Shown here piece by piece: positions 1 through 64,000 of a DNA stretch of 64,000 bases. Positions within the stretch are counted from its first letter, which is position 1. Every line of letters begins with the position of its first letter. The translations under genes and the position numbers were made by a program. Under the pieces are notes generated by a model. It searched no databases. It had not been told where the DNA came from and saw only the letters and a program-made list of their open reading frames with translations. The DNA is from Phapecoctavirus DIJ07P2: the sequence record OZ035771.1; one strand, 5' to 3'.

Positions 1-49
1 TATTGCCAATAGTAGTGATCGCCGTATCAAAGAACAGAATAGCCGCAAT

Positions 50-265
50 GTGTTTACTATGAGACAAGTTCAAGTGTGGCAGTTCCCCACTGTGAAGCAG
101 TGTAAAAATTCAGAAAAGTATTGCAAAAAGGTGTTAGACACAGAAGCAGTGAGCAAATATGCTATGCCAGACGGCTACACAGAAACAGTGGAGCTATCTT
201 GTCTGGCATCAATACAAAACATTTATAAACTTTATGGTGGAATATTACAGGAGGAAACATGTTAG
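50..265 (+). CDS. hypothetical protein (weak; start unclear)
   Basis: 71-aa track ORF, no recognisable motif, overlaps next ORF. Confidence 0.3.
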   Translation: MFTMRQVQVWQFPTVKQCKNSEKYCKKVLDTEAVSKYAMPDGYTETVELSCLASIQNIYKLYGGILQEETC

Positions 266-624
266 TTGACGTTCAAATTATGCGCAACGAAAGAATGGAC
301 TTCTTTGAAGCAGTAGAGAAACATCTGATCAGATGGGACTATGAATTTGTTCCTGCTGGATGTGGACCAGTAGAGCATTTAGCGGAAGACGACGATGTAT
401 ACATGATCATTCGTCAAGTGTACCAGACAGACCAGTGTGAAGAAACTCCCGAACTGATTTTGTTTGAGTGTAAAGATCTTGCAAAATATTTTGACTATGG
501 CGGAAAAGAGGGTCATAATCTCTCCAGATACAATAAACGTCTACTTATCTTAGACTACATGCGGAACAATAAACACAAACTCATCGACGCAGACGCAGTT
601 TATGGCTACTGGTGGATGGATTAA
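259..624 (+). CDS. hypothetical protein
   Basis: 121-aa ORF; AGGAGG upstream of ATG. Confidence 0.55.
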   Translation: MLVDVQIMRNERMDFFEAVEKHLIRWDYEFVPAGCGPVEHLAEDDDVYMIIRQVYQTDQCEETPELILFECKDLAKYFDYGGKEGHNLSRYNKRLLILDYMRNNKHKLIDADAVYGYWWMD

Positions 625-637
625 CAAAGGAGAAACT

Positions 638-817
638 ATGGCACGTTTAGCAGACCATGAAATCTTTAAACCTATTCTGAACCACTATGATGAACTTAAA
701 GCAGTGTTGGATTGTTATAGAGAGGATGAAGAACGTTTGGAAGTCAATCTTAAGATAGTTCTGATGAAAGCTTTTCAAGACGGGCAAGCTAAAGTTTTAG
801 AAGGCATGAAAAAATGA
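638..817 (+). CDS. hypothetical small protein (59 aa)
   Basis: track ORF 602..817 trimmed to ATG 638 preceded by AAGGAG; stop overlaps next start. Confidence 0.5.
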   Translation: MARLADHEIFKPILNHYDELKAVLDCYREDEERLEVNLKIVLMKAFQDGQAKVLEGMKK

Positions 818-1356
818 GAATAACTGATGAATATGTATTCTTCTTTTCACATAAAGATGTGTTTAGTAATTGGTATATTGCACCCTTTACAGAAACTGAA
901 CCAGGTTACAATGAGACTTTCTGTTGTGTTGAGCAATATATGATGTGGCGTAAGGCTTTGCTGTTCAAGGATCATGCGATTGCAGCAGCTATCCTTGATC
1001 ACTCAACTATACGTGACAACGAGAGGAAACAAGCATACTACAAACGTATGGGTCGAGCGGTATCTGGTTTTAATAATGATATGTGGGAAGAGAACCGTGA
1101 GCGTATTGTTATGCGAGGTTTATGCTTGAAATATGTACAGAATCCAGATTTGTATGCAGACTTACACCTTTACCAATACAAAACGTTTGTTGAAGCAAGT
1201 CCTTACGATAAGGTTTACGGTATTGGAATGGGAATGTATGAACCAGGGGTGCTAAATCCGGTCAACTGGAAAGGGCAAAATCTTTTAGGTAAATATCATA
1301 ACAAACTGATCGAAATACTTTTCCCAGACAAAATACCGCAAAGACGATATTTGTGA
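814..1356 (+). CDS. NADAR (YbiA-like) domain protein
   Basis: N-terminal FFFSxxDxFSNWY and EQYMMWRKA motifs plus C-terminal YGIGMG...GQNLLGK resemble YbiA/NADAR proteins. Confidence 0.7.
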   Translation: MRITDEYVFFFSHKDVFSNWYIAPFTETEPGYNETFCCVEQYMMWRKALLFKDHAIAAAILDHSTIRDNERKQAYYKRMGRAVSGFNNDMWEENRERIVMRGLCLKYVQNPDLYADLHLYQYKTFVEASPYDKVYGIGMGMYEPGVLNPVNWKGQNLLGKYHNKLIEILFPDKIPQRRYL

Positions 1357-1412
1357 TATTTTAACTTTTTTCATTTTTAGAACAAAGGTGTCACTTTGTA
1401 GCACAGAAATAA

Positions 1413-1447
1413 GGCTCCTACAGCACCGTAGAGAGCCTATTATTTTG
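1413..1447 (+). terminator. rho-independent terminator after NADAR gene
   Basis: nested hairpin GGCTC-CTAC..GTAG-GAGCC followed by T-rich tract. Confidence 0.5.
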
Positions 1448-1598
1448 TCCTATACAAACCCTTGTCTTTTTCAGTTTGCATCACTAGGATTCGATCTGAG
1501 TGGGTTCCTGAAGGTCTGCCAATAAGATTAAAGGTTATCTCAAATTCCCACTACCTATTATCTCAAAAATCCCTCAAATTATTTAAACTTTTTAAGAA

Positions 1599-1784
1599 TT
1601 TACAAAAGTGAAAGTTGAAAACCAAAATTTAAAGTTTAGGAAAATTATCTTAAAATGTCAGATACAAAACAAAACTCAAAAGTCAAGGAAAATTTTAAAA
1701 ATTTTGCGCGCCCACAGTATTTAAAGTTTTTTTGCTTTTACAAAAATGAAAGTACAAAAGCAAAATTTAAAGTTTACAAAAATT
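1599..1784. repeat. two ~47-bp AT-rich direct repeats
   Basis: TTACAAAAGTGAAAGTTGAAAACCAAAATTTAAAGTTTAGGAAAATT (1599-1646) vs TTACAAAAATGAAAGTACAAAAGCAAAATTTAAAGTTTACAAAAATT (1737-1784). Confidence 0.55.
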
Positions 1785-1796
1785 TATGCAGATGGG

Positions 1797-1899
1797 AATG
1801 AGAAGAGTTCTCATATGGAAATGCAAATGATAATGATTCGCATTTAGGTTTATAAATGAGATTGATTCTTATTTGATAAGGTAAATGATAATCATTCTC
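1797..1899. promoter_or_regulatory. Fur-box-like operator cluster (two 19-mers plus a palindrome)
   Basis: GCAAATGATAATGATTCGC (1823-1841) and GTAAATGATAATCATTCTC (1881-1899) match GATAATGATAATCATTATC at 14/19 and 16/19; palindrome ATGAGAAgagTTCTCAT at ~1797-1814. Confidence 0.4.
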
Positions 1900-2161
1900 A
1901 TTTAGAGAATGACGCGCAGGGGCGGTGTTTGTCTCGCGCTCCCGTGTCCCCTCGCCATGTAATAAGAATAACAGATCCAGCCAGGAAAGCAAGCGATTAT
2001 TTTATCTTTACATTTCTTTACAAATATATAGCGCCCAGCCTACCGGCGATCAACCTTCCAACCAGCGCCCTGGTATGTTAGCCCCGCCTTTACGCCGTGG
2101 GGGTGGCGCTTCCTCTTCTGTATGTAAAACAGTATAAGCCCGATCCCTGGGCTTGTCAAGA

Positions 2162-2428
2162 TTATTTTTTGTTTTCTTGCCAGGTTAGGACACCTAGCCA
2201 AAAATGAATATCACCTTTTCCCCAATGTGGTATATTGCTTTCTTTCCCACCTTCACGCGCCCAGGTAAAACCGCCCGTGTAACTTTGTAATTGATAACTA
2301 TCCTCGACCTTATAATCTGATAGGTTGAGAACTGTTTCAACCTTTAAGCCCGTTGCGCTTGCTACCTGGTGCACCGTGCCGCCTTGCCAGCCCAATGAGT
2401 GCATAAGGTGTAATGTAGTATTTGTCAT
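2162..2428 (-). CDS. hypothetical protein in GC-rich island
   Basis: 88-aa minus ORF with AAGGG RBS-like sequence; local GC content visibly higher than surroundings. Confidence 0.35.
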   Translation of the reverse strand: MTNTTLHLMHSLGWQGGTVHQVASATGLKVETVLNLSDYKVEDSYQLQSYTGGFTWAREGGKESNIPHWGKGDIHFWLGVLTWQENKK

Positions 2429-2537
2429 GGTGTCGCCCTTTCTTTGTTGTGCGCCCTGGTTGGCGCGGTAGAAAGATGATAGCCCTTTCCTTTATATATA
2501 GCAAGCAAAAAGAAAATAAAAAAGATTGAAAAAGTGA

Positions 2538-2595
2538 TTGACGTTCGCCAGGTGGCGGCATAATATTTACCACGTAGGGCGGCAATGGTGCCGCT
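2538..2595 (+). promoter_or_regulatory. early promoter / 5' hairpin cassette 1
   Basis: -35 TTGACG 2538, 17-nt spacer, -10 TAATAT 2561, CACGTAGGGCGG box, stem GCGGC/GCCGC 2578-2595. Confidence 0.6.
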
Positions 2596-2615
2596 CATTA
2601 TTTGGAATTAAGATC

Positions 2616-2813
2616 ATGGCAACATTGCACATTGTGGCGAAAGCTGGACAAATCAACGTAGTAGTAAACGGTTTTACTGAGTTCAGTCATCCCCAGGATG
2701 ATCATGAAACGGTTTTATCTTTCATTGATTCACTGTTAGAAATGGGAGTCATTACAGAAGACCAGCACGCTACAAAATGCAAACGCGTTAATCAGATTGC
2801 AGGAATAGAATAA
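2616..2813 (+). CDS. hypothetical small protein (65 aa)
   Basis: track ORF 2538..2813 trimmed to ATG 2616 downstream of the cassette. Confidence 0.55.
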   Translation: MATLHIVAKAGQINVVVNGFTEFSHPQDDHETVLSFIDSLLEMGVITEDQHATKCKRVNQIAGIE

Positions 2814-2819
2814 AAAGTA

Positions 2820-2878
2820 TTGACAACAACCAACAACCTGATAAGATGTATCACATAAGGCGGGAAATGGTTTCCCGC
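2820..2878 (+). promoter_or_regulatory. early promoter / 5' hairpin cassette 2
   Basis: -35 TTGACA 2820, -10 TAAGAT 2842, CACATAAGGCGGG box, stem GCGGGA/TCCCGC 2860-2878. Confidence 0.6.
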
Positions 2879-2902
2879 TCACAACAGAAGAGAGAAATCA
2901 TC

Positions 2903-3175
2903 ATGGCATCATATAGCGCAACAATGATCGTAGCTGGTACCACTGGTAAACCTATGAGCGGTGGCGGATCTTTCGCTAATATTAATATTGATGGGCGTTT
3001 ATCCCTGGACGCAGCGATCACCGTGGCGCGGGAAACATTTAAGAAAGAATGTGATTTCAACAAGCAAGATTATTTAGGTTTTGCTATTGAAAAAACGGCG
3101 CGTTTTGTTGATTATAAAAGTCCGAAAATGGTTGATACTACACTAAAAGCGCAAGATGTAGCCTTTTTGCTTTAA
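2903..3175 (+). CDS. hypothetical small protein (90 aa)
   Basis: ATG 2903 after conserved ACAACAGAAGAGAGAAATCATC leader; track ORF 2846..3175 trimmed. Confidence 0.6.
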   Translation: MASYSATMIVAGTTGKPMSGGGSFANINIDGRLSLDAAITVARETFKKECDFNKQDYLGFAIEKTARFVDYKSPKMVDTTLKAQDVAFLL

Positions 3176-3178
3176 GGC

Positions 3179-3233
3179 TTGACATTAACGAATAATTTGT
3201 TAATATGTTACATAAAGCGGGAACTATTCCCGC
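3179..3233 (+). promoter_or_regulatory. early promoter / 5' hairpin cassette 3
   Basis: -35 TTGACA 3179, -10 TAATAT 3201, stem GCGGGA/TCCCGC 3217-3233. Confidence 0.55.
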
Positions 3234-3251
3234 TATTTGTAAGGTGGTAGA

Positions 3252-3509
3252 ATGTTTTACATCAAATTAAAAGGTCACGTGATCGCGTTCAAGGATAACG
3301 CTTTTTACAGATTAGCAAAATATGCGTTAATACATCCCCATTATGTTTATATAAGGGGGCGTGATGAAATAAATATCTTTGATCAAACAACATGCGAGAA
3401 CATCGAGATCCGCAAGGTTGGCGTACGTGACTATCGTACATCTTTCTACCCTTGCAAGGATTCAGCAAGTCTTTTTAAAGTATGCCAATTGTTGAAAAAA
3501 GGTGGTTAA
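3252..3509 (+). CDS. hypothetical protein (85 aa)
   Basis: track ORF; GGTGG RBS. Confidence 0.6.
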   Translation: MFYIKLKGHVIAFKDNAFYRLAKYALIHPHYVYIRGRDEINIFDQTTCENIEIRKVGVRDYRTSFYPCKDSASLFKVCQLLKKGG

Positions 3510-3510
3510 T

Positions 3511-4068
3511 ATGGGCCGCGAATATGTGATCCAGTCTTGGGTAAAACATGAAGCAGATGATCCGCGCATCATTCCTGATTATCTTGTCGATGAATCCACG
3601 GGCTATAGCGGGGAGCAAATAGGTAACAGATTAGCACGTAGTAACGGCAACGTAAAAGCGCGTTATGTGCGCCCTGGCTGGCTGGCAAATGGTAACGCTG
3701 ATTTATCCAGTGCGGAAGATGCGAGCGACGGCGCGAAAGATAATCCTTTGTACAAAGTTGATCCGGCTTTTCGTGTCCTGGATGAATACCCCAGCAAGAT
3801 AGCGGCGCTCGATCAGGCCCTGGAAAGTAAGCGCATCACCTGGACCGCTTACAACATGGCAAAAAACGTACTTGATGGTAAATTGATTCAAGCTGAAAGA
3901 AAATTAGCCAAAATTGCAGCCATAGCCCAGGAGGAAGACGAGGAGACAACGGAAGAGGAAGAGTACGAAGAGATCCCGCCGTTGTTGTGTGTTGATGCTT
4001 TTCCTGATTATCAGCCGACAGAGGAAGAAAAAAGGATCGCACTAGAAAACTTTGAAAATAGTCTTTGA
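3511..4068 (+). CDS. hypothetical protein with acidic C-terminus (185 aa)
   Basis: track ORF 3502..4068 trimmed to ATG 3511 (AAGGTGG 5 nt upstream); C-terminal EEDEETTEEEEYEE. Confidence 0.55.
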   Translation: MGREYVIQSWVKHEADDPRIIPDYLVDESTGYSGEQIGNRLARSNGNVKARYVRPGWLANGNADLSSAEDASDGAKDNPLYKVDPAFRVLDEYPSKIAALDQALESKRITWTAYNMAKNVLDGKLIQAERKLAKIAAIAQEEDEETTEEEEYEEIPPLLCVDAFPDYQPTEEEKRIALENFENSL

Positions 4069-4122
4069 CATATCGCCGCCACTGGCATAATATTTACCAC
4101 GTAGGGCGGCAATGGTGCCGCT
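4065..4122 (+). promoter_or_regulatory. early promoter / 5' hairpin cassette 4
   Basis: -35 TTGACA 4065 overlapping previous stop, -10 TAATAT 4088, stem GCGGC/GCCGC. Confidence 0.6.
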
Positions 4123-4150
4123 CATAGTGAAATTATGCAAGAGGCTTACA

Positions 4151-4246
4151 ATGATTAATAAAGGAAATAGCTTGACGGTTGGAACGATTAACGCTATCAT
4201 TCTCGCCGTTCCATTTTGGGTTGTAGTAGCGGCTATTATTTTCTAA
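4151..4246 (+). CDS. hydrophobic micro-protein (31 aa, single TM helix)
   Basis: ATG 4151 after AGAGG; MINKGNSLTVGTINAIILAVPFWVVVAAIIF; below 60-aa track cutoff. Confidence 0.45.
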   Translation: MINKGNSLTVGTINAIILAVPFWVVVAAIIF

Positions 4247-4255
4247 AAAATATTC

Positions 4256-4316
4256 TTGACAACGTTTTTTAATCTGATAAGATGTATCACATAGGGCGGC
4301 GGAATACTTCCCCGCC
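4256..4316 (+). promoter_or_regulatory. early promoter / 5' hairpin cassette 5
   Basis: -35 TTGACA 4256, -10 TAAGAT 4278, stem GGCGGCGG/CCCCGCC. Confidence 0.6.
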
Positions 4317-4337
4317 AAAACAAAAAAGGGTAACACA

Positions 4338-4700
4338 ATGAGCAAGCAAATCAATACTATCATGTTTAATCTGGTATCTTTCCGCGATGATATGAAAAAT
4401 TTACCACGTGAAACGGTTGATATTCATGTTTCAGCTTATCGCGCCCTTATTGACATGTTACCGCTAAAACGTGATCAACATGCCGCTAATATGATGCTTA
4501 ATGCTATGCTTAAAAAGATGATTCAAACGGATCTCACCCTGGCATATGAGTATCAAGGGCGCTTATATGCAAATTACAACAGAGCGGTACCTGGTCTGGG
4601 AAGTACTGAAGAGTTGCACGGCTTAAACCTGGATCAAAACACTTGGGATAGTATGCGCCGCGTTATGGTATGGGCCGAAAGCGGTAAAATTTACGAATAA
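4338..4700 (+). CDS. hypothetical protein (120 aa)
   Basis: track ORF directly downstream of cassette 5. Confidence 0.6.
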   Translation: MSKQINTIMFNLVSFRDDMKNLPRETVDIHVSAYRALIDMLPLKRDQHAANMMLNAMLKKMIQTDLTLAYEYQGRLYANYNRAVPGLGSTEELHGLNLDQNTWDSMRRVMVWAESGKIYE

Positions 4701-4706
4701 AAACGG

Positions 4707-4763
4707 TTGACACTGTTTTTTATTCTGGTATAGTTTATCACGTAGGGCGGCAATGGTGCCGCC
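4707..4763 (+). promoter_or_regulatory. early promoter / 5' hairpin cassette 6
   Basis: -35 TTGACA 4707, -10 TATAGT 4729, stem GCGGC/GCCGC. Confidence 0.6.
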
Positions 4764-4783
4764 AACAATAAAAGGTTAACATC

Positions 4784-4963
4784 ATGACCATCATTGCAAA
4801 AACTGAGATTATAGGTTTAGATTCGATCCTCCTGGCTTATGAGGAAACTTTAAAAATGTATGTAGTGACCTATGGTGATTATGTGCGTGAATACGAATAC
4901 ATTGATCTTGCTTTCGAATGTTACATTCGCCAGGTCAATAAAGCCTATAACGATTATCGTTAA
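4784..4963 (+). CDS. hypothetical micro-protein (59 aa)
   Basis: ATG 4784 after AAAGG; 60 codons; below track cutoff. Confidence 0.5.
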   Translation: MTIIAKTEIIGLDSILLAYEETLKMYVVTYGDYVREYEYIDLAFECYIRQVNKAYNDYR

Positions 4964-4982
4964 AAGTTTTAGTCTTATACTA

Positions 4983-5034
4983 TTGACAATGAGTGATAGT
5001 ATAAGCATAATAACTTTTATCGGGAATACTTCCC
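4983..5034 (+). promoter_or_regulatory. early promoter / weak hairpin cassette 7
   Basis: -35 TTGACA 4983; short stem GGGAA/TTCCC 5021-5034. Confidence 0.45.
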
Positions 5035-5059
5035 ACTAACCAAAAAAGAGAGTAATATC

Positions 5060-5425
5060 ATGGCTATTAATATCAATGTTTCCTCTTATGCTACCCTGGC
5101 TGACACGGCTAAAATTGAATTATCCAGCATTGAGGCGGTGCATATTAGCGCCCGTCGTTGGTTTCAACAGTCCTACGGTAACACATATTTTTCTTTAATG
5201 GTTGACGTTGAGATCGGCGGTAAACTGATCGAGGTGGTTAACGTTCCGTTTCAATATGGTTATGGTGATCATTTTGATACCGTCGCCCTGGAAGAATTTA
5301 GCAAGGTTATTAATATGGAAGGTAAAGAGTTTTCACGCGGCGCGTATCTTTCCCGTTTTTGCCGTGATAATGGGATCACTGTATACAGTCATGCGAGCGA
5401 TGTTAAACGTAAAAAAGATTTATAA
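5060..5425 (+). CDS. hypothetical protein (121 aa)
   Basis: track ORF; conserved leader and ATG-GCT start. Confidence 0.6.
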   Translation: MAININVSSYATLADTAKIELSSIEAVHISARRWFQQSYGNTYFSLMVDVEIGGKLIEVVNVPFQYGYGDHFDTVALEEFSKVINMEGKEFSRGAYLSRFCRDNGITVYSHASDVKRKKDL

Positions 5426-5431
5426 AAAGCA

Positions 5432-5490
5432 TTGACAGCACGAATAAAAAGAGTAAACTGTATTACATAGAGAGCGGGAACACTTCCCGC
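5432..5490 (+). promoter_or_regulatory. early promoter / 5' hairpin cassette 8
   Basis: -35 TTGACA 5432, -10 TAAACT ~5455, stem GCGGGAA/TTCCCGC. Confidence 0.55.
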
Positions 5491-5515
5491 CTCACTGAAA
5501 AAAGAGATTAACATC

Positions 5516-5755
5516 ATGGCTAAATCAAAAATGTTCTTAGGTCACAAAAATAAAACTCATTGGAATGTAAGCCTTTGGATTAATAACGATGAATCGTTAT
5601 ATCGGTTGGCGAAAGAATTTATCGCCGCTAATACTAATCGTAATGATGCTGCCCGTGATATGATGTTATTCCTGGAACAAACTGGACAAGATAAAACTCC
5701 AGACGGTTTCAAGTATAGCACTACAGCGATCCGCGCCGCGATGGTTGGAATGTAA
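5516..5755 (+). CDS. hypothetical protein (79 aa)
   Basis: track ORF. Confidence 0.6.
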   Translation: MAKSKMFLGHKNKTHWNVSLWINNDESLYRLAKEFIAANTNRNDAARDMMLFLEQTGQDKTPDGFKYSTTAIRAAMVGM

Positions 5756-5768
5756 AGGAGATATAAAA

Positions 5769-5849
5769 ATGAAACATCGTTCTACCTATCTAACAAAACG
5801 TTTTAGCTTAGATCATAAATTGGGCTATTACGGAAGAAATAGAAAATAA
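5769..5849 (+). CDS. possible micro-ORF (26 aa)
   Basis: ATG 5769 with strong AAGGAG 7 nt upstream. Confidence 0.3.
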   Translation: MKHRSTYLTKRFSLDHKLGYYGRNRK

Positions 5850-5850
5850 T

Positions 5851-5910
5851 TTGACAACGTTTAAAATTAGTGTAAGATGTATCACATAGGGCGGGAAGTG
5901 GTTTCCCGCC
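5851..5910 (+). promoter_or_regulatory. early promoter / 5' hairpin cassette 9
   Basis: -35 TTGACA 5851, -10 TAAGAT 5873, stem GCGGGAA/TTCCCGC. Confidence 0.6.
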
Positions 5911-5932
5911 AACAACAGAGAGATTAAAGATT

Positions 5933-6160
5933 ATGGCTATCAATATTGTTCGCGTATCCGGCACCGTTGGCACTTCCCAAGTTATTGCAGTTGTAACAAA
6001 CAAAAAGATTAATGATGTATGTGAAAGCTTGAATAAGTGGGCTATTGTTAATTTTGGGGAATATGCAAGCGTCGAGTACATCGAATCCTACCAGGTGCCA
6101 ACCATCAGCCTAACCGATCTCAACGTTGATCGCTTGTTGTGCCTGGATGAATTAATCTGA
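5933..6160 (+). CDS. hypothetical protein (75 aa)
   Basis: track ORF. Confidence 0.6.
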   Translation: MAINIVRVSGTVGTSQVIAVVTNKKINDVCESLNKWAIVNFGEYASVEYIESYQVPTISLTDLNVDRLLCLDELI

Positions 6161-6170
6161 AAAAAGATTG

Positions 6171-6227
6171 TTGACACCGGAAAGAAAAAGAGTAGAATAT
6201 ATTACATAGGGCGGCAATGGTGCCGCT
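6171..6227 (+). promoter_or_regulatory. early promoter / 5' hairpin cassette 10
   Basis: -35 TTGACA 6171, -10 TAGAAT 6194, stem GCGGC/GCCGC. Confidence 0.6.
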
Positions 6228-6251
6228 CACAACAGAAGAGAGATTATCACG

Positions 6252-6467
6252 ATGGCTAATATCCGCACTTTACTGAAAAATGCAAGTCAAGTTTTATTTT
6301 CAGATGATGAGTATTTCAATAAAGACATTACAGGCGTGAAAAATTTAAAAGACGTGAAGGATGTTATCGGTATTCGTGGATCTTTACGTAAAGGTGACTA
6401 CTATGGTAACAAGGTGCAATATAAACTGTCAAAGGATTACAATTTTACTTTGACAATTATTTCATAA
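6252..6467 (+). CDS. hypothetical protein (71 aa)
   Basis: track ORF. Confidence 0.6.
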   Translation: MANIRTLLKNASQVLFSDDEYFNKDITGVKNLKDVKDVIGIRGSLRKGDYYGNKVQYKLSKDYNFTLTIIS

Positions 6468-6473
6468 AACCGC

Positions 6474-6536
6474 TTGCAATACTGCAAAAATAAAGTAAAC
6501 TGTATTCATCAAGGCGGTGGAATAGCCAACCGCCTA
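6474..6536 (+). promoter_or_regulatory. early promoter / 5' hairpin cassette 11
   Basis: -35 TTGCAA 6474, -10 TAAACT ~6497, stem AGGCGGT/ACCGCCT. Confidence 0.5.
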
Positions 6537-6558
6537 ACAAAGAGAAGAGGAAAACATC

Positions 6559-6726
6559 ATGATCACTTTCGCTACCCGTGAAGCCGCTCGCAACGTTGCA
6601 CGTAAAGTTAACGCCGCCAACCTGGGCGCTACGCTTAAAGCTCCGGTAAAAGATGAATCAGGCAAATGGATCTTCCCTGGTCTGCGTCATGCTGACAAGT
6701 TAGGTACTTTAAGCCTTAAAAAATAA
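6559..6726 (+). CDS. hypothetical basic micro-protein (55 aa)
   Basis: ATG 6559 after AGAGGAAAAC leader; below track cutoff. Confidence 0.5.
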   Translation: MITFATREAARNVARKVNAANLGATLKAPVKDESGKWIFPGLRHADKLGTLSLKK

Positions 6727-6729
6727 TCG

Positions 6730-6766
6730 TTGACTTTTCGTTATAGCGCCTTACAATGGGCGCTAT
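6730..6766 (+). promoter_or_regulatory. early promoter / hairpin cassette 12 (-10 inside the loop)
   Basis: -35 TTGACT 6730, -10 TACAAT 6752 lying in the loop of stem TAGCGCC/GGCGCTA. Confidence 0.45.
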
Positions 6767-6801
6767 AGAGAAGAGAAACCACTACTAACAAGGAAACCAT
6801 T

Positions 6802-7023
6802 ATGATCACTTTCGCTATTGTCGCCGTTGTTGCTGGTCAAGTTTACGTAAATGAGACATTTACTACAGAAGACAAGGCAGCAGGAGATATAACCGCCGTT
6901 TACAATGAGTGCAAGGCAGTAGAAAGGATGTTAGCGCCTTGTATGCTAATGAGTGAACGCCAGGACGGAATAACAGTATTTACTAACATTGGAACAGGGT
7001 ACCAAATGGTAGTAACAAAATAA
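6802..7023 (+). CDS. hypothetical protein (73 aa)
   Basis: track ORF. Confidence 0.55.
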   Translation: MITFAIVAVVAGQVYVNETFTTEDKAAGDITAVYNECKAVERMLAPCMLMSERQDGITVFTNIGTGYQMVVTK

Positions 7024-7026
7024 AGC

Positions 7027-7083
7027 TTGACACCGATTTAATTTTTAGTAAACTGTTACACGTAGGGCGGGAATAGTTCCCGC
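7027..7083 (+). promoter_or_regulatory. early promoter / 5' hairpin cassette 13
   Basis: -35 TTGACA 7027, -10 TAAACT 7049, stem GCGGGA/TCCCGC 7067-7083. Confidence 0.6.
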
Positions 7084-7102
7084 TCAAAAAGAGAGAAAGA
7101 TC

Positions 7103-7456
7103 ATGAAAGCACAAAATGCAATTAAAGAGTACATCCTTGCCGCTATCGGTTTTAATGATTACGGTATTACAACAGAAAAAGAGAAGATCGCGGAATTGAT
7201 GCGCCGTTTTAATTCCGAGTACTGGTACCCTGATAACCAATCACGTTTTAATTATAGTATTGTTAAAGCACTTGCATCATGGTTACAAGGTTTGCCATCA
7301 GATATTAATATCGCTTTCGAATATTGGGAAGTGGATCGCTTGTTAACATCCTGGGGATACATTAAAGAGAATAGCAGCGATGATAAAATCCAACGAGAAA
7401 GGGAAAATTATTGGCTTTATATTGCAGGCGTGATCCTTGCTTGCTCTTATGAATGA
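7103..7456 (+). CDS. hypothetical protein (117 aa)
   Basis: track ORF. Confidence 0.6.
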   Translation: MKAQNAIKEYILAAIGFNDYGITTEKEKIAELMRRFNSEYWYPDNQSRFNYSIVKALASWLQGLPSDINIAFEYWEVDRLLTSWGYIKENSSDDKIQRERENYWLYIAGVILACSYE

Positions 7457-7462
7457 TAAACC

Positions 7463-7516
7463 TTGACAATTTTACAAAACAGTTTAAATTAACAATATAG
7501 CGGCAATGGTGCCGCT
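7463..7516 (+). promoter_or_regulatory. early promoter / 5' hairpin cassette 14
   Basis: -35 TTGACA 7463; stem AGCGGC/GCCGCT 7499-7516. Confidence 0.5.
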
Positions 7517-7535
7517 CATATAAAGAGGAAACAAA

Positions 7536-7682
7536 ATGAATACATCTAATCGCGCAGAAAAAATTCAATCTTCCAAGATCCGCAAGGCCTGGAACGAGGA
7601 AGTGATCCGCAAAGGCGACAAGCGTAATAAAACAAAGCGCGGGAAGAGTGACAAATATAATTGGATGGATTTAGAGGATTAA
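7536..7682 (+). CDS. basic micro-protein (48 aa)
   Basis: ATG 7536 after AAGAGGAAAC; lysine/arginine-rich; below track cutoff. Confidence 0.5.
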   Translation: MNTSNRAEKIQSSKIRKAWNEEVIRKGDKRNKTKRGKSDKYNWMDLED

Positions 7683-7688
7683 CATAAC

Positions 7689-7716
7689 AAGGGCGCACCA
7701 AGCGCCCTTTCTTTTT
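7689..7716 (+). terminator. rho-independent terminator (conserved hairpin type, copy 1)
   Basis: AAGGGCGCACCAAGCGCCCTT followed by TCTTTTT. Confidence 0.6.
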
Positions 7717-7737
7717 ATATGCAGAGGATAAACAAAG

Positions 7738-7923
7738 ATGACTTTAAACGAGCTTAAAACAGCCTACAACGCAACATTAAAAATAGCCGTGCGTTACCGT
7801 GATGCGTATGGTTTTATCGCGCAGGGCGTGATCCTGGGCTTTTCTGACGATGGTTTGATCTATGTTGATGCACATCACAACAAGGTTAAACCTGAAAACG
7901 TCATTAATATAAAATATCTTTAA
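7738..7923 (+). CDS. hypothetical protein (61 aa)
   Basis: track ORF; AGAGGA RBS. Confidence 0.5.
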   Translation: MTLNELKTAYNATLKIAVRYRDAYGFIAQGVILGFSDDGLIYVDAHHNKVKPENVINIKYL

Positions 7924-7929
7924 AAATGG

Positions 7930-7988
7930 TTGACACCATAACCGGACCTGTTAAACTGTATTACATCAGGCGGGGAATAGTTCCCCAC
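7930..7988 (+). promoter_or_regulatory. early promoter / 5' hairpin cassette 15
   Basis: -35 TTGACA 7930, -10 TAAACT 7952, stem GGGG/CCCC. Confidence 0.5.
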
Positions 7989-8008
7989 CATACAAAAAGG
8001 TAAATATT

Positions 8009-8215
8009 ATGATCACCGCAAAACAAGAAAAAATCATTATCGACGTTGCAGCCGTTGCCGCTATCGCTATTATTGGATCTTATTATGATACCCGTTTCCC
8101 GTCGGCTATGCATGAGGTCGCCGCCGTTGCATCAGTTGGCGTACTGTTTTACGTTGGTAAACGCTATTTATCACCAATGATTAACAAGCTGACACCGTGG
8201 AAAAATAAAGGTTGA
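8009..8215 (+). CDS. small membrane protein (68 aa)
   Basis: track ORF; hydrophobic stretches. Confidence 0.55.
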   Translation: MITAKQEKIIIDVAAVAAIAIIGSYYDTRFPSAMHEVAAVASVGVLFYVGKRYLSPMINKLTPWKNKG

Positions 8216-8266
8216 TCCTGTTTTACATTATGTTATAGTTATCGTGTAGGGCGGCAATGGTGCCGC
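8212..8266 (+). promoter_or_regulatory. early promoter / 5' hairpin cassette 16
   Basis: -35 TTGATC 8212, -10 TATAGT 8234, stem GGCGGC/GCCGC. Confidence 0.5.
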
Positions 8267-8286
8267 GCCCCTTTGAGGATGCAATC

Positions 8287-8571
8287 ATGAGTAAAGCTAA
8301 CACCGTGCTAATGTTTTCCCTGATTAATGATCTCGCTTACTTGTCCAACATGACGCAGGAGGGTAACACATTAACGGCAACATTCACCAATAAGCTTGAC
8401 CGAGTGATCATCGTCTCACTGAAAACAGTTAGTAAAGGCTTTTACTTGTTAGCTTATCATTGTATCACTGATACCGATGAGACAAGCCAGGACTATAGCG
8501 CCCCTTTCCCTGAATCAATGGCACGGGAGATCATCGCCGCCGTTGTAAATGATGGTTTGTTTACTGCATAA
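8287..8571 (+). CDS. hypothetical protein (94 aa)
   Basis: track ORF 8257..8571 trimmed to ATG 8287. Confidence 0.55.
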   Translation: MSKANTVLMFSLINDLAYLSNMTQEGNTLTATFTNKLDRVIIVSLKTVSKGFYLLAYHCITDTDETSQDYSAPFPESMAREIIAAVVNDGLFTA

Positions 8572-8589
8572 AATAATTTAGAAAAAGGC

Positions 8590-8646
8590 TTGCAATCATT
8601 TTGAGATAGTGTATATTTAATTCATAGGGCGGCGGGAATAGTTCCC
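8590..8646 (+). promoter_or_regulatory. early promoter / 5' hairpin cassette 17
   Basis: -35 TTGCAA 8590, -10 TATATT 8612, stem GGGAA/TTCCC. Confidence 0.45.
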
Positions 8647-8669
8647 AAAGCAAACGAGAGGATTACACG

Positions 8670-8789
8670 ATGAGCAAGTACACAGTAGAATACACGGTAG
8701 AGAATCCGGCAGTATCCGAAGGTAAAAAGATGACATTTACCATCAGTATAATCGCTTTCGTTGTCACTATCTTATCAATCATCTTATAA
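8670..8789 (+). CDS. hydrophobic micro-protein (39 aa)
   Basis: ATG 8670 after GAGAGG; C-terminal TM segment; below track cutoff. Confidence 0.45.
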   Translation: MSKYTVEYTVENPAVSEGKKMTFTISIIAFVVTILSIIL

Positions 8790-8799
8790 GGTGCACACC

Positions 8800-8961
8800 A
8801 TGAAAACAACAGATATTATCAAAGAGATCGCCCTTGCCGCTGGCGTTGAGATCGAGGAAGTGATCGCGCTCAATCTTACAGAAAACGATCTGCGCAACTA
8901 TGAAGCGGAAAGCGTGAAAGCAAGTGGCGCGGTCCTGGCATATAATCCGGCTAACAAATAG
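8800..8961 (+). CDS. hypothetical micro-protein (53 aa)
   Basis: track ORF 8761..8961 trimmed to ATG 8800. Confidence 0.45.
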   Translation: MKTTDIIKEIALAAGVEIEEVIALNLTENDLRNYEAESVKASGAVLAYNPANK

Positions 8962-8962
8962 T

Positions 8963-9017
8963 TTGACAAGCTGAATCAACCTGATAAGATGTATCACATA
9001 GGGGCGACAAGCGCCCC
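8963..9017 (+). promoter_or_regulatory. early promoter / 5' hairpin cassette 18
   Basis: -35 TTGACA 8963, -10 TAAGAT 8985, stem GGGGCG/CGCCCC. Confidence 0.6.
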
Positions 9018-9038
9018 GCCTAACAGAGAGATAGAATC

Positions 9039-9317
9039 ATGACCATCGCCAAATTATCCGCCGAAGAAATCGAACAAGTGCTAACTACTAACCTGGAACA
9101 ATGGAAACGTGAGGCAGATATACAATCAGCACAATGGCTTAACGAGAAGTTAACACCGGATGATCTGAGTAAGATTATAGATCCTCAATTCTACGAAGAT
9201 ATTCACGACACCGTTTTAAGCGTCGAGGATGTACTTGATAAGCATTATATTGCTACTGATTTGCAGGTTTACGGGCGTAAAAACTTTATTACTATTCACG
9301 ACATTTACAATAACTAA
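9039..9317 (+). CDS. hypothetical protein (92 aa)
   Basis: track ORF. Confidence 0.6.
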   Translation: MTIAKLSAEEIEQVLTTNLEQWKREADIQSAQWLNEKLTPDDLSKIIDPQFYEDIHDTVLSVEDVLDKHYIATDLQVYGRKNFITIHDIYNN

Positions 9318-9325
9318 GGGATAAC

Positions 9326-9454
9326 ATGAATCCGAAAGATATGCAAGCATGGAAAGGGTACGACGATCTAAGCGCCTTGCGCAATAAGTCAAGCCGTAAC
9401 CTTAGACGGTTAGAAGCAAAGAAAAAGAAAAAACAGTTTGACAAGTCCGCTTAA
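9326..9454 (+). CDS. basic micro-protein (42 aa)
   Basis: ATG 9326 after TAAGGGATAAC; end overlaps next promoter; below track cutoff. Confidence 0.4.
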   Translation: MNPKDMQAWKGYDDLSALRNKSSRNLRRLEAKKKKKQFDKSA

Positions 9455-9494
9455 TCTGGTAAAGTGTATCTCGTAGGGCGGCAATGATGCCGCT
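9438..9494 (+). promoter_or_regulatory. early promoter / 5' hairpin cassette 19
   Basis: -35 TTGACA 9438, -10 TAAAGT 9460, stem GGCGGC/GCCGC (loop AATGAT). Confidence 0.55.
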
Positions 9495-9514
9495 CACAAG
9501 AAGAGAGAAAAATC

Positions 9515-9799
9515 ATGAAGATCACAAAAAGCCTAACTAATTATGCAGCACGTCGCGGATTATGCTTAACCGTTGAAAACTCAGGGAAAGAAGACTTTTT
9601 GTGTTTTTGGGAGCTTGAAAATGATTGCGAGTGGATGTTTTCTTATTCTATCTGCGAAGATCAAAACGGTTGTTTGTTAACCTGGCGCGGTAATATCTAT
9701 TTACCGGAAGAAATTAAAGAAGAGTTACCAGGTACGATCATGACAGAGAGACAGCTTAAGGAAGTGATCAATTTTGTAGGGCAAAACATTAAAAAATAA
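9515..9799 (+). CDS. hypothetical protein (94 aa)
   Basis: track ORF. Confidence 0.6.
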   Translation: MKITKSLTNYAARRGLCLTVENSGKEDFLCFWELENDCEWMFSYSICEDQNGCLLTWRGNIYLPEEIKEELPGTIMTERQLKEVINFVGQNIKK

Positions 9800-9800
9800 T

Positions 9801-9862
9801 TTGACAGCACGCAAACAACGTAGTAAAGTTTACCACATAGGGCGGCGGAATGGTCCACCGCT
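9801..9862 (+). promoter_or_regulatory. early promoter / 5' hairpin cassette 20
   Basis: -35 TTGACA 9801; CACATAGGGCGG box; GC stem ~9841-9862. Confidence 0.55.
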
Positions 9863-9884
9863 CACAACAGAAGAGAAACAAATC

Positions 9885-10055
9885 ATGATCCCGACTATGT
9901 TTTATGTATCGCGCAAAGGTCACAATATTTTTTGGTCTGAAGATTTAAATGAAGCCATGACGTTTGCCCGTGATCGTGTTGCTATCGGTGGCGTTAACAT
10001 CACCGTAACCGATGAAAATGGCATTGAATACTATAACGGCGACGATGAAGAGTAA
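9885..10055 (+). CDS. hypothetical micro-protein (56 aa)
   Basis: track ORF 9801..10055 trimmed to ATG 9885. Confidence 0.5.
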   Translation: MIPTMFYVSRKGHNIFWSEDLNEAMTFARDRVAIGGVNITVTDENGIEYYNGDDEE

Positions 10056-10062
10056 TTAATAA

Positions 10063-10082
10063 GGCGGGGAATACTTCCCGCC
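10063..10082 (+). other. orphan GC hairpin of the cassette type, no promoter
   Basis: GGCGGGGAATACTTCCCGCC directly after a stop codon with no -35/-10 upstream. Confidence 0.5.
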
Positions 10083-10121
10083 ACGCAGTGAATTTTCCGT
10101 TTGGGAAGTAAAAAATAAATC

Positions 10122-10182
10122 TTGACGATAATTTGTTATCTGATAGAATGTATTTCGTAGGGCGGGGCAATAAGGCAAGCCC
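10122..10182 (+). promoter_or_regulatory. early promoter / 5' hairpin cassette 21
   Basis: -35 TTGACG 10122, -10 TAGAAT 10144, TCGTAGGGCGG box. Confidence 0.55.
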
Positions 10183-10199
10183 ACAAAGAGGAAAATAAA

Positions 10200-10568
10200 A
10201 TGAGCAAATCAGCAATTAAAGCACTTGAAAAAGCACAAGAAGTGATCGCAACGTCAACCACTGGCGCAAAGGTTAATCTCGTTTGTTATCTGACAGATGA
10301 AACTATCCGTAAAAATTGGCGTAATGCTGATTTACTGGCTTGCTTATTGATTAATAGTGTCGCTAATGCTTTCCAGTGTGAAACAGCCGAGAGCCTGGAG
10401 GAAAACTTGTTTGATAATATGGATCAAGCCATTGAAACCTATATACAATCAAACCTGGATAGCTGGAACAGTAAAACATGGCCCGACAATTTACGCGATA
10501 CAACTGATCAACTGATCCGCCTTGCCCTGATGGTTGAACGCGATAACGTTTACAACAGCACAAAGTAA
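10200..10568 (+). CDS. hypothetical protein (122 aa)
   Basis: track ORF. Confidence 0.6.
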   Translation: MSKSAIKALEKAQEVIATSTTGAKVNLVCYLTDETIRKNWRNADLLACLLINSVANAFQCETAESLEENLFDNMDQAIETYIQSNLDSWNSKTWPDNLRDTTDQLIRLALMVERDNVYNSTK

Positions 10569-10576
10569 GATTATAC

Positions 10577-10598
10577 AAGGGCGCACTAAGCGCCCTTT
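10577..10598 (+). terminator. terminator-like hairpin (conserved type, copy 2)
   Basis: AAGGGCGCACTAAGCGCCCTT; weak T-tract. Confidence 0.4.
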
Positions 10599-10632
10599 AA
10601 CGTAAAGAAATGTAAATAATGCGCTATCCCTA

Positions 10633-10668
10633 TTGACAGGGGATCGGCGTTATATTATATTTAACTTA
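10633..10668 (+). promoter_or_regulatory. sigma70-like promoter without hairpin
   Basis: TTGACA 10633, 17-nt spacer, TATATT. Confidence 0.45.
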
Positions 10669-10706
10669 CTGGCAGCAAACAACGAAACGAAACAAAGGAC
10701 AACATC

Positions 10707-11126
10707 ATGAACATTAAATCAAATAATCCAGCTTACTCCTTCGATAACGCTTTTTGTCACGGTAGCGCCGCCAAAGGCTTCGAAATCGATGGTAAATTGG
10801 TTATCGTGAACGTTGACGGGGAAGAGGTTGCAGTGTATCCGGTAAACGATGTTAAAAGCCGTTTACAATGCCGCATGGATGTTACCGCATATCAGCTTGA
10901 TCCGGTCCGTGTAGTTGCCCTGGTATTAGAGGAAGAGATCAAAGCAATGCATCACAGTAATAAGTTTATTGGTGACGCGCAGGATAATATGAACGTTTGC
11001 CGCCATAAAGTTAATGAAGCATTGAAAGAATGCGGTTTTAAGGATCTGATGATTAAACGTGATGAAAAATTCCGCTTTCGTAATGACCTGGCAAACCGGA
11101 TCTACTCAATCTATGAAGCTTTATAA
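10707..11126 (+). CDS. hypothetical protein (139 aa)
   Basis: track ORF. Confidence 0.6.
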   Translation: MNIKSNNPAYSFDNAFCHGSAAKGFEIDGKLVIVNVDGEEVAVYPVNDVKSRLQCRMDVTAYQLDPVRVVALVLEEEIKAMHHSNKFIGDAQDNMNVCRHKVNEALKECGFKDLMIKRDEKFRFRNDLANRIYSIYEAL

Positions 11127-11139
11127 TCGACAACAAAAC

Positions 11140-11169
11140 AAGGGGCGCACAAAGCGCCCTTTCTTTTTG
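11140..11169 (+). terminator. rho-independent terminator (conserved type, copy 3)
   Basis: AAGGGGCGCACAAAGCGCCCTT followed by TCTTTTTG. Confidence 0.6.
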
Positions 11170-11199
11170 CCCGAACAATGTTGATAGCTTTCGCCTATG

Positions 11200-11680
11200 A
11201 AAAACCGACACAGAACAAAACTGAATAAATCGCGGTATCGAGCTAATCAACCAGCAAACGAATAACCATACCTCCCAGGGTTACAGGCTGTTAGAGAGCC
11301 ATTTAGAGCGGTTAAAATCGATCAACAACCAACAACAAACCATCAAAAACACCCTTTTACCTCCTTTCTAGTGCAATGATAACCATTATCATCTACCCAT
11401 GATTATCTATGCAATATAAGCGCATAATTATAATGTTGATAATAGTTCGCAACAACTAACCAACAAACAACATAAAACAATAAGCAAACTAATCATAATC
11501 AAAGGAATAATAGCAAGATGATTGATAACGACAAACAATCGAACCATGATGAATACTAAGCAAGATAACGATAACACGACAAAACAACCAACTAACGAAC
11601 AATAACAAACGAAACCATTAAAATAATAACTATTAGCAAAATAGTGCCTGAATGAAATCATTACAAAACGAATCATTCAC
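11200..11680. repeat. A+C-rich, strand-asymmetric low-complexity tract
   Basis: plus strand dominated by CAA/ACA/AAC repeats with very few G; no credible ORF. Confidence 0.5.
11372..11390. promoter_or_regulatory. Fur-box-like 19-mer
   Basis: TGCAATGATAACCATTATC; 3' 15 nt match Fur consensus at 14/15. Confidence 0.35.
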
Positions 11681-11699
11681 AGAGTCATCATTAGCACGC

Positions 11700-12060
11700 T
11701 ATGCCGGACACATAGCGAGCTAATAATAAGCCAACTACACCCCAACAATCATAACCATCGGTGACGGTTATTTCTTGTTACTGCGTAGCTTGCAATAATT
11801 GCAAGCGTAATGACGCTTACACTTATTGCGCTGGCTTATTATTAGCATTATATGTAATTACCAAGATCATAACATTAGCGCAATAACAATAGTCATTGTA
11901 ATAATTACATGAGTTATCACTATCGTTCAGTGTGATCATCATTAGCACAGTGAATAATTGCACGTAGCAACATGAGCGAATAGCGACAGGTTGCATAGTG
12001 TGCACATAGTGTATAAACATACAAGAAAATAAAGGCTAATCTTTTGGGGGCGAATACTAT
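11700..12060. repeat. cluster of palindromes and inverted repeats
   Basis: GCTAATAATAAGCC (11718) / GGCTTATTATTAGC (11838); CTTGCAAT-A-ATTGCAAG; AGCGT-AATG-ACGCT; ACAAT-AGTC-ATTGT; ATAGTGT direct repeat. Confidence 0.5.
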
Positions 12061-12150
12061 CGCGTAGCGATATGTTGAGCACCTTCTCTTAAACGTAAAT
12101 AAAATCAGAAAATTCTTGATTTATTTTAGTTTTTATGTTAATAAACGTTT

Positions 12151-12169
12151 AAATAATAATCATTCTCAT
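12151..12169. promoter_or_regulatory. Fur-box-like 19-mer
   Basis: AAATAATAATCATTCTCAT, 14/19 to Fur consensus. Confidence 0.3.
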
Positions 12170-12328
12170 ATAAATAATAGTCTGCTTGTCATGAGCGGGA
12201 TTAGTTGACAATGTTCCGTCATATGATGAAGTTGCCAAGCCATTGATAAATAAGTGTTTGTGTGATTTATAATCAGGTGGCCCACCTTGTCGCTATGTTG
12301 GCATGAGCCTTGCATAAGTCATTGAATA

Positions 12329-12350
12329 CGAATGATAATTATTCTCATTC
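12329..12350. promoter_or_regulatory. Fur-box-like palindrome
   Basis: CGAATGATAATTATTCTCATTC, near-perfect palindrome, 14/19 to Fur consensus. Confidence 0.35.
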
Positions 12351-12690
12351 GCATGATATTTGGGAATTGTCGCTGCGTGGACCTGACGGCCCGAAAATTC
12401 GCGTTAAGCACTTCTTACGTATACGCCATGATTTTTGCCATATGATATTGATTCTATTAGATATTCTTGCCATTATTGCCATGAAACATGGTGTCCCGAA
12501 ATAATCTCTCCCCGTAGATATTTTGGGTTACTTTTTATACAAGAGTGGGGTGTCAAAAATAATCAGTATATATGGGATAATTGATAGGAATCCCCTATGA
12601 TAATTCGATTGTAATTCCCTAAGATTGATCGTATGATGTTGGTGATTGATGATTGCCATGAAAGATGGCTAACGATGAGAGGAGATTGTC

Positions 12691-13065
12691 ATGCAAGAGA
12701 GTAAAAATGTTCCGTTGAGTAGTGCAACATTGCTTCGCTTCTATAAAGCATGGATTGCCAACTATCCTGCAATGAATCGCACAACGAGTGGCTTATGTGG
12801 TTGTCTGGTAGATTATGTAAATGATTTTGTTGGTGAGACAACTAGAGAAGAAGATAGAAGATGGCGGGATAGTTTGTTGGACCGTTTGAAATATGAAATG
12901 AGGAAACAATTTACATGTGCAGGGCTGGACTATAATCTTCCGTTCAATGCAGATTGCATGGATTACCTTTCAGAGTGTATAAACTTGGCGTGTCATACCA
13001 ACACGTTACGTCTTCAGTGGGTGAAAGACAGAATTGAAGATGCAAATAATGCTTGCATTGAATAA
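12691..13065 (+). CDS. hypothetical protein, paralog family A
   Basis: motifs GLCGCL and LRLQWVKDRIEDA shared with 13796, 16543 and 17800 genes. Confidence 0.55.
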   Translation: MQESKNVPLSSATLLRFYKAWIANYPAMNRTTSGLCGCLVDYVNDFVGETTREEDRRWRDSLLDRLKYEMRKQFTCAGLDYNLPFNADCMDYLSECINLACHTNTLRLQWVKDRIEDANNACIE

Positions 13066-13114
13066 AGATGTTTGTATAATGGATGACATAACAGATAGCC
13101 AATGAGGAGATGAA

Positions 13115-13324
13115 ATGAAGAATTTGAAAACTGTCACAATGTTCTTGACTAATCCTACACGTGTGCAAGCACTGGCTAAAGCCAGCCGTGTAGCTGTAGA
13201 ATTCCAAAACTTTAAGCCGTCCGTTGTGACAGGCAGTGAAACGTGTGTTATCGATTTCATTAACGAATACTTCCGAGGGAATCCGGTTGGTCGTTACTTT
13301 ATTAAGGGTCTGAAGGATGCATAA
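13115..13324 (+). CDS. hypothetical protein (69 aa)
   Basis: track ORF; GAGGAG RBS. Confidence 0.5.
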   Translation: MKNLKTVTMFLTNPTRVQALAKASRVAVEFQNFKPSVVTGSETCVIDFINEYFRGNPVGRYFIKGLKDA

Positions 13325-13547
13325 CATGAAACGCATGAAAATTCGTATTGAGAATGATGGTGGTTATAAAGGATTGGCACATGCAAAATTTCCACTTGTG
13401 TTGGAAGCTACGGTGGAATACAGTGGGCTTGCTCATGTGCGATTCTCGAAGATGATGGAAGTGCAGGAATGGTTTTGGGACGAGATAGATGCACGAGAAG
13501 GAGAAGATTATGTTTTCTTTCCTCACGAATATAACATTGTCTATTAA
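13317..13547 (+). CDS. hypothetical protein (76 aa)
   Basis: track ORF, overlapping start/stop. Confidence 0.5.
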   Translation: MHNMKRMKIRIENDGGYKGLAHAKFPLVLEATVEYSGLAHVRFSKMMEVQEWFWDEIDAREGEDYVFFPHEYNIVY

Positions 13548-13550
13548 AGG

Positions 13551-13799
13551 TTGTGTGCAATGATCACACCACAACAGAATGAAGCAGCAATGGATCTTCT
13601 TGATAGTTTGTATTTCGATAATTGGTACTCTGAATGTGAATGGATGAATATGCAAACTCTGAAAGAGAAGACAAAAGCGTTGATTACAGTAGATCAATTT
13701 CTTGCAGAGACGGAAAGAATGAATTATGATATGGCATCTCGCGCACGACGCGTTTCCATTTTCAATAAAATGTTAGCATTATGGGGAGGTAGAAAATGA
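13551..13799 (+). CDS. hypothetical protein (82 aa)
   Basis: track ORF. Confidence 0.5.
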   Translation: MCAMITPQQNEAAMDLLDSLYFDNWYSECEWMNMQTLKEKTKALITVDQFLAETERMNYDMASRARRVSIFNKMLALWGGRK

Positions 13800-14023
13800 G
13801 ACAATTCACTATACTGGAAGCACATGTGCAATGTGTTGCAGATTATGTCAAAGAACATTCAAGTTTGTTGGATGTAACCTGTGCAGTGCAAAATGATGTA
13901 GGTATTGTCTGTGTGCAACATATCCTATCTGAAACTCGTTACGAAGTATTCCGTGCTACCTTGTTTGGATGTGATCGTGTGAACTGGGTAAAAGAACGTG
14001 TAGCAGAAGAAATAATTGGTTGA
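13796..14023 (+). CDS. hypothetical protein, paralog family A (short form)
   Basis: C-terminal CDRVNWVKERVAEE motif. Confidence 0.5.
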   Translation: MRQFTILEAHVQCVADYVKEHSSLLDVTCAVQNDVGIVCVQHILSETRYEVFRATLFGCDRVNWVKERVAEEIIG

Positions 14024-14077
14024 CAGAAGGATCTGTCTTTGTCATAATCATCTCATCGAAACAGAGAGGAGAAAATC

Positions 14078-14491
14078 ATGAAAAAGTTTATTTGCACCCG
14101 TTCCACTAACAGTGATATCCTTGTAGGTAAGGTTATCAAAGGAGAACTCTTCCATGCAAACGGTAAGAAATATATTCTGCTGAAAGATTCTTTCAACGGG
14201 GAATATCCGCGCTGCACTTTCTTCAATTACAACACTCCATTTGCTTTAGAAGGAGATGCTTGGGAATGGGCTGAACTCAATCCTTGTTGTGAGGAAGAAG
14301 AATCTATGTTCTTAGGTTTAAACGTTTACCGTGTAGATTACACCATGTGCGGAGCGGAACATTCTGTTCGCGTAGAAGCCGAATCCAAACTACAAGCACC
14401 TTTCAAGGCAGGATTGACTTTGGGTCATTGTTTGGCAAACATTGAAGATGTTGTGATCCAAAGAGTTGTTTTAGAGAAAGAGGCTATTTGA
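14078..14491 (+). CDS. hypothetical protein (137 aa)
   Basis: track ORF; GAGAGGAG RBS. Confidence 0.55.
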   Translation: MKKFICTRSTNSDILVGKVIKGELFHANGKKYILLKDSFNGEYPRCTFFNYNTPFALEGDAWEWAELNPCCEEEESMFLGLNVYRVDYTMCGAEHSVRVEAESKLQAPFKAGLTLGHCLANIEDVVIQRVVLEKEAI

Positions 14492-14545
14492 CAGAAGACG
14501 GTACAATATTTAAAATATAAAGATTAACCACAAAAGGAGAGAAAC

Positions 14546-14845
14546 ATGCAAGTTGAAGACCTGATCAAGATTCTGAATAAAGCCAAAGAGAAGGGTGCTA
14601 TCAAAGACTGGAAACGTGAAACAAGTGAAGATTTATCTCATTGTTGTCGAGAATTTTACATTGAAGGTATTGCTAACGATCATTATACTATTGAATGGTA
14701 TATTAACTTAATGACTCTTAAACACGGTTCATTTGAGGTTTGGTTTGATGACATTGATGTAAATGGTTTTCATCCTGGCTATAAAATCGCTATGCAGTTA
14801 TCTTATCGTAGAGAAGTTGTAGCACATTTGGGTTTACATAACTAA
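14546..14845 (+). CDS. hypothetical protein (99 aa)
   Basis: track ORF; AAAGGAGAG RBS. Confidence 0.55.
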   Translation: MQVEDLIKILNKAKEKGAIKDWKRETSEDLSHCCREFYIEGIANDHYTIEWYINLMTLKHGSFEVWFDDIDVNGFHPGYKIAMQLSYRREVVAHLGLHN

Positions 14846-14855
14846 GGAGAAAAGA

Positions 14856-15179
14856 ATGCAAGCAGTTGTTAACGAAGCTATTATGAACTTATCCTTCTTG
14901 TTAGCTGGTTTAGGAGGTGTTCTCATAGGTTTGGCTCTTATCTGGTGTATTCGTCGATTAATCGGGTACCGACAAAAAGGTGTTTCATGTTTTGTATCTT
15001 ACAATTTTACAACTGCTTACAGCAATGAGGTTGGATCTGGTAATGCTCAAGCATTTTTACCAACATATCCTCCTACGGTGGAGGATATTCGAAACTTGGA
15101 AGTAGAACTTATGGGACTAAGTGATAACTATACATCTCTCGTTATTCAAAATATTTTTCGACTAAAACAGGAGGCGTGA
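14856..15179 (+). CDS. membrane protein (107 aa)
   Basis: TM helix LSFLLAGLGGVLIGLALIWCI. Confidence 0.5.
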   Translation: MQAVVNEAIMNLSFLLAGLGGVLIGLALIWCIRRLIGYRQKGVSCFVSYNFTTAYSNEVGSGNAQAFLPTYPPTVEDIRNLEVELMGLSDNYTSLVIQNIFRLKQEA

Positions 15180-15392
15180 ATGAAGGCACATTACCCTCAT
15201 CCCTTTGATCCTAAAAACAAAGCCGTAATTCTTCGTCAGTGGCAACGGGTTTGTCGTACTAAATGTCCAATTAATAGCCAACACAATGTGGACAAGGATT
15301 ATCTTGGGACATTTGTTGAATACACTTACATAGACAAAAACAAGCGTAAACAACATGTCGAGGAATACTGCTTAAAAGTAGAATGGCTGTAA
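15180..15392 (+). CDS. hypothetical protein (70 aa)
   Basis: track ORF, ATGA overlap with previous gene. Confidence 0.45.
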   Translation: MKAHYPHPFDPKNKAVILRQWQRVCRTKCPINSQHNVDKDYLGTFVEYTYIDKNKRKQHVEEYCLKVEWL

Positions 15393-15404
15393 ATAATAAA
15401 TACC

Positions 15405-15433
15405 TTGACAAGTGTTTATTCGTTTTGTAAAGT
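15405..15433 (+). promoter_or_regulatory. sigma70-like promoter upstream of recombinase
   Basis: TTGACA 15405, 17-nt spacer, TAAAGT. Confidence 0.4.
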
Positions 15434-15462
15434 GAGAATACAGCAATGGTTTAGGAGTGGTT

Positions 15463-16134
15463 ATGAAAAAGTTTGTTGTTTACAGTCGTCTTTCTAAACA
15501 GAAAAAAGGTGAGGCACAATATGGTATGGAGAGCCAAGAGAACGATATCCGTTACTTCTTAGACTCTGTGCCTGATGCTGAAGTTATTGGTCAATTTTCT
15601 GAATACTATTCGGGTAAGGGCGATTGGAAGCAACGTAAGGAACTGGTTAAAGCGGTTGAAATGTGTAAAGCTACCGGAGCAACTTTATTGGTAGCTAAAG
15701 TTGACCGCTTGGGTCGTAACAACGCATCCGTAGCAACTCTTCTAGAAATGATTGATGTTAAGATAGCCATCATGCCAGACGCAGATAAAATGGTTATACA
15801 GCTTCTGTCTGTTCTGGCTGAACAAGAAGTTAGAGGTATTGCTGATCGTATTAAAAAGGGTCTTGCTGTAGCAAAAAGCAAAGGTGTTTTATTAGGCAGT
15901 GCTAATCCTAAAACTGCTGCTGCACGTAGAAAAGGAAAAATGGAATACAATTCTGTTAAAGCAGACGCTTTTGCAGAGACATTTCGTGAACGCTTGGAGA
16001 TCCTTAGAGATTTAAATACACCTTACAAAACTATTGCTGAAAAATTCAATAGTAAGAAAATAGCAACAGCACGTGGTGGTAAATGGGATGCTAAAACTGT
16101 TTCTCGTTTGTGTGCCAGACTTAACATTAAATAG
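15463..16134 (+). CDS. serine recombinase (resolvase/invertase family)
   Basis: YSRLSK nucleophile context, VDRLGRN motif, VLAEQEVRGIADRIKKG helix; track ORF 15457 trimmed to ATG 15463 after AGGAG. Confidence 0.65.
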   Translation: MKKFVVYSRLSKQKKGEAQYGMESQENDIRYFLDSVPDAEVIGQFSEYYSGKGDWKQRKELVKAVEMCKATGATLLVAKVDRLGRNNASVATLLEMIDVKIAIMPDADKMVIQLLSVLAEQEVRGIADRIKKGLAVAKSKGVLLGSANPKTAAARRKGKMEYNSVKADAFAETFRERLEILRDLNTPYKTIAEKFNSKKIATARGGKWDAKTVSRLCARLNIK

Positions 16135-16142
16135 GAGAGGAT

Positions 16143-16565
16143 ATGAAACAAGAAAATGAATCTGTAGATCACTTAATCATGCTGTCAGCCCTTTTTGCCG
16201 GATGGGACGTATTTTTTGAAAATTTATTCAATTCTGCTACAGATGGTTCCGATTTTATGCGGCAGTTTAAACGACGAACTGTTGAGGACTATGCTTTCTA
16301 TTCAGGTCGGATTGAAAAAGGTTACGAAGATACAAATACAACACTCACCATTAAAGTTTTAGATGTGATGTTTAGTGTTATAGATGCTATCGACGAAAGT
16401 CTTCCGATCCTAGACAATTGTAATACGAAAGCCTATGTTTACAAAATAGCTCGTGCTTATGTGTCTGCAAACAGTTGTCTTCTTTCCACCCAGATTGCCG
16501 TGAACAATCTTGCCAACTTGTTTGACGAAGGAGAAACTTTTTATGACAATCGATTTGAAGTGTAA
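16143..16565 (+). CDS. hypothetical protein (140 aa)
   Basis: track ORF. Confidence 0.5.
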   Translation: MKQENESVDHLIMLSALFAGWDVFFENLFNSATDGSDFMRQFKRRTVEDYAFYSGRIEKGYEDTNTTLTIKVLDVMFSVIDAIDESLPILDNCNTKAYVYKIARAYVSANSCLLSTQIAVNNLANLFDEGETFYDNRFEV

Positions 16566-16908
16566 GAGGATTCTTTTAGATTTCTATAATAATTGGTTAG
16601 AACACCTCCGTCTCTTTCCAAGAGAAAGTGGTTACGCTGATGTTGGCTTATGCCGAGGTCTGCGTATGTATATAAGTGATGAATTTCGGGCCGAGCATTC
16701 TTTAGCATATTCTGTTTATGGTATGCAATTAGCCAGTTTTGAAAACGCTGGCTTAGATACAACTTTCCCATTTAACACAGCAAAATCTTTTGAGCAAGAG
16801 TGTAAGGAAAAACGTTGCATGTTTAATGAAAAACGTGTACAGTGGGTTAAGGATCGAGTTAAACAACTGGAACAAGAGTTGGATTTCTTTTATGACGAGG
16901 CAGAATAA
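16543..16908 (+). CDS. hypothetical protein, paralog family A
   Basis: GLCRGL and EKRVQWVKDRVKQLEQ motifs; track ORF 16510 trimmed to ATG 16543 (GAAGGAG RBS). Confidence 0.5.
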   Translation: MTIDLKCKRILLDFYNNWLEHLRLFPRESGYADVGLCRGLRMYISDEFRAEHSLAYSVYGMQLASFENAGLDTTFPFNTAKSFEQECKEKRCMFNEKRVQWVKDRVKQLEQELDFFYDEAE

Positions 16909-17180
16909 TGGATAGACAAACCTTAAAAACAATGGCAGATGCTACTAATTCCCCGTACTTTGAAAAAGTAAGTAAATTGGTAGTTCAAGCCGCAGAGGAA
17001 GGATATTATAACATAAACATCCACAACCCAAATCTTATACTAGAAATGCCAAGTGATAAGAAGATACAAGAGAGTATCTGTGAAGGTATTGTTAGTTACT
17101 GGCGCGAGCGTGGGTGTGGTGCAAACATGGCTTTAGACAGTGCAAACATTGTAAGATATATAAATATTTCTTGGGGATGA
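16908..17180 (+). CDS. hypothetical protein (90 aa)
   Basis: track ORF. Confidence 0.5.
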   Translation: MDRQTLKTMADATNSPYFEKVSKLVVQAAEEGYYNINIHNPNLILEMPSDKKIQESICEGIVSYWRERGCGANMALDSANIVRYINISWG

Positions 17181-17184
17181 TTTT

Positions 17185-17796
17185 ATGATTCAATGCACTC
17201 ATATCCAAATTACTTGGAGAGATGAACTTTACCATTTGGGACAATTTACTGTAGGGGAAACATACCTTGTCATTAAACATAATCCTAACATCGCAAACTT
17301 TGACAGGATGGTTCTTGTTGAGGACGATCTAGGTCAAACTTATTCTTTAGATCTAAAATATCCGTTTTCTTACGGCTACGATTGGATCGTTACTTTTGAA
17401 GACGTGGAGGAAAATAAAACAATGAACGAAAAAAATTCTTGGTATTATCGTTGTGAACTGCCGCCAGTAGGTGAAAAGGTTATCTTTGTTCCTGATTTGG
17501 AAAGATATTCTTGGGACAGTTCTTATTCTGTTCCTAAAGAAGGCACCGAAGTTGAAGTTATTGCACATCGCACAACTTCGCATGGTAACGATGTAGCAGT
17601 TGTTTTCTGGGATGATGAAGGCGCTGCTTGTGCAGGTGGCTTTGTTGCAGGTAATTTTGAACCGCTGCCAGATCCTTTGAAGGAGGCAATTTTAGGCGTA
17701 GCTTCTTTTGGACTCTCTTACACATCTGCACAAGAGATCGTAGAAGGTATTTTAAACGGTACCGTTCCAAACGAAATTTTTAAACAGATTAAATAA
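17185..17796 (+). CDS. hypothetical protein (203 aa)
   Basis: track ORF. Confidence 0.55.
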   Translation: MIQCTHIQITWRDELYHLGQFTVGETYLVIKHNPNIANFDRMVLVEDDLGQTYSLDLKYPFSYGYDWIVTFEDVEENKTMNEKNSWYYRCELPPVGEKVIFVPDLERYSWDSSYSVPKEGTEVEVIAHRTTSHGNDVAVVFWDDEGAACAGGFVAGNFEPLPDPLKEAILGVASFGLSYTSAQEIVEGILNGTVPNEIFKQIK

Positions 17797-17799
17797 TAG

Positions 17800-18208
17800 T
17801 TGCACCCCGTTCTGCGGGGTGTTATTGTATACGTAAAGGAGGCGCTAATGTATTACACTGAAGACTACATATTGTATAACTTTTTTAAAGGCTGGTTGAA
17901 ATGGGCTGAACAAGCTCCTGTCGGAGATTGTGTTTTTCCTTGGGATTCTCGTCAAGGTTTGTGTCGTTGTTTGGAAGATTGGCTTATAACCACAAACTAC
18001 AACTCAGAAACTAAGAAATCTACATCACAGAGACTAAAAAATGTTATTTGAAGAAGATGGTTTAGATCCGATTTATCCTTTCGGTGAGGAAAGTTTCCAC
18101 AATGGTCTTTTCCTTGGCACTCAACATTATGATAAAGATCGTGTAGATTGGGTAAAAGAAAAGGTAGCACAGTATGAATGGGGGTTAAGAATTATCACCG
18201 CTGGTTAG
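17800..18208 (+). pseudogene. paralog family A member split by a frameshift in an A6 run (or sequencing indel)
   Basis: GLCRCL motif in ORF 17800..18051, LDPIYPFGEE and DRVDWVKEKV motifs in the next frame (18041..18208); junction at CTAAAAAATG 18034-18043. Confidence 0.45.
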
Positions 18209-18378
18209 AAAGCTATCTTAAGAAATGCGAACTTGGTGTTCCAGGTTATACTTACGACACGGACGAGATTCTTGATGAAATGGAAGTTTGGTTTAAAGAG
18301 CCTCGTGAACTATTGGCAAATATTCTAATGGCTTGGGATGGTACGGCACAAAGCATCGAAGGAGGTAGAAATGAGTAA
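18178..18378 (+). CDS. hypothetical protein (66 aa; weak)
   Basis: track ORF overlapping the end of the frameshifted gene. Confidence 0.3.
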   Translation: MGVKNYHRWLESYLKKCELGVPGYTYDTDEILDEMEVWFKEPRELLANILMAWDGTAQSIEGGRNE

Positions 18379-18504
18379 GAAATTGTTTAATATTCGTGAG
18401 AATCGTGATGGATCGTTCTCTGTAGTCAATGAATTTAACGTTTCGGTTGGGACTTTTATTACTAAACGTCAAGCAGAACAAGTAAGAGATACTTTAAACA
18501 AGTA
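18370..18504 (+). CDS. hypothetical micro-protein (44 aa)
   Basis: ATG after GGAGGTAGAA; below track cutoff. Confidence 0.4.
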
Positions 18505-18522
18505 AGTTTTTAAGGGGGACTT

Positions 18523-18942
18523 ATGTTAGGTAAGATCAAAGCTTTTTTCAAACGTGTTATTGAAGGAAGTCCAACAGAAGGTGCATTAGGAAGATCCCTA
18601 ACAGGAGAACCACTTGCCATAATTTCTATCAGTCGGCATGGTGGATATTCCATTCGACAAACACCTTTAGGTATAAAAGGTAGTATGCTTTCTTGGACAA
18701 TATCTCAAGTTGGTGATAACAGGCTTGCAGCTATAGCATTGCTTCGTGGGGAGTATGACTATTGTTTATCAGCATCTTGTAAAAAGCACCTTATAGAGCA
18801 CATTAGAGACAGAGTAGAAAGAGAAGGCGGATACTTCTTCGAAACTAAGAGAAACCAACAAGGGACTCTTGACTTCACTAAGGTTTACTGGGACAATCAT
18901 ACTCGTCAAACTGTTGAACAAATTCTGGAGGAAAGATGTTAA
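18523..18942 (+). CDS. hypothetical protein (139 aa)
   Basis: track ORF; AAGGGGGA RBS. Confidence 0.55.
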   Translation: MLGKIKAFFKRVIEGSPTEGALGRSLTGEPLAIISISRHGGYSIRQTPLGIKGSMLSWTISQVGDNRLAAIALLRGEYDYCLSASCKKHLIEHIRDRVEREGGYFFETKRNQQGTLDFTKVYWDNHTRQTVEQILEERC

Positions 18943-19145
18943 AAGCTTTTGCTATATACTCTACTGTAGGATTCTTTTATTGGATTATAGTTATTGTTGG
19001 ATGTTGGTTAGGTTCTTGTGTTGTAATGGGAGAATGGTTAACATACAATGTATTTGAATGGGATGTAGTTTGTAGATCATTACTTGTTATATGGACTGTT
19101 ATTGTTTGTTGGATAACTGTTAGTCTAACATTGGATCTATACTGA
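18936..19145 (+). CDS. small membrane protein (69 aa)
   Basis: two hydrophobic helices, Cys/Trp-rich. Confidence 0.45.
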   Translation: MLKAFAIYSTVGFFYWIIVIVGCWLGSCVVMGEWLTYNVFEWDVVCRSLLVIWTVIVCWITVSLTLDLY

Positions 19146-19438
19146 TTAATAGATGGTAGATAGATGATCATAGTTTATCTACCTTCACTTACGTTTCATA
19201 CCTCACTATCGTGAGTAACATGAAACATTATTATATAGAAATCTACTACTCGCTATCGCTCGTAAACATATGTTTAGGGTACCATATTTTTTTGAAAAAG
19301 TCAATGCTGATTCACCTATCAATTATCTGTTTAAGATAAGTCTTACCTATCAATCTAAGTCTTAACTAGTATTGCACCTATAGTAAGACTATTCCTATAG
19401 TTATTAACCCTCTTCTTCTGTAGAATGTAATTAGATCC
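19146..19438. repeat. hairpins and iteron-like short repeats upstream of the 19506 operon
   Basis: GGTAGATA..TATCTACC hairpin; GTTTCAT..CCTCAC-tatc-GTGAG..ATGAAAC nested hairpin; ACCTAT(C)AAT x2, CCTATAG x2, AAGTCTTA/TAAGACT inverted. Confidence 0.45.
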
Positions 19439-19467
19439 TTGACAAACTCACAAAACTTGTGTTACAT
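19439..19467 (+). promoter_or_regulatory. sigma70-like promoter
   Basis: TTGACA 19439, 17-nt spacer, TTACAT. Confidence 0.45.
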
Positions 19468-19505
19468 TGTGTCTCACAGGTGAATAATACCGAACAGGAG
19501 GAAGA

Positions 19506-19721
19506 ATGAGTTCCAATTTTCTATACAAAGCAAAAGATTCACGAGATGGAGAGAACCATTGGTGGTTGATCACAGAAGATGGTGTTATCATCCTACCGTG
19601 GGACGGAGAGACGAAAGTTCAAATATTAGAGAAAGTAAAAGGTGTTAGTTTTAATGTTAGTCATGACATAACAACTTTCAAAGCTTTTGCTATGAATCCT
19701 AGTCTTGTTGCTGAATGGTAA
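19506..19721 (+). CDS. hypothetical protein (71 aa)
   Basis: track ORF; AGGAGGAAGA RBS. Confidence 0.55.
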   Translation: MSSNFLYKAKDSRDGENHWWLITEDGVIILPWDGETKVQILEKVKGVSFNVSHDITTFKAFAMNPSLVAEW

Positions 19722-19953
19722 TCCAGGAGAAAATATGACTAAAATGTATGCAGCCGTTGATAAGCTGGATGGGTCTGATTCTGTTTTTATTTTGAATAAA
19801 ATGGGTGTCTTAGTTTATGCCCGAACTTCTCAAAACATAGAACACCAAGTGGAAGCAGCACAAATTTTAGAGCAAATAACCCCTCCATACCTATACTCAA
19901 ATGTTGAGCGTTTTAACGATGCACTTGGTTTGACGTTAATAGCGGAATGGTAA
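19705..19953 (+). CDS. hypothetical protein (82 aa)
   Basis: track ORF. Confidence 0.5.
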   Translation: MLLNGNPGENMTKMYAAVDKLDGSDSVFILNKMGVLVYARTSQNIEHQVEAAQILEQITPPYLYSNVERFNDALGLTLIAEW

Positions 19954-20153
19954 TAATGGCGAAAATGTTGGAAATTGATAATGTCGTAACAATCACTACG
20001 TCCATACCTTGTCCTCCTATGCCTTGCCCCTATTGTGGTGGTGCAGGATATGTTATGGCGGATGTAGGTCAAATTTACGAGTGTAACCCGTGCAAAACCA
20101 CAGGCTATATCGAAATAGAATCAGAGGAGAAACACTATGAGCCAAAACGCTAA
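19947..20153 (+). CDS. zinc-finger micro-protein (68 aa)
   Basis: CPYCGGAGY...CNPCKTTGY, CxxCxGxG-type repeats. Confidence 0.5.
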   Translation: MVIMAKMLEIDNVVTITTSIPCPPMPCPYCGGAGYVMADVGQIYECNPCKTTGYIEIESEEKHYEPKR

Positions 20154-20586
20154 AGAAAAAGAAGTAATCACGGTAATCCGTCAGATGGAAGGTGCCGAAA
20201 ACAATGCTTTTGTTACTAAGATTCTTCTTAATATCTTTGAAGATATTATTTTAAACAATCCTGGTCATAAAGATTATCAGTATGATGTTATGATGGGTGC
20301 TTTGCTTGAGATTAACAAAAACACTTTTGCTGAATATGAGCAACACATGCTTTTACCAGAGGAAGATCAGGATTATTTGTTATCTGGTGCTTTAAGTGCA
20401 CAAGAAAATTTCTACCACGTTCTTAATATGGCTTATGCAGATGAACTTGCTGTTTCCCTTGAAGAGCGTATTCAAATGGTTCGTGATGTGATGAATGAAC
20501 AAATCCAAGAAGTTGAAGACTTGGTAGCAGAACCTTTAGCAGAAATTCGTGCAGCTATTGAAAAACAAAAAGGAACTCAATCATGA
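20137..20586 (+). CDS. hypothetical protein (149 aa)
   Basis: track ORF. Confidence 0.5.
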   Translation: MSQNAKEKEVITVIRQMEGAENNAFVTKILLNIFEDIILNNPGHKDYQYDVMMGALLEINKNTFAEYEQHMLLPEEDQDYLLSGALSAQENFYHVLNMAYADELAVSLEERIQMVRDVMNEQIQEVEDLVAEPLAEIRAAIEKQKGTQS

Positions 20587-20750
20587 TGCAAGTAGGTGAT
20601 GTGGTTTGCCTTAAAGGTGCAAACAAACAAATGACAGTAATAGAAAGTTATGGTGAATCTTGTAAAGTAACTTGGTTCGATGAAAACGGGGAATTGCAAC
20701 ACGCCATATTCGATCAAAAAGCTTTGAGGAAGGTTGAAGAAAAAGAATGA
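20583..20750 (+). CDS. small conserved-type protein (55 aa)
   Basis: ATGA-overlapped ORF MMQVGDVVCLKGANKQMTV...WFDENGELQ; below track cutoff. Confidence 0.45.
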   Translation: MMQVGDVVCLKGANKQMTVIESYGESCKVTWFDENGELQHAIFDQKALRKVEEKE

Positions 20751-21010
20751 GCCATCCGTCAATATTTTTCTGTTTTGTAGATCTTGAAAACGAGTCTTTA
20801 ATCGTTGATAGTGAGGGTTACTTCACTTATTGGGAATCCGAGCACGAAACTATAAGCGTAGTGAAAGAAATTATGCAAACTAATCCAAACCTACCAGCAC
20901 ATAAGTACGGTATTGCAAAAGTGTTTGTTACTAAAACAGAGTACACAAAAGAGCGAAGCACTTTGTATCATAATATTGAAGTGATTCACTATTTCAAAGA
21001 TGTTATTTAG
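20747..21010 (+). CDS. hypothetical protein (87 aa)
   Basis: track ORF. Confidence 0.5.
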   Translation: MSHPSIFFCFVDLENESLIVDSEGYFTYWESEHETISVVKEIMQTNPNLPAHKYGIAKVFVTKTEYTKERSTLYHNIEVIHYFKDVI

Positions 21011-21018
21011 GAGGTTAT

Positions 21019-21627
21019 ATGGAAGAGAAGATTTGGGATGGTAAAGATCCTTTAGAAGTGGGACATGTAGCACGTGTCAAAAAATCTACTACAGGCCCTG
21101 GTTTTTCTGGTTCGTATCATATACCAGAAGAGGGTCAGCACGTTACAATTTTGGCTCGTGACAAACAAAACGGAGCAACGCCTGTGTGGATTGTTCGTTG
21201 GTATGACAAAGATCTTAACATTTGCTTGTCACCTATTATGGCTCATTTGCTGGAAGCCCCTTGCTCTGAAGAAGCTCTCATTTTTGTTTCGGCTTTTCAG
21301 AAAGCCACAGGTTTAACATTAGATGCAAAAGATGTGCAAAAAGCATTTGACATTATTCAGGAAGACAACGATACTACATCTAACGACGAACTGGTTGAAG
21401 TTACAATCTTATCTTCAGCAGATATTCGAGAGATTGATAATTGTGATTTTCCAATCACATTTAAAATGTCACAGAAAGACGTGCAGTCATCTGGAAGTTG
21501 TTTTGGTATACCTCGTTGGTTTTTTGATTCTATCAAAAATTCTACTACAGAGGGATCAGATTATGATCAAGATGACATGCTTTGGTTCTTAAAAAACCGA
21601 GAGATTGTTCTCTCACCACTTAAGTAA
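21019..21627 (+). CDS. hypothetical protein (202 aa)
   Basis: track ORF; GGAGG RBS. Confidence 0.55.
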   Translation: MEEKIWDGKDPLEVGHVARVKKSTTGPGFSGSYHIPEEGQHVTILARDKQNGATPVWIVRWYDKDLNICLSPIMAHLLEAPCSEEALIFVSAFQKATGLTLDAKDVQKAFDIIQEDNDTTSNDELVEVTILSSADIREIDNCDFPITFKMSQKDVQSSGSCFGIPRWFFDSIKNSTTEGSDYDQDDMLWFLKNREIVLSPLK

Positions 21628-21636
21628 GGAGAAATA

Positions 21637-21738
21637 ATGGTTTCATTTATCGTAGGTGTAGTTGTAGGCTATCTTATTAACAAATATCAAGACGTTATCA
21701 CGGCAAAAGTAAAAGACATTTTAGACTCATCTAAATAA
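21637..21738 (+). CDS. hydrophobic micro-protein (33 aa)
   Basis: ATG 21637 after TAAGGAGAAATA; MVSFIVGVVVGYLINKYQ... Confidence 0.4.
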   Translation: MVSFIVGVVVGYLINKYQDVITAKVKDILDSSK

Positions 21739-21747
21739 TCTATCAAA

Positions 21748-21775
21748 GCTGCATCTTCAATAGGTGCAGCCTTTT
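21748..21775 (+). terminator. terminator-like hairpin
   Basis: GCTGCA..TGCAGC stem followed by CTTTT. Confidence 0.4.
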
Positions 21776-21790
21776 AAAAGGAGATACGGC

Positions 21791-21964
21791 ATGACTAAAC
21801 GCACTGATTTTAAATGTATGCATTGTGGGAAATCTTTTGGGGATCATCAAGCTCGCACATTCAATTGTCCACGTAAAGGTCGCGGAAATTTTAAAGGTTT
21901 TAATACCGCACATGTTTATTCTCCAGATTACGATAAACCAGAAGAAGAAAAATTTGTTATTTAA
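21791..21964 (+). CDS. zinc-ribbon micro-protein (57 aa)
   Basis: track ORF 21764 trimmed to ATG 21791 (AAAGGAG RBS); CMHCGK...FNCPRKG. Confidence 0.5.
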   Translation: MTKRTDFKCMHCGKSFGDHQARTFNCPRKGRGNFKGFNTAHVYSPDYDKPEEEKFVI

Positions 21965-21976
21965 TAAGGAGGTAAT

Positions 21977-22258
21977 ATGGAACTCGTTCAAGAACTGTAT
22001 AATGCTTTAGGAGCAAAAGGAAAAGATTGGCCCGAACATGCGCTTATTGCTATAAGAGACTCCGATGGTGAGATTAAGTTTTCAAGCGTAAGTAAAGAGC
22101 ACATTGTACAAACAAAACTGGGTATTTATATGCGTGGAACTTATTGCTTATTCAACACCAGAATGGTAGAAGCCCCTGTTATCGAGGATGGAACAAAAGG
22201 TTGCCCCACAATCGTAACAAAAGCTGAATATGAGAAGTTTTTCTACGCTAAGGCTTGA
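21977..22258 (+). CDS. hypothetical protein (93 aa)
   Basis: track ORF; AAGGAGG RBS. Confidence 0.55.
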   Translation: MELVQELYNALGAKGKDWPEHALIAIRDSDGEIKFSSVSKEHIVQTKLGIYMRGTYCLFNTRMVEAPVIEDGTKGCPTIVTKAEYEKFFYAKA

Positions 22259-22302
22259 CACAGAAACAATACTATAGGATAGTGATTCTATCGTAGCAAT
22301 AG

Positions 22303-22325
22303 AACCCGCTTCGGCGGGTTTTTTC
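22303..22325 (+). terminator. rho-independent terminator
   Basis: AACCCGC-ttcg-GCGGGTT followed by TTTTT. Confidence 0.7.
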
Positions 22326-22349
22326 ATATCTGTAGCAATAGGAGGTCGT

Positions 22350-22580
22350 GTGTTAAATAAAATCGAAGAAGGTTGTATGGCATTTTTGGTAGATAACCCG
22401 TTTCCGTTTATGGTTAAGATCCACATAGGAGAGTATTTAGGTAATGACGAATGGGATTGTAGTATCAATAGTGAAATGCACCACTACCAACCAACAATCC
22501 TTAAGACGGATCAAATGGCGCGTATTACAGTAGAGGATGAATTGATTATTGAGTTATACGAGAGAGCACTACACAAGTAA
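22350..22580 (+). CDS. hypothetical protein (76 aa; GTG start)
   Basis: track ORF; AGGAGG 4 nt upstream of GTG. Confidence 0.4.
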   Translation: MLNKIEEGCMAFLVDNPFPFMVKIHIGEYLGNDEWDCSINSEMHHYQPTILKTDQMARITVEDELIIELYERALHK

Positions 22581-22623
22581 GCTAGAACCCACCTAAATCA
22601 AACAGAGACGCTCTAAAATAGGA

Positions 22624-22650
22624 AAGGCACCCAAGTGGGTGCCTTTATTT
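22624..22650. terminator. bidirectional terminator between convergent modules
   Basis: AAGGCACCC-aagt-GGGTGCCTT with A-tract upstream and T-tract downstream. Confidence 0.65.
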
Positions 22651-22922
22651 TATTCTTCGTTAGATTGCGTTTCAGACGCGTTAAATTCGGTTTCAGTACA
22701 ACTTGCTAGGTAACTTATGTTTTGCATCACTACAACTACAGGTGTTTTAAGTTTATCTTCTAGCCCAGCAGCCACTTGAGCCAAGGCATTATCAATATTT
22801 GATTTCCTAACACCTGTTCCATGCCCTGTTGCCAAGTAAAGATTACCTTCCCCTTTTTGTGTAGCATTAGCAAAGTAGTAAACGTAATGTGCAAGGTAGT
22901 AATCACGGATTTCTTCAGTCAT
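22650..22922 (-). CDS. hypothetical protein (90 aa)
   Basis: track ORF. Confidence 0.45.
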   Translation of the reverse strand: MTEEIRDYYLAHYVYYFANATQKGEGNLYLATGHGTGVRKSNIDNALAQVAAGLEDKLKTPVVVVMQNISYLASCTETEFNASETQSNEE

Positions 22923-22965
22923 TTTATTCTCCTAATAAGAAAGGGGCCGAAGCCCCTTGAGTGGT

Positions 22966-23766
22966 TTATTTGTTTAAATGGTCTTCAACCATTTTGATAA
23001 AGCCTTCATCACTGAAGACTGTTCCTGCTTTCTCTCGGTAGACAAGCACTCCACGTTCTTCGTAGAGAGTTTGTTCTACAAAATTCAAACCTGGGTTAAC
23101 TACAACCATCTTAACCCCAATATTCAGGGCAGGGAAGAGTTCCCAGTTGAAGTTGATTACTTGGTTAGAGCAGCCTACAACGATAACCATATCTTGTGAT
23201 GTTAGTTGATCCAGTTTGTGATACATGTCTGTGTAGAGCGGTGCATTCTCACCAAAAAACACCACATTAGGCTTCACATATTTGTAATCGTCTACATCAA
23301 TAGCTGCGTAACCCACATCTTTGATAATTTTGTTATCAACAACAACTTCTGGCAAGAAACCATGAACGTGCAATATTTCTTCTCTATCGATTCCAGCGCG
23401 TTCTAATAGATCGTCAACGTTAGTAGTGATGTTAATAATCCTTTCTGCACCGTATTTTTCGAACCATTCTCCAATCTGAAGATGTGCTGGATTCGGGTCA
23501 ACTTTCTCTAATTCCACGCGACGTTTATTGTAGAAGTCGTGAGTTTTACGGTAGAGGTTATATCCTTCCACATCTAAGCCACCCATAGCATCAGGAATAC
23601 CCTGTTCTTGCTGATAACCGGCACGGAAGTTGAAAATGTCACAAACCTCAGAAAGATCATAAGAAGACCATAACGCCTCCCCTGAAGAAGTATCTGTTCT
23701 AAAAGCTGGGATACCGCTATCCACAGATAGTCCTGCGCCAGTTATGAATATGACTCTACGCGGCAT
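22966..23766 (-). CDS. Sir2-family protein (no zinc ribbon)
   Basis: GAGLSVDSGIPAFR, TTNVDDL, HG, VVFFGE motifs; no CxxC...CxxC module. Confidence 0.7.
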   Translation of the reverse strand: MPRRVIFITGAGLSVDSGIPAFRTDTSSGEALWSSYDLSEVCDIFNFRAGYQQEQGIPDAMGGLDVEGYNLYRKTHDFYNKRRVELEKVDPNPAHLQIGEWFEKYGAERIINITTNVDDLLERAGIDREEILHVHGFLPEVVVDNKIIKDVGYAAIDVDDYKYVKPNVVFFGENAPLYTDMYHKLDQLTSQDMVIVVGCSNQVINFNWELFPALNIGVKMVVVNPGLNFVEQTLYEERGVLVYREKAGTVFSDEGFIKMVEDHLNK

Positions 23767-24496
23767 AAATCTCCTCCTTATATTTTTCGCAAATGCTTTT
23801 ATTTGCAGGTTTATATTTTTCTTTCATCACCTTCAATCTTAGCTTCTCCAGAGCTATAGCACATCTCTCTGGATCGTTGAAACCATATTTGCAATACGTG
23901 GTCTTGTCAAACACAAACTTGAAAAAGAATGTTCTCTCTCTTGTTGCCACAAACACACAACTTAATCCTGAAGTGTTATCTATACGCTTCTTTTCTTTTT
24001 TGATATAAGATCCTTTCAAAATTTCTTGTTTTGCTAAAGCTCTAGCTACAATAGCTTCCTCTTTAGTTTTGAAACCTGAAACAGAGAAAGTTTCTTGGTT
24101 GTAGTTTATAACCCAAAGAAAAACACCATCCTTTTCATAAATACCTTCTAACCCATCCACATGTCTATTATTATTATTTAATAAATAGTTACTATCTAAT
24201 AAATTACTTTCCGCATTATTAAGTTTATTGCCGTCGTCATGGTCTATAACATCTGGACAGTAATTATGGTACATTTTAAAACAAACTCTGTGCTCCAAGT
24301 ATACAATACCATCTATTTTGACATGAGAGTAACCAACTTTATCAATAGTCCCTGCAATCTTCCCTGCGTATCTGCTATTCCACCTTTTGTTCTCTTTTGT
24401 TGTAGAAGGTTTAGGTTTCCAAACAAGACGACCATTCTCCACACTAAACCTTGATAACAAGTAATCTCTATCTGGTAAGGGTTTTCGTTCTATCAT
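23756..24496 (-). CDS. HNH homing endonuclease with AP2-like DNA-binding domain
   Basis: YLEHRVCFKMYHNYCPDVIDHDDGNKLNNAESNL HNH motif; GFKTKEEAIVARA AP2-like segment. Confidence 0.75.
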   Translation of the reverse strand: MIERKPLPDRDYLLSRFSVENGRLVWKPKPSTTKENKRWNSRYAGKIAGTIDKVGYSHVKIDGIVYLEHRVCFKMYHNYCPDVIDHDDGNKLNNAESNLLDSNYLLNNNNRHVDGLEGIYEKDGVFLWVINYNQETFSVSGFKTKEEAIVARALAKQEILKGSYIKKEKKRIDNTSGLSCVFVATRERTFFFKFVFDKTTYCKYGFNDPERCAIALEKLRLKVMKEKYKPANKSICEKYKEEIYAA

Positions 24497-24981
24497 TCAC
24501 CCTCGTCCTCCTCAAATGGATCATAAGAATCATATTCGTAAGTATCATCTTCTGAAAATTCTACTTCAAAGTAAATATCAAACTCTGCAAACAAACGTAG
24601 AATGTTGGACATGCTGTAATAGTTATCATAAGCTTCCTCTGCTTCATAGTAGAGGCGTAGCAAACGTTCAGCTTCTTCATCTTCTACCCATTTATGATCG
24701 ACATAGACAGAAGCAGCGTAGGTATTGTAGGCTTGTTCCCGAATATCGACAAGATTTCGGCTCAACAGTTCAGGGAAGTCCTTATAATTTACATTCAGTC
24801 TTCCGCATAACCACAAAGCAATATCATGCCAATCTGCATCCATACCACTAAAGCAACTTGCTTCTTCTCCAAAAGAAGCTTCTCCTAAATCACCACTAAT
24901 ACGAACAACATTAGATGAATTATAGCCACACGTTTCACAATCAGAGTAACTATTATGCACATTGATATTTACTTGAAACAT
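24493..24981 (-). CDS. highly acidic hypothetical protein (162 aa)
   Basis: Asp/Glu-rich throughout, C-terminus DDTYEYDSYDPFEEDEGE. Confidence 0.5.
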   Translation of the reverse strand: MFQVNINVHNSYSDCETCGYNSSNVVRISGDLGEASFGEEASCFSGMDADWHDIALWLCGRLNVNYKDFPELLSRNLVDIREQAYNTYAASVYVDHKWVEDEEAERLLRLYYEAEEAYDNYYSMSNILRLFAEFDIYFEVEFSEDDTYEYDSYDPFEEDEGE

Positions 24982-25039
24982 ATTCCCTCCTATAAAAGAA
25001 AAGCCCCCTGAAACAGGAGGCTTTGTTCAGATGTTGGCA

Positions 25040-25690
25040 CTATACCAGACTTTGTAGGTATTTGTCAAGGGCTTCTTGATCACCTTGGCAAACATAGCAA
25101 CGAAAGTCTTTAACAGATGGTACTTTATTCTCATCCCAGTCCCACATTATATTACCTTTGTAACGTGAACTAGGGAAGTCGAAAAATGCTGTATGGGTGA
25201 TGTGGTGTGGACCGCCCCAAACCTCTGTAAAGGTGAACTGCGGATACGCTACCTTCACCGCCTCCATAAACCAAGCTTTACGAATCAAAGCATTGTTGAT
25301 AAAATGCGCGTGACGTTCCATTTCTTCCCAGTTCTTCCACACACTTTTCTCGTCAAGGGAGAATACAAGATCCTCTTCAATATACAAGCCATCTTCGCAT
25401 TCATCAAAATCTGCCTCAAGACCTCCTACAGGTTCGTCGAGTCTAACACCATCAAAAGCAGAATATACCCACCAACCATCTTCCAGTAAGGCTTTGATAG
25501 GGACGAAGCCTTTATCAGCATATTGATCGAATTGTTTGACACGGTGGCTTGTGCAGTCTTCAAACTCACATTCTAAACGATATGCACCTTTTCGACGAGC
25601 CTCAAGACCGTGTGTACTGAAAATAACAACACTTCCTTCACCATCATTACGATCTACTTGATAAGCAACCACTGGTTTTGAATTTGACAT
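25040..25690 (-). CDS. hypothetical protein (216 aa) abutting MTase-like gene
   Basis: track ORF; start overlaps stop of 25690..26373. Confidence 0.5.
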   Translation of the reverse strand: MSNSKPVVAYQVDRNDGEGSVVIFSTHGLEARRKGAYRLECEFEDCTSHRVKQFDQYADKGFVPIKALLEDGWWVYSAFDGVRLDEPVGGLEADFDECEDGLYIEEDLVFSLDEKSVWKNWEEMERHAHFINNALIRKAWFMEAVKVAYPQFTFTEVWGGPHHITHTAFFDFPSSRYKGNIMWDWDENKVPSVKDFRCYVCQGDQEALDKYLQSLV

Positions 25691-26373
25691 TATTTCTCCT
25701 TATCTAGAAGATTGTTAGACAAAAACACTGCACGAGCAAAACCACGTGCGGTTAGTGATCTAAGTTGTTTTGTTTTTGCACTAGCTCCACCTAAGCTTTT
25801 CCAACCCCAGAAGCAGCCTATATGATCTACTGGTTTCTTCACTGGTTGAACAAAACCATTGCCGTGCCAAATACAAGTTTTCTTTGTATACCCATCACGG
25901 GTAGGCATTTTAGGATGAAAGCTTCCTTCCTCTTCAAACAAATACCCACCATACTCATAAGGATCAAAGTAAAAATCTGGTTTACGCCATAAGGTTGAAA
26001 GTTTACCTACTGGGTTCTCAATCATCCAAGGAACATTATATTTGTTACCCAAAGCTTCCACTACACGAATATTAGCTAAAGCTTCATCTAATTCCTCTGT
26101 GCTACGTTCGTGTTTGCTACCACTACCTGCTAACATAGTGCAAGGTGGAAATCCAAAAATAATATCGGGTTTAGGTATTCCATGATCTTCAGGGTTGAAT
26201 GTAGAATCTATCCAAGCATTCACATAGGTTATGTTTGGGTGCTCCATCCTAACCTCGTATTTACCGTGATCCCCTTCATCAGCGTTTACACAAAAACACT
26301 TGTGACCTGCTTCGGCATAACGTAACACCATGATCCCAGATCCGTCAAACATAGACAAAACTGTTTTACTCAT
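25690..26373 (-). CDS. compact C5-cytosine methyltransferase-like protein
   Basis: motif I-like LSMFDGSG, motif IV-like FGFPPC, motif VI-like ENPVG; track ORF trimmed to ATG 26373. Confidence 0.45.
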   Translation of the reverse strand: MSKTVLSMFDGSGIMVLRYAEAGHKCFCVNADEGDHGKYEVRMEHPNITYVNAWIDSTFNPEDHGIPKPDIIFGFPPCTMLAGSGSKHERSTEELDEALANIRVVEALGNKYNVPWMIENPVGKLSTLWRKPDFYFDPYEYGGYLFEEEGSFHPKMPTRDGYTKKTCIWHGNGFVQPVKKPVDHIGCFWGWKSLGGASAKTKQLRSLTARGFARAVFLSNNLLDKEK

Positions 26374-26764
26374 TACCCCTCCATTCAAGACAAGCCATAA
26401 CTTTACGCCAATCACTTTCTGTTAGGAAGATCTGTTCTGAACTGATCCACAAATCTAAATCTTCTACATCTGGAAGGCGGTAGCGTAACTCCAAGAGATC
26501 ATGTTCTTCAGGAGAAATGTATCCCAAATGTTCTGCCATATCGTGGAACCAAGCCCAACCGTGCATATTTTTAACTACATGCTCTCGTTGCGTCATGACT
26601 TTACGTTTCAGTCCAAACCAAGAAGTGATTACCACTTTACTCTCTCGGAGACGTTTGTCAATAGCCACTGTTTCTTTTTCGATACTCAACAACTTCACTC
26701 TTGCTTTGTTGAGATCCGCATGTGTTACTTTGAAGTAACTTTGTGACTGATCACACCAACCCAT
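26366..26764 (-). CDS. hypothetical protein (132 aa)
   Basis: track ORF. Confidence 0.45.
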   Translation of the reverse strand: MGWCDQSQSYFKVTHADLNKARVKLLSIEKETVAIDKRLRESKVVITSWFGLKRKVMTQREHVVKNMHGWAWFHDMAEHLGYISPEEHDLLELRYRLPDVEDLDLWISSEQIFLTESDWRKVMACLEWRGNE

Positions 26765-26765
26765 A

Positions 26766-27437
26766 TCAATAACCTCCTTCGTAAGGTTTCACCTTAGCCC
26801 TATCATAATATAACATCTCTGCCTCCTTCCGTTTACGAATAGCTTCTTCTTTACTGTTACCATAGTATAAACTAATATGCTCTCCATTGACTCGGATGTA
26901 TGCAATCCATTTGCCCCTATCTTTTCTGTATTTTACCCCACAAATACCGGATAGATTATCTTTCCTTAGTTTTTGATCATAAGATTGCATTGCGAGTGAA
27001 GCCCACTCACAGGTTTCTTTGCTATAAACATCAGCAGAATTAATTCTGTTTAAGGTTGTGTTTTGTGGTCTACTACCCATATCCTCAACGAAATTCAAAA
27101 AACCTAAGTCCCCCTTCTCTAACCATCTACAGCATACAGAAACTCCACTACCTCCATACTTAGGATAATTCGGTGAGTTCTCATTGGTGCACCTGTCTAT
27201 CATGGCATTGTAGGAATTATATGTATATCTATCCTCAATGAACTTGTAATGGTAACGCTCACAACCACAAGATTTAGTTTTACCAGATTTTAATCTTTCG
27301 GCTGTAGTAACAAACTTCTCACCGCAATGACAAATACAATTCCATTTTGTAGATCGTCCAGTCTCCTTAATTGCTACATCAAGAACTGTTATACCATTGA
27401 ATACCATTCCAGACAGGTTTTCTAATTTCCTCCCCAT
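26766..27437 (-). CDS. homing-endonuclease-like protein with AP2 domains
   Basis: Cys cluster WNCICHCG..KSCGC, VSVCCRW segment, GVKYRKDRGKWIAYIRVNGEHISLYYGNSKEEA AP2 module; start trimmed to ATG 27437. Confidence 0.55.
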   Translation of the reverse strand: MGRKLENLSGMVFNGITVLDVAIKETGRSTKWNCICHCGEKFVTTAERLKSGKTKSCGCERYHYKFIEDRYTYNSYNAMIDRCTNENSPNYPKYGGSGVSVCCRWLEKGDLGFLNFVEDMGSRPQNTTLNRINSADVYSKETCEWASLAMQSYDQKLRKDNLSGICGVKYRKDRGKWIAYIRVNGEHISLYYGNSKEEAIRKRKEAEMLYYDRAKVKPYEGGY

Positions 27438-27438
27438 A

Positions 27439-28374
27439 CTATTCCTCAAAAGGTTTAAGTAAGTGTTTATTAGCGTGGAATCTTTTGATGTAATCATCTT
27501 CTCCCATACTTTCATAAAGCTTCATCACGACATGGAAGGATTCATAGGCATATTCACGAAACCAACCACTAGTGATAGATGTGCAAACTTTAGATAAAGC
27601 CATCATAAAACTTTGCTTAGGTGTTGGACCTCCGATCTCTTCACCGAAAGGAATTTGTGAACGTTCCAAAGCCAAAACACACGCTTCTTCATAAACACCT
27701 AACAGGCGCACATGTTTTGGTTGAGCAAAAAACTTTTCTTTGCTGGTCATAACTTCACTTCCATCTTTCATATAAGATTTATATGCTGGAGCATCCATTA
27801 CCGCGATTGCTTCATGGATAGAATCATGATCATAAACATACGGAACCTCATCACCTTTAAAGAAGTCTTTACTTTTTACGTTTAAGTTCGGATGAGAGTA
27901 AGTGTATGTTTCTTTCTCACGCAACTCATAAATACTCTTAAGATTTTCTGGGATCTTTGCGCCCAGTGACCGCATGAAATGAATATCTTTCATAGTTTTA
28001 AAGAAGTGAGGACTATCCTTTTTAAAACGATGACTCATTTTAAGAAGGTAGAGCACATCTAAAGGAGCAACAACATGTCCAGCGTAAGTTCGACGAACAT
28101 CATCAGAATCTTCACAATAACTAATCAAAGCTTCTGTGCTATCTCCTTGAGAAGCAATATCGTATTCCAAATGTGCACCAGCTATCATTTTGACGTGGCC
28201 TTTGTTCCCTTTACGTTCTACAAGTTCAACAAACTCGTCTTGAGAGAACATTTTTGATAATTCTTCCCACTCTTGTTCTGTACAGAGATAATCTAAATCT
28301 ACACAAGGGCGATACAAGTCTTTTCCCATGTCCATAGCATGAATTTGTAATGCACGGCTACCAATTAACACCAT
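27439..28374 (-). CDS. hypothetical protein with possible nucleotidyltransferase-like motif
   Basis: N-terminal LIGSRAL...VDLDY resembles hG[GS]...DxD of Pol-beta-type NTases but spacing is atypical. Confidence 0.4.
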   Translation of the reverse strand: MVLIGSRALQIHAMDMGKDLYRPCVDLDYLCTEQEWEELSKMFSQDEFVELVERKGNKGHVKMIAGAHLEYDIASQGDSTEALISYCEDSDDVRRTYAGHVVAPLDVLYLLKMSHRFKKDSPHFFKTMKDIHFMRSLGAKIPENLKSIYELREKETYTYSHPNLNVKSKDFFKGDEVPYVYDHDSIHEAIAVMDAPAYKSYMKDGSEVMTSKEKFFAQPKHVRLLGVYEEACVLALERSQIPFGEEIGGPTPKQSFMMALSKVCTSITSGWFREYAYESFHVVMKLYESMGEDDYIKRFHANKHLLKPFEE

Positions 28375-28464
28375 AATATTTCTCCTCTATTGGTTGATAG
28401 GTTAAGTTTATCAAGCTTCCAGATTTCTGTCAATAAAAAACCCGCCGAAGCGGGTTATTATTTA

Positions 28465-28737
28465 CTAACACATTGAGGAAGAAGAGATCCAAACACCTCT
28501 TGTGGTTAAACCATTTTCATCCAACTCTACACCATAATCTTCACAAATGAAATCAATATAGTGATCTGCGGCTGGCGTTCCTGTAGGGTAATAAGTTTCT
28601 CCGTTACCGTAGTCACCTATCCAAGCTTGTTCCTGAAACTGTTCACAAAGTTCTTCGATTTCCTTACGAAACTTTCTTTGTGCTTGTTCCATCTCTTTAA
28701 CTTTCTTTTTTATCAGCAGTTCGCCTTCAGACTCCAC
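28465..28737 (-). CDS. small acidic protein, paralog family B
   Basis: C-terminus RGVWISSSSMC. Confidence 0.5.
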   Translation of the reverse strand: MESEGELLIKKKVKEMEQAQRKFRKEIEELCEQFQEQAWIGDYGNGETYYPTGTPAADHYIDFICEDYGVELDENGLTTRGVWISSSSMC

Positions 28738-28746
28738 AATCTCTCC

Positions 28747-29007
28747 TTAACAGCTACTACTGTGCCAAACGCCTTGAGAATTAACGACGAAACCATCATC
28801 ACCTTCACCATAACAAGAAGAGGATTGCCAATCTTCAAAACAGATTGCGTTATCTTCTAAACTAAGACCAAAACCAGCATCTTCAGCTTCTTTTGTAAGT
28901 TCGTCCACTAAAGCCATAATAGCTTGGGCTTTTTCAGTTAATTCTTCAACATTACGATCACTCATTAGTATTTCTCCTCCGGTTGGAAAACTGAACGACA
29001 AGCCCAC
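28747..29007 (-). CDS. small acidic protein, paralog family B (two motif copies)
   Basis: internal EDWQSSSC and C-terminal QGVWHSSSC. Confidence 0.5.
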   Translation of the reverse strand: MGLSFSFPTGGEILMSDRNVEELTEKAQAIMALVDELTKEAEDAGFGLSLEDNAICFEDWQSSSCYGEGDDGFVVNSQGVWHSSSC

Positions 29008-29279
29008 ATACTAGCTTCTTTTAAATGTTTAATAGCACAACGGATTTGATCAATACGCTCGTATGCAACATCTAATTCTTTTTCTGTGCCGTCAAAAGAC
29101 CCATGATATGCTTCACAATACTCTTCCTCTAAAGCTTTGAAGATTAAACCTAAACGCTCTTCTGCATCTTTAATAGCGTTAACCTTGCCAATCTTATCGT
29201 CAGTATGCGCCTTATAACCTTTGATATCTTCGATTCCCACTTTACCTCCTATTAACAACTTAAAGAAGATGGATGCCAA
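28965..29279 (-). CDS. hypothetical protein (104 aa)
   Basis: track ORF. Confidence 0.4.
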   Translation of the reverse strand: MASIFFKLLIGGKVGIEDIKGYKAHTDDKIGKVNAIKDAEERLGLIFKALEEEYCEAYHGSFDGTEKELDVAYERIDQIRCAIKHLKEASMWACRSVFQPEEKY

Positions 29280-29449
29280 TTTGTCCCAGTATTCTCATTT
29301 TCATCTTCTGGATCATAATAACCACCCATCCCATATTCAGGGGAGAAACGGAAACCTTCTCCAGTCTCGTCTGCTAACTGCTCTGCTTCCGCTAAAGCAT
29401 CATAAGCTGCTTTTACGGCTTCTTCTACTGTTTTAAACTTGGTCGTCAT
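29252..29449 (-). CDS. small acidic protein, paralog family B
   Basis: C-terminus TNWHPSSLSC. Confidence 0.5.
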   Translation of the reverse strand: MTTKFKTVEEAVKAAYDALAEAEQLADETGEGFRFSPEYGMGGYYDPEDENENTGTNWHPSSLSC

Positions 29450-29723
29450 AAAATTTCTCCTCTCCTAAAGACATGGTGACATGAAATGCACGATATGTAA
29501 ATTCGTTGTCCGTTGTATTTGAATAAAACTCAAATTGAACAACACCGTCTTGAGAAGACAAATACATGCCAATTTGAACTGTACCTTCTGGTACTAGGTA
29601 AGCATACTCTGGGCGTAGTGTTACATTGTAAAAATAAAGTTCACCAACACCCATTTCATCCCAAGCTTCCCAAGCGGTAACGAAGTTACTTTCAAAACTT
29701 GTTACTGATCCGAACTCTGCCAT
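29433..29723 (-). CDS. hypothetical protein (96 aa)
   Basis: track ORF. Confidence 0.45.
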   Translation of the reverse strand: MAEFGSVTSFESNFVTAWEAWDEMGVGELYFYNVTLRPEYAYLVPEGTVQIGMYLSSQDGVVQFEFYSNTTDNEFTYRAFHVTMSLGEEKFYDDQV

Positions 29724-30214
29724 AAAACCTCCTCAATTTTGTAGTTTGACTCCATCTCCAACACATTTCCACGAACGTCTCTCCGAAGAAAGGCATAAGC
29801 TTTATTAGGTATTGTAGACTCATATTTAACCATATCTGGCACAGCAAAAGATACTACTACTCCTGCTGGGCTTCTGTCAAGAGCCTTATTAATATTTCTA
29901 AGGATATCGTTAGCCAAGATTTCTGCCAATTCTCCAAGAACAGTTTCTGTTATATCTTTATATCCCATTAAGTATTTGTTGATATCTTTCATCTCCGTAT
30001 TGTTCAGAGTATAGTCCAAAGGATAGAAATTCAAAGCGGAGTCACTTTTATGTGTCCACATGAAATGCACCCGATCCGAGCAGAATCGTAACCCTCTTTG
30101 AAGAATATCTTCTACAACAGGCAGAATTTCTTTTGTCACATCATTAACCATGTTGTAATCTAAGATTTCTGCCAAGTTTGTTCTTTGTTCACCACGTTTA
30201 CGTTTAGGAATCAC
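29702..30214 (-). CDS. hypothetical protein (170 aa)
   Basis: track ORF. Confidence 0.5.
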   Translation of the reverse strand: MIPKRKRGEQRTNLAEILDYNMVNDVTKEILPVVEDILQRGLRFCSDRVHFMWTHKSDSALNFYPLDYTLNNTEMKDINKYLMGYKDITETVLGELAEILANDILRNINKALDRSPAGVVVSFAVPDMVKYESTIPNKAYAFLRRDVRGNVLEMESNYKIEEVLWQSSDQ

Positions 30215-30809
30215 TTGTTATTGCCCTCATTACCAAAGGTCGTAGAAAATCGTAAATCTCTTGTTTTGTTTTCCCACGAATGTTTAAACAAGGAACATTA
30301 TTGGCTTTAGCTATCTTCCAAGCCGTAGCTGTTCCACCTTTTGCATCTCCATGTTTATCAGTATTAGCACAAGCCAACAAGAAACATGATGGAGCAGGAT
30401 TCTCCAAATCTCTACCTAACACTTGATGCACATTACGTTGGTGCAATTTTCTAGCACCCTGCTTAAGCTTTTCATAGGCTGGGTGAACATCTTTGATCCA
30501 TTGCACAGAGATAGCATAGTTCATTGTATCTGGTTTTGCAAGAACAATAACATCCCCTGGAATCTGATTACCTTTGAAATTTTCCCAAGGAACATAAATC
30601 TCCTTGTTAGTAGGATTTTCAGACTCTTGGACACCTGTTTCAAAAGCAGAATCACTACCCTCTGCCTTCCCAGACCTTAATTTAAACCCAAGGTTTGAAA
30701 GCCATTTCCCTATGCCTACCATCAAAGCCCACTCTTCTTCGGATATGTCTCTACTTCCAACTCCCGTATAGAACAGTTCTGCCATAATCACCTCAACAAG
30801 TAATTTCAA
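30204..30809 (-). CDS. Rossmann-like (DprA/SLOG-type) nucleotide-binding protein
   Basis: GVGSRDIS ... RSGKAEGSDSAFETG pattern resembling the GxGxR / SGxAxGxD signature. Confidence 0.4.
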   Translation of the reverse strand: MKLLVEVIMAELFYTGVGSRDISEEEWALMVGIGKWLSNLGFKLRSGKAEGSDSAFETGVQESENPTNKEIYVPWENFKGNQIPGDVIVLAKPDTMNYAISVQWIKDVHPAYEKLKQGARKLHQRNVHQVLGRDLENPAPSCFLLACANTDKHGDAKGGTATAWKIAKANNVPCLNIRGKTKQEIYDFLRPLVMRAITSDS

Positions 30810-31101
30810 AAGGTGTATAGGGTTCCGTATTTCTCATGATCCAAGGACTGCTAGGATTGCTCGGATCATAAGGACCAAAAGGTTTTATGGTAGGTTGTGT
30901 TTCTTTCTTCTGAATCTCTTCAAAAATACGACGAAGTTCAGAATATTCTTGATCCACCATAAGATTCGGTGCATCTGATTCTACAGCTTGCAGATTATCT
31001 TCCTTAAAAAGAATCTCACGAACAAGATTAACATCTTCTGTTTCTAAGATAACTTCTTTACGGATATTGCCTACACTTTGAATAATTGTAATCTTATACA
31101 T
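30793..31101 (-). CDS. hypothetical protein (102 aa)
   Basis: track ORF. Confidence 0.45.
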   Translation of the reverse strand: MYKITIIQSVGNIRKEVILETEDVNLVREILFKEDNLQAVESDAPNLMVDQEYSELRRIFEEIQKKETQPTIKPFGPYDPSNPSSPWIMRNTEPYTPFEITC

Positions 31102-31844
31102 TAATCCTCCTCAAGAGTTGAATAAAATTGAAGACCACCGTCCATATCGAAATAAGCAAATGTTAAGTTATTATTGAACACAGATCCAGTATCCATATAA
31201 ACACGATTCGCATTGATAATAGGTGTTTTTACATAAGAGTGTCCATGAAACACATAGTCCACACCCATCACAACAGGAAGTTTCATTCCCTCTTTAGCAC
31301 AGTCCACCATATCTCTGTCCCACATAAGTGCTTCAGCAAAACGGTTTTCCTGTGTTTTTGTCATCTTCAAAGTGTATTCTGGAATATCTGTTACAGGGAG
31401 ATATTCCAAAGAAGATGGATACCCACCATGAATAAACGCAAGTTTCATGCCTCTGTAGTTAACAATGAGAACAACAGGTAAATCTTCTGTCATCATTGCT
31501 AAGGCTGTAGCTCCTTCTTCACCACATTCTTCAAGGACTGTATATCCTCCATTTTGATACCAACACTCGAAGTAGCTACGATCTCCTTCCAGCATAGCTT
31601 TAATCATCATGTCTTCATGATTTCCACGAATAGCATAGCGATTGTGTTTACGAGTAAATTCTAAAACACAACGAAAGTTTTGCTTTCCACGGTCAGTAAG
31701 ATCTCCTAAAGATACAACTACATCTGTATCTCGGATACCTAACTTTGCCTTTCCTTTTTCATACAAATTATAACAACCGTGCAGATCTCCAATTATAAAA
31801 AGATCTTGATCGCTTTTAACAGTAATTTCTCTATGTATGATCAC
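31101..31844 (-). CDS. Ser/Thr protein phosphatase (PPP / lambda-phosphatase family)
   Basis: GDLHG, GDLTDRG, GNHE metallophosphatase motifs. Confidence 0.8.
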   Translation of the reverse strand: MIIHREITVKSDQDLFIIGDLHGCYNLYEKGKAKLGIRDTDVVVSLGDLTDRGKQNFRCVLEFTRKHNRYAIRGNHEDMMIKAMLEGDRSYFECWYQNGGYTVLEECGEEGATALAMMTEDLPVVLIVNYRGMKLAFIHGGYPSSLEYLPVTDIPEYTLKMTKTQENRFAEALMWDRDMVDCAKEGMKLPVVMGVDYVFHGHSYVKTPIINANRVYMDTGSVFNNNLTFAYFDMDGGLQFYSTLEED

Positions 31845-32170
31845 TTATCCTCCTCAAAATCTAAGAAAATAAAAATATTCACCTTTCCTTCAATCTTTTG
31901 TTCTAAAACAAGATCGGCAAATTCTGCATAAGCTTTCTCTTCAACTTTTTCAATATGCTCTGCGGCATCTTTAAAAGGTGTATCCCCATCCACCTTTACT
32001 AATAAGAAAAGAGATCGCATTTCGACGCTTTTACTGTTACGAGGAAGGAAATCTACAGCTTCAACAATTCTCCAACCCAAATAGCCAGGAGTTTTATGAA
32101 TCTCCCCTAAATGCTTTTCTAAGATTTTACGACCCTCGTCGATAAGGGCTTGTTCTGTAGTAATTTCCAT
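31841..32170 (-). CDS. hypothetical protein (109 aa)
   Basis: track ORF. Confidence 0.5.
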   Translation of the reverse strand: MEITTEQALIDEGRKILEKHLGEIHKTPGYLGWRIVEAVDFLPRNSKSVEMRSLFLLVKVDGDTPFKDAAEHIEKVEEKAYAEFADLVLEQKIEGKVNIFIFLDFEEDK

Positions 32171-32180
32171 TCCTTCCTCC

Positions 32181-32771
32181 TCAAATTATTAACGAAACCG
32201 CATGACTAAATTTTGGTTCAGATATAACCTCTGCTACAGTCACATATGTATCGTGCAGCCAAAAAGATTCTACTCTACAAACACAAATACCGTTGATAAT
32301 GAAATCTACACAGGCTTTATTATTTTCGCACACTTGTTGTCTATAAACAACCCCTAAAGAGTCATAAAGTGATCTCACTGTTGCTACCATTTCATCTGTT
32401 TCATCTTCGTGCGAAACAAAGAAAACGAATACAGACAAGTTGTTAGCGAAAGTACTGCTATTCTCTACTTCAACCGACTTACAAGGTAAAAAGGAGTAAT
32501 ATTTACCGTTAGGTATCAATTTCGCCTCAACCTGGTTAAGTATGCTTTGAGATGGTTTTGTTACATAAAAAAGATTTTCTGTTGGGTTTTCAACATTACT
32601 CCTTACTATGCAACGAGTGGGGTTCGAAGGATCAAAAACATGATCGAAATCGACACACACAGGTAAGTTAACAACTTTAAACTTTTTGCTAAGAATGCTT
32701 ACTGCGGTAAAAATCAAACCAGCGTTTATTTTGCCAGTGAAAGTTGAACGCATAACTACTCCTCGGATCAT
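32181..32771 (-). CDS. hypothetical protein (196 aa)
   Basis: track ORF. Confidence 0.45.
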   Translation of the reverse strand: MIRGVVMRSTFTGKINAGLIFTAVSILSKKFKVVNLPVCVDFDHVFDPSNPTRCIVRSNVENPTENLFYVTKPSQSILNQVEAKLIPNGKYYSFLPCKSVEVENSSTFANNLSVFVFFVSHEDETDEMVATVRSLYDSLGVVYRQQVCENNKACVDFIINGICVCRVESFWLHDTYVTVAEVISEPKFSHAVSLII

Positions 32772-32962
32772 TCTACCAAAGAGAATTCCGCCTCTTCCAG
32801 GTAGATTACAGACCTTGTTGCATGATATTTAACGCTCCAGAAATTACCTTCGCGCCGTAAAAGTATCTCATTCACATCAAGATTACTTAGAAAAACCATA
32901 TAACTTAAAGCTTGTTGACGCGTTGAGAATTGTTTCTCTAAAAGTTCTTCTCCGCTCTGCAT
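32768..32962 (-). CDS. hypothetical protein (64 aa)
   Basis: track ORF. Confidence 0.4.
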   Translation of the reverse strand: MQSGEELLEKQFSTRQQALSYMVFLSNLDVNEILLRREGNFWSVKYHATRSVIYLEEAEFSLVE

Positions 32963-33210
32963 AATCCCTCCTTAAAAATACTCCCTCCGAGAAGGGAGTA
33001 TAAGTATATCACGTAGTTGTTATGTTGTCTTCTTGGATACCAGAATCCACTTCTGCAAACATATCTTCTGCACTGTAATTATTTCCAGTCCAGCGTGATA
33101 GAAGGATAGCACCAATCTCTTTTGCATGAGATTCAGACTCCGCATAAACGTTAGTCCCAGTGTCACCTTTTTCTTTTCATGTGCATAAATGCAGTAATAA
33201 TTGTAAGCCA

Positions 33211-33447
33211 TTAGTCTTCCCAGTCATTGTTCTCGGTAGAGTGAACCAAAGCTCGCACGATGCCGCCATAGTCTACTGCTTGGTTTGCAGCATGTTCGGC
33301 ATAAACTTCAATAGCTTTTTTGAAGAAAAGAGCAGTAGCTGCTTCAATATTATCCATTTCACCCTCTACATCAGTAGAAAGTGAAAGGTTGAGGCTTTCA
33401 TCTACTTCATCAAAATCAATAGCCACTGTCATAATTAGTTTACCCAT
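33211..33447 (-). CDS. hypothetical acidic protein (78 aa)
   Basis: track ORF. Confidence 0.4.
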   Translation of the reverse strand: MGKLIMTVAIDFDEVDESLNLSLSTDVEGEMDNIEAATALFFKKAIEVYAEHAANQAVDYGGIVRALVHSTENNDWED

Positions 33448-33459
33448 AGTTCACACTCC

Positions 33460-33969
33460 TTAAACAAAATAAAATGGTTGAGAGAGGCCCAAACGATTCT
33501 TTGGGTCGTATACATACCAAGCGTATGCTGTCTTATCTGTTCCACCTGCAACAAACGAAGGCCGTTCTGAAAGAACTATAAGGTTTGTCGGTGGATTCTT
33601 TTGATGGAACTCTCGTCGTTTCTTTGACTCCAAGAAGCCCAACCGAAGAAGATAAATACAAACATCCGCCTCTTTTAAGCTCTTTTCCAAGAACTCCATT
33701 GCTAACTTAAATGGAGGGTTTGTGATTATAATGTCGGGACGATTTTCCCACTCGTGACTAAAATAATCCTTACCTTCTTCAAGTTCACAATATTCTGAAC
33801 CTTCAGGAAAATGGCGATAAATCGCTTCAGCTTCACCTCTGCAAGGTTCTGCAAAAACCCAACCTTCTTCCTTTAGATTTTTGAAATCTATAACACTAAA
33901 CAAACTATTGATTGCTTTTTGCGGTGTAGGATAATAATCGCTCGTTGGGCGATCATAATCTAATGCCAT
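33460..33969 (-). CDS. small methyltransferase-like protein (NPPF motif)
   Basis: DIIITNPPF catalytic-type tetrapeptide as in N6-adenine / amino-MTases. Confidence 0.5.
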   Translation of the reverse strand: MALDYDRPTSDYYPTPQKAINSLFSVIDFKNLKEEGWVFAEPCRGEAEAIYRHFPEGSEYCELEEGKDYFSHEWENRPDIIITNPPFKLAMEFLEKSLKEADVCIYLLRLGFLESKKRREFHQKNPPTNLIVLSERPSFVAGGTDKTAYAWYVYDPKNRLGLSQPFYFV

Positions 33970-34387
33970 CTAAAATCTCCTCTTTTGTAATATTATCCAA
34001 CTCTTTAAAAGATGAAATCTCGTTTAATAATCCTATTTGATCAGCCTCTAGAGGATAAGTGTTTTTATCTGTTTTTCTAGACAAAATATCCTCAACAAAC
34101 TTATCAATAGCCAAAGAAGAATCATAAAATTTTAAAAGTTGGTAATCCATAGGAGATATTTTGTCATCTCTTAGAAATATTTCTAACATGTTTTCAGGAG
34201 TATCGTGGTTTAGTTTATGTTCACCAAAAATATTAACTTCGTAAACATCTTTGCCAAACCAACGTTTCTTCTTTTCAACAGTATAGGTTTTTGCCACCAG
34301 ACCATCTAAACAGTTTCTTGCCCTCTTACATGTTTGACGGTAAGAGTGGATAGCGCCTTCAACAAACTTAGCAGGAACTTGTAACAT
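33953..34387 (-). CDS. hypothetical protein (144 aa)
   Basis: track ORF. Confidence 0.45.
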   Translation of the reverse strand: MLQVPAKFVEGAIHSYRQTCKRARNCLDGLVAKTYTVEKKKRWFGKDVYEVNIFGEHKLNHDTPENMLEIFLRDDKISPMDYQLLKFYDSSLAIDKFVEDILSRKTDKNTYPLEADQIGLLNEISSFKELDNITKEEILDGIRL

Positions 34388-34432
34388 TATTAATCTCCTA
34401 TGTTTAAGAAATGCCCCCGAAGGGGCAGTTTG

Positions 34433-35125
34433 TTAAATAGCGGTTCCTTCGAAATCCGCCACATTTACGAGATTAATATTTTCAGATTTAGAAGTCAAGT
34501 TGTTTTCTGCAACAGATTTTTCTTCAGTATCCGCCTCGTTACCTGCCACGTTACGAGGTTCTTCTTCACCGTAGGGATTACCGAATTTCAAAAGATTGAT
34601 TAATTCTTCTTTGGAGAAGTTTTCTAAATCATCGTCTGTTAATTCAATAATCTCGTCTTGTTCTTCAATAAATGTTTCACCACCAGAAAAAGCATCTCGC
34701 TTTTTAGCTACTTCCATAGCTTGTTCTGGTGTTGCCCCTGCATCAAGAGCAGCTAAAGCAAAGTCTGACCCACTTCCTACTGCATAATATTCTTCATCAA
34801 TCGGATATGCACGTGTTGGATTGTTACCTTCGTGCAGGAAAATACGTCCGTCTGGATGAACAACAAGCGCAATAAACTCTTCATCTTCTTTATCTGGATC
34901 AGAATGAATCATCAAACCAGGGACAGCATCACGTGCTGCTTCGCACTGTAGGTTTTGTTCAAACCATTGAAAGAAAGAAAGCACGGAGGTCAGACGACCA
35001 GCACCACCTACAAGGTAATCTCCAATTTTTCGGACCTTTTTGAAATTAATAGAATCTACACGTCCGCCAAAAGTTACCTTACCATCACTCAAAATCTTAT
35101 TCTTGGTTGCAATAATTGTCGTCAC
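34433..35125 (-). CDS. HslV-like (proteasome beta-type) peptidase with long acidic C-terminal tail
   Basis: N-terminus MTTIIATKN (Thr right after Met), GGAG and GSGSDFALAA motifs; ~70-aa Glu/Asp-rich extension. Confidence 0.65.
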   Translation of the reverse strand: MTTIIATKNKILSDGKVTFGGRVDSINFKKVRKIGDYLVGGAGRLTSVLSFFQWFEQNLQCEAARDAVPGLMIHSDPDKEDEEFIALVVHPDGRIFLHEGNNPTRAYPIDEEYYAVGSGSDFALAALDAGATPEQAMEVAKKRDAFSGGETFIEEQDEIIELTDDDLENFSKEELINLLKFGNPYGEEEPRNVAGNEADTEEKSVAENNLTSKSENINLVNVADFEGTAI

Positions 35126-35628
35126 TATTCTTCCTCCTCTGTTAATGTTTTAAGAACCGCTTTCCCGCCATTCACATATTTGCAGATGTATTCTATCGCA
35201 CGTAGTGTCTCTTTGTCAACAAAAATTTGATCAGACGTTGCGAGCGGGTTATTAAGAAGATCACTGCAATCACGAACAAGCAGTGCTTTCTTATTAAACA
35301 AATTACTTAAGAACAGTAACTTCGCCTCTTCTTCTGTTATGTGCAGAAGGCTAGGATCGGAGCCAGCTATTCCTATTATACAATCAAACAAGCTTTCTTT
35401 ACTATCAGAAAGTTCTTGAAAATGGTTTAAAAGCCAATCTTCTCCTAGACACCAACATTTAAACATTTCCAGTTTATCTCGGAGGGTCATATTCTCTAAA
35501 GTAAGAGCAATCTCTTTTTCAATATGGTTTACACAAATTTGACGAAATTCGTTAGGTTTTACGAGTCCCGTTTGATAGCACTCATCTATACCACTTCTTC
35601 CGATAGCTATTGTTGCTACACCCATCAA
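35125..35628 (-). CDS. hypothetical protein (167 aa)
   Basis: track ORF. Confidence 0.45.
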   Translation of the reverse strand: MMGVATIAIGRSGIDECYQTGLVKPNEFRQICVNHIEKEIALTLENMTLRDKLEMFKCWCLGEDWLLNHFQELSDSKESLFDCIIGIAGSDPSLLHITEEEAKLLFLSNLFNKKALLVRDCSDLLNNPLATSDQIFVDKETLRAIEYICKYVNGGKAVLKTLTEEEE

Positions 35629-35660
35629 TCCTCCTTATAAATGGCTTCCCTGCCACGTTA

Positions 35661-36470
35661 TTAAATAAACACTTCAGTAATCAGTTTAGACAAACGTCCA
35701 CGTTTATTATCGTCCGTTGTCAGTTCAACATATCCAATAAAATCTACAATTGGCTCACGAACACCTTCTTCATTTTCTGGATATAAAAGTTCCAAAATTT
35801 GATGCAGACCATTGCTACGTTTTTTAATTGCATATGTCTGGCGAACATCGCCTAATACAATAACATGCGTATTAATACCTGCACGTTCAATAAGAAGTTT
35901 AAGTGTTTCTGTTGACATAAGTTGTGCTTCGTCAATAATGACAATTGTATTATCCAGGGTAGCTCCCAACAAATAGTTAGGAATATTCAATTCGATCTTA
36001 CCTGATCCAATATCATTTTCCAATTTATTGGCTGTCATGAATTGCTGGAAAATACGTTTTGTAGATTCGTAGTGTGCTGCTAGTTTATCTGTTTTATCCC
36101 CAGACAAGAAACCAATCTGGTCATCTCCGACTTCAGTAGGGTTCTTGATAAAAAGTAGTTTACGGAAGTCTCCTGAACGAAGCATCTGCAAAGCTTTCCA
36201 TAAAGCAACAGAGGTTTTACCAGTCCCTGCCGGAGCATTTACAACAGTCAGATCATTCCAAATCATGCTTTGAACAATCTTATTTTGGTCCCCTTCAGGC
36301 ATAAATTCATCTAAACGGTAATCGTCATTACCTACCGCTTTTGCTGCATAACGGCTTTCAATCTTTGCTGAATTAGCCAGTTTCTGCCGTTGTGTTTTAG
36401 CTGCGGTTTTATTTCCCATAGTAGCACTCCTTTTAGAAGGGGCCGAAGCCCCTTTATTAGTTGTAAGCAT
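35661..36470 (-). CDS. phoH: PhoH-like ATPase
   Basis: Walker A NAPAGTGKTS, Walker B IIDEAQ. Confidence 0.8.
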   Translation of the reverse strand: MLTTNKGASAPSKRSATMGNKTAAKTQRQKLANSAKIESRYAAKAVGNDDYRLDEFMPEGDQNKIVQSMIWNDLTVVNAPAGTGKTSVALWKALQMLRSGDFRKLLFIKNPTEVGDDQIGFLSGDKTDKLAAHYESTKRIFQQFMTANKLENDIGSGKIELNIPNYLLGATLDNTIVIIDEAQLMSTETLKLLIERAGINTHVIVLGDVRQTYAIKKRSNGLHQILELLYPENEEGVREPIVDFIGYVELTTDDNKRGRLSKLITEVFI

Positions 36471-36957
36471 CTAAAGTTCCAGAAGTCAGAACTTTAATTA
36501 CTCGTTCAGCACGGTTTGGCGTCTGGCTATACCATCGGCTTTTACGCATGTTTTTACCTGCTTGAGTATAATATGCATTGCTGATTAAAGTCAAGCTATT
36601 TTTAAACCCTTCAGCACCTTTTAACCCCAACTGGAAAACCATGTTGATTATTCCCAATTTACGAGTATCACTCACCTTATCATAGATTGGTGATAAGATA
36701 GCACTGTTTTTTATGTCTCTCTTCACTTTTGCAACATCGTCAGCAAAGATTTGACGGGCTTCTTTTTCTGTGATAACTCCATTGGTCTTACGACCAAGGA
36801 GATTATCTAAGATTTGAATAGCCTTTGCTTTATCTTTTATTTTAGTCAGAAGGTGTCCTATGCCGACTGTCCAATAACCAAGATGGTCTTGATAAACAGT
36901 AAGCTTCAGTCCTTCATCGACTCGTAGCATATCAAACTCATCTACTACTTTAGCCAT
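36457..36957 (-). CDS. T4-type lysozyme (endolysin)
   Basis: LRVDEGLKLTVYQDHLGYWTVGIGHLL and KSRWYSQTPNRAERVI closely resemble T4 gene e lysozyme. Confidence 0.85.
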   Translation of the reverse strand: MAKVVDEFDMLRVDEGLKLTVYQDHLGYWTVGIGHLLTKIKDKAKAIQILDNLLGRKTNGVITEKEARQIFADDVAKVKRDIKNSAILSPIYDKVSDTRKLGIINMVFQLGLKGAEGFKNSLTLISNAYYTQAGKNMRKSRWYSQTPNRAERVIKVLTSGTLDAYN

Positions 36958-36964
36958 TTACTTC

Positions 36965-37114
36965 CTATTCGTCATCTCCTACTCCGTGATCCAACTCGTT
37001 AAACAACAGGTGTTCTGGAGAAGTTTCACGTTTTGGTTTCGTTTTCTTTATGTTGGACTTCAGCTCATTTGCCAAAGCACGAGAAAAGATCTTACGTTTC
37101 TGTTTACTTTTCAT
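36965..37114 (-). CDS. basic micro-protein (49 aa)
   Basis: ATG 5 nt after glutaredoxin stop, GGAG RBS; MKSKQKRKIFSRALANELK... Confidence 0.4.
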   Translation of the reverse strand: MKSKQKRKIFSRALANELKSNIKKTKPKRETSPEHLLFNELDHGVGDDE

Positions 37115-37119
37115 AATTG

Positions 37120-37380
37120 TTACTCCGCAATTTGAGCCATGAGATCACGCAGTTCGGTAAAACCGCCTACGTATGTTACCTCCCCGTTCACTTCAGACAG
37201 AATTTGTGGAAATGTGCGTGGAGGAACTCCGGTAAGATCAACAACTGTTTTAGTCATTGATTCTAAATCGTAGTCTTGGTCAAGACTTAAATATTCAAAC
37301 TGTTTATTGCGCATGGTTAATAGTTGTTTTGACATTTCGCAAAATTGACAGTTAGGTTTACCAAAAATTACAAATTCCAT
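37120..37380 (-). CDS. glutaredoxin (NrdH/NrdC-like)
   Basis: CQFC active site in an 86-aa thioredoxin-fold-sized protein next to RNR genes. Confidence 0.7.
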   Translation of the reverse strand: MEFVIFGKPNCQFCEMSKQLLTMRNKQFEYLSLDQDYDLESMTKTVVDLTGVPPRTFPQILSEVNGEVTYVGGFTELRDLMAQIAE

Positions 37381-38222
37381 TACCTCTCCTTATTAAGTAA
37401 TACTGCTAAAGACCGTTCAATACCTTTATTTAAATCTGATTTTGTAAGATAGTGACTGGTTACTAATTGTGACTTCACCGGACGTGCTGCTGGAGCATTA
37501 TAGGTTGAAGCTGATACCGCCGATATCTTAACAGGTTCTGGCATCTGTGTCAAGATCTTTTCCGCAAACTCCGCCCAAGAAATAAGATGGCTTCCTGCAA
37601 AATGGTAAGTCTTTACAGATCTTGACCAACCTGTTTTTAATACTTCAAAAATAGCTTCTGCTAAATCTGGGGCATATGTTGGACAAGAGAACTGATCAGC
37701 AACAATAATAAAATCACGTTGTCCATCATTATAGCGAGACAACATGGTTTTTAGAAAGTTATTTCCAAATTCACTATATACAGACGCTGTTCGAATAATA
37801 TATGCGTTTGGGTTAACTCCTCGCACCATTTTTTCACCGAGTTCTTTCGTATACCCATAATTGTTTATCGGGTTAGGTGTAGTGTCTTCAAAAATAGGAT
37901 GAGAATAATTAAAAATATAGTCTGTAGAAATATGCACAAAATCAATTTTAAGTTTGCTGCACACTGCCGCAATATTTGCAGGGCCATAGGCATTAACAGC
38001 CAAAGCAGTAGCAAAATCCTGTTCTGCTTTATCTACAGCCGTATAAGCAGCGCAATTAATAACACCATCTACATAATCTTCAACAATAGCGTTTCGCACA
38101 GCTTCAAAATTTGTAATATCTACACGTTCTTTAGGATAAATTAAAGACACATTTGAAGGAGCCACTTTACGTAAAGCTTGTCCCAGTTGTCCATTACCAC
38201 CCAATACCAGATATGTTAGCAT
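37380..38222 (-). CDS. rmlD: dTDP-4-dehydrorhamnose reductase-like
   Basis: N-terminal LVLGGNGQLG Rossmann motif, 280 aa, translationally coupled to the RmlC-like gene. Confidence 0.7.
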   Translation of the reverse strand: MLTYLVLGGNGQLGQALRKVAPSNVSLIYPKERVDITNFEAVRNAIVEDYVDGVINCAAYTAVDKAEQDFATALAVNAYGPANIAAVCSKLKIDFVHISTDYIFNYSHPIFEDTTPNPINNYGYTKELGEKMVRGVNPNAYIIRTASVYSEFGNNFLKTMLSRYNDGQRDFIIVADQFSCPTYAPDLAEAIFEVLKTGWSRSVKTYHFAGSHLISWAEFAEKILTQMPEPVKISAVSASTYNAPAARPVKSQLVTSHYLTKSDLNKGIERSLAVLLNKER

Positions 38223-38782
38223 ACACCCTCGCTACGTAGCTGTTGAAAAGACTTAGCCATTGCATCTTTTGTTGATAAGATAGGTTTAAAATCTTCGTCA
38301 AAAATCATATCGAAGCCCCAATCAATCCCTATATCAGGATCATCCCAACGTAAACTTTGTTCGCTGGAAGGGTCGTATGGAGTTGTGCATTTGTATTCGA
38401 AGATAGCATCCATACTCAACACTATAAAACCATGCGCCAAACCAGGTGGAAGCCAGAACTGTGTATGGTGTCGTGCACGAAGAACAACACCGTCCCAAGC
38501 ACCGTAAGTAGGACTATCTTTACGTAGGTCTACAGCGAAATCCAATACTTCCCCACTTACACAACGAACAAGCTTACCTTGCGGATTATTTGTTTGAAAG
38601 TGCATTCCTCGCAAAACACCGAAGTTTGATTTAGACATGTTATCTTGAACGAAAGTTTGTCTACCGATGATATCTTCGTATTTTTGTTCATTATATGTTT
38701 CTAAAAAGAAACCACGATCATCTTTATAAACGTCTGGTTTGATAATTACCGCACCTTCAATTTTTGTTTTTTCTACTTTCAT
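38216..38782 (-). CDS. rmlC: dTDP-4-dehydrorhamnose 3,5-epimerase-like
   Basis: RGFFLETY ... VLRGMHFQ ... GKLVRCVSGEVLDFAVDLR ... WLPPGLAHGF; start trimmed to ATG 38782 (GGAGAG RBS). Confidence 0.8.
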   Translation of the reverse strand: MKVEKTKIEGAVIIKPDVYKDDRGFFLETYNEQKYEDIIGRQTFVQDNMSKSNFGVLRGMHFQTNNPQGKLVRCVSGEVLDFAVDLRKDSPTYGAWDGVVLRARHHTQFWLPPGLAHGFIVLSMDAIFEYKCTTPYDPSSEQSLRWDDPDIGIDWGFDMIFDEDFKPILSTKDAMAKSFQQLRSEGVC

Positions 38783-38926
38783 TTTCTCTCCGCTAATTTG
38801 AGTAGGTATTGCCCGTACTCTGTTTTCTTCAGTGAGTTTCCATGATATACCAAAGTCTCTAAAGAAATCCACCCTTTTTTGAAAGCAATTTCTTCCAGGC
38901 ACGCAATCTTCAACCCTTGACGGTTC

Positions 38927-39847
38927 TCAATAGTTTGCACTCCAACCCAGTTCAGACTCTATCTTAGAAGGATTGATTTCATAACGCAAGTCATGCCCTT
39001 TACGATCTTCAACAAAAGTTATCAAGTTGGAAGAAGGGTAGGTTCCTGCTTCTGGATGTACAGCATCCATGTAGTCACAAACCATATAGATGATCTCCAT
39101 ATTGGTTTTGGGATTACGTGTTCCCACATTATACGTTTTACCTGGTTCTCCACCTGTTGCCACTTGAAGAATAGCTCGCGCATGATCCTCAACAAAAAGC
39201 CAGTCTCGCACCTGATCGCCTTTACCATACACCGGAATCTCTTTATTCGTCAAGATACTTGTGATGATTTTTGGGATCAGCTTTTCTGGATGTTGATAGG
39301 GTCCAAAGTTATTGGAGCAGTTGGTTATCACAACAGGCAAATCGTAGGTACGGTGCCAAGCTTTCACAAGATGGTCAGATGCTGCCTTAGACGCACTGTA
39401 TGGGCTTGAAGGGGCATAAGCTGTCTCTTCGGTAAAGGGAACGCCAGAGTCTGCCATATCGCCGTACACTTCGTCTGTGGAGACGTGTACGAACATCTTC
39501 AGTTTATTCTTTGGGAGGAGCCTTGCAGCTTCCAATAAATTGTATGTACCAATAATATTGGAGTCGATGAAAACTCGTGGATTCTTGATAGAATTATCCA
39601 CATGACTCTCTGCCGCTAAGTGAATGATGAAATCGGGATTGCACTCTACTACTAAACTTTTTACTTGGGCTTCGTTTGCCAAATCTGTCATGCTTAGTTT
39701 AACGTGAGTGATATCGCCTACATTCTCAATATCTGCTGCATAGCTCATCTTATCAACGACAAAAACTTCGTTATTAGGATCTTGACAAAGAGAGCGCACC
39801 ACGGCACTCCCAATAAAACCAAGACCACCTGTTACCAGATAGCGCAT
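38927..39847 (-). CDS. rmlB: dTDP-glucose 4,6-dehydratase
   Basis: MRYLVTGGLGFIGSAVV, HLAAESHVD, YAPSSPYSASKAASDHL, YGKGDQVRDWLFVEDHA match RmlB/RffG-type enzymes. Confidence 0.85.
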   Translation of the reverse strand: MRYLVTGGLGFIGSAVVRSLCQDPNNEVFVVDKMSYAADIENVGDITHVKLSMTDLANEAQVKSLVVECNPDFIIHLAAESHVDNSIKNPRVFIDSNIIGTYNLLEAARLLPKNKLKMFVHVSTDEVYGDMADSGVPFTEETAYAPSSPYSASKAASDHLVKAWHRTYDLPVVITNCSNNFGPYQHPEKLIPKIITSILTNKEIPVYGKGDQVRDWLFVEDHARAILQVATGGEPGKTYNVGTRNPKTNMEIIYMVCDYMDAVHPEAGTYPSSNLITFVEDRKGHDLRYEINPSKIESELGWSANY

Positions 39848-39856
39848 CAGTTCTCC

Positions 39857-40183
39857 TTACCAGACGTTTTGTGATACTAATGTTTCAGTTTCAATATTAT
39901 ACTTATTAAGCAGTTCAAAATAGATCTCATTCGCTTTTTTATTTAAGCTTGTGAGGTCTATGGCACAAGCACCACAGCCGCTACACAGCTTGACACCGAA
40001 GACACAATCTTCAGGATCTGCATCGTACCACGGGGAAATGTTTTCCAAGCCCAAACCTTCGCAGAGAAACCAATTAAAGTCCCCATCGAACTGGTCTTCA
40101 ACTTGTGGGTCGTCTCCAAATATTTCTTTCCATTTATCATATGGTGCACCCTGTAACATACGCCATTCGATATCAATACCCAT
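39857..40183 (-). CDS. hypothetical protein (108 aa)
   Basis: track ORF. Confidence 0.45.
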   Translation of the reverse strand: MGIDIEWRMLQGAPYDKWKEIFGDDPQVEDQFDGDFNWFLCEGLGLENISPWYDADPEDCVFGVKLCSGCGACAIDLTSLNKKANEIYFELLNKYNIETETLVSQNVW

Positions 40184-40337
40184 TATTCATCTCCTCCTCT
40201 TCTTGAGCAGCTTTAATAATTGCTTCATAAATATCGTAAGCAATACCTCCACAACATCTAGCTTCGAAAGCTATTGCTTCTGCAATGTGATCTGTTAATT
40301 CTCGTGGAATGCGGACATACTCTTTTTCACTCTCCAT
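40173..40337 (-). CDS. possible micro-protein (54 aa)
   Basis: ATG overlapping neighbours; acidic C-terminus; below track cutoff. Confidence 0.3.
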   Translation of the reverse strand: MESEKEYVRIPRELTDHIAEAIAFEARCCGGIAYDIYEAIIKAAQEEEEMNNGY

Positions 40338-40479
40338 CTTCTACCTCCAACCCTTCTTTTTCAAAGACTACTACTCGCCCCTCACCATGACAATTCAGGC
40401 AAGGAAATGTTACCATAATTTCCACTTCCATTTGTCCAGTCCCACCACACACAGGACAAAAAATAAGTTTTTCAGCCAT
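40327..40479 (-). CDS. zinc-ribbon micro-protein (50 aa)
   Basis: CPVCGG...CLNCHG; TAATG overlap with upstream stop. Confidence 0.4.
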   Translation of the reverse strand: MAEKLIFCPVCGGTGQMEVEIMVTFPCLNCHGEGRVVVFEKEGLEVEDGE

Positions 40480-40688
40480 TATTCCTCCTTAATTATTTCA
40501 AACTTGGCAACACCATTTACAATAATATGACCACAAGACATAACTCCTAGCCAAGGATCGCCGTTTTTCTTCAGGCGTTTACCGAATACATCACAAAAAC
40601 CATTCTTCATTTCAGAGGCTTCATAAGAAGCCCCTTTATCAAAAACGTCTTTGAATGTGTCGATTATACCAACACATTTCAAAATCAT
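40479..40688 (-). CDS. hypothetical protein (69 aa)
   Basis: track ORF. Confidence 0.45.
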   Translation of the reverse strand: MILKCVGIIDTFKDVFDKGASYEASEMKNGFCDVFGKRLKKNGDPWLGVMSCGHIIVNGVAKFEIIKEE

Positions 40689-41773
40689 TCGAAGTCAAGC
40701 TCCTCATCATCAGAGAGATCTTTGTTAGCTGAATTTAATTTGTAGTTAGTTAACTGAATCTCTTGGGCTGCTGACTGAATCAAATCAGGATTCAACCATT
40801 TTTCCATCCAAGCTAAAGGACTATGTTTAGGTGCTTTAAACTTGGCTTTCATTTTCAATCGACGATAAATAGGAGCAGCATTGAAATAAACCCATTGTTT
40901 AGACAATTCGGCGTTAAGACCTACAATAAAACGCCCTTCACTAAACAGGTAGTCACACCACTGTTCCTCTTGTTCAACAACAGTGTCGAGAATCAAAGTC
41001 AACTCTTCGATATTGTCTTCGTAAATTTTACGCCAAATTGGGTCATGCATCAATGCATCAATTACAGCATAATCCATCTTAACATGCAAGATTTCATCTA
41101 GCATAATTTTCTGGATCAGTTTACAAGCTCCAACAAACAGTTGTTGTTCTGCCATAGCAAAAGTAGCAGAGAAGGAAGATATAAACTGAATACCTTCTAA
41201 CCCAATCAGGGCTACCATCCCTTTAAGAATCAGCAGTCGAAGTTCATCGTTAGCTTCAATCAATCCTAGAGCATACTTATGACCAGCTTCTTCCAACTGA
41301 CCCATGATATCAGCAATGATACCCATACGATTGAAAATTTTATCATTAATCATAATCTGATTGATGACTTCGATTGGATCTGGAGTACATTGACGGATTA
41401 TTTCAGAATACGTTAACGCATGGAGAACTTCCATTTCACTCTGCTTCATCATCATAGCACAGGCTTCATTGTTACTCAAGAATGGAGAGAACAAAGTGAT
41501 GATTGATTTTGCAAGAGAATCATTTTCCCATTGGAACGATAAGTTTTTAATCATAACATCATAGTTGTTTTTAGAACAAGCTACGAAATCTTTACGTGTC
41601 TGATCCAAGTTAACTTCGTTTTCATCCCAATCTTGTGCTTTTTGAAGTTTGTAGAGTTTGTGCATTTCTGGATAAGTCACGTTAACAGAATCAAAGATCC
41701 CTAATTGTTCCCCTAAAAATACTGGATATTTTCCTGTTTTGTAAACTTCATTGTGTAAATTAATTGCTGCCAT
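40685..41773 (-). CDS. nrdB: ribonucleotide reductase small (beta) subunit, class I
   Basis: 362 aa, ferritin-like helices with E/H clusters, ATGA-coupled to next gene. Confidence 0.85.
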   Translation of the reverse strand: MAAINLHNEVYKTGKYPVFLGEQLGIFDSVNVTYPEMHKLYKLQKAQDWDENEVNLDQTRKDFVACSKNNYDVMIKNLSFQWENDSLAKSIITLFSPFLSNNEACAMMMKQSEMEVLHALTYSEIIRQCTPDPIEVINQIMINDKIFNRMGIIADIMGQLEEAGHKYALGLIEANDELRLLILKGMVALIGLEGIQFISSFSATFAMAEQQLFVGACKLIQKIMLDEILHVKMDYAVIDALMHDPIWRKIYEDNIEELTLILDTVVEQEEQWCDYLFSEGRFIVGLNAELSKQWVYFNAAPIYRRLKMKAKFKAPKHSPLAWMEKWLNPDLIQSAAQEIQLTNYKLNSANKDLSDDEELDFE

Positions 41774-41818
41774 TTAAAATTCTCCTCGATAAAAAAGGGG
41801 GCCGAAGCCCCTTTATAT

Positions 41819-42475
41819 TTAGCCTCGAAACACTGTTTTTGTTTCAGCCAGATGCCAATAGAAATCCGCCTTGTTTACAAGAGTGTTGTACACCTCTTGA
41901 TAAAAATGTTCTTCCTCTTTGTAACGATCCGCTGTTTCCCTGATTGACTTAGCTTTATCCTTTAGCCAAGCGAAGTGTGCCTCTTCCTCTGTAGCGAAGT
42001 AACCTAAATGCTTACCTTTGCTCCCAGAAGCTTTGGCATAAATCTTACCATCTTTCCTAACATGTGCTCCTAGTAAGTATTTTCTTTCATACCTCTTAGC
42101 ATAACTTAAGAGTGTATTTATGTAAGGAGGAACAAACCTACAATATTCAGGACAGTAAACAGTATTTCCTTCAAGAACAAGATCTTTATCTAAAACAAAG
42201 CCTTCCACGTTATGTTCTTGATACCAGTTATCAAAGTTTGAAAAGGTGAACCAAGCATCACACACGGTAACATCTTTATAACCTGGTCTAATGTTTTCCA
42301 TACGATATGCGCGATTAAACATGCCTTTCCAAGCTGCATAGGAAGGATCTATGAATGTATTAACCCTTTTTCCATTGATAACACCACCTTCCCACAATCT
42401 ACGTTCAACATCCACAATCAAGGGGATTTCTCCCCTCTCTGTGAGAACGGTAACTTTACGTTTACCCTTCTTCAT
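41819..42475 (-). CDS. homing-endonuclease-like protein between nrdA and nrdB
   Basis: VTVCDAWFTFSNFDNWY and LGYFATEEEAHFAW segments shared with the 26766 protein. Confidence 0.5.
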   Translation of the reverse strand: MKKGKRKVTVLTERGEIPLIVDVERRLWEGGVINGKRVNTFIDPSYAAWKGMFNRAYRMENIRPGYKDVTVCDAWFTFSNFDNWYQEHNVEGFVLDKDLVLEGNTVYCPEYCRFVPPYINTLLSYAKRYERKYLLGAHVRKDGKIYAKASGSKGKHLGYFATEEEAHFAWLKDKAKSIRETADRYKEEEHFYQEVYNTLVNKADFYWHLAETKTVFRG

Positions 42476-42486
42476 CTGTTCTCCTA

Positions 42487-44730
42487 CTACATTTTACAGG
42501 CACTACACCCTTCGTCTTCAGAATCTTCTTGTGCTAAAGAATCTGCTGATTTTGTTCTACTGTTAAGATAATACAACGACTTGCCACCCAATCTAGCAAA
42601 ATTCAGAATAAACTGCATCTCGGCTTTCACTGATAAACGTCCACCTACCAATTTAGAATAATCTAGCCAAGAATCACAAGAAATTCCTTGGTCTGTAAAC
42701 TTGGTAAAGATACCATACATTTCTGCAAGGTCTTTAGCCGGAGTATCCCAGGCGGATTGGTAGAACATTTTCAGTTTTTCGTAGTCTGGAACAATAAATA
42801 ATACACTACCTTTCTGACTTTGTTTATACATAATAGTATCACGAACAGGGTACAGAGAGTTAGTAGTATTGCTTACCAAACTGCTGGACTCATTAGGTGC
42901 AATAGCAGCCAAGACACTATTACGGATACCACCTTGTTCAATGATTTCAGCACGTAAACCTTCCCAGTCCATTTTAAGATCAAAGTTACCGACACTATCT
43001 ACTGCTTTAGCATAGGTGTCAATCGGTAGCCAACCTTGAGGCCATTTGGTCTTATCGATCCATTCTGCATTACCTTTTTCCTTAGCCAGACGCAAAGAGG
43101 CTTTTGCCAACCAAAAGTAATGACGTTCTGCAAGTTCATGCATTAATTTTTTAGCATAATCATCTGAATAATTTACAAAATTACTTGCCAAGTAATGTGC
43201 TAAGTTTGTAATGCCTACACCAATAGATCTACGTGCTTTAGCAGTTATTTCGTTATGTTTAAATGGATAATCCATTGTTTCAATAACGTTGTCAATTGTC
43301 AATACAGTGTAGTATGCAACATCCTCATATTCTTCAGGTAATACACGACCAGCAACAATAGAAGATAAGAAACATAAAGCCAATTCTTGATCTTCTGTAT
43401 TTTCACCAGTAAAGAGATCCGGCATACTGTGAAAAGCTTTAGTTGGTAAGAAGATCTCTTGACACAGGTTTGATTGATACACCGTATCCAAGAAAGGTGT
43501 ATGGTTGTTAACGTTGTCAGCAAAGAACATGTAAATACGTCCTGTTTCTGCACGTTGAACAATAATCTCTGTCAGAAGATCACGAGCCTTAACAAATTTT
43601 TTCTTAATGCGACGTCGGCTTACTTTGTCATAAACTGCATCAAACTCTTCTTCACTTTTATACAAAGCTTCATAAAGTTCAGGAGCATCATCACAACTAA
43701 CTAACATCCAGTCTTCGTTTTTTGCTGCTCGACGCAAGAACGAACGGTTAACAACAATAGAATAATCCAGTTTGTCTACTCGTTTATCTATAGGTGTTGT
43801 TGGATTCTTCAGTCGAATCAGATCGTCGAAGTCTGGTTCAAGTATGGTAAAGGTAACTGTAGCACTACCTCCACGGCTTGCTTGCTTCGAAGCTCCAACA
43901 CTATCTTCCATCCATTTCAGATACGGAAGAAGACCACCGTGAATAATACGATTATTCTTAACACCTTGACCTGTGGCACGAGTTTGAAGATTAACACCAA
44001 TACCTGCGTTATTCAATGTATACTCATGAGCTAAGTAATTAGCAATGGCTAAAGATTCTGCCGTATCGTCTGCACGGAATAAACAACAAGACGCACTTCC
44101 TTTGATTGGAGTTCGTAGAGTCGTCAGATACGGCGATGGCAGATTAATCTTAAGATCGCTAACATAAGTATAAAGTTTTTTAATATCTTCTATACGGCGT
44201 TCTTTTGGTTGGATCTCCATAACCTTCATTGCGATACCAATGAAAAGAAACTGTGGAGACTCATGCACCACATCGTTTACTGCATCTCGAATAAGATATT
44301 TATCTACCATCTGACGTAAAACAGAATAACCATAAGTTAGATTTTTATTATGCTTTACAATCTTACCGATTTCTTTGATCTCTTCGTCAGTATAATCCAT
44401 TTTAGCCCAATGTCCACGTTCTACCATATCATGATAAAAGGTATTCAGTGAAGGGATACTGTGGTATCCCCCATGAGCCTGTTTGTAAATCATACCCAGA
44501 AGAAGTCTTCCTGCCATATCACTGTAAGCTTGTGTTTTCTTGTCAATACACGCTGCAATCATTGCTTTATGCAGATCACGTGTAGACACACCGTCATAAC
44601 ACCGCTTCACAGCTTCTAATTCAATTTCAGACCAGTTTAGTTTACCTGCTGCAAATTCAGACCACTTGCGAAGTTTTTCTGGATTAAACTCCTCTGTCTT
44701 ACCGTTAGATTTAGTTACAAAACGAATCAA
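42487..44730 (-). CDS. nrdA: ribonucleotide reductase large (alpha) subunit, class I
   Basis: 747 aa, NLCQEI catalytic region, C-terminal CSAC pair. Confidence 0.9.
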   Translation of the reverse strand: MIRFVTKSNGKTEEFNPEKLRKWSEFAAGKLNWSEIELEAVKRCYDGVSTRDLHKAMIAACIDKKTQAYSDMAGRLLLGMIYKQAHGGYHSIPSLNTFYHDMVERGHWAKMDYTDEEIKEIGKIVKHNKNLTYGYSVLRQMVDKYLIRDAVNDVVHESPQFLFIGIAMKVMEIQPKERRIEDIKKLYTYVSDLKINLPSPYLTTLRTPIKGSASCCLFRADDTAESLAIANYLAHEYTLNNAGIGVNLQTRATGQGVKNNRIIHGGLLPYLKWMEDSVGASKQASRGGSATVTFTILEPDFDDLIRLKNPTTPIDKRVDKLDYSIVVNRSFLRRAAKNEDWMLVSCDDAPELYEALYKSEEEFDAVYDKVSRRRIKKKFVKARDLLTEIIVQRAETGRIYMFFADNVNNHTPFLDTVYQSNLCQEIFLPTKAFHSMPDLFTGENTEDQELALCFLSSIVAGRVLPEEYEDVAYYTVLTIDNVIETMDYPFKHNEITAKARRSIGVGITNLAHYLASNFVNYSDDYAKKLMHELAERHYFWLAKASLRLAKEKGNAEWIDKTKWPQGWLPIDTYAKAVDSVGNFDLKMDWEGLRAEIIEQGGIRNSVLAAIAPNESSSLVSNTTNSLYPVRDTIMYKQSQKGSVLFIVPDYEKLKMFYQSAWDTPAKDLAEMYGIFTKFTDQGISCDSWLDYSKLVGGRLSVKAEMQFILNFARLGGKSLYYLNSRTKSADSLAQEDSEDEGCSACKM

Positions 44731-44746
44731 CTTCTCCTCCCTATTA

Positions 44747-45001
44747 TTAATGCATATTCAAAACATCTACATCATAACCGAACTTCATTTCATTAAAAAG
44801 TCCATTAGCATATAGAAAACCTTCAAAATGAGTTATGTCATCAAACCCTTTTGCTTTTGCTCGACGGTCTGCTTCTTGTCTTTTAGGAGATAAACGTTTT
44901 GAAGTGTCTAGAATTACAGTTACATTACAACCAACAGTTTCATCAAAATAGACTTCGATTTCACAGCCTTCATATTTATTATCAGTCATTGTCCCTCTCA
45001 T
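44747..45001 (-). CDS. hypothetical protein (84 aa)
   Basis: track ORF. Confidence 0.45.
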   Translation of the reverse strand: MRGTMTDNKYEGCEIEVYFDETVGCNVTVILDTSKRLSPKRQEADRRAKAKGFDDITHFEGFLYANGLFNEMKFGYDVDVLNMH

Positions 45002-45408
45002 TGATTAGCATCATCTGCTTTCGCAGGATCATAAGAGTTACCGAAATCATCCATCTTAATATGTGACGCACCCCAACCTGTAAATTCTTCATCACCAAAA
45101 TGAAAAATATCATTTTCTTGATAGATTCGTTTAAAACCACAATTAGGTGAAACAGGGAAAGTGAAAAGCGTTGTATTTGCAAACACTACTCGCTTATCGT
45201 TATTGCTTCGGATATTCACATTACGCTCAACAGAATAGTGTGAATCTTCAGCCATACCCAGCATTACAAGCGACGCTCTAATAATAGCATTTTGTTTCTC
45301 GTGTGGGATATTGCCATTGTGTTTATTTGATTCTAGTTTCCAGATAGGGGTAGACATTACAGTAGACATGCTTACGGTAGCCCAAGTTGTAGTATTTACT
45401 AATGACAT
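44998..45408 (-). CDS. hypothetical protein (136 aa)
   Basis: track ORF 44998..45441 trimmed to second ATG with AAGGAG RBS. Confidence 0.45.
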   Translation of the reverse strand: MSLVNTTTWATVSMSTVMSTPIWKLESNKHNGNIPHEKQNAIIRASLVMLGMAEDSHYSVERNVNIRSNNDKRVVFANTTLFTFPVSPNCGFKRIYQENDIFHFGDEEFTGWGASHIKMDDFGNSYDPAKADDANQ

Positions 45409-45507
45409 ATTTTCTCCTTCATTTTGAATGGGAGGACTCACCTCCTCCCAGTATTGTGCTATATTATACTAAAACTAATACTAAAGTCAATAACTATTTA
45501 AAACAGA

Positions 45508-46506
45508 TCACCATTTAGTATGATTTGTTAAAAGTTGACGATGTTGAATCCAGCCTTTGAAATTGCCAGACCAAAACTTACCATTACGATCTACATGGGT
45601 AATACCTGGCTCCCAAGAGTTAAAATCCCAGGGAGCATTGATAAACCAATCTTCAAAACAATTCTCTCCGTATTGTTCGCATGTTTCTTGCATTGGGGTG
45701 GCTTGATGTTCAAACGGAGAAGCATGAACCTTGCGCCCAGTCAGCAAACGACCATAGATATCTAAAGCTTTATCTTTAGTTGCATTTAAACGACGATAGC
45801 TAACCTGTGCACAACACGACGCTGAAATAGCTTTAGCTTCTTCCAAAGTAAGCATAACAACTTCTCCAGATTCGTCTTGAACACAGTATCCACCAAAAAC
45901 AAAATGATCATCACCTTCTGTGCCAATATTATCGTAGAAATGATCTACATAAGGTGTATGCCATTGTCCTGGTTCCAGCACTTCTGGTGTAGATTCTTCA
46001 TACTCTTTGTGCATCTCTTTAGCCAAAGCTTCGATAGTAGGATCAGCTTCTTTGTCATCACGTAGCCACCAGAAATTTTCATACTCTGTTGCTGTCAGAA
46101 CTGTTTTAATTCGTTGGAAAGGTTCCAGAAGACGGTTTGCAACTTGTTTGTGGTACCCTGCCAAAGAGAATTCTTCTGCGAAACGTGCTGCACTAAGCGC
46201 GGCAAGATCCCACCACTCTTGAGCAGTATAACCTGCATCAATAAGAGCGTCATGATCAACACCTTTATCCTGCATACCAGGTTGGTTAGCCCCAAAACGA
46301 TAAGGACGAGCAGGTTGATTTCGCACCATTTCAATCAGTGTTTTAACAGGTATAGCACGGCTAGAAGCAGCATTACGACTGAACAGGCGGTGAGTCATCA
46401 ATTCTGAATGAATAATACGTGGATATTCCAGTTCAAAAGTTACAATCTCTTTTCCGTCTTCAGTGATGGAATGCGCAATAATACTAGCCGAAATCTGTTT
46501 TGTCAT
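45508..46506 (-). CDS. thyX: flavin-dependent thymidylate synthase
   Basis: ELMTHRLFSRNAASSRAIP carries the RHRxxxxxS ThyX signature. Confidence 0.75.
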   Translation of the reverse strand: MTKQISASIIAHSITEDGKEIVTFELEYPRIIHSELMTHRLFSRNAASSRAIPVKTLIEMVRNQPARPYRFGANQPGMQDKGVDHDALIDAGYTAQEWWDLAALSAARFAEEFSLAGYHKQVANRLLEPFQRIKTVLTATEYENFWWLRDDKEADPTIEALAKEMHKEYEESTPEVLEPGQWHTPYVDHFYDNIGTEGDDHFVFGGYCVQDESGEVVMLTLEEAKAISASCCAQVSYRRLNATKDKALDIYGRLLTGRKVHASPFEHQATPMQETCEQYGENCFEDWFINAPWDFNSWEPGITHVDRNGKFWSGNFKGWIQHRQLLTNHTKW

Positions 46507-46515
46507 TTTTTCTCC

Positions 46516-47124
46516 TTAGTTTTTAAAATTGTTCAAAGTGTTAAAAACGTCCAAACATGTTAGCCACTGATCTTCTAAACCTGTGATCACAACATTTGGT
46601 TTTTTCTTTAGTTCTTCTAGATGGTTATCTTTATAAGGTGTATTAAAATATATTTTAACCACTTCATCTGGAAAATATAGTAGGTTATCAGCCCTGTCAT
46701 CTATTGCTATATCACAAGGCAATAAATATTTTTCTTTTGTAGCAAAAAAGCCGTTACCAGATCCTTTGCTAAAATCAATCGTATCTAATGTTCTTAAAAC
46801 ATGTTTATGCTTGGAACTCAAGTGACCACCTTTTGTCACACTTGCGATCAAAATATTGCTGCCTTTCCTTGAAACACACTTTAAGAAATCTGGCATACCT
46901 GTAACAAAACCCATTGTATCATAGAGATGAGGATTATCCAGGAATCCGTAAGGATCTATATTGAACTCCTCCCTGAAACCAGGGAAGTAGTTGGTAAGAT
47001 CGTAGTCTGCATTTTTTGTGAATGTGTCTATCTTAACACCAAGTCCACTAATCTTATTCAACCATTCTAACCAAGCAACATCTAATGGAGCCACAACTAA
47101 ATCCCAATCACATACGATCTGCAT
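46516..47124 (-). CDS. HAD-family hydrolase, putative 5'-deoxyribonucleotidase
   Basis: DxDxV motif (CDWDLV) near N-terminus and DD motif (IAIDDRADN). Confidence 0.5.
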   Translation of the reverse strand: MQIVCDWDLVVAPLDVAWLEWLNKISGLGVKIDTFTKNADYDLTNYFPGFREEFNIDPYGFLDNPHLYDTMGFVTGMPDFLKCVSRKGSNILIASVTKGGHLSSKHKHVLRTLDTIDFSKGSGNGFFATKEKYLLPCDIAIDDRADNLLYFPDEVVKIYFNTPYKDNHLEELKKKPNVVITGLEDQWLTCLDVFNTLNNFKN

Positions 47125-47160
47125 AAAACCTCCTCTCTCTTTTAGTATAGTTATCTTATA

Positions 47161-47736
47161 CTAACTTTCAATTTCCTGCAATAGGATTTTGACTATTTGT
47201 TTACGGCGTTTCGCTACTGTGCTTTCAGGTTCTATTTTACGCTTCTTCAACCAAGCTTTATCTTTCTTAGCTCTACACAAAGCTATCGCTTCTTTTTCAG
47301 CTTTCGCTTCTTCAAAAGATATACCTTGTTTGTCTGCATAAGCAAGAATAGAGTTGCACAATTTACAAACCATGCGCAAATCTTCTTCTTTCACATAGAT
47401 TAAACGGAAAACAAAAAGAGGAATATCATCAAAACATTGAAGTTGTTTTGCTGCGTGAATATGATCCACTTGGAAGTCTTTCATTCCTCCTCTATGTCCA
47501 CATATTTCGCACTCACAATTCCAAACTTGTTTTGGTTTTCCAGTTTTCTTGTCTATCATCACATTGCCGTCTTTATCTACTCGATCAACTTTAAAACGCC
47601 TTGCATTGATAACCTTAATTTTATTAGGGTGTCTCATCCATGCTTTTCTAAAACATCCCCTAAGATAAGTATAAAATTCAGCTTGTGTTTTCCAAGGTGT
47701 TCCTTCACCCCACATTATTTTTGGTTCACCTGCCAA
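47161..47736 (-). CDS. HNH endonuclease
   Basis: CECEICGHRGG...QVDHIHA...CKLCN. Confidence 0.7.
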   Translation of the reverse strand: MAGEPKIMWGEGTPWKTQAEFYTYLRGCFRKAWMRHPNKIKVINARRFKVDRVDKDGNVMIDKKTGKPKQVWNCECEICGHRGGMKDFQVDHIHAAKQLQCFDDIPLFVFRLIYVKEEDLRMVCKLCNSILAYADKQGISFEEAKAEKEAIALCRAKKDKAWLKKRKIEPESTVAKRRKQIVKILLQEIES

Positions 47737-47903
47737 TATTGCTCACCTTTTTAGCTGTATATTCCCCTGGTGGGATATTGTGTTTAAAAAACAAAAGGCG
47801 GTCTAACCCCGCCTTGCACATTGTTTCTGGAATAGTCAAAGTTAGTAAAAGTTTATCACCTTTTCGGTTGAATATTTTATAAACTTCTCCTGCTCCATAT
47901 TGT

Positions 47904-48305
47904 TTAGTATTGCTCGCCACTAATACGTTCCTTAAGTTGTTTAATAGCTTCAACTGCATCTACATAAGAAGAGTTATACATGTGTTTCAGTGCCACTCGG
48001 ATTAAAGGATCTTTTGTGAAGAAATCAATAAGAAGCATAGCTTGATCATGTTTAGCTGCATTTGTCATAGATGGATAATTTTCACGAACCATATACGTGC
48101 TATTTTGCATAAGGGTTCTTTCCAGTTCAATACAATGAATAGCTTTATCTAGGTTAATCTGACGTTCACCTTTAATACGTGTTGCGTATTTTGCCAATTT
48201 GCAAAAACAAGGTGTGCCACCAACCAAATAAGCTAGTTCAATAGGTTGCATTGCCATTTTTGTGTAGTGATCACCGTCAACCTGATTATCAAAAGCATTA
48301 GACAT
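47904..48305 (-). CDS. hypothetical protein (133 aa)
   Basis: track ORF. Confidence 0.45.
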   Translation of the reverse strand: MSNAFDNQVDGDHYTKMAMQPIELAYLVGGTPCFCKLAKYATRIKGERQINLDKAIHCIELERTLMQNSTYMVRENYPSMTNAAKHDQAMLLIDFFTKDPLIRVALKHMYNSSYVDAVEAIKQLKERISGEQY

Positions 48306-48570
48306 AATTTTCCTCCTGAATTCCTACTGCACCTTCTTCTGGGTAGTCTGCATAATAAGCTACCCTACCTTGATAGATAATATCACCATCGTCATTATAA
48401 ATTGCTGTATCTTCTTGGATTGTTATTTCAACGTCAAGAAGATCTGGATCTTTATTGATGGTATAGTTCAAACCTAACATTTCAAACAGTTCGAAAATTT
48501 CGTTACCTGTTAATGTAATGCTCATATTTCCTCCTTTTATTGTGGTTAGCAGAGTATACACTAATATCAA
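48298..48570 (-). CDS. hypothetical protein (90 aa)
   Basis: track ORF. Confidence 0.45.
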   Translation of the reverse strand: MILVYTLLTTIKGGNMSITLTGNEIFELFEMLGLNYTINKDPDLLDVEITIQEDTAIYNDDGDIIYQGRVAYYADYPEEGAVGIQEENYV

Positions 48571-48611
48571 ATTTTTGTCAATAAAAAAGGGAGCAAGAAG
48601 CTCCCTTATTA

Positions 48612-49571
48612 TTAGATTCCGATGATAGTTGCTGCTCGTTTATCCTTGGATCTGGTGTTTGCTCTACTACGTGACAAACCTCCGCAAGATTCACAACGAA
48701 TGATATCGAAAGAACTTACCGCAGTGTGGTATTGCTTACCAGTAACAACGTGAACGTGATCACTGCCACAACGAGAACAACGGACCTTCTCATCTGGATA
48801 ATAAGCGGATAAGTTAGGATGTTGTGGAATCCACGGAAGGATTTTCATATACAAATCACGGAGTGAAACAACATCACCATCATTGTAAATCTGCATACGT
48901 TCAAAAGCATCACGATCACCTTCACAACATGCTTTCCATAAAGGGAACCCCTCGTTATCCAGTTTTTCACTTTCTGTTTCGAAATATGCTCCCATTTCTT
49001 TAAGGGAGTTGGAAGGAAGTGCAAATTGTTTCTTAGCTGCCTTCAATGTATCAACAACTACATAGTTAGAAGGAGGAGCCATATCATGATATGCAAATCG
49101 TTGGTTAATATATGCACGGTCAAACTTGTATCCGTTGTGTGCCACAACTACATCTGCCTCATTTAGAAGGTTCCAAAGATCTTGGCAAAGCTCCCAATCA
49201 TCTGTATGATCAATATCAAAAAGAGGATAAGAAGATAAGTTCTTACCTTCCACTTCACCAGTATACAGGTCAGCAGAAGAGTAAGATAACAAATAACCCC
49301 TACGAATTACTTGATCTGGAGAAATGAAGGCTTTGAATCGACGGAAAGTATATGCAATCTCTGGTGCAGTTTCAACATCAATAATTTTAATAACTGGTTG
49401 TTTCTTTTTAACTGGCTCTTGTTTACTTGCTCCGAATCGTGCAAGGAAATCGTTCACTGTGCTTTTTCTTGTTGGACTACCTAAAACAATTGCTGCAATA
49501 TTGCGAGAAGACATACCCTCTGCACTCATACTAAGGATATCTGCTTTCTGCTCTTCTGTTAATCTGCTCAC
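48612..49571 (-). CDS. DnaQ-like 3'-5' exonuclease (DEDDy) with N-terminal HTH and C-terminal zinc ribbon
   Basis: Exo I IIDVETAP, Exo II VAHNGYKFD, Exo III YNDGD; CSRCGSD...CESCGG. Confidence 0.5.
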   Translation of the reverse strand: MSRLTEEQKADILSMSAEGMSSRNIAAIVLGSPTRKSTVNDFLARFGASKQEPVKKKQPVIKIIDVETAPEIAYTFRRFKAFISPDQVIRRGYLLSYSSADLYTGEVEGKNLSSYPLFDIDHTDDWELCQDLWNLLNEADVVVAHNGYKFDRAYINQRFAYHDMAPPSNYVVVDTLKAAKKQFALPSNSLKEMGAYFETESEKLDNEGFPLWKACCEGDRDAFERMQIYNDGDVVSLRDLYMKILPWIPQHPNLSAYYPDEKVRCSRCGSDHVHVVTGKQYHTAVSSFDIIRCESCGGLSRSRANTRSKDKRAATIIGI

Positions 49572-50257
49572 TCTTCCTCCTGTTGCGAGATGTATGACTG
49601 AAGCATACTCTCAAATGTTGTATCGTCATTATCCCAGCGTTTCATGTATACCAACTGGAAAATTGTTTCTATCCATTCGTCTGTTGTCATATGGACTTCT
49701 TCTCCATCCCAAGAAGTAAAATTAACACCATCTGGGAACCATGAGTAGTAAGTATCTTTAACTGTTTGGAAAAGCTCTGCTTGAGTTTTACAAGCTGAAA
49801 GAAGATTAAAACAAGTAATATCTCCAAACTTAATATCAAAATCTTGATAAGGTCGGATACTATCTGTTTTATCTCCCATTAGCATCTGATATGCTAACCA
49901 GTAACTGCCCCAACCTTTAACTTCTTTCTTTTTACCTTTATCTACGATCCATATATCGCCAATAGACTCGTCAATAAGAATTATATCTGGATTTTTAAAT
50001 ACTCCATCCTCTTTGTAGAAATTAAAAAGGATACTAGGAGTATGTAAACTATCTTTATCTATAGACACTACGATATAAGAAAATTTACCCGTCCTTTTAT
50101 AATCTTTATAACCTTGGAAACCATACTTCTCTAACTCATCATCAGCTTCTATTACAGTAACAACATCACCATTGTGGAACTCCACAAGATAATCTTTGGT
50201 TTCTGAAAGCTGAAGTGGTTTGATATCTAATCGTTCAGATTTATATTCTACAGGCAT
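49568..50257 (-). CDS. C-terminal part of an RNase H / 5'-3' exonuclease-like gene
   Basis: in-frame stop-free extension to ~50690 contains TIAAIDYDQIAFQAAS and GVIGVGKTF (H3TH-like); no canonical start in extension. Confidence 0.4.
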   Translation of the reverse strand: MPVEYKSERLDIKPLQLSETKDYLVEFHNGDVVTVIEADDELEKYGFQGYKDYKRTGKFSYIVVSIDKDSLHTPSILFNFYKEDGVFKNPDIILIDESIGDIWIVDKGKKKEVKGWGSYWLAYQMLMGDKTDSIRPYQDFDIKFGDITCFNLLSACKTQAELFQTVKDTYYSWFPDGVNFTSWDGEEVHMTTDEWIETIFQLVYMKRWDNDDTTFESMLQSYISQQEEE

Positions 50258-50698
50258 TTTGAAGGCGTGTCTGAAAGTTTTTCCTACGCCAATAACTCCG
50301 CAATATTTTTCTAAACGTAGATGTTTTAGAATACCTAAGACTTTTGTTTTAGCTGCTTGGAAGGTGTGTCCGATATCTTCTGGCGGGTATTGCTTATCAA
50401 TGATTTCGAACTCTTCCTTTGTGAAGGGACGTTTGTTTTTGGAGGCTCTTTCTGCATTTGTATCTCCTAGCCAACCTCCAATTTTAGTCTTGCTTTTACC
50501 CCAAAACTCTGTCTTATTTTTAAATTCCTTTTGAGCACCTGAAGGGATGTGCTTCGCAATGATTGTTCTTTTCTCTAATGCAGATGCTGCTTGGAAAGCG
50601 ATCTGATCATAATCAATTGCAGCTATTGTTTCTTCGTTGACATATAAATGAAGATCTTCAGGTTTAATTAAAATATAACCGCTAATATTTCCCCCTAA

Positions 50699-50908
50699 TT
50701 ATTCATCGTCATCCTCTGTTGAGAATGTTTTAGTATACGGACATTGACGACTTTTCGGGATTGCTATAACTTCATCTTGGTTAGCGTTAGAATAGTAGCA
50801 ATATTTTGTGTTGCCATTAACTTCAGAATCAGACAAGATTAAAGTAATTTGACCTGCTGCTACTGTGAAACTAAAAGCTAAAAGAACGACTGTCAGAATC
50901 TTTTTCAT
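50699..50908 (-). CDS. small secreted protein (signal peptide, two Cys)
   Basis: MKKILTVVLLAFSFTVAAGQ signal-peptide-like N-terminus; acidic C-terminus. Confidence 0.5.
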   Translation of the reverse strand: MKKILTVVLLAFSFTVAAGQITLILSDSEVNGNTKYCYYSNANQDEVIAIPKSRQCPYTKTFSTEDDDE

Positions 50909-50980
50909 AACGCCTCCTAAAAAGCCTACCTCATTAAGTAGGTAGGCATAATATCATAACTAATCCCGCAAGTCAAGAAC

Positions 50981-51859
50981 TTATTTAAGGATTGTTGCTT
51001 TGGTTAAATCTTCCATCAGACCTCGAATCTCATTGAAGCACAGAAGGACTGAAGCTTCAATACTACCTTCTTCGTCTGCAAAATATTTCGGAAAACGTAG
51101 TTTAGAAAGTTTAAACTCTTTATCCACTACAAAATCTACAACACCGTCATATTCAAGACCGATTGCAACAACATCTTTACCATCTTCTTTTAGTTCGACA
51201 GCTTTAGACTCGTATAGGGATTCTTTACTCCAAACAACAACGCCCTCGCTATCCTCCATTTTGATATAATTTCCGAGAGTAATACGATCTGCTTCGTGAT
51301 TCTCCAGCAATTCACCAAAACCTTTTACAATAGCTTCTTCGTGCACACTAAAACCTACCGAAGGGAAAGTCCCCAGAACGGAACGGAGGAAAGAAGTAAT
51401 CTCTTCTGCAACCTTTTTACTTCCATTAAGAACATAAAGAAGATTCGTAGTTTTATCCAAGACAACATAGTTAAAGAAATCTTCAGGTTCTGTTTCAGGC
51501 AATAGTGCAAATTCAATATCTTCCTTCATTGCTTTGACTACTTCTTTATCGACATAAAACTCTTTACCTTCGCTCTCCATGTCCTGACGCATTTCTTCTA
51601 GCCGTTCATTCAGAATACGTTTAACTTTCTTTTTATCTACCTTCTTCACAGATTGACCTACATTAAGCAGTTCAAGATCTGAGAACTCTTTTACAAATTT
51701 AGAGTCATCTTCGAAACGAACAAGACCGATAGTGTGTGACTGGGAGCCTTCTGCTGTTACAAATTCCAGAGGAATATCTGTAATGCTGTTAAGGGATGCT
51801 ACAGAAGCATTGTCACCAACAACCATAGGCAGAGCGGATTTAAAAGATTTTACAAACAT
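50981..51859 (-). CDS. hypothetical protein (292 aa)
   Basis: track ORF. Confidence 0.5.
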   Translation of the reverse strand: MFVKSFKSALPMVVGDNASVASLNSITDIPLEFVTAEGSQSHTIGLVRFEDDSKFVKEFSDLELLNVGQSVKKVDKKKVKRILNERLEEMRQDMESEGKEFYVDKEVVKAMKEDIEFALLPETEPEDFFNYVVLDKTTNLLYVLNGSKKVAEEITSFLRSVLGTFPSVGFSVHEEAIVKGFGELLENHEADRITLGNYIKMEDSEGVVVWSKESLYESKAVELKEDGKDVVAIGLEYDGVVDFVVDKEFKLSKLRFPKYFADEEGSIEASVLLCFNEIRGLMEDLTKATILK

Positions 51860-51915
51860 GTTTCCTCCTATTTAATACATCTCACATTACCGCCCGTAAA
51901 GGGCGGCTTACAACA

Positions 51916-52641
51916 TTACTTGTTAATAATACCTGCAATATTAGGTTTGACAAAGGTCGATGGTTTCATAATCTTACCTTTATCATCAAAGAACACATAC
52001 ACTTTCTGTTTTTCATTATAAACAGCATGAACACCAGTGTATGCCCCTTCTGGACGATTGGCATTTCGTTCTTCAATTGCAGCGCATTCTTGTGCAATGG
52101 CTGAATTGATATCCGAAGTTTTCCAAGTTTTCAGCAACTGTTGTTTAGTTGGATACTTGGAATCATTACTTTTCAATACCTCTTTAATAACTTTCTTTTC
52201 TGGATATTTTGAACGGATTAGAGTGTCACGAGACATACGCATAATACCAGCAGCCATTAGTGCCATTTGAACTGGCTCTGTAAATGTTTGTTCCAAAGCA
52301 TCGAAATCGGTATACACAGTTGGAGTAAAAACATCGCCTACAGCATAGTCCAAGAAATTCATCGTATGTTCTTCACCAAAGAACATGTAAGTCAGATAAC
52401 TGGATACTACAAAAATATCCGCTGCTGCATCCAAGAGTTCTACATGATCGTTTACTTTCGCGGCTGTTTCATACTCTTTAAGCTCTTCACGAACGAACCC
52501 GATTTGGGACATAAATAGCTCTTGAGTGAATTCAGGTTGTTCACCACCTCGTGCTTTGGCATTCCAATCAATTACGTGCTTTGCTGCATTTTTGAAAAAT
52601 TCAGTATCGAATTTAATATCTTTAAAAAAATTCTCGATCAT
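51916..52641 (-). CDS. hypothetical protein, possibly MazG-like NTP pyrophosphohydrolase
   Basis: REELKEYETAAKVNDHVELLDAAADI loosely resembles MazG acidic helix motifs. Confidence 0.35.
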   Translation of the reverse strand: MIENFFKDIKFDTEFFKNAAKHVIDWNAKARGGEQPEFTQELFMSQIGFVREELKEYETAAKVNDHVELLDAAADIFVVSSYLTYMFFGEEHTMNFLDYAVGDVFTPTVYTDFDALEQTFTEPVQMALMAAGIMRMSRDTLIRSKYPEKKVIKEVLKSNDSKYPTKQQLLKTWKTSDINSAIAQECAAIEERNANRPEGAYTGVHAVYNEKQKVYVFFDDKGKIMKPSTFVKPNIAGIINK

Positions 52642-52650
52642 TATAACTCC

Positions 52651-52911
52651 TTATTTAAAATAGCTTTCTAGAAAGTTGCTAATATTTACTACAGTCTCAC
52701 CCATGTAAATTCCTGCGAAACCGAAAACAAGCATACGTGGAATATTGAAATACCATTTATCCGCCGGAAAATATGCCAGAATTACAATAGCAATTGCTAT
52801 CAACATCATAAGAATTGTTGCTAAAATTATCATAAAAATGCCTCCAGGTATTTTGCACAATGATAAGCTAAGAAACAAGAAACTACCGCATACCCAACTC
52901 CAGACATACAT
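52651..52911 (-). CDS. small membrane protein (86 aa)
   Basis: three hydrophobic segments. Confidence 0.45.
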   Translation of the reverse strand: MYVWSWVCGSFLFLSLSLCKIPGGIFMIILATILMMLIAIAIVILAYFPADKWYFNIPRMLVFGFAGIYMGETVVNISNFLESYFK

Positions 52912-53033
52912 GAATCAATCGCAACACATATGGTTCTTTTCTTTGAATTCTTAGGAAAGTTTTCAGAAGCATTCATACAATAAAAAGAAAGCACACTGAA
53001 AACGATTAAAATGGCTAAGAACATTTTTCCTCC

Positions 53034-54161
53034 TTATTCTGCTGGTTCCCAAGTGCCTGGGATCATTTCTCGAATACGAACACCAACAGGTTTTGTTGGA
53101 ATACCTTCATCTGAAAATTCTTCATACTCTATTTCAACGAACTGATTAATCAAGGTAGAAGCATTCTCTGCTTTACGATAATTGATAGTCTCATGAGCAT
53201 CTTTACGCATTAAGAATTCGACTACTTTACCATTTTCCATCTCACCTGTCAACACTCCATCACCATTTTTATCACTTTTTGAATTTGTTACTTTAACTTC
53301 AAGGGTGTGGCGAGGCTTACGTTTAATAACGTCATAAGAACGTTTATCAAATTCGTAAACTCCGTGAGCATTACGATATACTACACCTTCAGCTTTCTCA
53401 AGTAAAGCTTTTTCATAGAAAGCATCAAACTGTTCTTGGTTTTCAATATACTCTGTATGAACTACGCAAATAAGCTCGTCAAGACCATAATCTTCAACTA
53501 CTGCCTTAAGAGCAGCAAGAACATCAACACGTTTTTCAAACGGTAGATCTGGAACTGGAATATCATATACGTAATAATTCAGCAAAGGTGTATTTGCATT
53601 ATGCTTCTTCCAGGCACTGTTAATTTGTTGCAGACTAAGGACACCTAACCCAGCAAACACTTCACCATCAAGAGGATGACCAACAACTTCACTAATAAAG
53701 TTTGGAATACCTTTCCAATGAGGTGGCAGGTTATACACTTCCCCAGCTTTTGATAAACACTCCCCTTTCATGTTAATCATAGAACGTAACCCGTTCAGTT
53801 TGTATTGTGCATAACCAGGGAACACAACCCTTTCAGGATAATCTTTATAATCCTGGCATTTCATTGGTGTAGAAGGAACATGGTTTTCAGCTTCTTCTTT
53901 TGTTTTATAATAGCCATTCTTTAACTGTTTTGTCCATTTGGCAAAAGCTTCAAGTTCAGCTTGTTCTTCTGGTGTTGTTTCATTGGAACGACCGATGTTT
54001 TTTGCTTCTGCTGTATAAGATTTTTCTGTGATTTTTCCACCTACCCTTCCATGAGCTACAGTAACAACTGCACCATCTGTATACACTGTCCACTGTTTAA
54101 GTTTTCCTTTTGAATCTTTACCATACAGTGTTTGATTTGTTTGTTGCATTAGTCCTCCCAT
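53034..54161 (-). CDS. ATP-dependent DNA ligase
   Basis: motif I KLNGLR, motif III DGEVFA, motif IV EGVVYR, motif V VIKRK. Confidence 0.7.
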   Translation of the reverse strand: MGGLMQQTNQTLYGKDSKGKLKQWTVYTDGAVVTVAHGRVGGKITEKSYTAEAKNIGRSNETTPEEQAELEAFAKWTKQLKNGYYKTKEEAENHVPSTPMKCQDYKDYPERVVFPGYAQYKLNGLRSMINMKGECLSKAGEVYNLPPHWKGIPNFISEVVGHPLDGEVFAGLGVLSLQQINSAWKKHNANTPLLNYYVYDIPVPDLPFEKRVDVLAALKAVVEDYGLDELICVVHTEYIENQEQFDAFYEKALLEKAEGVVYRNAHGVYEFDKRSYDVIKRKPRHTLEVKVTNSKSDKNGDGVLTGEMENGKVVEFLMRKDAHETINYRKAENASTLINQFVEIEYEEFSDEGIPTKPVGVRIREMIPGTWEPAE

Positions 54162-54370
54162 TTAAAAACTGAAATTTTCAATCTGTTACACACTTCATCC
54201 AAATCTGCGTCGAGTAACGTTGTAGATGTTGCCAACATATAATCAATGCTTGTGAAACCTTGCCCTTTGGCATAGTCAAGCATATCTTCATACATATCTT
54301 CAAGATCACCGTCATCAAAAGTAGCTAGAAAATCCTCGTCCCCGCTACGAACATAAAATGCAGTACTCAT
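54149..54370 (-). CDS. hypothetical acidic protein (73 aa)
   Basis: track ORF. Confidence 0.4.
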   Translation of the reverse strand: MSTAFYVRSGDEDFLATFDDGDLEDMYEDMLDYAKGQGFTSIDYMLATSTTLLDADLDEVCNRLKISVFKWED

Positions 54371-54558
54371 TCATCTTCATCCCAAGATTCAAAAGCACAA
54401 CAATCATCGGTTTCTATAATACCGACACGTCCACAGGTATTGCAAGTGATTTTATCCCCGTAGAATAAATAATTTTTATCACCCTCTGTGTTTACAGTTA
54501 TGTCATTACTACCACAAGGGCAAGTCAGCCAACCAACAACAACGATATCTTTTTTCAT
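54367..54558 (-). CDS. zinc-ribbon protein (63 aa)
   Basis: CPCGSND...CNTCGRVG. Confidence 0.45.
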   Translation of the reverse strand: MKKDIVVVGWLTCPCGSNDITVNTEGDKNYLFYGDKITCNTCGRVGIIETDDCCAFESWDEDE

Positions 54559-54567
54559 AATCCCTCC

Positions 54568-54894
54568 TTAAGCATTCAGTTCGTTGTTGAGTTCGTAAAT
54601 CTCTTCTTGAAGAGAATCGATCTCTTCCTCCAAACGGGAGATCTCTTCTTTTAGATATACCATTTCAGATTCTTTCTCTTCTAACTCATTTTCAAATTTT
54701 ACTTTATTCGCCTCATTTTCATAATGGAGTTCAGCGTAATCATCGCGCATTTGTTCAATAAGATGAATCAGAGACAAGATGTAATTATCTCCCGTTTCAT
54801 CACGCCACTCTTCACCGTGGCGGAGAACGGTAATTCGTCCAGTATCTTCATCTAAAATTGTCTCATATTTACGATCATCTGTATAAATCTGCAT
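54568..54894 (-). CDS. coiled-coil protein (108 aa)
   Basis: heptad-like EELEEKESEMVYLKEEISRLEEEIDSLQEEIYEL. Confidence 0.45.
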   Translation of the reverse strand: MQIYTDDRKYETILDEDTGRITVLRHGEEWRDETGDNYILSLIHLIEQMRDDYAELHYENEANKVKFENELEEKESEMVYLKEEISRLEEEIDSLQEEIYELNNELNA

Positions 54895-54903
54895 TATTAC
54901 TCC

Positions 54904-55308
54904 TTATTGAAGTTTAAGTGAACCACGAAGACGTTTCTCTTGCTGATCACGAATATATTGTGGAACCTCGTGAATTGAATCATTACCGTGCCTATTTTCA
55001 ACAACTAAAGAGATAACTTGATAACCAAACTCTTCAGCAAGAGTTAGATAAGGTTTAAGTTCTTTCTCTGTGGTTGAAGTGTTAGAAACAATAATCTTGT
55101 TAAGATTAGATGCCATAGCATCACGAACAATATTCTGACACCATGCGTGTGCTTTACCTACATTTTCTGGCTTCCAATCGTAAACACCACTTTCTGTGTA
55201 ATGATATTGATCTGCCTCACAGATAGGCCAATAACCTTCAGAAATAATTTCTGCTACCGTAGATTTACCAGCACCTGAAACGCCACGTAAAATGATAAGT
55301 TGTTTCAT
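54904..55308 (-). CDS. P-loop kinase (polynucleotide-kinase-like)
   Basis: Walker A GVSGAGKST at N-terminus, 134 aa, adjacent to ligase and phosphoesterase. Confidence 0.55.
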   Translation of the reverse strand: MKQLIILRGVSGAGKSTVAEIISEGYWPICEADQYHYTESGVYDWKPENVGKAHAWCQNIVRDAMASNLNKIIVSNTSTTEKELKPYLTLAEEFGYQVISLVVENRHGNDSIHEVPQYIRDQQEKRLRGSLKLQ

Positions 55309-56241
55309 TTATCCTCCAAAGAAGTTTTCGATTTTTTCACGTCGCTCCTGCTGATTTAAAGCAGCCCATTGAGTCTTCGTAAAATTATTTCGAATCCATT
55401 CTAACAAAGCGTAATATTCTTCGTCAACAATTTGTTTGGCATTTTTTGGATTATCCCAAATCAGATCCCACTTTTTATCTCCACCACGCATAAGAAACTT
55501 CTTAGTAAGATAGTGTGGTGATTTAATTTTTAAAAGTAAGTTGAACGGATAGTTTGTTTCACGAACTACAAACCCTTCGTGTTTACAATGTTTAGACATT
55601 TCAACAACATCTGAAAACTTAACCATTGGATGAACTTCAGGACGCTTAAATTTGGTGACAGAAGCAATTCCATCAAGAGCACCTTCAGGTAACATAAAAC
55701 TTGTCCCATCAGGATTTTGAATTCTGGCACCAATTAAGTATGCACCTGGTTCTTCTTCGACAATATGCGGATCAGAAGGATCACAGATTTCAAACAGGAA
55801 AGTTGCTTTTGCACTCTCTGCCCATTTGATGAAATGTTCTATGTCATCGCACTCTGAAACAATATGATTCTTTGCAATACTTGCAAAATCTGATTCAAGG
55901 CTTCCTGTTGTCGATACAATAAGTTGACCTTTATATACACCTACAGAGGCCATAAAACCATTTACTTTACGAACCACATCTACAAGTTCATCCGCTGGTA
56001 GATCTGTGCCATTCTCAAAACGATTAAAAATCTTAGTGAAAGGCCAAATAACAACATTGTCATCAGCATCAACAACGATTCCGCGACATTCTAGAAGACG
56101 AGAATCAATGTTCCATAGGTTATCCCAGAAAACTTTGTTCTTATACTTAAGAACAGATAGACCAGAATACTCTCCTTCTTTATATGTTTTCTTATGAACT
56201 AAACCTTTTTCAACCAAATCGTCGCAATTAAATTTAGTCAC
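55309..56241 (-). CDS. RNA-ligase-like nucleotidyltransferase
   Basis: motif I KVNG, motif IV EGFVVR, motif V LKIK; second ligase in region, beside kinase and phosphoesterase. Confidence 0.55.
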   Translation of the reverse strand: MTKFNCDDLVEKGLVHKKTYKEGEYSGLSVLKYKNKVFWDNLWNIDSRLLECRGIVVDADDNVVIWPFTKIFNRFENGTDLPADELVDVVRKVNGFMASVGVYKGQLIVSTTGSLESDFASIAKNHIVSECDDIEHFIKWAESAKATFLFEICDPSDPHIVEEEPGAYLIGARIQNPDGTSFMLPEGALDGIASVTKFKRPEVHPMVKFSDVVEMSKHCKHEGFVVRETNYPFNLLLKIKSPHYLTKKFLMRGGDKKWDLIWDNPKNAKQIVDEEYYALLEWIRNNFTKTQWAALNQQERREKIENFFGG

Positions 56242-56242
56242 A

Positions 56243-56794
56243 TTACTCTCCTTTGATTATTTTGTGATGGTCTACAGTTACGATATCTCGTTTACTCATC
56301 ATAGAAATTATCTCATCAAAATGTAAGATTTTTCCGTGTGCATCCCAACCCACATCTAACATTTTACCATAAGCTTCATCAGGGAAAGATCCGTGGGAAT
56401 GCCCGTGTAGCATGATTGATCCACGACCTTGTTTATTCCAGGAGGCTATAGGGTAATGGCTTAAGACGAAGAACAGCTTCTGATATTTCACTTCGTCATA
56501 ATACACCACTTCTCCATACTCTGCAAGCACTTCTCGGTGTTTGCTGTAATCATGGTTCCCAACACAATAAGTGATATCCCCTTGGAGGCGGGAAGCAATC
56601 TTACGGGTATCTTCTTCAGTCCCGAAACAGAAGTCACCCAAATGCCACATCTTGACACCTGGACTCGTAGCGCATTTATTCCATGCTTCGATCAGTGCTT
56701 CTGTCATGTGGTCCATATCTTCCCACGGTCGATATTCAGGAGCAAACTCTCGTATACGTTTGTGCATAAAATGCAAATCACTTGTAATAAACAT
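56243..56794 (-). CDS. calcineurin-like metallophosphoesterase
   Basis: DLHFMH, GDFCFG, GNHD, GHSHG motifs. Confidence 0.75.
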   Translation of the reverse strand: MFITSDLHFMHKRIREFAPEYRPWEDMDHMTEALIEAWNKCATSPGVKMWHLGDFCFGTEEDTRKIASRLQGDITYCVGNHDYSKHREVLAEYGEVVYYDEVKYQKLFFVLSHYPIASWNKQGRGSIMLHGHSHGSFPDEAYGKMLDVGWDAHGKILHFDEIISMMSKRDIVTVDHHKIIKGE

Positions 56795-57150
56795 TAGTAT
56801 AATCCCTCGCTAAATAGGTCACGATCATGACCATTACGTTCGTAGTCAATCTGGTCTGCGTGTTTTGCAATAATGTATGCATCTTCACGACTCCACCAAT
56901 TGTAGTATTGATCAATAAAACCTTGATTGTTTGGAAGACAATGCACTTTATCAAGTACACCTGCTTCTTTCAATACATTCAATTGTGCAGATAATACAGG
57001 ATTTGCATGTCGAACACAAGGAATAATTAACTCTTCACCATTATTCAAAATATACTTATTTGCAGCACAGACGATAACACGTTGCGCATAATGACCCTCA
57101 CCCATCCAGGTAAGAGGTTGGTAACAAATGTTGTTTTCAATACCACTCAT
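56794..57150 (-). CDS. hypothetical protein (118 aa)
   Basis: track ORF. Confidence 0.45.
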   Translation of the reverse strand: MSGIENNICYQPLTWMGEGHYAQRVIVCAANKYILNNGEELIIPCVRHANPVLSAQLNVLKEAGVLDKVHCLPNNQGFIDQYYNWWSREDAYIIAKHADQIDYERNGHDRDLFSEGLY

Positions 57151-57309
57151 TGTTTCCTAATCCTCCTCTCTTAAGTTATCCTCGAAAAAACTAGTATCTG
57201 GAAGTAAAAGATCATTACTTGTGTCGGGCCAATCCTCTTCTTCTCGGTAGATAAAGTAACCTTCGTCCTCTTCTTGTTCCGACCAAACCGAATGATGCAT
57301 GTTCTCTCC

Positions 57310-57666
57310 TTAATAGTGCACACGAATCATTTTAATACCATAACGCAGCATGGATTCTTTTGCAAGCATGAATTTATCCCCAGCGGCGGGATTAGAAGTA
57401 TGCACGAAAATGGTAGGTGAACCAAAGCAAGGTTTACCAAATGCCAGAAGTTCTTCCAGGCACAGGAAAACATCATACCCATCTTGGTCAGAATCTTCAC
57501 CCAAATCGTTGTCAAAATGCCACTCGTCTACAAAACGATAACCCTTCTGCACCTCATTCATGTAGCGAGAGGCAAGAAGTTCCTGTGATGTTTTAAACCA
57601 GATTGCATCTGGACAACCATAATCTTTTGGATCACGTAAATCATCAAGCCAAATAATAGTACCCAT
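57310..57666 (-). CDS. hypothetical protein (118 aa)
   Basis: track ORF. Confidence 0.45.
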   Translation of the reverse strand: MGTIIWLDDLRDPKDYGCPDAIWFKTSQELLASRYMNEVQKGYRFVDEWHFDNDLGEDSDQDGYDVFLCLEELLAFGKPCFGSPTIFVHTSNPAAGDKFMLAKESMLRYGIKMIRVHY

Positions 57667-57676
57667 ATAACCTCCT

Positions 57677-58147
57677 CTAAGCTGGCATGATTAAAAAAGA
57701 ACTCTCCACTTCAAAATGCCAATCATCTACAAGCCCTGATTCCCAATCCTTCTCTTCATGGAAAGAGCAAATCCAACGGTACATACCTGGCGGTGTATTC
57801 TCAACATCTTCTGGCAACCCGTAGTCCAAAGCTGTCAAACCGTTCTCTGTAAAACTAGGATGGAGATTAGGAGCTTTCAATACAGAAACCCTGCCTCCAA
57901 CATCTACAGCCACAATCCACTCTGTCATGTATGGGCTGTCATATTGAGGTTCATCAGAACCTACCTCAACAGCCTCTGTGCGTAAGATGATAATAGCCTG
58001 CTCTGTGATTGGGGCTTTGACAATATACCCGTGATCCTCAAAAAGATCGATAACCTCGAACTCATCGCCGTTTTCGACACCATAACTCTTATTCAAAGAG
58101 ATAAACTTCGGGTTATCATCGTAAGCTTTAGTTACTTTAATTCTCAT
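57677..58147 (-). CDS. hypothetical protein (156 aa)
   Basis: track ORF. Confidence 0.5.
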   Translation of the reverse strand: MRIKVTKAYDDNPKFISLNKSYGVENGDEFEVIDLFEDHGYIVKAPITEQAIIILRTEAVEVGSDEPQYDSPYMTEWIVAVDVGGRVSVLKAPNLHPSFTENGLTALDYGLPEDVENTPPGMYRWICSFHEEKDWESGLVDDWHFEVESSFLIMPA

Positions 58148-58368
58148 TTTTCCTCCTTCACTTTAACCTCAAATTCTACAGGCTTACCCTCAATGTAAAA
58201 ACAATGATACTCTGCCTTATCATCCTCATCACGAGGCCAAGTTACCAAGGAGTTATAGCAATCTTCTGGTGCTTTGAAGATGGTTTTAGTCTCCACAGTA
58301 ACATTCCCATTAAGTGTTGCCAATACCACCCACCCAGCTACAGGGATCATAGTGCCTCCACTTTCCAC
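58144..58368 (-). CDS. hypothetical protein (74 aa)
   Basis: track ORF. Confidence 0.45.
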   Translation of the reverse strand: MESGGTMIPVAGWVVLATLNGNVTVETKTIFKAPEDCYNSLVTWPRDEDDKAEYHCFYIEGKPVEFEVKVKEEK

Positions 58369-58529
58369 GTTTTACCCTTATCAACCAAGGTCTTTGCTAC
58401 AGCATACTCCTTCCCATTAACAAGGAAATAATAAACGATAAAAGATTTCCCGATTGTTACTGTCTTAGTAACCTCTACACGTTTAACACCTTGCATGTAT
58501 TTTGCCTTACCGGAATAGAGTAAAATCAT
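58347..58529 (-). CDS. hypothetical protein (60 aa)
   Basis: track ORF. Confidence 0.4.
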   Translation of the reverse strand: MILLYSGKAKYMQGVKRVEVTKTVTIGKSFIVYYFLVNGKEYAVAKTLVDKGKTWKVEAL

Positions 58530-58807
58530 TTTGCATTCCTCTTGTTGTTGATAACATCCATAGTAGTATATGGTTTATTAGTGCCATGATACTCCAGAAT
58601 CATTGGAGATCCTTCTTGCACTACTTCAAAGATACCATAAACAGAACTTTCAGCAAATACCATTTGCTTCGTACCTTCATCGTTTACAACGAGAGAAAAC
58701 TTCTTGCCTGTTCCGTTGAGGATCTCATATTTCTTTCCAACAGTAAATAATCCAGAGTACCACTCACTATCTGTTGCTTTTACACACTTCAGGAAAGTCT
58801 TGATCAT
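58526..58807 (-). CDS. hypothetical protein (93 aa)
   Basis: track ORF. Confidence 0.45.
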   Translation of the reverse strand: MIKTFLKCVKATDSEWYSGLFTVGKKYEILNGTGKKFSLVVNDEGTKQMVFAESSVYGIFEVVQEGSPMILEYHGTNKPYTTMDVINNKRNAK

Positions 58808-59157
58808 TTCTTTTTGCTCCTCTTTTTAGATTTCTCATACAAACCTAACACAGCAGCTTCTTTTGCACAAGTAGGAACTGAAGTCATTCCTCTTCGTTTT
58901 GCTTCTGGTAGTTGCAAAGTCCATATTCCCCACCAATAAATTTGGTCTGCCGTGAGTGGTTCAGCCATTGGATCTGCCTCCTGCTCCTCAAGACGTTGCA
59001 ACGCTTCTTCAATCTTCTCGATTGGTGTGTCAAAGACGAATGCCTCCGTATCAAATTTATCTTTCTTAGGAACTGATTTGGCTACTTTGAGAACCTCGTT
59101 TTTCGGTTTCTTAGTAACGTTCTTTGGCTTTGATAACTTCTTCGGTGTTTTCGCCAC
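58804..59157 (-). CDS. lysine-rich protein, possibly nucleic-acid-binding
   Basis: N- and C-terminal KK-rich tails (MAKTPKKLSKPKNVTKKPK ... KSKKRSKKK). Confidence 0.45.
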   Translation of the reverse strand: MAKTPKKLSKPKNVTKKPKNEVLKVAKSVPKKDKFDTEAFVFDTPIEKIEEALQRLEEQEADPMAEPLTADQIYWWGIWTLQLPEAKRRGMTSVPTCAKEAAVLGLYEKSKKRSKKK

Positions 59158-59350
59158 TTACTACCTCCATACGATCTAAAAAGTCATTCACAAATCTCCA
59201 GTAACGTTGACCTGTTCTAAGATCTTCATAGATAACCACAGGATCAAACACTTTAGATATTCCGGCAGGTTTTGGAAATTCCACTACCGTATATAAACCA
59301 CCTTTTGCTACACAAGAATAGGTTACGCCTGTAATTGGATAGTTGCTCAT
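59111..59350 (-). CDS. hypothetical protein (79 aa)
   Basis: track ORF. Confidence 0.4.
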   Translation of the reverse strand: MSNYPITGVTYSCVAKGGLYTVVEFPKPAGISKVFDPVVIYEDLRTGQRYWRFVNDFLDRMEVVSGENTEEVIKAKERY

Positions 59351-59541
59351 TTCTTTACGTACTCCATGATTGGGGTATGGTCGCCAGTAAGCGTAACACG
59401 GCTGTAGGACACATCTTGTGTCTTCAATGTATCAATCCACTCTAAGAAGTGTTCTTTCGCTTCTGTGTAGTTCTGTGTGCCTTTAACAACGTGTATACCA
59501 TCTAGCGTTACACGGAATACCATTTGAATAACGTCTTTCAT
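59347..59541 (-). CDS. hypothetical protein (64 aa)
   Basis: track ORF. Confidence 0.45.
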   Translation of the reverse strand: MKDVIQMVFRVTLDGIHVVKGTQNYTEAKEHFLEWIDTLKTQDVSYSRVTLTGDHTPIMEYVKK

Positions 59542-59637
59542 TTCTTACCTCCTTTGTTGTCAAAGTAGCTTACCAGAACATCGTGAACCACACACATGGC
59601 AAAAATCAGAACAATTGTTGCCAGGATTGGGTTCTCA

Positions 59638-59961
59638 CTAATTAGTGCTATCATCTTTAACCACCTCCAATTGCCTTTCGAGTTTAACTTTGTTTGAGAA
59701 CTGATAATGACACAACTTACATTGCATGTCAACAATCTGATCGTGATTTAACCCTACAATTTTAACTTCCTTTGCACCATCCCACTCCAAATACTCAAAA
59801 CCATCCAAATGATTACTCTTGTCCAACAGGAATGCTATCTGCTGCCATTCAATCTGAATATCATTTAAATGATATGCTGCACAGAAGATATCCTCGTAGT
59901 AAAAGACGATCATTGTCATTGCTTCGTCCAGCACAACTACCTCTTGTCTTGTAAATCTCAT
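59638..59961 (-). CDS. hypothetical protein (107 aa), first gene of minus-strand module
   Basis: AGGAGG RBS upstream of ATG 59961. Confidence 0.55.
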   Translation of the reverse strand: MRFTRQEVVVLDEAMTMIVFYYEDIFCAAYHLNDIQIEWQQIAFLLDKSNHLDGFEYLEWDGAKEVKIVGLNHDQIVDMQCKLCHYQFSNKVKLERQLEVVKDDSTN

Positions 59962-60215
59962 TCTAGCCTCCTAAACGCGTCTCTGACGCACTTTTTATAT
60001 ATAAGATGATAAATCACCTTACCTAGTAAGTGAACTTGCTCTACGAGCCTCTTATGAAGCTTATGTTATAGGCTATACTATTGCTACCTATTTAAGCAAG
60101 GTTTTTTGCACAAAGAAAATAATTTTTAATAAAACTCTTGACTTTTGTGTTCGAAGTATGCTACCCTAGAAATCTATTAACGAGCGCAGCGAGTTAAGGT
60201 TTTAGGTTGTTGATG

Positions 60216-60250
60216 TAGTACTCTGTACTCAAGTACTGTACTCCGTACTA
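60216..60250. repeat. GTACT iteron array (5 copies in 35 bp)
   Basis: tAGTACTctGTACTcaAGTACTGTACTccGTACTag. Confidence 0.6.
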
Positions 60251-60297
60251 GATTAATAATTATTAAATATTAATAATAAATAATTATTAGATCTAAC
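60249..60297. repeat. AT-only near-palindrome (~48 bp)
   Basis: TAGATTAATAATTATTAAATATTAATAATAAATAATTATTAGATCTA. Confidence 0.55.
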
Positions 60298-60443
60298 AAA
60301 CAGGTACAGTGTATCAGAACTGGTACGTACAGATCAACTTCTATCAATTAAAAATAAAATAATAAATTATTATAAATAATACTTGATCTATAGATTAGTA
60401 TGAAGTACAGTACGGAACATCTTAACAAGAATGGAGGTGTGCA

Positions 60444-60629
60444 ATGATTAGTGAGAATCCGTGCAAATGGCATCATGTGCCTATTAAAGATTGTATGTCT
60501 TGTAATCCACGTTCTATTTATAACATTGCATCTTATGATGATGACAATGTGTTAGACGATGATGAAGGCTGGGAGGATTTAGATTGGACTGGTTATGAAA
60601 CCAAAAAGGATAAAATTATTCCTAGTTGA
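60444..60629 (+). CDS. hypothetical protein (61 aa)
   Basis: track ORF; GGAGG RBS. Confidence 0.5.
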   Translation: MISENPCKWHHVPIKDCMSCNPRSIYNIASYDDDNVLDDDEGWEDLDWTGYETKKDKIIPS

Positions 60630-60658
60630 CTTAAGATATCCTTCGTGCTAAACTAGAA

Positions 60659-60919
60659 GTGAGGAGATGCCGATCACTCCCCATTTGGGGGTTCGAAGGA
60701 TATATGCAAAATAGCTTTTATTTTAGGTGCCGTGCTTGTAATAGGCATTTGACAAACCACTCCAGACGTGATAAAAATGGAGTCATCAAGGAATCAGACC
60801 TCTGTTCTATTTGCACAGGTTTGGCTTTTGATGATAGTCCCGAAAGGGTTTATCAGCATCAATATATAACAGACGTTCTCGTATCAAACTTGGTAGAGGA
60901 CGAACAACTAACAGATTAG
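60659..60919 (+). CDS. hypothetical Cys-rich protein (86 aa)
   Basis: track ORF; CRACNRH...CSICTG. Confidence 0.45.
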   Translation: MRRCRSLPIWGFEGYMQNSFYFRCRACNRHLTNHSRRDKNGVIKESDLCSICTGLAFDDSPERVYQHQYITDVLVSNLVEDEQLTD

Positions 60920-60927
60920 GAGGAACA

Positions 60928-61176
60928 ATGTCTCTATTAGAAAAACACGTGTTTGAAGATGGTAACGGCAATGCAGTTTTTCTTTTCCATCCAGAAAAAT
61001 ACACATCTGAAAACAATGGTACAACTTCTATTGTAATCACTAAAGATGTTAAAGTTATTGATTTCTTGGCTCTGATGCGAGAGATGGATCTTGAAATTAA
61101 TACTTTTAACGCAGAAGCTTTGGTTGTTGCTCTTCTGGAAAAGAAAGATAGTGAAGAAGTAGCAGAATACGCTTAA
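60928..61176 (+). CDS. hypothetical protein (82 aa)
   Basis: track ORF; AGGAGGAACA RBS. Confidence 0.55.
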   Translation: MSLLEKHVFEDGNGNAVFLFHPEKYTSENNGTTSIVITKDVKVIDFLALMREMDLEINTFNAEALVVALLEKKDSEEVAEYA

Positions 61177-61183
61177 ATAACTA

Positions 61184-61220
61184 TTGACAAACGTATCCTT
61201 CATATGTTAGGATACGTTCA
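61184..61220 (+). promoter_or_regulatory. promoter overlapped by a 9-bp inverted-repeat operator
   Basis: TTGACA 61184 followed by ACGTATCCT-tcatatgtt-AGGATACGT. Confidence 0.45.
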
Positions 61221-61226
61221 TCAAGT

Positions 61227-61417
61227 GTGGTAACAGGGTCGTTGACTTTTGTTAAGAGGGGCTTGCACTGCGGATAGTGTTAGAGACTACTTCTTCAGAG
61301 GTTAGCTACCAAAGAGGAAAAGGAATAGTCTCGGCTCAAGAACTTTTACGCTGAAAGTTGGGCTTGGTCTTAGAGAATGTAGCGGTTCTCTACAATCGTC
61401 AGCGTCTCTGTTACCAC
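61227..61417 (+). ncRNA. candidate structured leader / ncRNA upstream of first tRNA
   Basis: perfect 10-bp terminal inverted repeat GTGGTAACAG (61227) / CTGTTACCAC (61408) enclosing ~170 nt with internal inverted repeats; no ORF. Confidence 0.3.
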
Positions 61418-61423
61418 ATTTAT

Positions 61424-61498
61424 GGCCCTGTAGCTCAATGGGAGAGCTGTCGGCTCATAACCGATAGGTAGCTGGATCGAAACCAGCCAGGGCCACCA
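61424..61498 (+). tRNA. tRNA-Met (CAT) or Ile2
   Basis: acceptor GGCCCTG/CAGGGCC, anticodon loop CTCATAA, T-arm GCTGG-ATCGAAA-CCAGC, A73, CCA encoded. Confidence 0.75.
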
Positions 61499-61500
61499 AC

Positions 61501-61575
61501 GTCTTTATGGTGTAATGGATAGCACAGGAGTCTTCTAAACTCTTAGTCAAGGTTCGATTCCTTGTAAAGACACCA
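61501..61575 (+). tRNA. tRNA-Arg (TCT)
   Basis: acceptor GTCTTTA/TAAAGAC, anticodon loop CTTCTAA, T-loop TTCGATT. Confidence 0.75.
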
Positions 61576-61771
61576 GAACATTTTAACATGAATTAGCTCA
61601 AGTGATTTGAACCCACTACTGATCATGGTGGCAGAGAATGAGGCAAGTATGTCAGACATTATAAACAAAGGCCACGGTTATATTAGAAGACATAAATGCT
61701 CGAAGAGCACTGTTCGTGGAGAACGGGGGTTGGTGGAGTCACCATTCATGGTAAAATGTTTTAAAAAACTA

Positions 61772-61800
61772 TTGACAACAAGCATTATTTTATGTTAGAT
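61772..61800 (+). promoter_or_regulatory. sigma70-like promoter for downstream tRNAs
   Basis: TTGACA 61772, 17-nt spacer, TTAGAT. Confidence 0.45.
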
Positions 61801-61809
61801 TATAAGTAT

Positions 61810-61900
61810 GGAAGGGCAAATCGACGTGGCGACGAAAACGGTCTTGAAAACCGCCGAGCTTGAAAGAGCCTTGGGAGTTCGACTCTCCCTCCTTCCGCCA
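61810..61900 (+). tRNA. tRNA-Ser (TGA)
   Basis: anticodon arm CGGTCTTGAAAACCG identical to enterobacterial tRNA-Ser(UGA); long variable arm; T-arm GGGAG-TTCGACT-CTCCC. Confidence 0.75.
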
Positions 61901-61905
61901 GATTA

Positions 61906-61991
61906 GGTAGATTGGTGAAATGGTAGCCACGACAGTTTGCTAAACTGTAGTCGGAAACGGCGTGTAGGTTCGAGTCCTACATCTACCGCCA
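61906..61991 (+). tRNA. tRNA-Ser (GCT)
   Basis: acceptor GGTAGAT/ATCTACC, anticodon loop TTGCTAA, long variable arm. Confidence 0.7.
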
Positions 61992-62121
61992 AGTTCTTTT
62001 TAATGTAGCTTACTTTAGCAGAGTAAATCTTCGGCAAGTGGCGGTAACCACTTTACCGATAACTCATAGTTAGTGGTGTGAACACTGGCTATTTTAAAAA
62101 GAATTTAAATATTAGTATTTA

Positions 62122-62209
62122 GGTGAGTTAATTCCGTAGGGGTAGCGGGGCAGACTGTAAATCTGTTATCATTGCGATTCGGGTGGTTCGACTCCATCAC
62201 TCACCACCA
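62122..62209 (+). tRNA. tRNA-Tyr (GTA)
   Basis: acceptor GGTGAGT/ACTCACC, anticodon arm GCAGA-CTGTAAA-TCTGT, long variable arm, A73. Confidence 0.7.
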
Positions 62210-62215
62210 AATTAA

Positions 62216-62301
62216 GATGAGTTGGCTGAATGGTTTAAGCGGCGGACTGTTAATCCGTGTTCGAAAGAACAATATAGGTTCGAATCCTATACTCATCGCC
62301 A
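62216..62301 (+). tRNA. type-II tRNA with Asn anticodon GTT
   Basis: acceptor GATGAGT/ACTCATC, anticodon arm GCGGA-CTGTTAA-TCCGT, 15-nt variable region, G73. Confidence 0.55.
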
Positions 62302-62308
62302 GAATTAT

Positions 62309-62385
62309 GGACTTGTAGAGTTAAGGTAAACCCCCAGTCGCCAATAGGCTTCTGGAATTGCAGGTATCGAATCCTGCCGAGTCCC
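62309..62385 (+). ncRNA. tRNA-like element without canonical anticodon arm
   Basis: acceptor-like GGACTTG/CGAGTCC and T-arm GCAGG-TATCGAAT-CCTGC, but no 5-7-5 anticodon stem-loop and no encoded CCA. Confidence 0.3.
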
Positions 62386-62391
62386 AGCATT

Positions 62392-62466
62392 GCTCCTATA
62401 GTATAATGGCTATTACAACGGTTTTGTAATCCGTGGATCTCTGTTCGATTCAGTGTGGGAGCACCA
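62392..62466 (+). tRNA. tRNA-Thr (TGT)
   Basis: acceptor GCTCCTA/TGGGAGC, anticodon loop TTTGTAA, T-loop TTCGATT, A73. Confidence 0.7.
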
Positions 62467-62741
62467 ACACAACATTAAGAGCACTGTGATTGATCGTCGT
62501 ATCCTGTGCACAAGGTCTGCTCGAAAGACAGTGTTCTTAGTATTGTGTTGATCACAAAAAGAGTCACCCGAAACTTGACCGGAGTAGGGTTGGATGGGGC
62601 AAAATGAGAAGCGGCTCTCCCATCGACAGCAACGAAGAATAATATTTGACTTTGGTTTTGTATTATTTTAAGTTAGCTTACCGAACGTAGGGCTAGTCAC
62701 CCAAAGGGATACTCGTCACTGTCCCACCTATTAAATAACTA

Positions 62742-62771
62742 TTGACATTCGATAGTAAAATGTAGTATAGT
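62742..62771 (+). promoter_or_regulatory. sigma70-like promoter for downstream tRNAs
   Basis: TTGACA 62742, 18-nt spacer, TATAGT. Confidence 0.45.
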
Positions 62772-62788
62772 AAATATATATATACAAA

Positions 62789-62865
62789 GCGTTATTAGTG
62801 TTAGCGGTTCAGCATCCCGTCCTTCCAAGTCGGTGGCATCGGTTCGAATCCGATATAACGCTCCA
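62789..62865 (+). tRNA. tRNA-Gly (TCC)
   Basis: acceptor GCGTTAT/ATAACGC, anticodon loop CTTCCAA, T-arm ATCGG-TTCGAAT-CCGAT, U73. Confidence 0.7.
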
Positions 62866-62963
62866 AATTATTTAATAAAGGGTTGCCAGAAAACTTTCTC
62901 TTTTACTAATGGTTTTCTCTTTCTCTCACACCTCTTCTGGTTGCCCTTCATTAAATGATTTAT

Positions 62964-63039
62964 TGGTTTGTAGTGTAGTCCGGTAGCACACGACACTTTG
63001 ACTGTCGTAGGTTTGGTTCAAATCCAGACAGACCAGCCA
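62964..63039 (+). tRNA. tRNA-Gln (TTG)
   Basis: anticodon arm CGACA-CTTTGAC-TGTCG, T-loop TTCAAAT, G73. Confidence 0.7.
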
Positions 63040-63083
63040 TATAACAAAGGTGAGTCACTACCTTAAGTGCGAAGTTAAAATAT

Positions 63084-63160
63084 ACAGCCTTTAGCTCAAC
63101 CTGGTAGAGTGCATCGTTTGGGGCGATGAAGTTAAAAGTTCGAATCTTTTAAGGCTGACC
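63084..63160 (+). tRNA. tRNA-Pro (TGG)
   Basis: C1:G72 acceptor CAGCCTT/AAGGCTG, anticodon arm CATCG-TTTGGGG-CGATG, T-loop TTCGAAT, A73. Confidence 0.75.
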
Positions 63161-63235
63161 AAATTACAATTCCATGCGTCTGACAAAAGGTTAGTCGGTA
63201 TAAGACGTGGGATTTAATACTTATAAGGAGGACTT

Positions 63236-63577
63236 ATGTATAAATGTAGCCATTGTGGTGAAGAAGATCCGCAAAAGTTCTACGGTCATAAGAAATCTAT
63301 TTGTGGTTATTGTCATAATAAGTATACAATAGACTTAGGACAACAGAAAAAGAAGTATGCTCGTGATAAGTTAGGTGGTAAGTGTGTTTCCTGCGGTTAC
63401 GATAAATATCAGGAAGCTTTAGATATACACCATCTTGATCCGACAATAAAAGACCGGAGTTTCGCATCCATGCGTGGGTGGTCGCTTAAGAGGATTGATA
63501 AAGAGATAGAGAACTGCATCTTACTATGTAAGAACTGTCATTCAGCTTTCCATTCTGGTCATGATATTACTTGGTAG
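63236..63577 (+). CDS. HNH endonuclease within tRNA cluster
   Basis: CSHCG...CGYCH...DIHHLDP...CKNCH; AAGGAGG RBS. Confidence 0.75.
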   Translation: MYKCSHCGEEDPQKFYGHKKSICGYCHNKYTIDLGQQKKKYARDKLGGKCVSCGYDKYQEALDIHHLDPTIKDRSFASMRGWSLKRIDKEIENCILLCKNCHSAFHSGHDITW

Positions 63578-63591
63578 TAATACTAATTAAA

Positions 63592-63665
63592 TGTTTCGTA
63601 GTTCAATGGTAGAACCCACGACTGATAATCGTGAGACACAAGTTCGATTCTTGTCGAAACAACCA
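63592..63665 (+). tRNA. tRNA-Ile (GAT)
   Basis: acceptor TGTTTCG/CGAAACA, anticodon arm CACGA-CTGATAA-TCGTG, T-loop TTCGATT, A73. Confidence 0.7.
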
Positions 63666-63667
63666 GT

Positions 63668-63737
63668 TTCCCGTTAGACTTACAGGATAAGAGATCCACA
63701 ATTTATTGTGACGCTGGTTCGAATCCAGCACGGGATA
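63668..63737 (+). ncRNA. tRNA-like element with degenerate anticodon arm
   Basis: T-arm GCTGG-TTCGAAT-CCAGC and acceptor-like TTCCCGT/ACGGGAT (1-72 mismatch), middle forms CACAA-ttta-TTGTG instead of an anticodon arm. Confidence 0.3.
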
Positions 63738-63742
63738 CATAA

Positions 63743-63821
63743 TAGCGGGATAGAGGAGTCTGGTCGTCCTCGCCAGTTTCATATGCTGGAGATCATTGGT
63801 TCAAATCCAATTCCCGCCTCC
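63743..63821 (+). tRNA. tRNA with CAT anticodon (second Met/Ile2-type)
   Basis: anticodon arm CCAGT-TTCATAT-GCTGG, T-arm ATTGG-TTCAAAT-CCAAT, A1-C72 mismatch, U73. Confidence 0.6.
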
Positions 63822-63936
63822 AAATATCGCTTGCCAGCGGTATCTTTGAAGACCTTGCCTGGTTCCTTCTAAGATGGAGGGGTGCGACTCCTTAACGCAC
63901 AATCATAATAAAACATTTCAAATTAACAGTATTTAT

Positions 63937-63960
63937 TGGCCTCCTTATTGGAGGCTTTTT
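63937..63960 (+). terminator. rho-independent terminator
   Basis: GGCCTCC-ttatt-GGAGGC followed by TTTTT. Confidence 0.7.
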
Positions 63961-64000
63961 GCTATCTATTGAATAAAACTTGACTTATTATTTTTTATAT

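What the first reader, a model, noticed from the sequence alone, without database searches (positions are those of the whole stretch)
24493..24981. Strongly acidic 162-aa protein as a DNA-mimic candidate
Asp/Glu-rich along its length with C-terminus DDTYEYDSYDPFEEDEGE, encoded next to a homing endonuclease and a methyltransferase-like gene. Phage DNA-mimic anti-restriction proteins are similarly small and very acidic. Composition is the only evidence.
Basis: inference. Interest (0 to 1): 0.4.

Follow-up and report, generated by a model that had tools for sequence, protein, structure and literature searches.

The report
Conserved acidic phage protein, function unknown
This is a real, conserved, extremely acidic small protein of phAPEC8-like and jumbo phages with a fold unlike any solved structure; it may act as a charge decoy for a nucleic-acid-binding protein, but nothing ties it to restriction enzymes and relatives carrying it are restriction-sensitive.

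Summary
The ORF is real: 24493..24981 on the minus strand, 162 aa, 38 D/E against 9 K/R, net charge -29, with the C-terminus as quoted. The window is a Phapecoctavirus (phAPEC8-like coliphage).

The protein belongs to PHROG 9509 (function unknown; phAPEC8 gp196, phi92 gp039, GAP32_166). This is a small, phage-only family: 32 clusters among 1.84 billion proteins.

AlphaFold2 gives a confident model (pLDDT 88). It shows a long beta-hairpin with an invariant CxxC at its tip, a third invariant Cys, four helices, and a disordered acidic-aromatic tail.

Extreme negative charge (core about -0.14 per residue) and the tail motif persist down to about 25% identity, so the charge is selected.

The context arguments fail:
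- The HNH gene is a recent insertion into the acidic-gene/Sir2 junction.
- Jumbo-phage homologs have no methyltransferase, Sir2 or HNH neighbours.
- Another equally acidic ORF in the window is an HslV-like peptidase.
- BASEL data show that phi92-like phages, which carry an ortholog, are highly RM-sensitive.

Verdict: a plausible charge-decoy protein with an unknown target. Ocr-like anti-restriction is unlikely.

The parts
24493..24981 (-). CDS of the acidic protein (162 aa plus stop codon); member of PHROG 9509; ortholog of phAPEC8 gp196, nepoznato gp195 and phi92 gp039
24535..24981 (-). Folded core, residues 1-149: beta-hairpin (2-15, 19-30), short strands, helices 51-64, 76-92, 102-121 and 124-132, strand 136-144; net charge -22
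   Evidence: AlphaFold2 model, pLDDT 88.4, pTM 0.78; charge
24928..24939 (-). Codons for C15-E16-T17-C18: the invariant CExC(G) knuckle at the tip of the beta-hairpin; candidate metal site
   Evidence: invariant in alignments of 10, 23 and 43 members; position in model
24853..24855 (-). Codon for C43, the third invariant cysteine, in the motif G38-x-x-A41-x-C43-[FY]44
24496..24534 (-). Disordered acidic-aromatic C-terminal tail, residues 150-162 (YDSYDPFEEDEGE), net -7; family-wide motif of an aromatic residue flanked by D/E at the extreme C-terminus; its GAGGAGG codons also provide the Shine-Dalgarno sequence for the next gene
   Evidence: pLDDT below 50; column statistics: position 156 is 80% aromatic, and positions 155 and 157-159 are 62-82% acidic; junction sequences
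24986..24991 (-). Ribosome-binding site AGGAGG, 4 nt upstream of the ATG
25000..25024 (-). 11-bp G+C-rich stem-loop followed by a T-run (terminator-like), between the upstream phrog_8514 gene and the acidic gene; identical in 5 Phapecoctavirus genomes
25039..25068 (-). Sigma-70 promoter-like site TTGACA-18-TATAGT with extended -10 TG (11 of 12), overlapping the stop codon of the upstream gene; function not shown
   Evidence: the region's promoter-like count does not exceed shuffled sequence
23756..24496 (-). Context, not part of the unit: HNH homing-endonuclease gene inserted exactly into the acidic-gene/Sir2 junction (ATGA overlap with the acidic gene's stop); it replaces the ancestral overlap with the Sir2 start
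   Evidence: absent from phAPEC8, ESCO5 and nieznany
22966..23766 (-). Context: Sir2-family gene. In HNH-free relatives it overlaps, or directly abuts, the 3' end of the acidic gene and is translationally coupled to it

Best explanation
The gene encodes a dispensable accessory protein of an uncharacterised, phage-restricted family (PHROG 9509).

Anatomy: a compact alpha/beta domain has a long beta-hairpin that presents an invariant Cys-x-x-Cys knuckle. With a third invariant Cys this is probably a structural metal site. The domain is packed against four helices and is followed by a disordered C-terminal tail of Asp/Glu with an embedded aromatic residue.

Proposed mechanism: it acts stoichiometrically as an electrostatic decoy. 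Its polyanionic surface, and above all its acidic-aromatic tail, occupy the basic nucleic-acid-binding surface of a target protein and keep that protein off DNA or RNA. The target would be a host DNA/RNA-binding or defence protein, or less likely a phage protein. The identity of the target is unknown. It is probably not a classical type I-III restriction enzyme.

Shown here: the gene, the family, the predicted fold, the invariant cysteines, conservation of charge and tail motif, the lack of any homolog of known function, and dispensability.

Inferred: metal binding, decoy action, and the class of target.
For: Real conserved gene: phrog_9509 E = 4e-61; about 135 phage records; 32 clusters at 50% identity in an exhaustive search of 1.84 billion proteins.

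Confident fold with a disordered tail: pLDDT 88.4, pTM 0.78, residues 150-162 below 50. The same fold is predicted independently for relatives in BFVD (TM 0.6-0.9).

Charge is selected, not drift. In 43 members the core averages -0.139 +/- 0.030 net charge per residue, against -0.033 +/- 0.055 for the window's proteome. Tails carry -1 to -17. Only a few acidic positions in the core are fixed, so the bulk polyanionic character is what is kept.

The tail has a conserved short motif: aromatic at position 156 in 80% of weighted sequences, flanked by 62-82% acidic positions.

C15, E16, C18, G19, G38, A41 and C43 are invariant or nearly so.

Accessory character: phage EP57 has lost most of the gene together with Sir2. 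The gene sits in a block of small genes of mostly unknown function. It has no plasmid homologs.

Size and total charge match bona fide mimics: Ocr has 116 aa with 34 acidic and 6 basic residues (PMC4872106 abstract).

From established knowledge (not tested here): acidic tails carrying an aromatic residue compete with ssDNA for the DNA-binding cleft in T7 gp2.5 and in bacterial SSB.
Against: There is no direct evidence of any binding partner.

No similarity to any solved mimic.

High acidity is not specific in this genome. An HslV-like peptidase homolog (34433..34912) has net -28 over 159 aa.

The tail motif puts the aromatic residue before the terminal acidic run. In SSB and gp2.5 the aromatic residue is the last one, so the analogy is loose.

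Carriers of an ortholog show no protection from RM, so the most common target class of phage mimics seems excluded.

No gene neighbour is conserved across the whole family to hint at a target.
Confidence: 0.35

Rival explanations
1. One reading: an Ocr/ArdA-like double-stranded-DNA mimic that binds type I (or other) restriction-modification enzymes, or BREX, and so protects incoming phage DNA.
For: Size and net charge are like Ocr and ArdA (Ocr numbers from the PMC4872106 abstract). In Stephanstirmvirinae the gene lies two genes from a Dcm-like DNA methyltransferase. Mimics have diverse folds, so the lack of a fold match is not decisive.

Against: BASEL reports phi92-like phages and other relatives as 'exceptionally susceptible' to RM systems of types I, II and III, 'lacking any effective protection' (PMC8594841). 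phi92-like phages, including JohannJBalmer from the BASEL GenBank accession series, carry the ortholog.

The methyltransferase linkage is absent in jumbo-phage members, and the HNH adjacency is a recent insertion. There are no plasmid or conjugative-element homologs, unlike ArdA.
Confidence: 0.08
2. A partner of the phage Sir2 enzyme (regulator, inhibitor until needed, or adaptor that brings basic substrates to it), made in fixed ratio with Sir2 through translational coupling.
For: In HNH-free Stephanstirmvirinae the acidic gene's last codons overlap the Sir2 start: GAGGAGGAAGAATGCCAAGACGATTAA reads EECQDD* in one frame and MPRR in the other. Its GAGGAGG tail codons serve as the Sir2 Shine-Dalgarno sequence. 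The order acidic gene then Sir2 holds in phAPEC8, ESCO5, nieznany, phi92 and FKP3. EP57 lost both genes in one deletion. Kaldavass, a jumbo phage with a family member, also encodes a Sir2.
Against: Sir2 homologs occur in 970 phage records, against about 135 with the acidic protein. In rV5-like Murica and T5-like DaisyDussoix the gene upstream of Sir2 is not acidic (net -2 and -3). In Kaldavass the two genes are about 36 kb apart. Two independent HNH insertions between the genes are tolerated. Overlapping starts are common in tightly packed phage operons and do not prove interaction.
Confidence: 0.12
3. A metal-binding or redox protein (zinc, iron or an iron-sulfur site at the three invariant cysteines, with carboxylates buffering cations) whose acidity serves metal handling rather than mimicry.
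For: C15, C18 and C43 are invariant, E16 is an invariant acidic position, and D48 is 77% acidic. In all six jumbo-phage contexts the gene lies directly downstream of a DUF5856 protein. The profile of that protein hits Dps and Dlp mini-ferritins in the PDB at E = 6e-4 to 3e-3. From general knowledge, this recalls ferritin-associated small Cys proteins such as Bfd.
Against: Only three ligands are conserved and no fourth was identified. H9 is about 69% conserved and lies mid-strand, far from the hairpin tip. There is no hit to any metal-binding Pfam family. The Dps-like neighbour is absent in Stephanstirmvirinae, and it is unrelated to the upstream gene there (hhalign probability 0.2%). A single structural zinc site does not explain a selected net charge of -16 to -43 or the tail motif.
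Confidence: 0.1
4. An acidic chaperone or buffer for the phage's own basic proteins (DNA-binding or packaged proteins), acting in replication or assembly rather than against the host.
For: Polyanionic proteins commonly chaperone basic partners (general knowledge). In jumbo phages the constant neighbour is a Dps-like, putatively DNA-binding protein. The family occurs only in large virulent phages with complex proteomes.
Against: The gene lies far from structural modules, in blocks of small accessory genes. It is dispensable in EP57. No partner gene is conserved across the family.
Confidence: 0.1

Closest known systems
PHROG 9509 / pVOG VOG6318 hypothetical proteins (phAPEC8 gp196, nepoznato gp195, phi92 gp039, GAP32_166, and relatives in RaK2, Serratia BF and Erwinia pEa_SNUABM jumbo phages)
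   Same: True homologs. phrog_9509 hits at E = 4e-61 for the window protein and 4e-55 for GAP32_166. Shared features are the CxxCG...C core, the predicted fold (BFVD TM 0.6-0.9), the extreme acidity and the acidic-aromatic tail.
   Different: The window copy, like nepoznato's, ends ...EEDEGE instead of ...EECQDD, because an HNH gene replaced the overlap with Sir2. No member has a known function.
T7 Ocr (gp0.3), a dsDNA mimic that inhibits type I RM, BREX and others
   Same: A small phage protein with almost the same total charge: Ocr has 34 acidic and 6 basic residues in 116 aa, and this protein has 38 and 9 in 162 aa. Both have an acidic C-terminal end.
ArdA anti-restriction proteins of conjugative plasmids and transposons
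   Same: Similar length and strongly negative charge (ArdA values from my own knowledge of McMahon et al. 2009, not re-measured here).
   Different: No sequence hit, no fold hit, and no homolog in 72,556 plasmid records. This family is confined to large virulent phages.
Acidic C-terminal tails of ssDNA-binding proteins (T7 gp2.5, E. coli SSB) and other nucleic-acid-mimicking tails (Hfq, HMGB1), from established knowledge
   Same: A disordered Asp/Glu-rich C-terminal tail with a conserved aromatic residue. In those proteins such tails occupy nucleic-acid-binding clefts or partner pockets.
   Different: Here the aromatic residue is followed by 2-5 acidic residues rather than being the last residue. 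The tail is attached to an unrelated Cys-knuckle domain, not an OB fold. No binding has been shown.

Membership tests
PHROG 9509 (uncharacterised phage family) | Significant full-length match to the family profile | tested here: met
   E = 4.2e-61, residues 1-160 on profile positions 1-156 of 158
Ocr family (T7 gp0.3; Pfam Ocr) | Sequence homology to Ocr | tested here: not met
   No Pfam family at E <= 0.1 for the protein or any of 23 members; hhalign family profile against T7 Ocr gives probability 1.5%
Ocr family (T7 gp0.3; Pfam Ocr) | Ocr fold (helical monomer forming an elongated dimer shaped like bent B-DNA) | tested here: not met
Ocr family (T7 gp0.3; Pfam Ocr) | Inhibits type I RM in vivo | not testable with these tools
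   Indirect evidence only: phi92-like carriers of an ortholog are reported as highly RM-sensitive (PMC8594841)
ArdA family (Pfam ArdA) | Sequence or fold homology to ArdA | tested here: not met
ArdA family (Pfam ArdA) | Encoded on conjugative plasmids or transposons (leading regions) | tested here: not met
   tblastn against 72,556 plasmid records: no match
DNA-mimic proteins (functional class) | High density of acidic residues, low pI, small size | tested here: met
   23.5% D+E, net -29, pI about 4.05, 162 aa; conserved family-wide
DNA-mimic proteins (functional class) | Surface carboxylates arranged like the phosphate backbone of DNA | not testable with these tools
   Structure prediction returned only summary data, and coordinates were not exposed to scripts
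DNA-mimic proteins (functional class) | Binds the DNA-binding site of a defined target protein and competes with DNA | not testable with these tools
   Needs biochemistry or co-folding. No conserved neighbour suggests a target.
Zinc-knuckle / zinc-ribbon-like metal site | Four conserved metal ligands, typically two CxxC or CxxC-like knuckles on beta-hairpin tips | tested here: inconclusive
   One invariant CxxC at a hairpin tip plus one more invariant Cys. No conserved fourth Cys or His was found. The C-terminal Cys of 'EECQDD' is an artefact of overlap with the Sir2 start and is absent here. No zinc-ribbon Pfam hit.
Atd1 (anti-TIR protein reported in Phapecoctavirus and Justusliebigvirus) | MazG-like nucleotide pyrophosphatase | tested here: not met
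   Atd1 is a MazG-like (p)ppGpp pyrophosphatase (bioRxiv 10.1101/2022.06.09.495361). This protein has no MazG Pfam hit.

The most novel reading that the evidence does not exclude
PHROG 9509 is a new structural class of phage nucleic-acid mimic. A Cys-knuckle alpha/beta domain carries a polyanionic surface and an ssDNA-like acidic-aromatic tail that plugs the nucleic-acid-binding site of a non-RM host factor. Candidate targets include RecBCD, a nucleoid protein such as H-NS or HU, a helicase-nuclease defence effector, or a PUA-type sensor. The family is shared between rV5/phi92-like myoviruses and GAP32/RaK2-type jumbo phages.
Probability: 0.25. Interest if true: 0.6.

Novelty: new variant of a known kind. 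Interest (0 to 1): 0.3.

Why it matters
Small polyanionic decoy proteins are among the broadest-acting phage counter-defences. Each newly solved one has revealed a new fold and often new targets.

This family is conserved across two very different groups of large virulent enterobacterial phages, including phi92/phAPEC8-like phages used in therapy cocktails. Its fold has no solved counterpart, and its charge is clearly under selection.

If it is a decoy, finding its target would explain one of the many unknown accessory genes of these phages and could uncover a host factor or defence system that they must neutralise.

If it is not a decoy, it is simply one more hypothetical protein. The present evidence does not go beyond 'plausible candidate'.

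Tried and rejected
(1) Paralogy with the other equally acidic ORF, 34433..34912. BLASTP gives E = 1.7, and that ORF is an HslV-family peptidase homolog. Rejected.

(2) Homology to known families. Pfam, NCBIfam, PADLOC and PDB sequence searches with the single sequence and the profile all found nothing.

(4) The conserved C-terminal Cys in 'EECQDD' as a fourth zinc ligand. Rejected: it is a by-product of the overlap with the Sir2 start codon and is absent from this copy and from jumbo-phage members.

(5) A conserved two-gene module with the upstream neighbour. phrog_8514 (Stephanstirmvirinae) and DUF5856 (jumbo phages) are unrelated (hhalign probability 0.2%), despite a borderline pairwise BLAST E of 0.003.

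(6) Obligate Sir2 partnership. Sir2 is about 7 times more widespread than this family, has non-acidic upstream genes in rV5-like and T5-like phages, and is unlinked in Kaldavass.

(7) Identity with Atd1, the anti-defence gene reported for these genera. Atd1 is a MazG-like enzyme.

(8) Literature search for phi92 gp039, for phAPEC8 anti-restriction, and for DNA mimics in these phages. Nothing on this family.

(9) The 900-aa hit P0032 in the exhaustive search is a repeat protein that matches only the short Cys/Gly segment. I treated it as spurious.

(10) The annotation 'putative aminoacyl-tRNA synthetase' on the phi92-type ortholog in JohannJBalmer and BME3 has no support from any search.
Full report
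OBSERVATION.

It lies at 24493..24981 on the minus strand, starts with ATG, encodes 162 aa, and ends ...DDTYEYDSYDPFEEDEGE. An AGGAGG ribosome-binding site sits 4 nt upstream of the start.

The protein has 16 Asp and 22 Glu against 2 Lys and 7 Arg, giving net -29, 23.5% acidic residues and a computed pI of about 4.05.

Compared with 83 non-overlapping ORFs of at least 80 aa in the window (mean -0.033 net charge per residue, sd 0.055), it lies at -0.179 per residue, z = -2.7. It is first by net charge and second by charge density.

The charge is uneven. The first 100 residues carry -9 and residues 101-162 carry -20. Split by structure, the folded core (1-149) carries -22 and the last 13 residues carry -7.

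The HNH gene is indeed immediately downstream (23756..24496, minus strand). The methyltransferase (25690..26415) is two genes upstream, not adjacent.

WHAT GENOME AND WHAT FAMILY.

The window is a Phapecoctavirus (phAPEC8-like coliphage, subfamily Stephanstirmvirinae). Its closest relative is Escherichia phage nepoznato, at 96% identity over this region.

The protein matches PHROG 9509, function unknown, at E = 4e-61. It has no hit in Pfam, NCBIfam, PADLOC or PDB sequences, whether searched alone, as a 23-sequence profile, or member by member.

Orthologs are phAPEC8 gp196, nepoznato gp195 and phi92 gp039. More distant members occur in Citrobacter phage Tr1, Klebsiella phage FKP3, and the jumbo phages GAP32, Kaldavass, pEa_SNUABM, Serratia BF and RaK2.

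An exhaustive HMM search of 1.84 billion representative proteins found only 32 clusters at E <= 1e-3. There are no homologs in 72,556 plasmid records. This is a small family confined to large virulent phages.

ANATOMY.

AlphaFold2 on a 23-sequence alignment gives a confident model with mean pLDDT 88.4 and pTM 0.78. Its elements are:
- a long beta-hairpin (strands 2-15 and 19-30);
- short strands;
- four helices (51-64, 76-92, 102-121, 124-132);
- a final strand (136-144);
- a disordered tail (150-162, pLDDT below 50).

Invariant or nearly invariant positions in 43 full-length members are C15, E16, C18, G19, G38, A41, C43, F/Y44, L62, Y85, Y118, Y121, Y122 and D145.

The C15-x-x-C18-G motif lies at the tip of the hairpin, as in zinc knuckles. 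Together with C43 it makes a three-Cys candidate metal site. I could not identify a fourth ligand.

The C-terminal Cys seen in most Phapecoctavirus copies ('EECQDD') is an artefact. Those codons overlap the start of the Sir2 gene in another frame: GAATGCCAAGACG reads MPRR.

Few acidic positions in the core are fixed, yet the core's charge density is held at -0.139 +/- 0.030 per residue across the family. Every full-length member also ends in an acidic tail.

Within the tail, one aromatic position (F156 here) is aromatic in 80% of weighted sequences. It is flanked by positions that are 62-82% acidic. I conclude that both the polyanionic character and the acidic-aromatic C-terminus are under selection.

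COMPARISON WITH KNOWN MIMICS.

- Foldseek against 350,542 PDB chains gave no hit at E <= 1e-3, with TM below 0.3.
- BFVD returned only uncharacterised members of the same family.
- hhalign of the family profile against T7 Ocr gave a probability of 1.5%.

The protein is therefore not a member of the Ocr or ArdA families. Mimics are structurally idiosyncratic, so this lowers 'it is an Ocr/ArdA' but does not exclude 'it works like a mimic'.

The critical test is the geometry of the surface carboxylates and the oligomeric state. I could not do it because model coordinates were not exposed.

CONTEXT.

(i) The HNH gene is a mobile insertion.
- phAPEC8, ESCO5, nieznany and most of the 78 related records lack it.
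- In those phages the acidic gene's 3' end overlaps or abuts the Sir2 start, and its GAGGAGG tail codons serve as the Sir2 Shine-Dalgarno sequence.
- In the window and in nepoznato the HNH gene sits exactly in this junction.
- In Klebsiella phage FKP3 an unrelated HNH gene (BLASTP E = 0.047) occupies the same slot. The junction is therefore a recurrent homing site, not a functional pairing.

(ii) The gene order methyltransferase, phrog_8514, acidic gene, Sir2 is conserved only within Stephanstirmvirinae.
- In six jumbo-phage contexts the neighbours are a DUF5856 protein, a phrog_5848 protein and thymidine kinase.
- The DUF5856 protein is Dps-like, with PDB hits at E = 6e-4 to 3e-3.
- DUF5856 and phrog_8514 are unrelated (hhalign probability 0.2%), so no two-gene module spans the family.

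The Sir2 linkage is also lineage-specific. Sir2 homologs occur in 970 phage records, against about 135 for the acidic family. In Kaldavass Sir2 is about 36 kb from the acidic gene. In rV5-like Murica and T5-like DaisyDussoix the gene upstream of Sir2 is not acidic.

Phage EP57 has a deletion that removes most of the acidic gene together with Sir2. The pair is therefore dispensable for propagation.

A near-consensus extended -10 promoter-like site lies at 25068 to 25039. A strong stem-loop with a T-run follows at 25024 to 25000, just before the gene. Both are identical in five Phapecoctavirus genomes. The surrounding sequence is 97% identical anyway, and the number of promoter-like sites in the region does not exceed shuffled controls, so their function is not established.

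EVIDENCE BEARING ON ANTI-RESTRICTION.

The BASEL study tested type IA (EcoKI), IB (EcoCFT_I), II (EcoRI, EcoRV) and III (EcoP1_I, EcoCFT_II) systems. [quoted passage not shown]

phi92-like phages carry an ortholog that is 97-100% identical to phi92 gp039 and about 35% identical to the window protein. One carrier is JohannJBalmer, whose accession lies in the BASEL GenBank series.

This argues against a broad Ocr-like function. There are caveats. No Phapecoctavirus was in that panel, the orthologs are diverged, and laboratory assays may miss specific targets.

Composition alone is also a weak predictor in this genome. The equally acidic ORF 34433..34912 (159 aa, net -28) is an HslV-family peptidase homolog.

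Atd1, the anti-defence protein reported for these genera, is a MazG-like pyrophosphatase and is unrelated to this protein. I found no paper on this family.

MOST LIKELY MECHANISM.

I commit, at about 0.35, to an electrostatic decoy. In this model a metal-stabilised Cys-knuckle domain carries a selected polyanionic surface and a disordered acidic-aromatic tail. These occupy the basic nucleic-acid-binding surface of a target protein, most likely a host DNA/RNA-binding or defence factor other than classical RM enzymes.

Shown here: the gene, the family, the predicted fold, the invariant cysteines, selection on charge and tail, dispensability, and the absence of any homolog of known function.

Inferred: metal binding, decoy action and the class of target.

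The analogy of the tail to the ssDNA-competing acidic tails of T7 gp2.5 and SSB rests on established knowledge, not on a test here. It is imperfect, because the aromatic residue in this family is not C-terminal.

Rivals:
- Ocr/ArdA-like anti-restriction, about 0.08.
- Sir2 partner, about 0.12.
- Metal or redox protein, about 0.10.
- Chaperone for basic phage proteins, about 0.10.
The remaining probability is for functions I have not thought of.

NOVELTY AND VERDICT.

The family is already catalogued (PHROG 9509, VOG6318) but uncharacterised. It has no sequence or fold relative of known function. If it is a decoy, it would be a new structural variant of a well-known kind of phage protein.

A specialist would not be surprised to find an acidic hypothetical protein in a large phage. 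The value lies in a well-defined, conserved candidate with clear experiments to run. Interest: 0.3.

Noticed in passing
window 24493-24500 and 23756-23770; L002, L012, L013 junctions: In HNH-free relatives the acidic gene ends inside the Sir2 start: ...GAGGAGGAAGAATGCCAAGACGATTAA reads EECQDD* in one frame and MPRR in the other. The apparently conserved C-terminal 'ECQDD' is dictated by the overlapping gene, and the tail's Glu codons double as the Sir2 Shine-Dalgarno sequence. The HNH insertion in the window rebuilt both junctions: an ATGA overlap upstream, and its own AAGGAGG plus ATG for Sir2 downstream.
   Followed up: yes
window 23756-24496 (-) and L005:3980-4630: Two unrelated HNH endonuclease genes (BLASTP E = 0.047) occupy the same acidic-gene/Sir2 junction in different genera: this window and nepoznato, and Klebsiella phage FKP3. 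This suggests a recurrent homing site at the conserved Sir2 start.
   Followed up: partly
window 26766-27515 (-): A second HNH/AP2-type endonuclease gene (249 aa, phrog_374) lies between the gp193-like gene and the DUF7275/DUF7277 gene. phAPEC8 has no gene there, and nepoznato has only a 333-bp 'HNH endonuclease' CDS. The locus carries two independent mobile insertions.
   Followed up: partly
L014 (Escherichia phage vB_EcoM_EP57, OR544956) 2999-3295: This 130-kb Phapecoctavirus has a deletion that leaves only a 76-aa remnant of the acidic gene (about residues 59-134) and removes Sir2 entirely. It is a natural double knockout that could serve as a comparator.
   Followed up: partly
window 34433-34912 (-): A 159-aa ORF with almost identical charge (net -28, 24.5% acidic) is unrelated to the finding and matches phrog_1040 'peptidase HslV family' (E = 5e-40). 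An unusually acidic proteasome-like subunit homolog in a phage.
   Followed up: partly
window 54568-54894 (-): The most charge-dense ORF in the window (108 aa, 30.6% acidic, net -22). It matches phrog_18076 'hol-like chemotaxis' and gives weak coiled-coil/SMC-like hits in PADLOC and NCBIfam.
   Followed up: no
L006:3016-3456, L007:2996-3445, L008:5516-5956, L010:435-875: In jumbo phages the acidic gene always follows a DUF5856/phrog_858 protein annotated 'starvation-inducible transcriptional regulator'. Its profile hits Dps and Dlp mini-ferritins in the PDB (E = 6e-4 to 3e-3), so these phages appear to encode a Dps-like protein.
   Followed up: partly
window 25000-25068 (-): A TTGACA-18-TGgTATAGT promoter-like site overlaps the stop codon of the upstream gene. 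It is followed within about 15 nt by a strong terminator-like hairpin and then the ribosome-binding site of the acidic gene. Promoter before terminator is an odd order; the hairpin could be a 5' stabiliser or an attenuator. The region is identical in five Phapecoctavirus genomes.
   Followed up: partly
phage records MZ501084 (JohannJBalmer), PP239276 (BME3), PQ571307 (Shigella phage SF1-1): Orthologs of this protein are annotated 'putative aminoacyl-tRNA synthetase' (JohannJBalmer, BME3) and 'major head protein' (SF1-1). None of my searches supports either name.
   Followed up: partly
phage records MG065639, MG065645, MG065677, MG065689 ('Campylobacter phage A150, A145, A13b, A110a'): Records labelled as Campylobacter jejuni phages of about 141-146 kb carry copies about 97% identical to phi92 gp039 and a Sir2 typical of E. 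coli phages. They look like coliphage genomes with a mislabelled host.
   Followed up: no
L016:2579-3292 (Murica) and L010:1836-2339: NAD- and nucleotide-related genes recur near these loci. In rV5-like Murica a nucleotide pyrophosphohydrolase lies directly downstream of Sir2. In one jumbo-phage contig a NADAR-domain gene lies two genes downstream of the acidic gene.
   Followed up: no

What the first reader, a model, noticed from the sequence alone, without database searches (positions are those of the whole stretch)
25040..26415. Unusually compact C5-methyltransferase-like protein with an abutting partner ORF
The 227-aa protein carries motif I-like FDGSG, motif IV-like GFPPC (Pro-Pro-Cys rather than Pro-Cys-Gln) and motif VI-like ENPVG, but is far shorter than typical DNA C5-methyltransferases and shows no obvious target-recognition domain. 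The next ORF (25040-25690, 216 aa) starts on its stop codon and could supply the missing part, or the enzyme may act on a nucleotide or RNA substrate. A separate small NPPF-motif methyltransferase lies at 33460-33969.
Basis: partly seen in the sequence, partly recalled or inferred. Interest (0 to 1): 0.5.

Follow-up and report, generated by a model that had tools for sequence, protein, structure and literature searches.

The report
Compact phage Dcm-like cytosine methyltransferase
This is an ordinary, already annotated gene of a Phapecoctavirus coliphage: a very small stand-alone DNA cytosine-C5 methyltransferase of a family found in over a thousand phage genomes, and the neighbouring gene is most likely only a neighbour, not its missing half.

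The parts
25690..26373 (-). Compact Dcm-like DNA cytosine-C5 methyltransferase, 227 aa. Motif I is FDGSG (aa 9-13). Motif IV is FPPCT with the catalytic Cys78. Motif VI is ENP (Glu119). YTKKT (Lys164/165) stands in place of motif VIII QxRxR. The short variable region is aa 172-204. The motif IX-like RSLTARGFARAV is at aa 205-216.
26376..26382 (-). Shine-Dalgarno sequence (GGAGGGG) for the ATG at 26373. The MTase start overlaps the upstream ORF (26366-26764) by 8 nt.
   Evidence: Read directly from the sequence. The N-termini of homologues agree with this start.
25040..25690 (-). Abutting downstream ORF, 216 aa, function unknown (PHROG 8514). It has two parts: an N-terminal part (aa ~9-86) that also occurs alone in Xanthomonas phages, and a C-terminal helix-plus-sheet part.
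25696..25701 (-). Shine-Dalgarno sequence (AAGGAG) of the downstream ORF. It lies inside the end of the MTase gene, and the stop and start codons share one base (TAATG at 25692-25688).
   Evidence: Read directly from the sequence.
25000..25024 (-). Terminator-like hairpin with an 11-bp stem and a T-run, 16 nt after the stop of the downstream ORF. It is the probable end of the transcription unit.
   Evidence: A promoter-like site at 28433-28405(-) suggests a five-gene unit running 28374 to 25040 (inferred).

Best explanation
ORF 25690-26373(-) is a stand-alone, SAM-dependent DNA cytosine-C5 methyltransferase of the compact 'Dcm-like' family common in enterobacterial phages. Inferred mechanism, from established C5-MTase chemistry and the residue mapping: a target cytosine is flipped into the pocket; Cys78 (motif IV, FPPCT) attacks C6; Glu119 (motif VI, ENP) protonates N3; the methyl group comes from SAM held by motif I (FDGSG) and the Rossmann core; Lys164/Lys165 take the place of the motif VIII arginines. 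DNA is read by a ~33-aa loop (aa 172-204) plus the RSLTxRG helix, not by a separate recognition domain. Its likely role is to methylate phage DNA during infection so that host cytosine-sensitive restriction enzymes cannot cut it. Its known cost is that this activity is what retron Ec86/Eco1 senses. The target site is probably CCWGG-like, but I hold that at only about 50%. The abutting ORF is a co-transcribed, translationally coupled neighbour of unknown function and is not a subunit.
Against: There is no Pfam or NCBIfam hit, and sequence similarity to solved C5-MTases is marginal (E 0.08-0.7). Motif VIII QxRxR and a recognisable motif X are absent, so the catalytic details are inferred. No methylation data exist for this phage. 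CCWGG specificity was assumed by analogy with E. coli Dcm, not mapped. The hosts of K42 and KP36 have their own Dcm, which confounds both experiments. The host Dcm did not activate the retron, so the phage enzyme may differ in site or substrate preference. The variable loop differs between the window protein (FWGWKSLGG) and KarlJaspers (NPGWAKTGG). The k-mer test does not discriminate: T1 lacks the gene yet avoids CCWGG only weakly (83 observed, 102 expected).
Confidence: 0.85

Rival explanations
1. Two-subunit methyltransferase. The 216-aa downstream ORF supplies the missing target-recognition function, as the beta subunit does in the split enzyme M.AquI, or otherwise sets the specificity of the 227-aa catalytic core.
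For: The start codon overlaps the MTase stop codon and the two genes share a transcription unit. Within Stephanstirmvirinae the partner always lies just downstream of a C5-MTase gene, including in phi92, where the compact enzyme is replaced by a canonical 329-aa PF00145 enzyme.
Against: The MTase family is about ten times more widespread than the partner (1,487 against 151 phage records). KarlJaspers and KP36 carry the MTase without the partner. K42 Dcm is active alone. Partner homologues in Xanthomonas and Pseudomonas phages have no such MTase within 3 kb. In phi92 and Klebsiella phi1_175008 the two genes are not abutting. There are no fusions. The motif IX-like segment is inside the MTase. 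The partner has no MTase or TRD-like fold match, though its model is poor. In phi92 the upstream enzyme is full length and needs no TRD donor. Overlapping junctions are the norm in this cluster (11 of 23).
Confidence: 0.05
2. The enzyme acts mainly on RNA (DNMT2-like tRNA m5C) or on a free nucleotide, not on duplex phage DNA.
Confidence: 0.04
3. A C5-MTase-fold enzyme that transfers a group other than methyl, for example carboxymethyl from Cx-SAM as CmoX does, or that seeds a hypermodification pathway.
Against: LC-MS found 5mC for the homologue. No TET-like, glycosyl- or amino-transferase partner genes were found in the neighbourhood scanned. The CmoX similarity is no better than that to ordinary methyltransferases.
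Confidence: 0.03

Closest known systems
Phage K42 / KarlJaspers (Bas06) 'Dcm-like C5 cytosine methyltransferase', the trigger of retron Ec86/Eco1 (Wang et al., bioRxiv 10.1101/2023.08.16.553469; Cell Rep 2024;43:114857)
   Same: Same family: KarlJaspers bas06_0055 is 50% identical over the full length, E 1e-71. Same size (236 against 227 aa). Same FPPCT, ENP and KK residues at the positions mutated in that study. Same stand-alone gene organisation.
   Different: The central part of the short variable loop differs (FWGWKSLGG here, NPGWAKTGG there), so the target site could differ. The host phage is a 150-kb myovirus rather than a 51-kb siphovirus. Here a 216-aa ORF abuts the gene.
Klebsiella phage KP36 (Webervirus) gp74
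   Same: 59% identical, 230 aa, and the same FWxWKxLGG loop. KP36 virion DNA resists EcoRII at all 155 CCWGG sites.
   Different: Motif IV is FPSCT. The published paper did not recognise the gene and credited the host Dcm. No partner ORF is present.
Canonical bacterial DNA C5-methyltransferases (Pfam PF00145: M.HhaI, M.HaeIII, E. coli Dcm, phi92 gp043)
   Same: Same catalytic-domain fold, with motif I, motif IV Cys and motif VI Glu in the same order.
   Different: About 100-250 aa shorter. The variable region is ~33 aa instead of a folded TRD. Motif IV reads PCT rather than PCQ, motif VI ENP rather than ENV, and motif VIII YxK[KR]T rather than QxRxR. There is no clear motif X. The protein scores below the Pfam threshold.
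DNMT3A/DNMT3B catalytic domain
   Different: 19% identity. DNMT3 works as a DNMT3L-assisted tetramer on CpG. Nothing here shows oligomerisation or CpG preference.
M.AquI-type split C5-methyltransferase
   Same: Two adjacent genes, the first carrying motifs I-VIII.
   Different: Here the first protein also carries the motif IX-like segment. The second protein has no MTase motifs and is absent from most genomes that encode the first.

Membership tests
Compact phage Dcm-like C5-MTase family (PHROG 757; K42/KarlJaspers Dcm) | Full-length profile match to PHROG 757 | tested here: met
   E 1.8e-84; aa 1-225 against profile positions 13-223 of 247.
Compact phage Dcm-like C5-MTase family (PHROG 757; K42/KarlJaspers Dcm) | End-to-end similarity to a close counterpart of the experimentally characterised member | tested here: met
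   50% identity, E 1e-71, aa 5-220 against 6-234 of KarlJaspers bas06_0055. The K42 genome is 95.4% identical to KarlJaspers and its dcm is also 711 bp.
Compact phage Dcm-like C5-MTase family (PHROG 757; K42/KarlJaspers Dcm) | Residues equivalent to C82, E128, K175 and K176 (loss of these abolishes activity in K42 Dcm) | tested here: met
   C78, E119, K164 and K165 align to them. C78 and E119 are present in 110/110 and K164 in 109/110 diverse members.
Compact phage Dcm-like C5-MTase family (PHROG 757; K42/KarlJaspers Dcm) | Single-domain protein of ~200-260 aa that occurs without a fixed partner gene | tested here: met
   Median length 226 aa in 231 full-length homologues. Partner absent from KarlJaspers and KP36.
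Compact phage Dcm-like C5-MTase family (PHROG 757; K42/KarlJaspers Dcm) | 5mC formation on DNA | not testable with these tools
   Shown only for K42 Dcm by LC-MS. No methylome data for Phapecoctavirus were found.
Canonical DNA C5-methyltransferases (Pfam PF00145) | Pfam DNA_methylase match above the gathering score | tested here: not met
   No Pfam family at E <= 0.1. Only 1 of the 120 listed homologues carries a precomputed PF00145 hit.
Canonical DNA C5-methyltransferases (Pfam PF00145) | Catalytic-domain fold | tested here: met
Canonical DNA C5-methyltransferases (Pfam PF00145) | Motif I FxGxG, motif IV PC(Q), motif VI ENV | tested here: met
   FDGSG, FPPCT and ENP align with FSGAGG, GPPCQ and ENV of M.HaeIII. 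Variations: Q to T and V to P; the Gly at position 11 is not conserved in the wider family.
Canonical DNA C5-methyltransferases (Pfam PF00145) | Motif VIII QxRxR | tested here: not met
   Replaced by Y162-T-K164-K165-T166; Y, K164 and T are near-invariant.
Canonical DNA C5-methyltransferases (Pfam PF00145) | Folded target-recognition domain between motifs VIII and IX | tested here: not met
   33 aa here; 24-68 aa (median 34) across the family. The DSSP string shows only two short helices there.
Split two-subunit C5-MTase (M.AquI type) | Second polypeptide carrying part of the TRD and motifs IX-X, obligatorily co-occurring with the first | tested here: not met
   Motif IX-like RSLTxRGFARAV is in the first protein. 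The partner has no MTase-related profile or fold hit. Co-occurrence is limited to Stephanstirmvirinae.
DNMT2 / RNA m5C methyltransferases | Closer structural similarity to tRNA/rRNA m5C enzymes than to DNA enzymes | tested here: not met

The most novel reading that the evidence does not exclude
The compact enzyme reads a 5-bp site with almost no recognition domain. It might do this by working as a DNMT3-like dimer across the quasi-palindromic CCWGG. In Stephanstirmvirinae, the conserved downstream 216-aa protein might be a modulator or reader of cytosine methylation rather than a bystander, since it is kept next to two different C5-methyltransferases (compact here, canonical in phi92).
Probability: 0.1. 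Interest if true: 0.5.

Novelty: already known. Interest (0 to 1): 0.2.

Why it matters
It matters little as a discovery. The gene is already annotated in GenBank and RefSeq, belongs to a large PHROG, and has a characterised relative. Three points are still useful. First, at about 215-245 aa this family is much shorter than the ~290-390-aa catalytic domains and enzymes it matched in the PDB. It falls below the Pfam and NCBIfam thresholds, so it is often left as 'hypothetical protein' (many rows). It was overlooked in at least one experimental paper, on KP36. Second, its true sequence specificity and its way of reading DNA without a recognition domain have not been measured. Third, because this activity triggers retron Ec86/Eco1, its presence predicts that Phapecoctavirus phages may be sensitive to that defence system. 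That is relevant to choosing phages for therapy.

Tried and rejected
- Pfam and NCBIfam scans of both proteins found nothing.
- phmmer and profile searches against PDB sequences gave only marginal M.HaeIII hits and nothing for the partner.
- Longer family members (313-348 aa) were scanned for informative fusions. Only one HNH_2 and one weak HTH appeared, and none resembled the partner.
- I tested the idea that k-mer avoidance could reveal the target site. CCWGG and GATC are at expectation here and in KarlJaspers and KP36, and T7 avoids both. But T1, which lacks the compact MTase, avoids CCWGG only weakly. The test therefore cannot separate phage from host Dcm protection.
- I considered a frameshift joining the two ORFs and rejected it. 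Family lengths centre on 226 aa, the C-terminus is conserved to the end (ARAVFxAN), the partner has its own Shine-Dalgarno sequence, and no fused homologue exists.
- The published Cell Reports version of the retron study is not held in the library, so I relied on the preprint.

Full report
**Where the window comes from.** The stretch 24400-27600 is 99.2% identical to Escherichia phage nepoznato (Phapecoctavirus, Stephanstirmvirinae). In that RefSeq record the two ORFs are gp197, 'DNA methyltransferase' (GenBank note: Dcm), and gp196, 'hypothetical protein'. The finding therefore concerns an already deposited and annotated gene.

**Checking the observation.** One search lists ORF 25690..26415(-) and ORF 25040..25690(-).
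- The true start of the first ORF is the ATG at 26373. It is preceded by GGAGGGG, and homologues begin at the same MSK.
- FDGSG (aa 9-13), GFPPC (aa 74-78) and ENPVG (aa 119-123) are all present.
- The stop TAA (25692-25690) shares its last base with the ATG of the 216-aa ORF, which has its own AAGGAG Shine-Dalgarno sequence.
- One correction: 'PPC' is not unusual, because M.HaeIII has GGPPCQ at the aligned position. What differs is the residue after the Cys, which is Thr in 97 of 110 family representatives.

**What the 227-aa protein is.** Pfam and NCBIfam give no hit, and phmmer against PDB sequences gives only a marginal M.HaeIII match (E 0.08). Other evidence is much stronger.
- PHROGs gives a full-length match to PHROG 757, 'DNA methyltransferase' (E 1.8e-84).
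- There are 870 homologous 90%-clusters, 965 50%-cluster representatives, and hits in 1,487 of 50,697 phage records. These span Phapecoctavirus, Vequintavirus, Krischvirus, Webervirus, other Drexlerviridae and more.
- Nearly all members are 200-260 aa (median 226), so the compactness is a property of the whole family and not a truncation.
- An AlphaFold model built on 27 homologues is confident (pLDDT 85.8, pTM 0.86).
- Across 110 diverse members, C78, E119 and Y162 are invariant. P76, N120, P121, K164, T166, R205 and S206 are near-invariant.
- The canonical QxRxR of motif VIII is replaced by YxK[KR]T.
- The segment between the motif VIII strand and the motif IX-like RSLTxRGFARAV is 33 aa here (24-68 aa, median 34, across the family). 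No folded target-recognition domain can fit there.

**Experimental anchor from the literature.** A retron study (bioRxiv 10.1101/2023.08.16.553469; cited by later papers as Cell Rep 2024;43:114857) isolated escape mutants of a KarlJaspers-like phage, K42.
- All escapers disrupted a 711-bp dcm gene.
- That gene, expressed alone from pBAD, raised 5mC on Ec86 msDNA (LC-MS) and activated the retron.
- A C82A/E128A/K175A/K176A mutant did neither.
- The 711-bp gene of KarlJaspers (bas06_0055, 'Dcm-like C5 cytosine methyltransferase') is 50% identical to the window protein end to end (E 1e-71). The four mutated residues align to C78, E119, K164 and K165.

The family is therefore a working DNA C5-methyltransferase that needs no phage partner.

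**What remains uncertain is the target site.** The retron authors assumed CCWGG by analogy with E. coli Dcm. They supported this only by showing that changing CCTGG in the msDNA stem abolishes defence. The dcm+ host did not activate the retron by itself, so the phage enzyme may differ in site or substrate preference.
- A second indirect datum comes from Klebsiella phage KP36. Its DNA has 155 EcoRII sites, none of them cut, and the authors blamed the host because they saw no cytosine MTase gene (PMC3620542). Yet KP36 gp74 is 59% identical to the window protein.
- I tried a composition test. In the window, CCWGG (82 observed, 75 expected) and GATC (303, 298) are at expectation. CCSGG (0, 10.5), GGCC (27, 79), CCGG (33, 66), GTAC, CTAG and several 6-mers are depleted. 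KarlJaspers shows the same for CCWGG, CCSGG, GGCC and GATC, and T7 avoids CCWGG (2, 59) and GATC (6, 143).
- T1 lacks the compact MTase and still avoids CCWGG only weakly (83, 102). The test is therefore compatible with CCWGG protection but does not demonstrate it.

- It is found in 11 clusters and 151 phage records, essentially Stephanstirmvirinae plus a few distant homologues.
- The distant homologues in Xanthomonas KPhi1 and Pseudomonas Epa5 have no compact MTase within 3 kb.
- KarlJaspers and KP36 have the MTase and no partner.
- In Klebsiella phi1_175008 a small ORF separates the two genes.
- In phi92 the slot upstream of the partner homologue holds a canonical 329-aa PF00145 methyltransferase plus a 40-aa ORF. 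That enzyme needs no recognition-domain donor.
- No fetched protein matches both queries.

Abutment is not special here either. Of 23 consecutive gene junctions in this minus-strand cluster, 11 overlap, four of them by the same single base (coordinates). A terminator-like hairpin directly after the partner (25024-25000), together with a promoter-like site at 28433-28405, suggests a five-gene transcription unit. The two genes are therefore probably co-expressed, which fits neighbourhood as well as partnership. The one point in favour of a link is that the partner stays next to a C5-MTase even where the MTase type was swapped. I rate a functional link at about 5-10%.

**Rivals.**
- A non-methyl transfer, as in CmoX: disfavoured by the 5mC detected for K42 Dcm and by the absence of hypermodification genes nearby.

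**Verdict.** The sequence observation is correct, and the 'compact C5-methyltransferase without a TRD' reading is right. The 'partner supplies the missing part' and 'non-DNA substrate' readings are not supported. The object is a member of a known, widespread and partly characterised family in a phage genome that is already public. The remaining open questions are its exact specificity, how it recognises DNA, and what the 216-aa neighbour does. They are modestly interesting and easy to test.

Noticed in passing
It matches PHROG 799 'DNA methyltransferase' (E 2.8e-59), but only profile positions 206-373 of 458. In Pfam it has only a sub-threshold EcoRI_methylase hit around the NPPF motif, and it has no NCBIfam hit. 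It equals nepoznato gp215. It is very small for an amino-methyltransferase. GATC is not avoided in the window, but no link to this ORF was tested.
   Followed up: partly
window 1-64000 (whole): The window shows strong avoidance of several restriction sites (observed against expected): CCSGG 0/10.5, GGCC 27/79, GTAC 71/180, CTAG 58/135, CTCAG 8/46, CCGG 33/66. The sites GGATCC, CTGCAG, TCCGGA, GCATGC and GGCGCC are all absent. CCWGG and GATC are at expectation. All 82 CCNGG sites are CCWGG.
   Followed up: partly
L002 2894-3883 (phi92 gp043) and 4007-4618 (gp041): In Justusliebigvirus phi92 the slot that holds the compact MTase in this window holds a canonical 329-aa PF00145 C5-methyltransferase (E 3.1e-44). 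It is followed by a 40-aa ORF and then the partner homologue. This looks like an in-place swap of one C5-MTase type for another.
   Followed up: partly
L010 47552-48244 (-) (Klebsiella phage KP36 gp74): KP36 encodes a 230-aa member of the compact family, 59% identical to the window protein. The 2013 paper reporting its complete EcoRII resistance stated that the phage has no cytosine methyltransferase and credited the host. My count of 155 CCWGG sites matches theirs.
   Followed up: yes
window 23756-24496 (-) and 26766-27515 (-): Two HNH/AP2-type homing-endonuclease-like ORFs (PHROG 99 and PHROG 374) flank the MTase region. The second is 249 aa here, while nepoznato annotates only a 333-bp HNH gene at that place. 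The window-to-nepoznato alignment is in two pieces covering 95%, which suggests an indel there.
   Followed up: no
window 22966-23766 (-) and 27439-28374 (-): A Sir2-family protein (Pfam SIR2 E 2.2e-20; PHROG 2162) and a DUF7275/DUF7277 protein (E 8.7e-75) lie in the same early-gene cluster. Sir2 is also retained next to the partner homologue in phi92 and in Klebsiella phi1_175008.
   Followed up: no
window ~22000-22600 and ~60000: GC skew changes sign at about 22 kb and again at about 60 kb, matching switches of coding strand.
   Followed up: no
window 25068-25039 (-): The best sigma-70-like match in the region (TTGACA-18-TATAGT with an upstream TG, 11 of 12 positions) lies at the very end of the partner ORF, just upstream of the terminator-like hairpin. 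Its function is unknown.
   Followed up: no

Follow-up and report, generated by a model that had tools for sequence, protein, structure and literature searches.

The MenT toxins are nucleotidyltransferases (NTases) that add nucleotides to the 3' ends of tRNAs under the control of a partner protein, and MenA1, the partner of MenT1, is short, is encoded upstream of the toxin, blocks the active sites of MenT1 and causes it to auto-phosphorylate an active-site Thr (PMC10435456, PMC11375011). MenT enzymes both transfer nucleotides and phosphorylate an active-site Ser/Thr upon binding of the small partner (PMC10435456, PMC11375011). MenAT and AbiE systems reside in bacterial chromosomes or plasmids. 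Other enzymes of the NTase fold modify hydroxyls on small partners, as in the pairs GlnD-PII, MntA-HepT and CitX/MdcG-acyl carrier protein, the last of these partners being a small acidic carrier protein that is modified on Ser. There are also carrier and tag proteins that are defined by a C-terminal motif upon which a partner enzyme acts, such as LysW (…EDWGE), ThiS/MoaD (…GG) and Pup (…GGQ).

The locus described here lies in a stretch of 64,000 nucleotides of Phapecoctavirus DIJ07P2 (OZ035771.1), referred to as the window, to which phAPEC8-like E. coli myoviruses of the genus Phapecoctavirus, for example Schickermooser and ukendt, are ~98% identical. Three small proteins, A, B and C, with a Trp/Ser-rich tail that ends in Cys are encoded close to the gene of an NTase-like enzyme. 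Firmly established are the existence of a real protein family, the invariance of its tail, its tandem expansion into paralogs and its near-exceptionless linkage to an enzyme of predicted NTase fold. Among known kinds of system the module comes nearest to NTase toxins that have a small protein as partner, but its sequence, its partner family, the copy number, the host (virulent phages) and the tail signature are all different. The catalytic motif hG[GS]…DxD and the downstream Lys/Asp pair of MenAT1/AbiE are also present in the phage enzyme; nevertheless, no sequence link to the DUF1814 (AbiEii/MenT) family was found, either as a DUF1814 Pfam match, a PADLOC match or a PDB sequence match, and the phosphoacceptor Ser/Thr in cis is not conserved. 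Furthermore, the phage partner family is unrelated to MenA1, carries a unique C-terminal motif and provides one to six partners per enzyme, and the module resides in virulent phages rather than in bacterial replicons. The partners of MntA, GlnD and CitX/MdcG are single-copy and without a Trp…Ser-Ser…Cys tail, and have no demonstrated homology to the phage module. LysW, ThiS/MoaD and Pup resemble the phage proteins in being small and acidic with an invariant extreme C-terminus, but they differ in motif, fold and enzyme class (ATP-grasp, E1-like, Dop/PafA) and none ends in Cys. A search of the literature and of annotations found no description of the small proteins, of the enzyme or of their association.

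Organisation of the locus

Table 1. Features of the window, in order of descending position.
Feature	Position	Strand	Length	Description
tRNA cluster	61424..63822	+		10 genes (Met x2, Arg, Ser, Asn, Thr, Gly, Gln, Pro, Ile)
DprA-like/SLOG-type protein	30204..30809	-		phrog_768 (E=2e-62)
phrog_4991 ORF	29433..29723	-	96 aa	overlaps the start of C
Protein C	29252..29449	-	65 aa	YGMGG type; tail W-H-P-S-S-L-S-C
Acb2/Tad1-hairpin gene	28965..29240	-	91 aa	GTG start; between C and B; Pfam PF24729 (E=1.3e-16)
Protein B	28747..28965	-	72 aa	short-tail subtype; internal EDWQSSSC-YGEG and terminal VWHSSSC
Protein A	28465..28737	-	90 aa	GTG start after AAGGAGA; YGNGETYYP core; tail G-V-W-I-S-S-S-S-M-C
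Terminator-like hairpin	28439..28456	-		AACCCGCTTCGGCGGGTT then TTTTATT; intrinsic type; closes the small-gene operon
Sigma-70-like promoter	28405..28433	-		TTGACA-17-TAAACT, extended -10 TG; before the enzyme gene; 10/12 matches (consensus match only)
Enzyme gene	27439..28374	-	311 aa	constant partner of the family; DUF7277+DUF7275; predicted MenT/AbiEii-like nucleotidyltransferase fold
HNH homing endonuclease gene	26766..27515	-	249 aa	77-nt overlap with the 3' end of the enzyme gene

The genes around the array are small, mostly unannotated and on the minus strand, and the block that they form is flanked by a DprA-like gene and by DNA methyltransferase and Sir2 genes. Judging from matches to sigma-70-like promoters, this block probably consists of early genes. 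All three minus-strand ORFs described in the initial annotation exist with the C-termini that it gave (RGVWISSSSMC for A, EDWQSSSC and QGVWHSSSC for B, TNWHPSSLSC for C). Nevertheless, B, which had been placed at 28747-29007, most likely begins at the ATG at 28965 (MSDRNV…), given the GGAGGAG ribosome-binding site that precedes this codon, the MSDRN start seen in all homologs and the RefSeq length of 219 nt. The three genes had also been described as adjacent tandem paralogs, which is correct as to paralogy and incorrect as to contiguity, since the Acb2/Tad1-hairpin gene separates C from B. Within the order C, Acb2-like gene, B and A, the genes overlap or are spaced by 9-11 nt, and the stop codon of the Acb2-like gene overlaps the start codon of B (TAATG); the Acb2-like gene is translationally coupled to B and is not a member of the Cys-tailed family. 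The terminator is also carried in the annotation of phage Schickermooser. Given that this terminator and a putative promoter lie between the array and the enzyme gene, the two halves are adjacent but separately transcribable in this phage, unlike in other phages, where they nearly overlap.

Small proteins with an invariant C-terminal tail

The net charges of A, B and C are -10, -13 and -10 respectively (pI 4.0-4.4). An acidic helical N-terminal half had been ascribed to each of the three proteins; the acidity holds for all of them and the helix for A, where the AF2 model contains a long N-terminal helix (residues 4-34, pLDDT 94.5). In the same model the tail is folded into the domain as a strand (82-85) and a short helix (pLDDT ~88), leaving no free tail. 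Comparison with orthologs gives pN values of 0.11-0.20 and pS values of 0.6-0.86, those of C being about 0.11-0.2 and 0.7-0.85, and A, B and C are paralogs under purifying selection. Each matches phrog_899, a PHROG without known function (A, E=5e-14; B, E=9.5e-6; C, E=6e-13), as well as the family HMM built here (E=7e-17, 3e-4 and 3e-25 respectively), which finds A, B and C as the only members of the family within the window. Scans of Pfam, NCBIfam and PADLOC and a PDB sequence search with the family profile returned nothing significant for A, B or C, in keeping with the initial annotation, which did not recognise the family.

The tail occurs in a long form in A and C (Trp at -7) and in a short form in B (Trp at -5), the short form recurring in B-type orthologs, and orthologs of C likewise retain their tail. 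The tail Ser codons are of the TCN type in A and C (TCT/TCC/TCA) and in the internal copy of B and of the AGY type (AGT/AGC) in the terminal copy of B; since they are drawn from both codon boxes, the motif is conserved as protein and not as a DNA repeat. The expression W.{1,2}SS.{0,2}C$ matches 16 of 11,895 background ORFs in related loci; at that frequency, finding three of them within 1 kb far exceeds what chance would give. One ortholog of C, from a single 688-bp metagenome contig (P0013), has Arg in place of the invariant Trp (…NRHPSSLSC); the main alleles occur on hundreds of contigs and this variant probably reflects an error or a defective allele.

When 1.84 billion representatives are searched exhaustively with a profile (E≤1e-3), the family amounts to 571 clusters at 50% identity, with proteins of 65-200 aa. 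In the best 147 of these 571 clusters, the terminal Cys is exact in 141, position -5 is Ser, Pro or Ala and the mean net charge is -7; among the 141 Cys-terminal proteins, Trp at -7 is found in 140, Ser at -4 in all 141 and Ser at -3 in 140. The consensus consists of a helix, F-x-F, Y-G-M-G-G-x-Y-x-P, a variable acidic linker of 10-60 aa and G-W-x-[SPA]-S-S-x-x-C-COOH. Members thus share an N-terminal helix, a hairpin of the form F-x-F…Y-G-x-G-x-x-Y-x-P, the acidic linker and the tail W-x-[SPA]-S-S-(x-x)-Cys. A word-indexed search identified relatives in phAPEC8-like and T4-like phages, all of which keep the tail. A conserved tail of this kind had been singled out as unusual in the initial annotation, which proposed an HMM search with the three sequences: the motif does recur in homologs, and the four defining residues (Trp at -7, Ser at -4 and -3, terminal Cys) are conserved at ~100% in the 141 Cys-terminal proteins among the best 147 of the 571 clusters.

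The B subtype is defined by an internal D-W-x-[SN]-S-S-C-[YF]-G-E and a terminal W-x-[SP]-S-S-C, a double motif that is also present in T4-like phages, from which the core unit of the tail can be defined as W-x-[SPA]-S-S followed by Cys within 0-2 residues. Given that both the A and the B paralog types are conserved between Phapecoctavirus and T4-like phages, the latter of which carry 4-6 tandem paralogs each, the paralogs are not redundant copies. The bodies, inserts and N-terminal extensions are highly variable in comparison with the invariant tail, and no known domain was found in the N-terminal extensions of the longer members.

Linkage to a single enzyme

Unrelated metagenomic members of the family have the same neighbour directly downstream, a DUF7277+DUF7275 protein of ~305-311 aa. 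In the window, the enzyme gene is the next gene downstream of the array and is of this type (E=8.7e-75). When viral loci are anchored on the enzyme, the HMM finds members of the family in 67 of 80, nearly all of them upstream on the same strand and within ~2 kb, and most of the other loci have divergent tails; the regular expression finds one to five tails within 3 kb upstream in 73 of the 80, compared with the 16 of 11,895 other ORFs given above. Conversely, among loci anchored on the family, that is, those found by the YGMGGTY DNA pattern and containing a family member, the enzyme is present in 22/22 with at least 3 kb of downstream sequence, and the 11 loci without it all have less than 1.2 kb of downstream sequence. 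The gap between the nearest member and the start of the enzyme ranges from -7 to 1621 nt, the smallest gaps being -7 to 15 nt, and the single enzyme is accompanied by one to five members according to the regular expression and up to six according to the HMM, one of which lies downstream. The exceptions are one phage group (L015-17, L026), which has an intact enzyme and no partner nearby, and distant enzyme homologs of Gordonia, Streptomyces and Vibrio phages, which have no neighbour that bears the tail.

This linkage spans T4-like phages, phAPEC8-like phages, ~100-kb Pseudomonas phages and ~360-kb jumbo phages, which have little other synteny in common. The module is carried by 735 phage records, and a search of bacterial and archaeal representative genomes (185,579 species) gave nine matches, all of them MAG contigs; the module is essentially phage-only. 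Given that the family lies almost always just upstream of the nucleotidyltransferase-like enzyme, in one to six copies, the two appear to constitute a new two-part module of large virulent phages in which the Cys-tailed family is the variable-copy half and the enzyme the constant half. It is widespread in large virulent phages of Gram-negative bacteria, including RB69-like and other T4-like phages, phAPEC8-like phages, Pseudomonas, Acinetobacter and Aeromonas phages and jumbo phages. Every member examined, from the 571 clusters of small proteins and the >2,000 enzyme homologs, is annotated as hypothetical.

Features of the enzyme

None of the >2,000 homologs of the enzyme has been characterised. 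Its closest structural relatives are the MenT toxins, its relatives also including other small NTases (TM1012, ANT(2''), LnuA and poly(A) polymerases), and the model of the enzyme has an NTase fold of the MenT/AbiEii-like type. Comparison of 28 diverse homologs identified an invariant G5-S6…D26-x-D28 and E70, the signature of pol-beta nucleotidyltransferases (hGS…DxD plus Glu), and in addition K112, H115, D130 (≥90%), H183-D184, H187, E229-E230, E237-R238 and C264. From the pattern of these residues, rather than from superposition, the catalytic Asp, K112 and D130 would be equivalent to D41/K137/D152 of MenT1. Position 24, two residues before the first Asp and the site of the phosphoacceptor Ser/Thr of MenT enzymes in cis, is occupied by C, V, P, T or other residues and is not conserved. 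No HD-domain proteins were found among the structural relatives, so that its His-rich C-terminal lobe does not represent a canonical HD domain.

The residues that are invariant only in the clade of enzymes that have tail partners include S121-P-H123-F, K-E-T-Y-x-Y-x-H161-P and C264, and clades without such partners lack SPHF, KETYxYxHP and Cys264. These clade-specific residues are candidates for contact with the partner or for binding of a shared metal. The sole low-confidence segment of the model (pLDDT <50) is the loop of residues 165-171 (window about 27862-27882), directly after K-E-T-Y-x-Y-x-H-P; this loop may become ordered only on binding of a partner or substrate. The enzyme is acidic (pI ~5.7), as are the small proteins (pI ~4).

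Possible roles of the tail

It is tentatively suggested that the tail is a site that is recognised, and probably modified, by the enzyme. The shared tail would dock in the active site, where one of the invariant Ser residues would be phosphorylated or nucleotidylylated and the nearby Cys would take part in the chemistry or in metal binding, and thus one enzyme could service several clients whose divergent bodies have different specificities. The genes would probably be expressed early from host-type promoters, in an accessory/anti-defence region of the genome. Recognition and modification are favoured for four reasons: first, one enzyme serves between one and six paralogs that are anciently diverged and separately conserved. 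Second, the small proteins are never seen without the enzyme where sequence is available, whereas the enzyme can stand alone. Third, the invariant residues of the tail are nucleophiles. Fourth, partner-dependent transfer to a Ser/Thr hydroxyl is already known in the MenT family. The intact catalytic motif with K112/D130, in an enzyme without the Ser/Thr that MenT toxins carry in cis, is also in favour, as is the lack of SPHF, KETYxYxHP and Cys264 in the partnerless clades. The near-obligate linkage to an NTase-like enzyme lends indirect support to the earlier proposals that the tail is a modification signal or a binding epitope; nothing was found in support of the anchoring signal that had been proposed alongside them. 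Nevertheless, plain modification of Ser leaves the mandatory and nearly always terminal Cys unexplained, the tail of A is part of the folded domain in its AF2 model, the enzyme and the small proteins are both acidic, a terminator and promoter split the array from the enzyme gene in this phage, and a few phages bear the enzyme without a nearby partner. In addition, the gene order, with a small gene upstream of a MenT-like NTase, suits an antitoxin-like inhibitor equally well.

The last point leads to the main rival, which is itself judged unlikely: that the small proteins bind the NTase non-covalently and switch off or time its activity, as MenA1 does with MenT1, the tail being a pseudo-substrate plug in which Trp would stand in for a base, the Ser hydroxyls would stand in for a ribose and the catalytic metals would be chelated by the Cys thiolate or the carboxylate. 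MenT toxins are the nearest structural relatives of the enzyme, MenA1 acts on MenT1 by active-site blockage and induced auto-phosphorylation (PMC10435456, PMC11375011), the gene order is that of menA1-menT1 with the genes often near-overlapping, and the strong acidity of the small proteins is that of nucleic-acid mimics. An inhibitor of this kind fits the gene order and the acidity, but it fits neither the multiplicity of the paralogs nor the internal copy of the motif: a single enzyme could do without as many as six types that diverged long ago and are each conserved separately, and the conserved internal W-x-S-S-S-C of the B-type proteins means that a free C-terminal carboxylate is not required. 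Furthermore, some phages and distant clades have the enzyme without a partner, bacterial chromosomes lack the module, classical toxin-antitoxin logic would be of little use to a lytic phage, and a terminator stands between array and enzyme in the window.

The small proteins could instead be specificity adaptors, in which the tail would tether the protein to the NTase and the divergent body would recruit a host protein or RNA for nucleotidylylation. The combination of one enzyme with many partners, which are invariant in the tail but vary greatly in body, inserts and N-terminal extension, would be expected of adaptors, as would the finding that the small proteins are never seen without the enzyme at loci with enough downstream sequence, and the presence of enzyme residues specific to the clade with partners. 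An adaptor role is nonetheless improbable for two reasons: first, neither the bodies nor the extensions contain a binding domain that can be recognised, and there is no known target. Second, two adjacent invariant Ser residues and a Cys exceed the usual needs of a docking handle.

An elaboration of the tail-modification proposal, to which only a small probability is given, takes the Cys into account: the tail would be an encoded substrate site for a new protein chemistry in which the MenT-like NTase activates Ser by phosphorylation or nucleotidylylation and the adjacent Cys then reacts, either by elimination and formation of a lanthionine-like thioether ring or to give a Ser-linked nucleotide or oligonucleotide conjugate. 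Tandem precursor-like genes would in this way yield several modified effectors, a RiPP-like logic applied to folded phage proteins in the course of infection. By analogy with lanthipeptides, activation of Ser followed by addition of Cys would account for the Trp, the Ser-Ser and the Cys together. The module resembles RiPP/lanthipeptide clusters in having tandem substrate-like genes with an invariant Ser/Cys site beside one enzyme; it differs from them in that the phage proteins are folded proteins of 65-200 aa and not leader-core peptides. Pfam and PHROG scans identified no LanB/C, LanM, LanKC/L, LanD or rSAM enzyme in the neighbouring genes, and the best match to a lanthipeptide precursor family was insignificant (NF038148, E=0.11, 12 bits against a cutoff of 25).

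Weakest, and highly doubtful, is the reading in which the small proteins are independent effectors (decoys, sponges or nucleic-acid mimics directed against host defences) that lie beside the enzyme through shared regulation or inherited synteny and bind a host target or ligand with their tail: an Acb2-type sponge gene is embedded in the array and coupled to it in translation, Acb2 homologs lie 5-6 kb away in T4-like loci, the proteins are small, acidic and probably expressed early, and the Gly-rich YGMGG loop beside the Ser-Ser could form a ligand site, but the linkage persists across phage groups that share little other synteny, no member is found without the enzyme where sequence is available, and no similarity to known sponges or anti-defence proteins was found. 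The small proteins are like the Acb2/Tad1 sponges in being small early phage proteins of the same operon, the interleaved 91-aa gene being a true member of the Acb2/Tad1-hairpin family, and unlike them in that A, B and C match neither PF24729 nor any sponge family. A counter-defence role is compatible with the embedded Acb2 gene and the genomic position, by guilt by association only.

The module ties an extreme and chemically suggestive signature, invariant Trp, Ser-Ser and terminal Cys, to an enzyme that looks active and is related to the tRNA-modifying MenT/AbiEii toxins. Modification of the tail would make the module a new system of protein modification in phages, whereas a tail that plugs the enzyme would amount to a new mode of regulation of NTase toxins and possibly of inhibition of NTase-based defences of the host. 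Under either reading, about four 'hypothetical' genes per phage become a testable two-component system in tractable E. coli phages.

Neighbouring genes and distant homologs

Candidates for a third universal component were rejected, the 96-aa, 170-aa and DprA-like neighbours each occurring in only 5-9 of the 80 loci. The 96-aa ORF of phrog_4991 lies just upstream of the array in 9 of the 80, including jumbo-phage contigs, and is an occasional extra member of the neighbourhood. The gene of the DprA-like/SLOG-type protein, two genes upstream of the array, is syntenic in phAPEC8-like relatives only. tRNA genes were likewise rejected as a fixed neighbour: the cluster in the window is 33 kb from the module and unlinked to it, and none lies nearby in 14 of 16 related loci. 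The Acb2/Tad1-hairpin protein is a homolog of the cyclic-nucleotide sponge of the T4 vs.4 type and closely resembles the products of vs.4-like genes in T4-like loci (E down to 6e-39), where the Acb2 homolog is found 5-6 kb beyond the enzyme on its downstream side.

The HNH gene at the 3' end of the enzyme gene is missing from this position in most relatives, in which megablast alignments start at window 27443-27499, and near-identical HNH genes lie directly downstream of the enzyme in two related loci (L071 and L088). In related phages the enzyme normally terminates in the residues with which the HNH protein ends here (…KPYEGGY), and the HNH gene therefore looks like a mobile element that has inserted into the end of the enzyme gene.

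Tk.1 of T4 (62 aa; tk.1, NC_000866 60346-60534, L176) has a weak match to the core of the family (LSFEISSEYGDAETYY, E=4e-4 in a small database) and no W-S-S-C tail, and the enzyme is absent from positions 50-100 kb of T4, including the region that is syntenic with the site of the module in T4-like phages. Tk.1 may be a degenerate relative whose tail disappeared when the enzyme was lost.

Shorter, distant homologs of the enzyme are found in Gordonia phage Toniann (gp16-17, L173), Streptomyces phage Circinus (gp181-182, L174) and Vibrio phage Va3 (Va3_098-099, L175), and no Cys-tailed neighbour was found beside these three. Each is flanked by another small protein of ~100 aa, and these proteins look related to one another (…G-Y-x-S-Y…E-V…T-x-Y) and may represent an alternative partner family.
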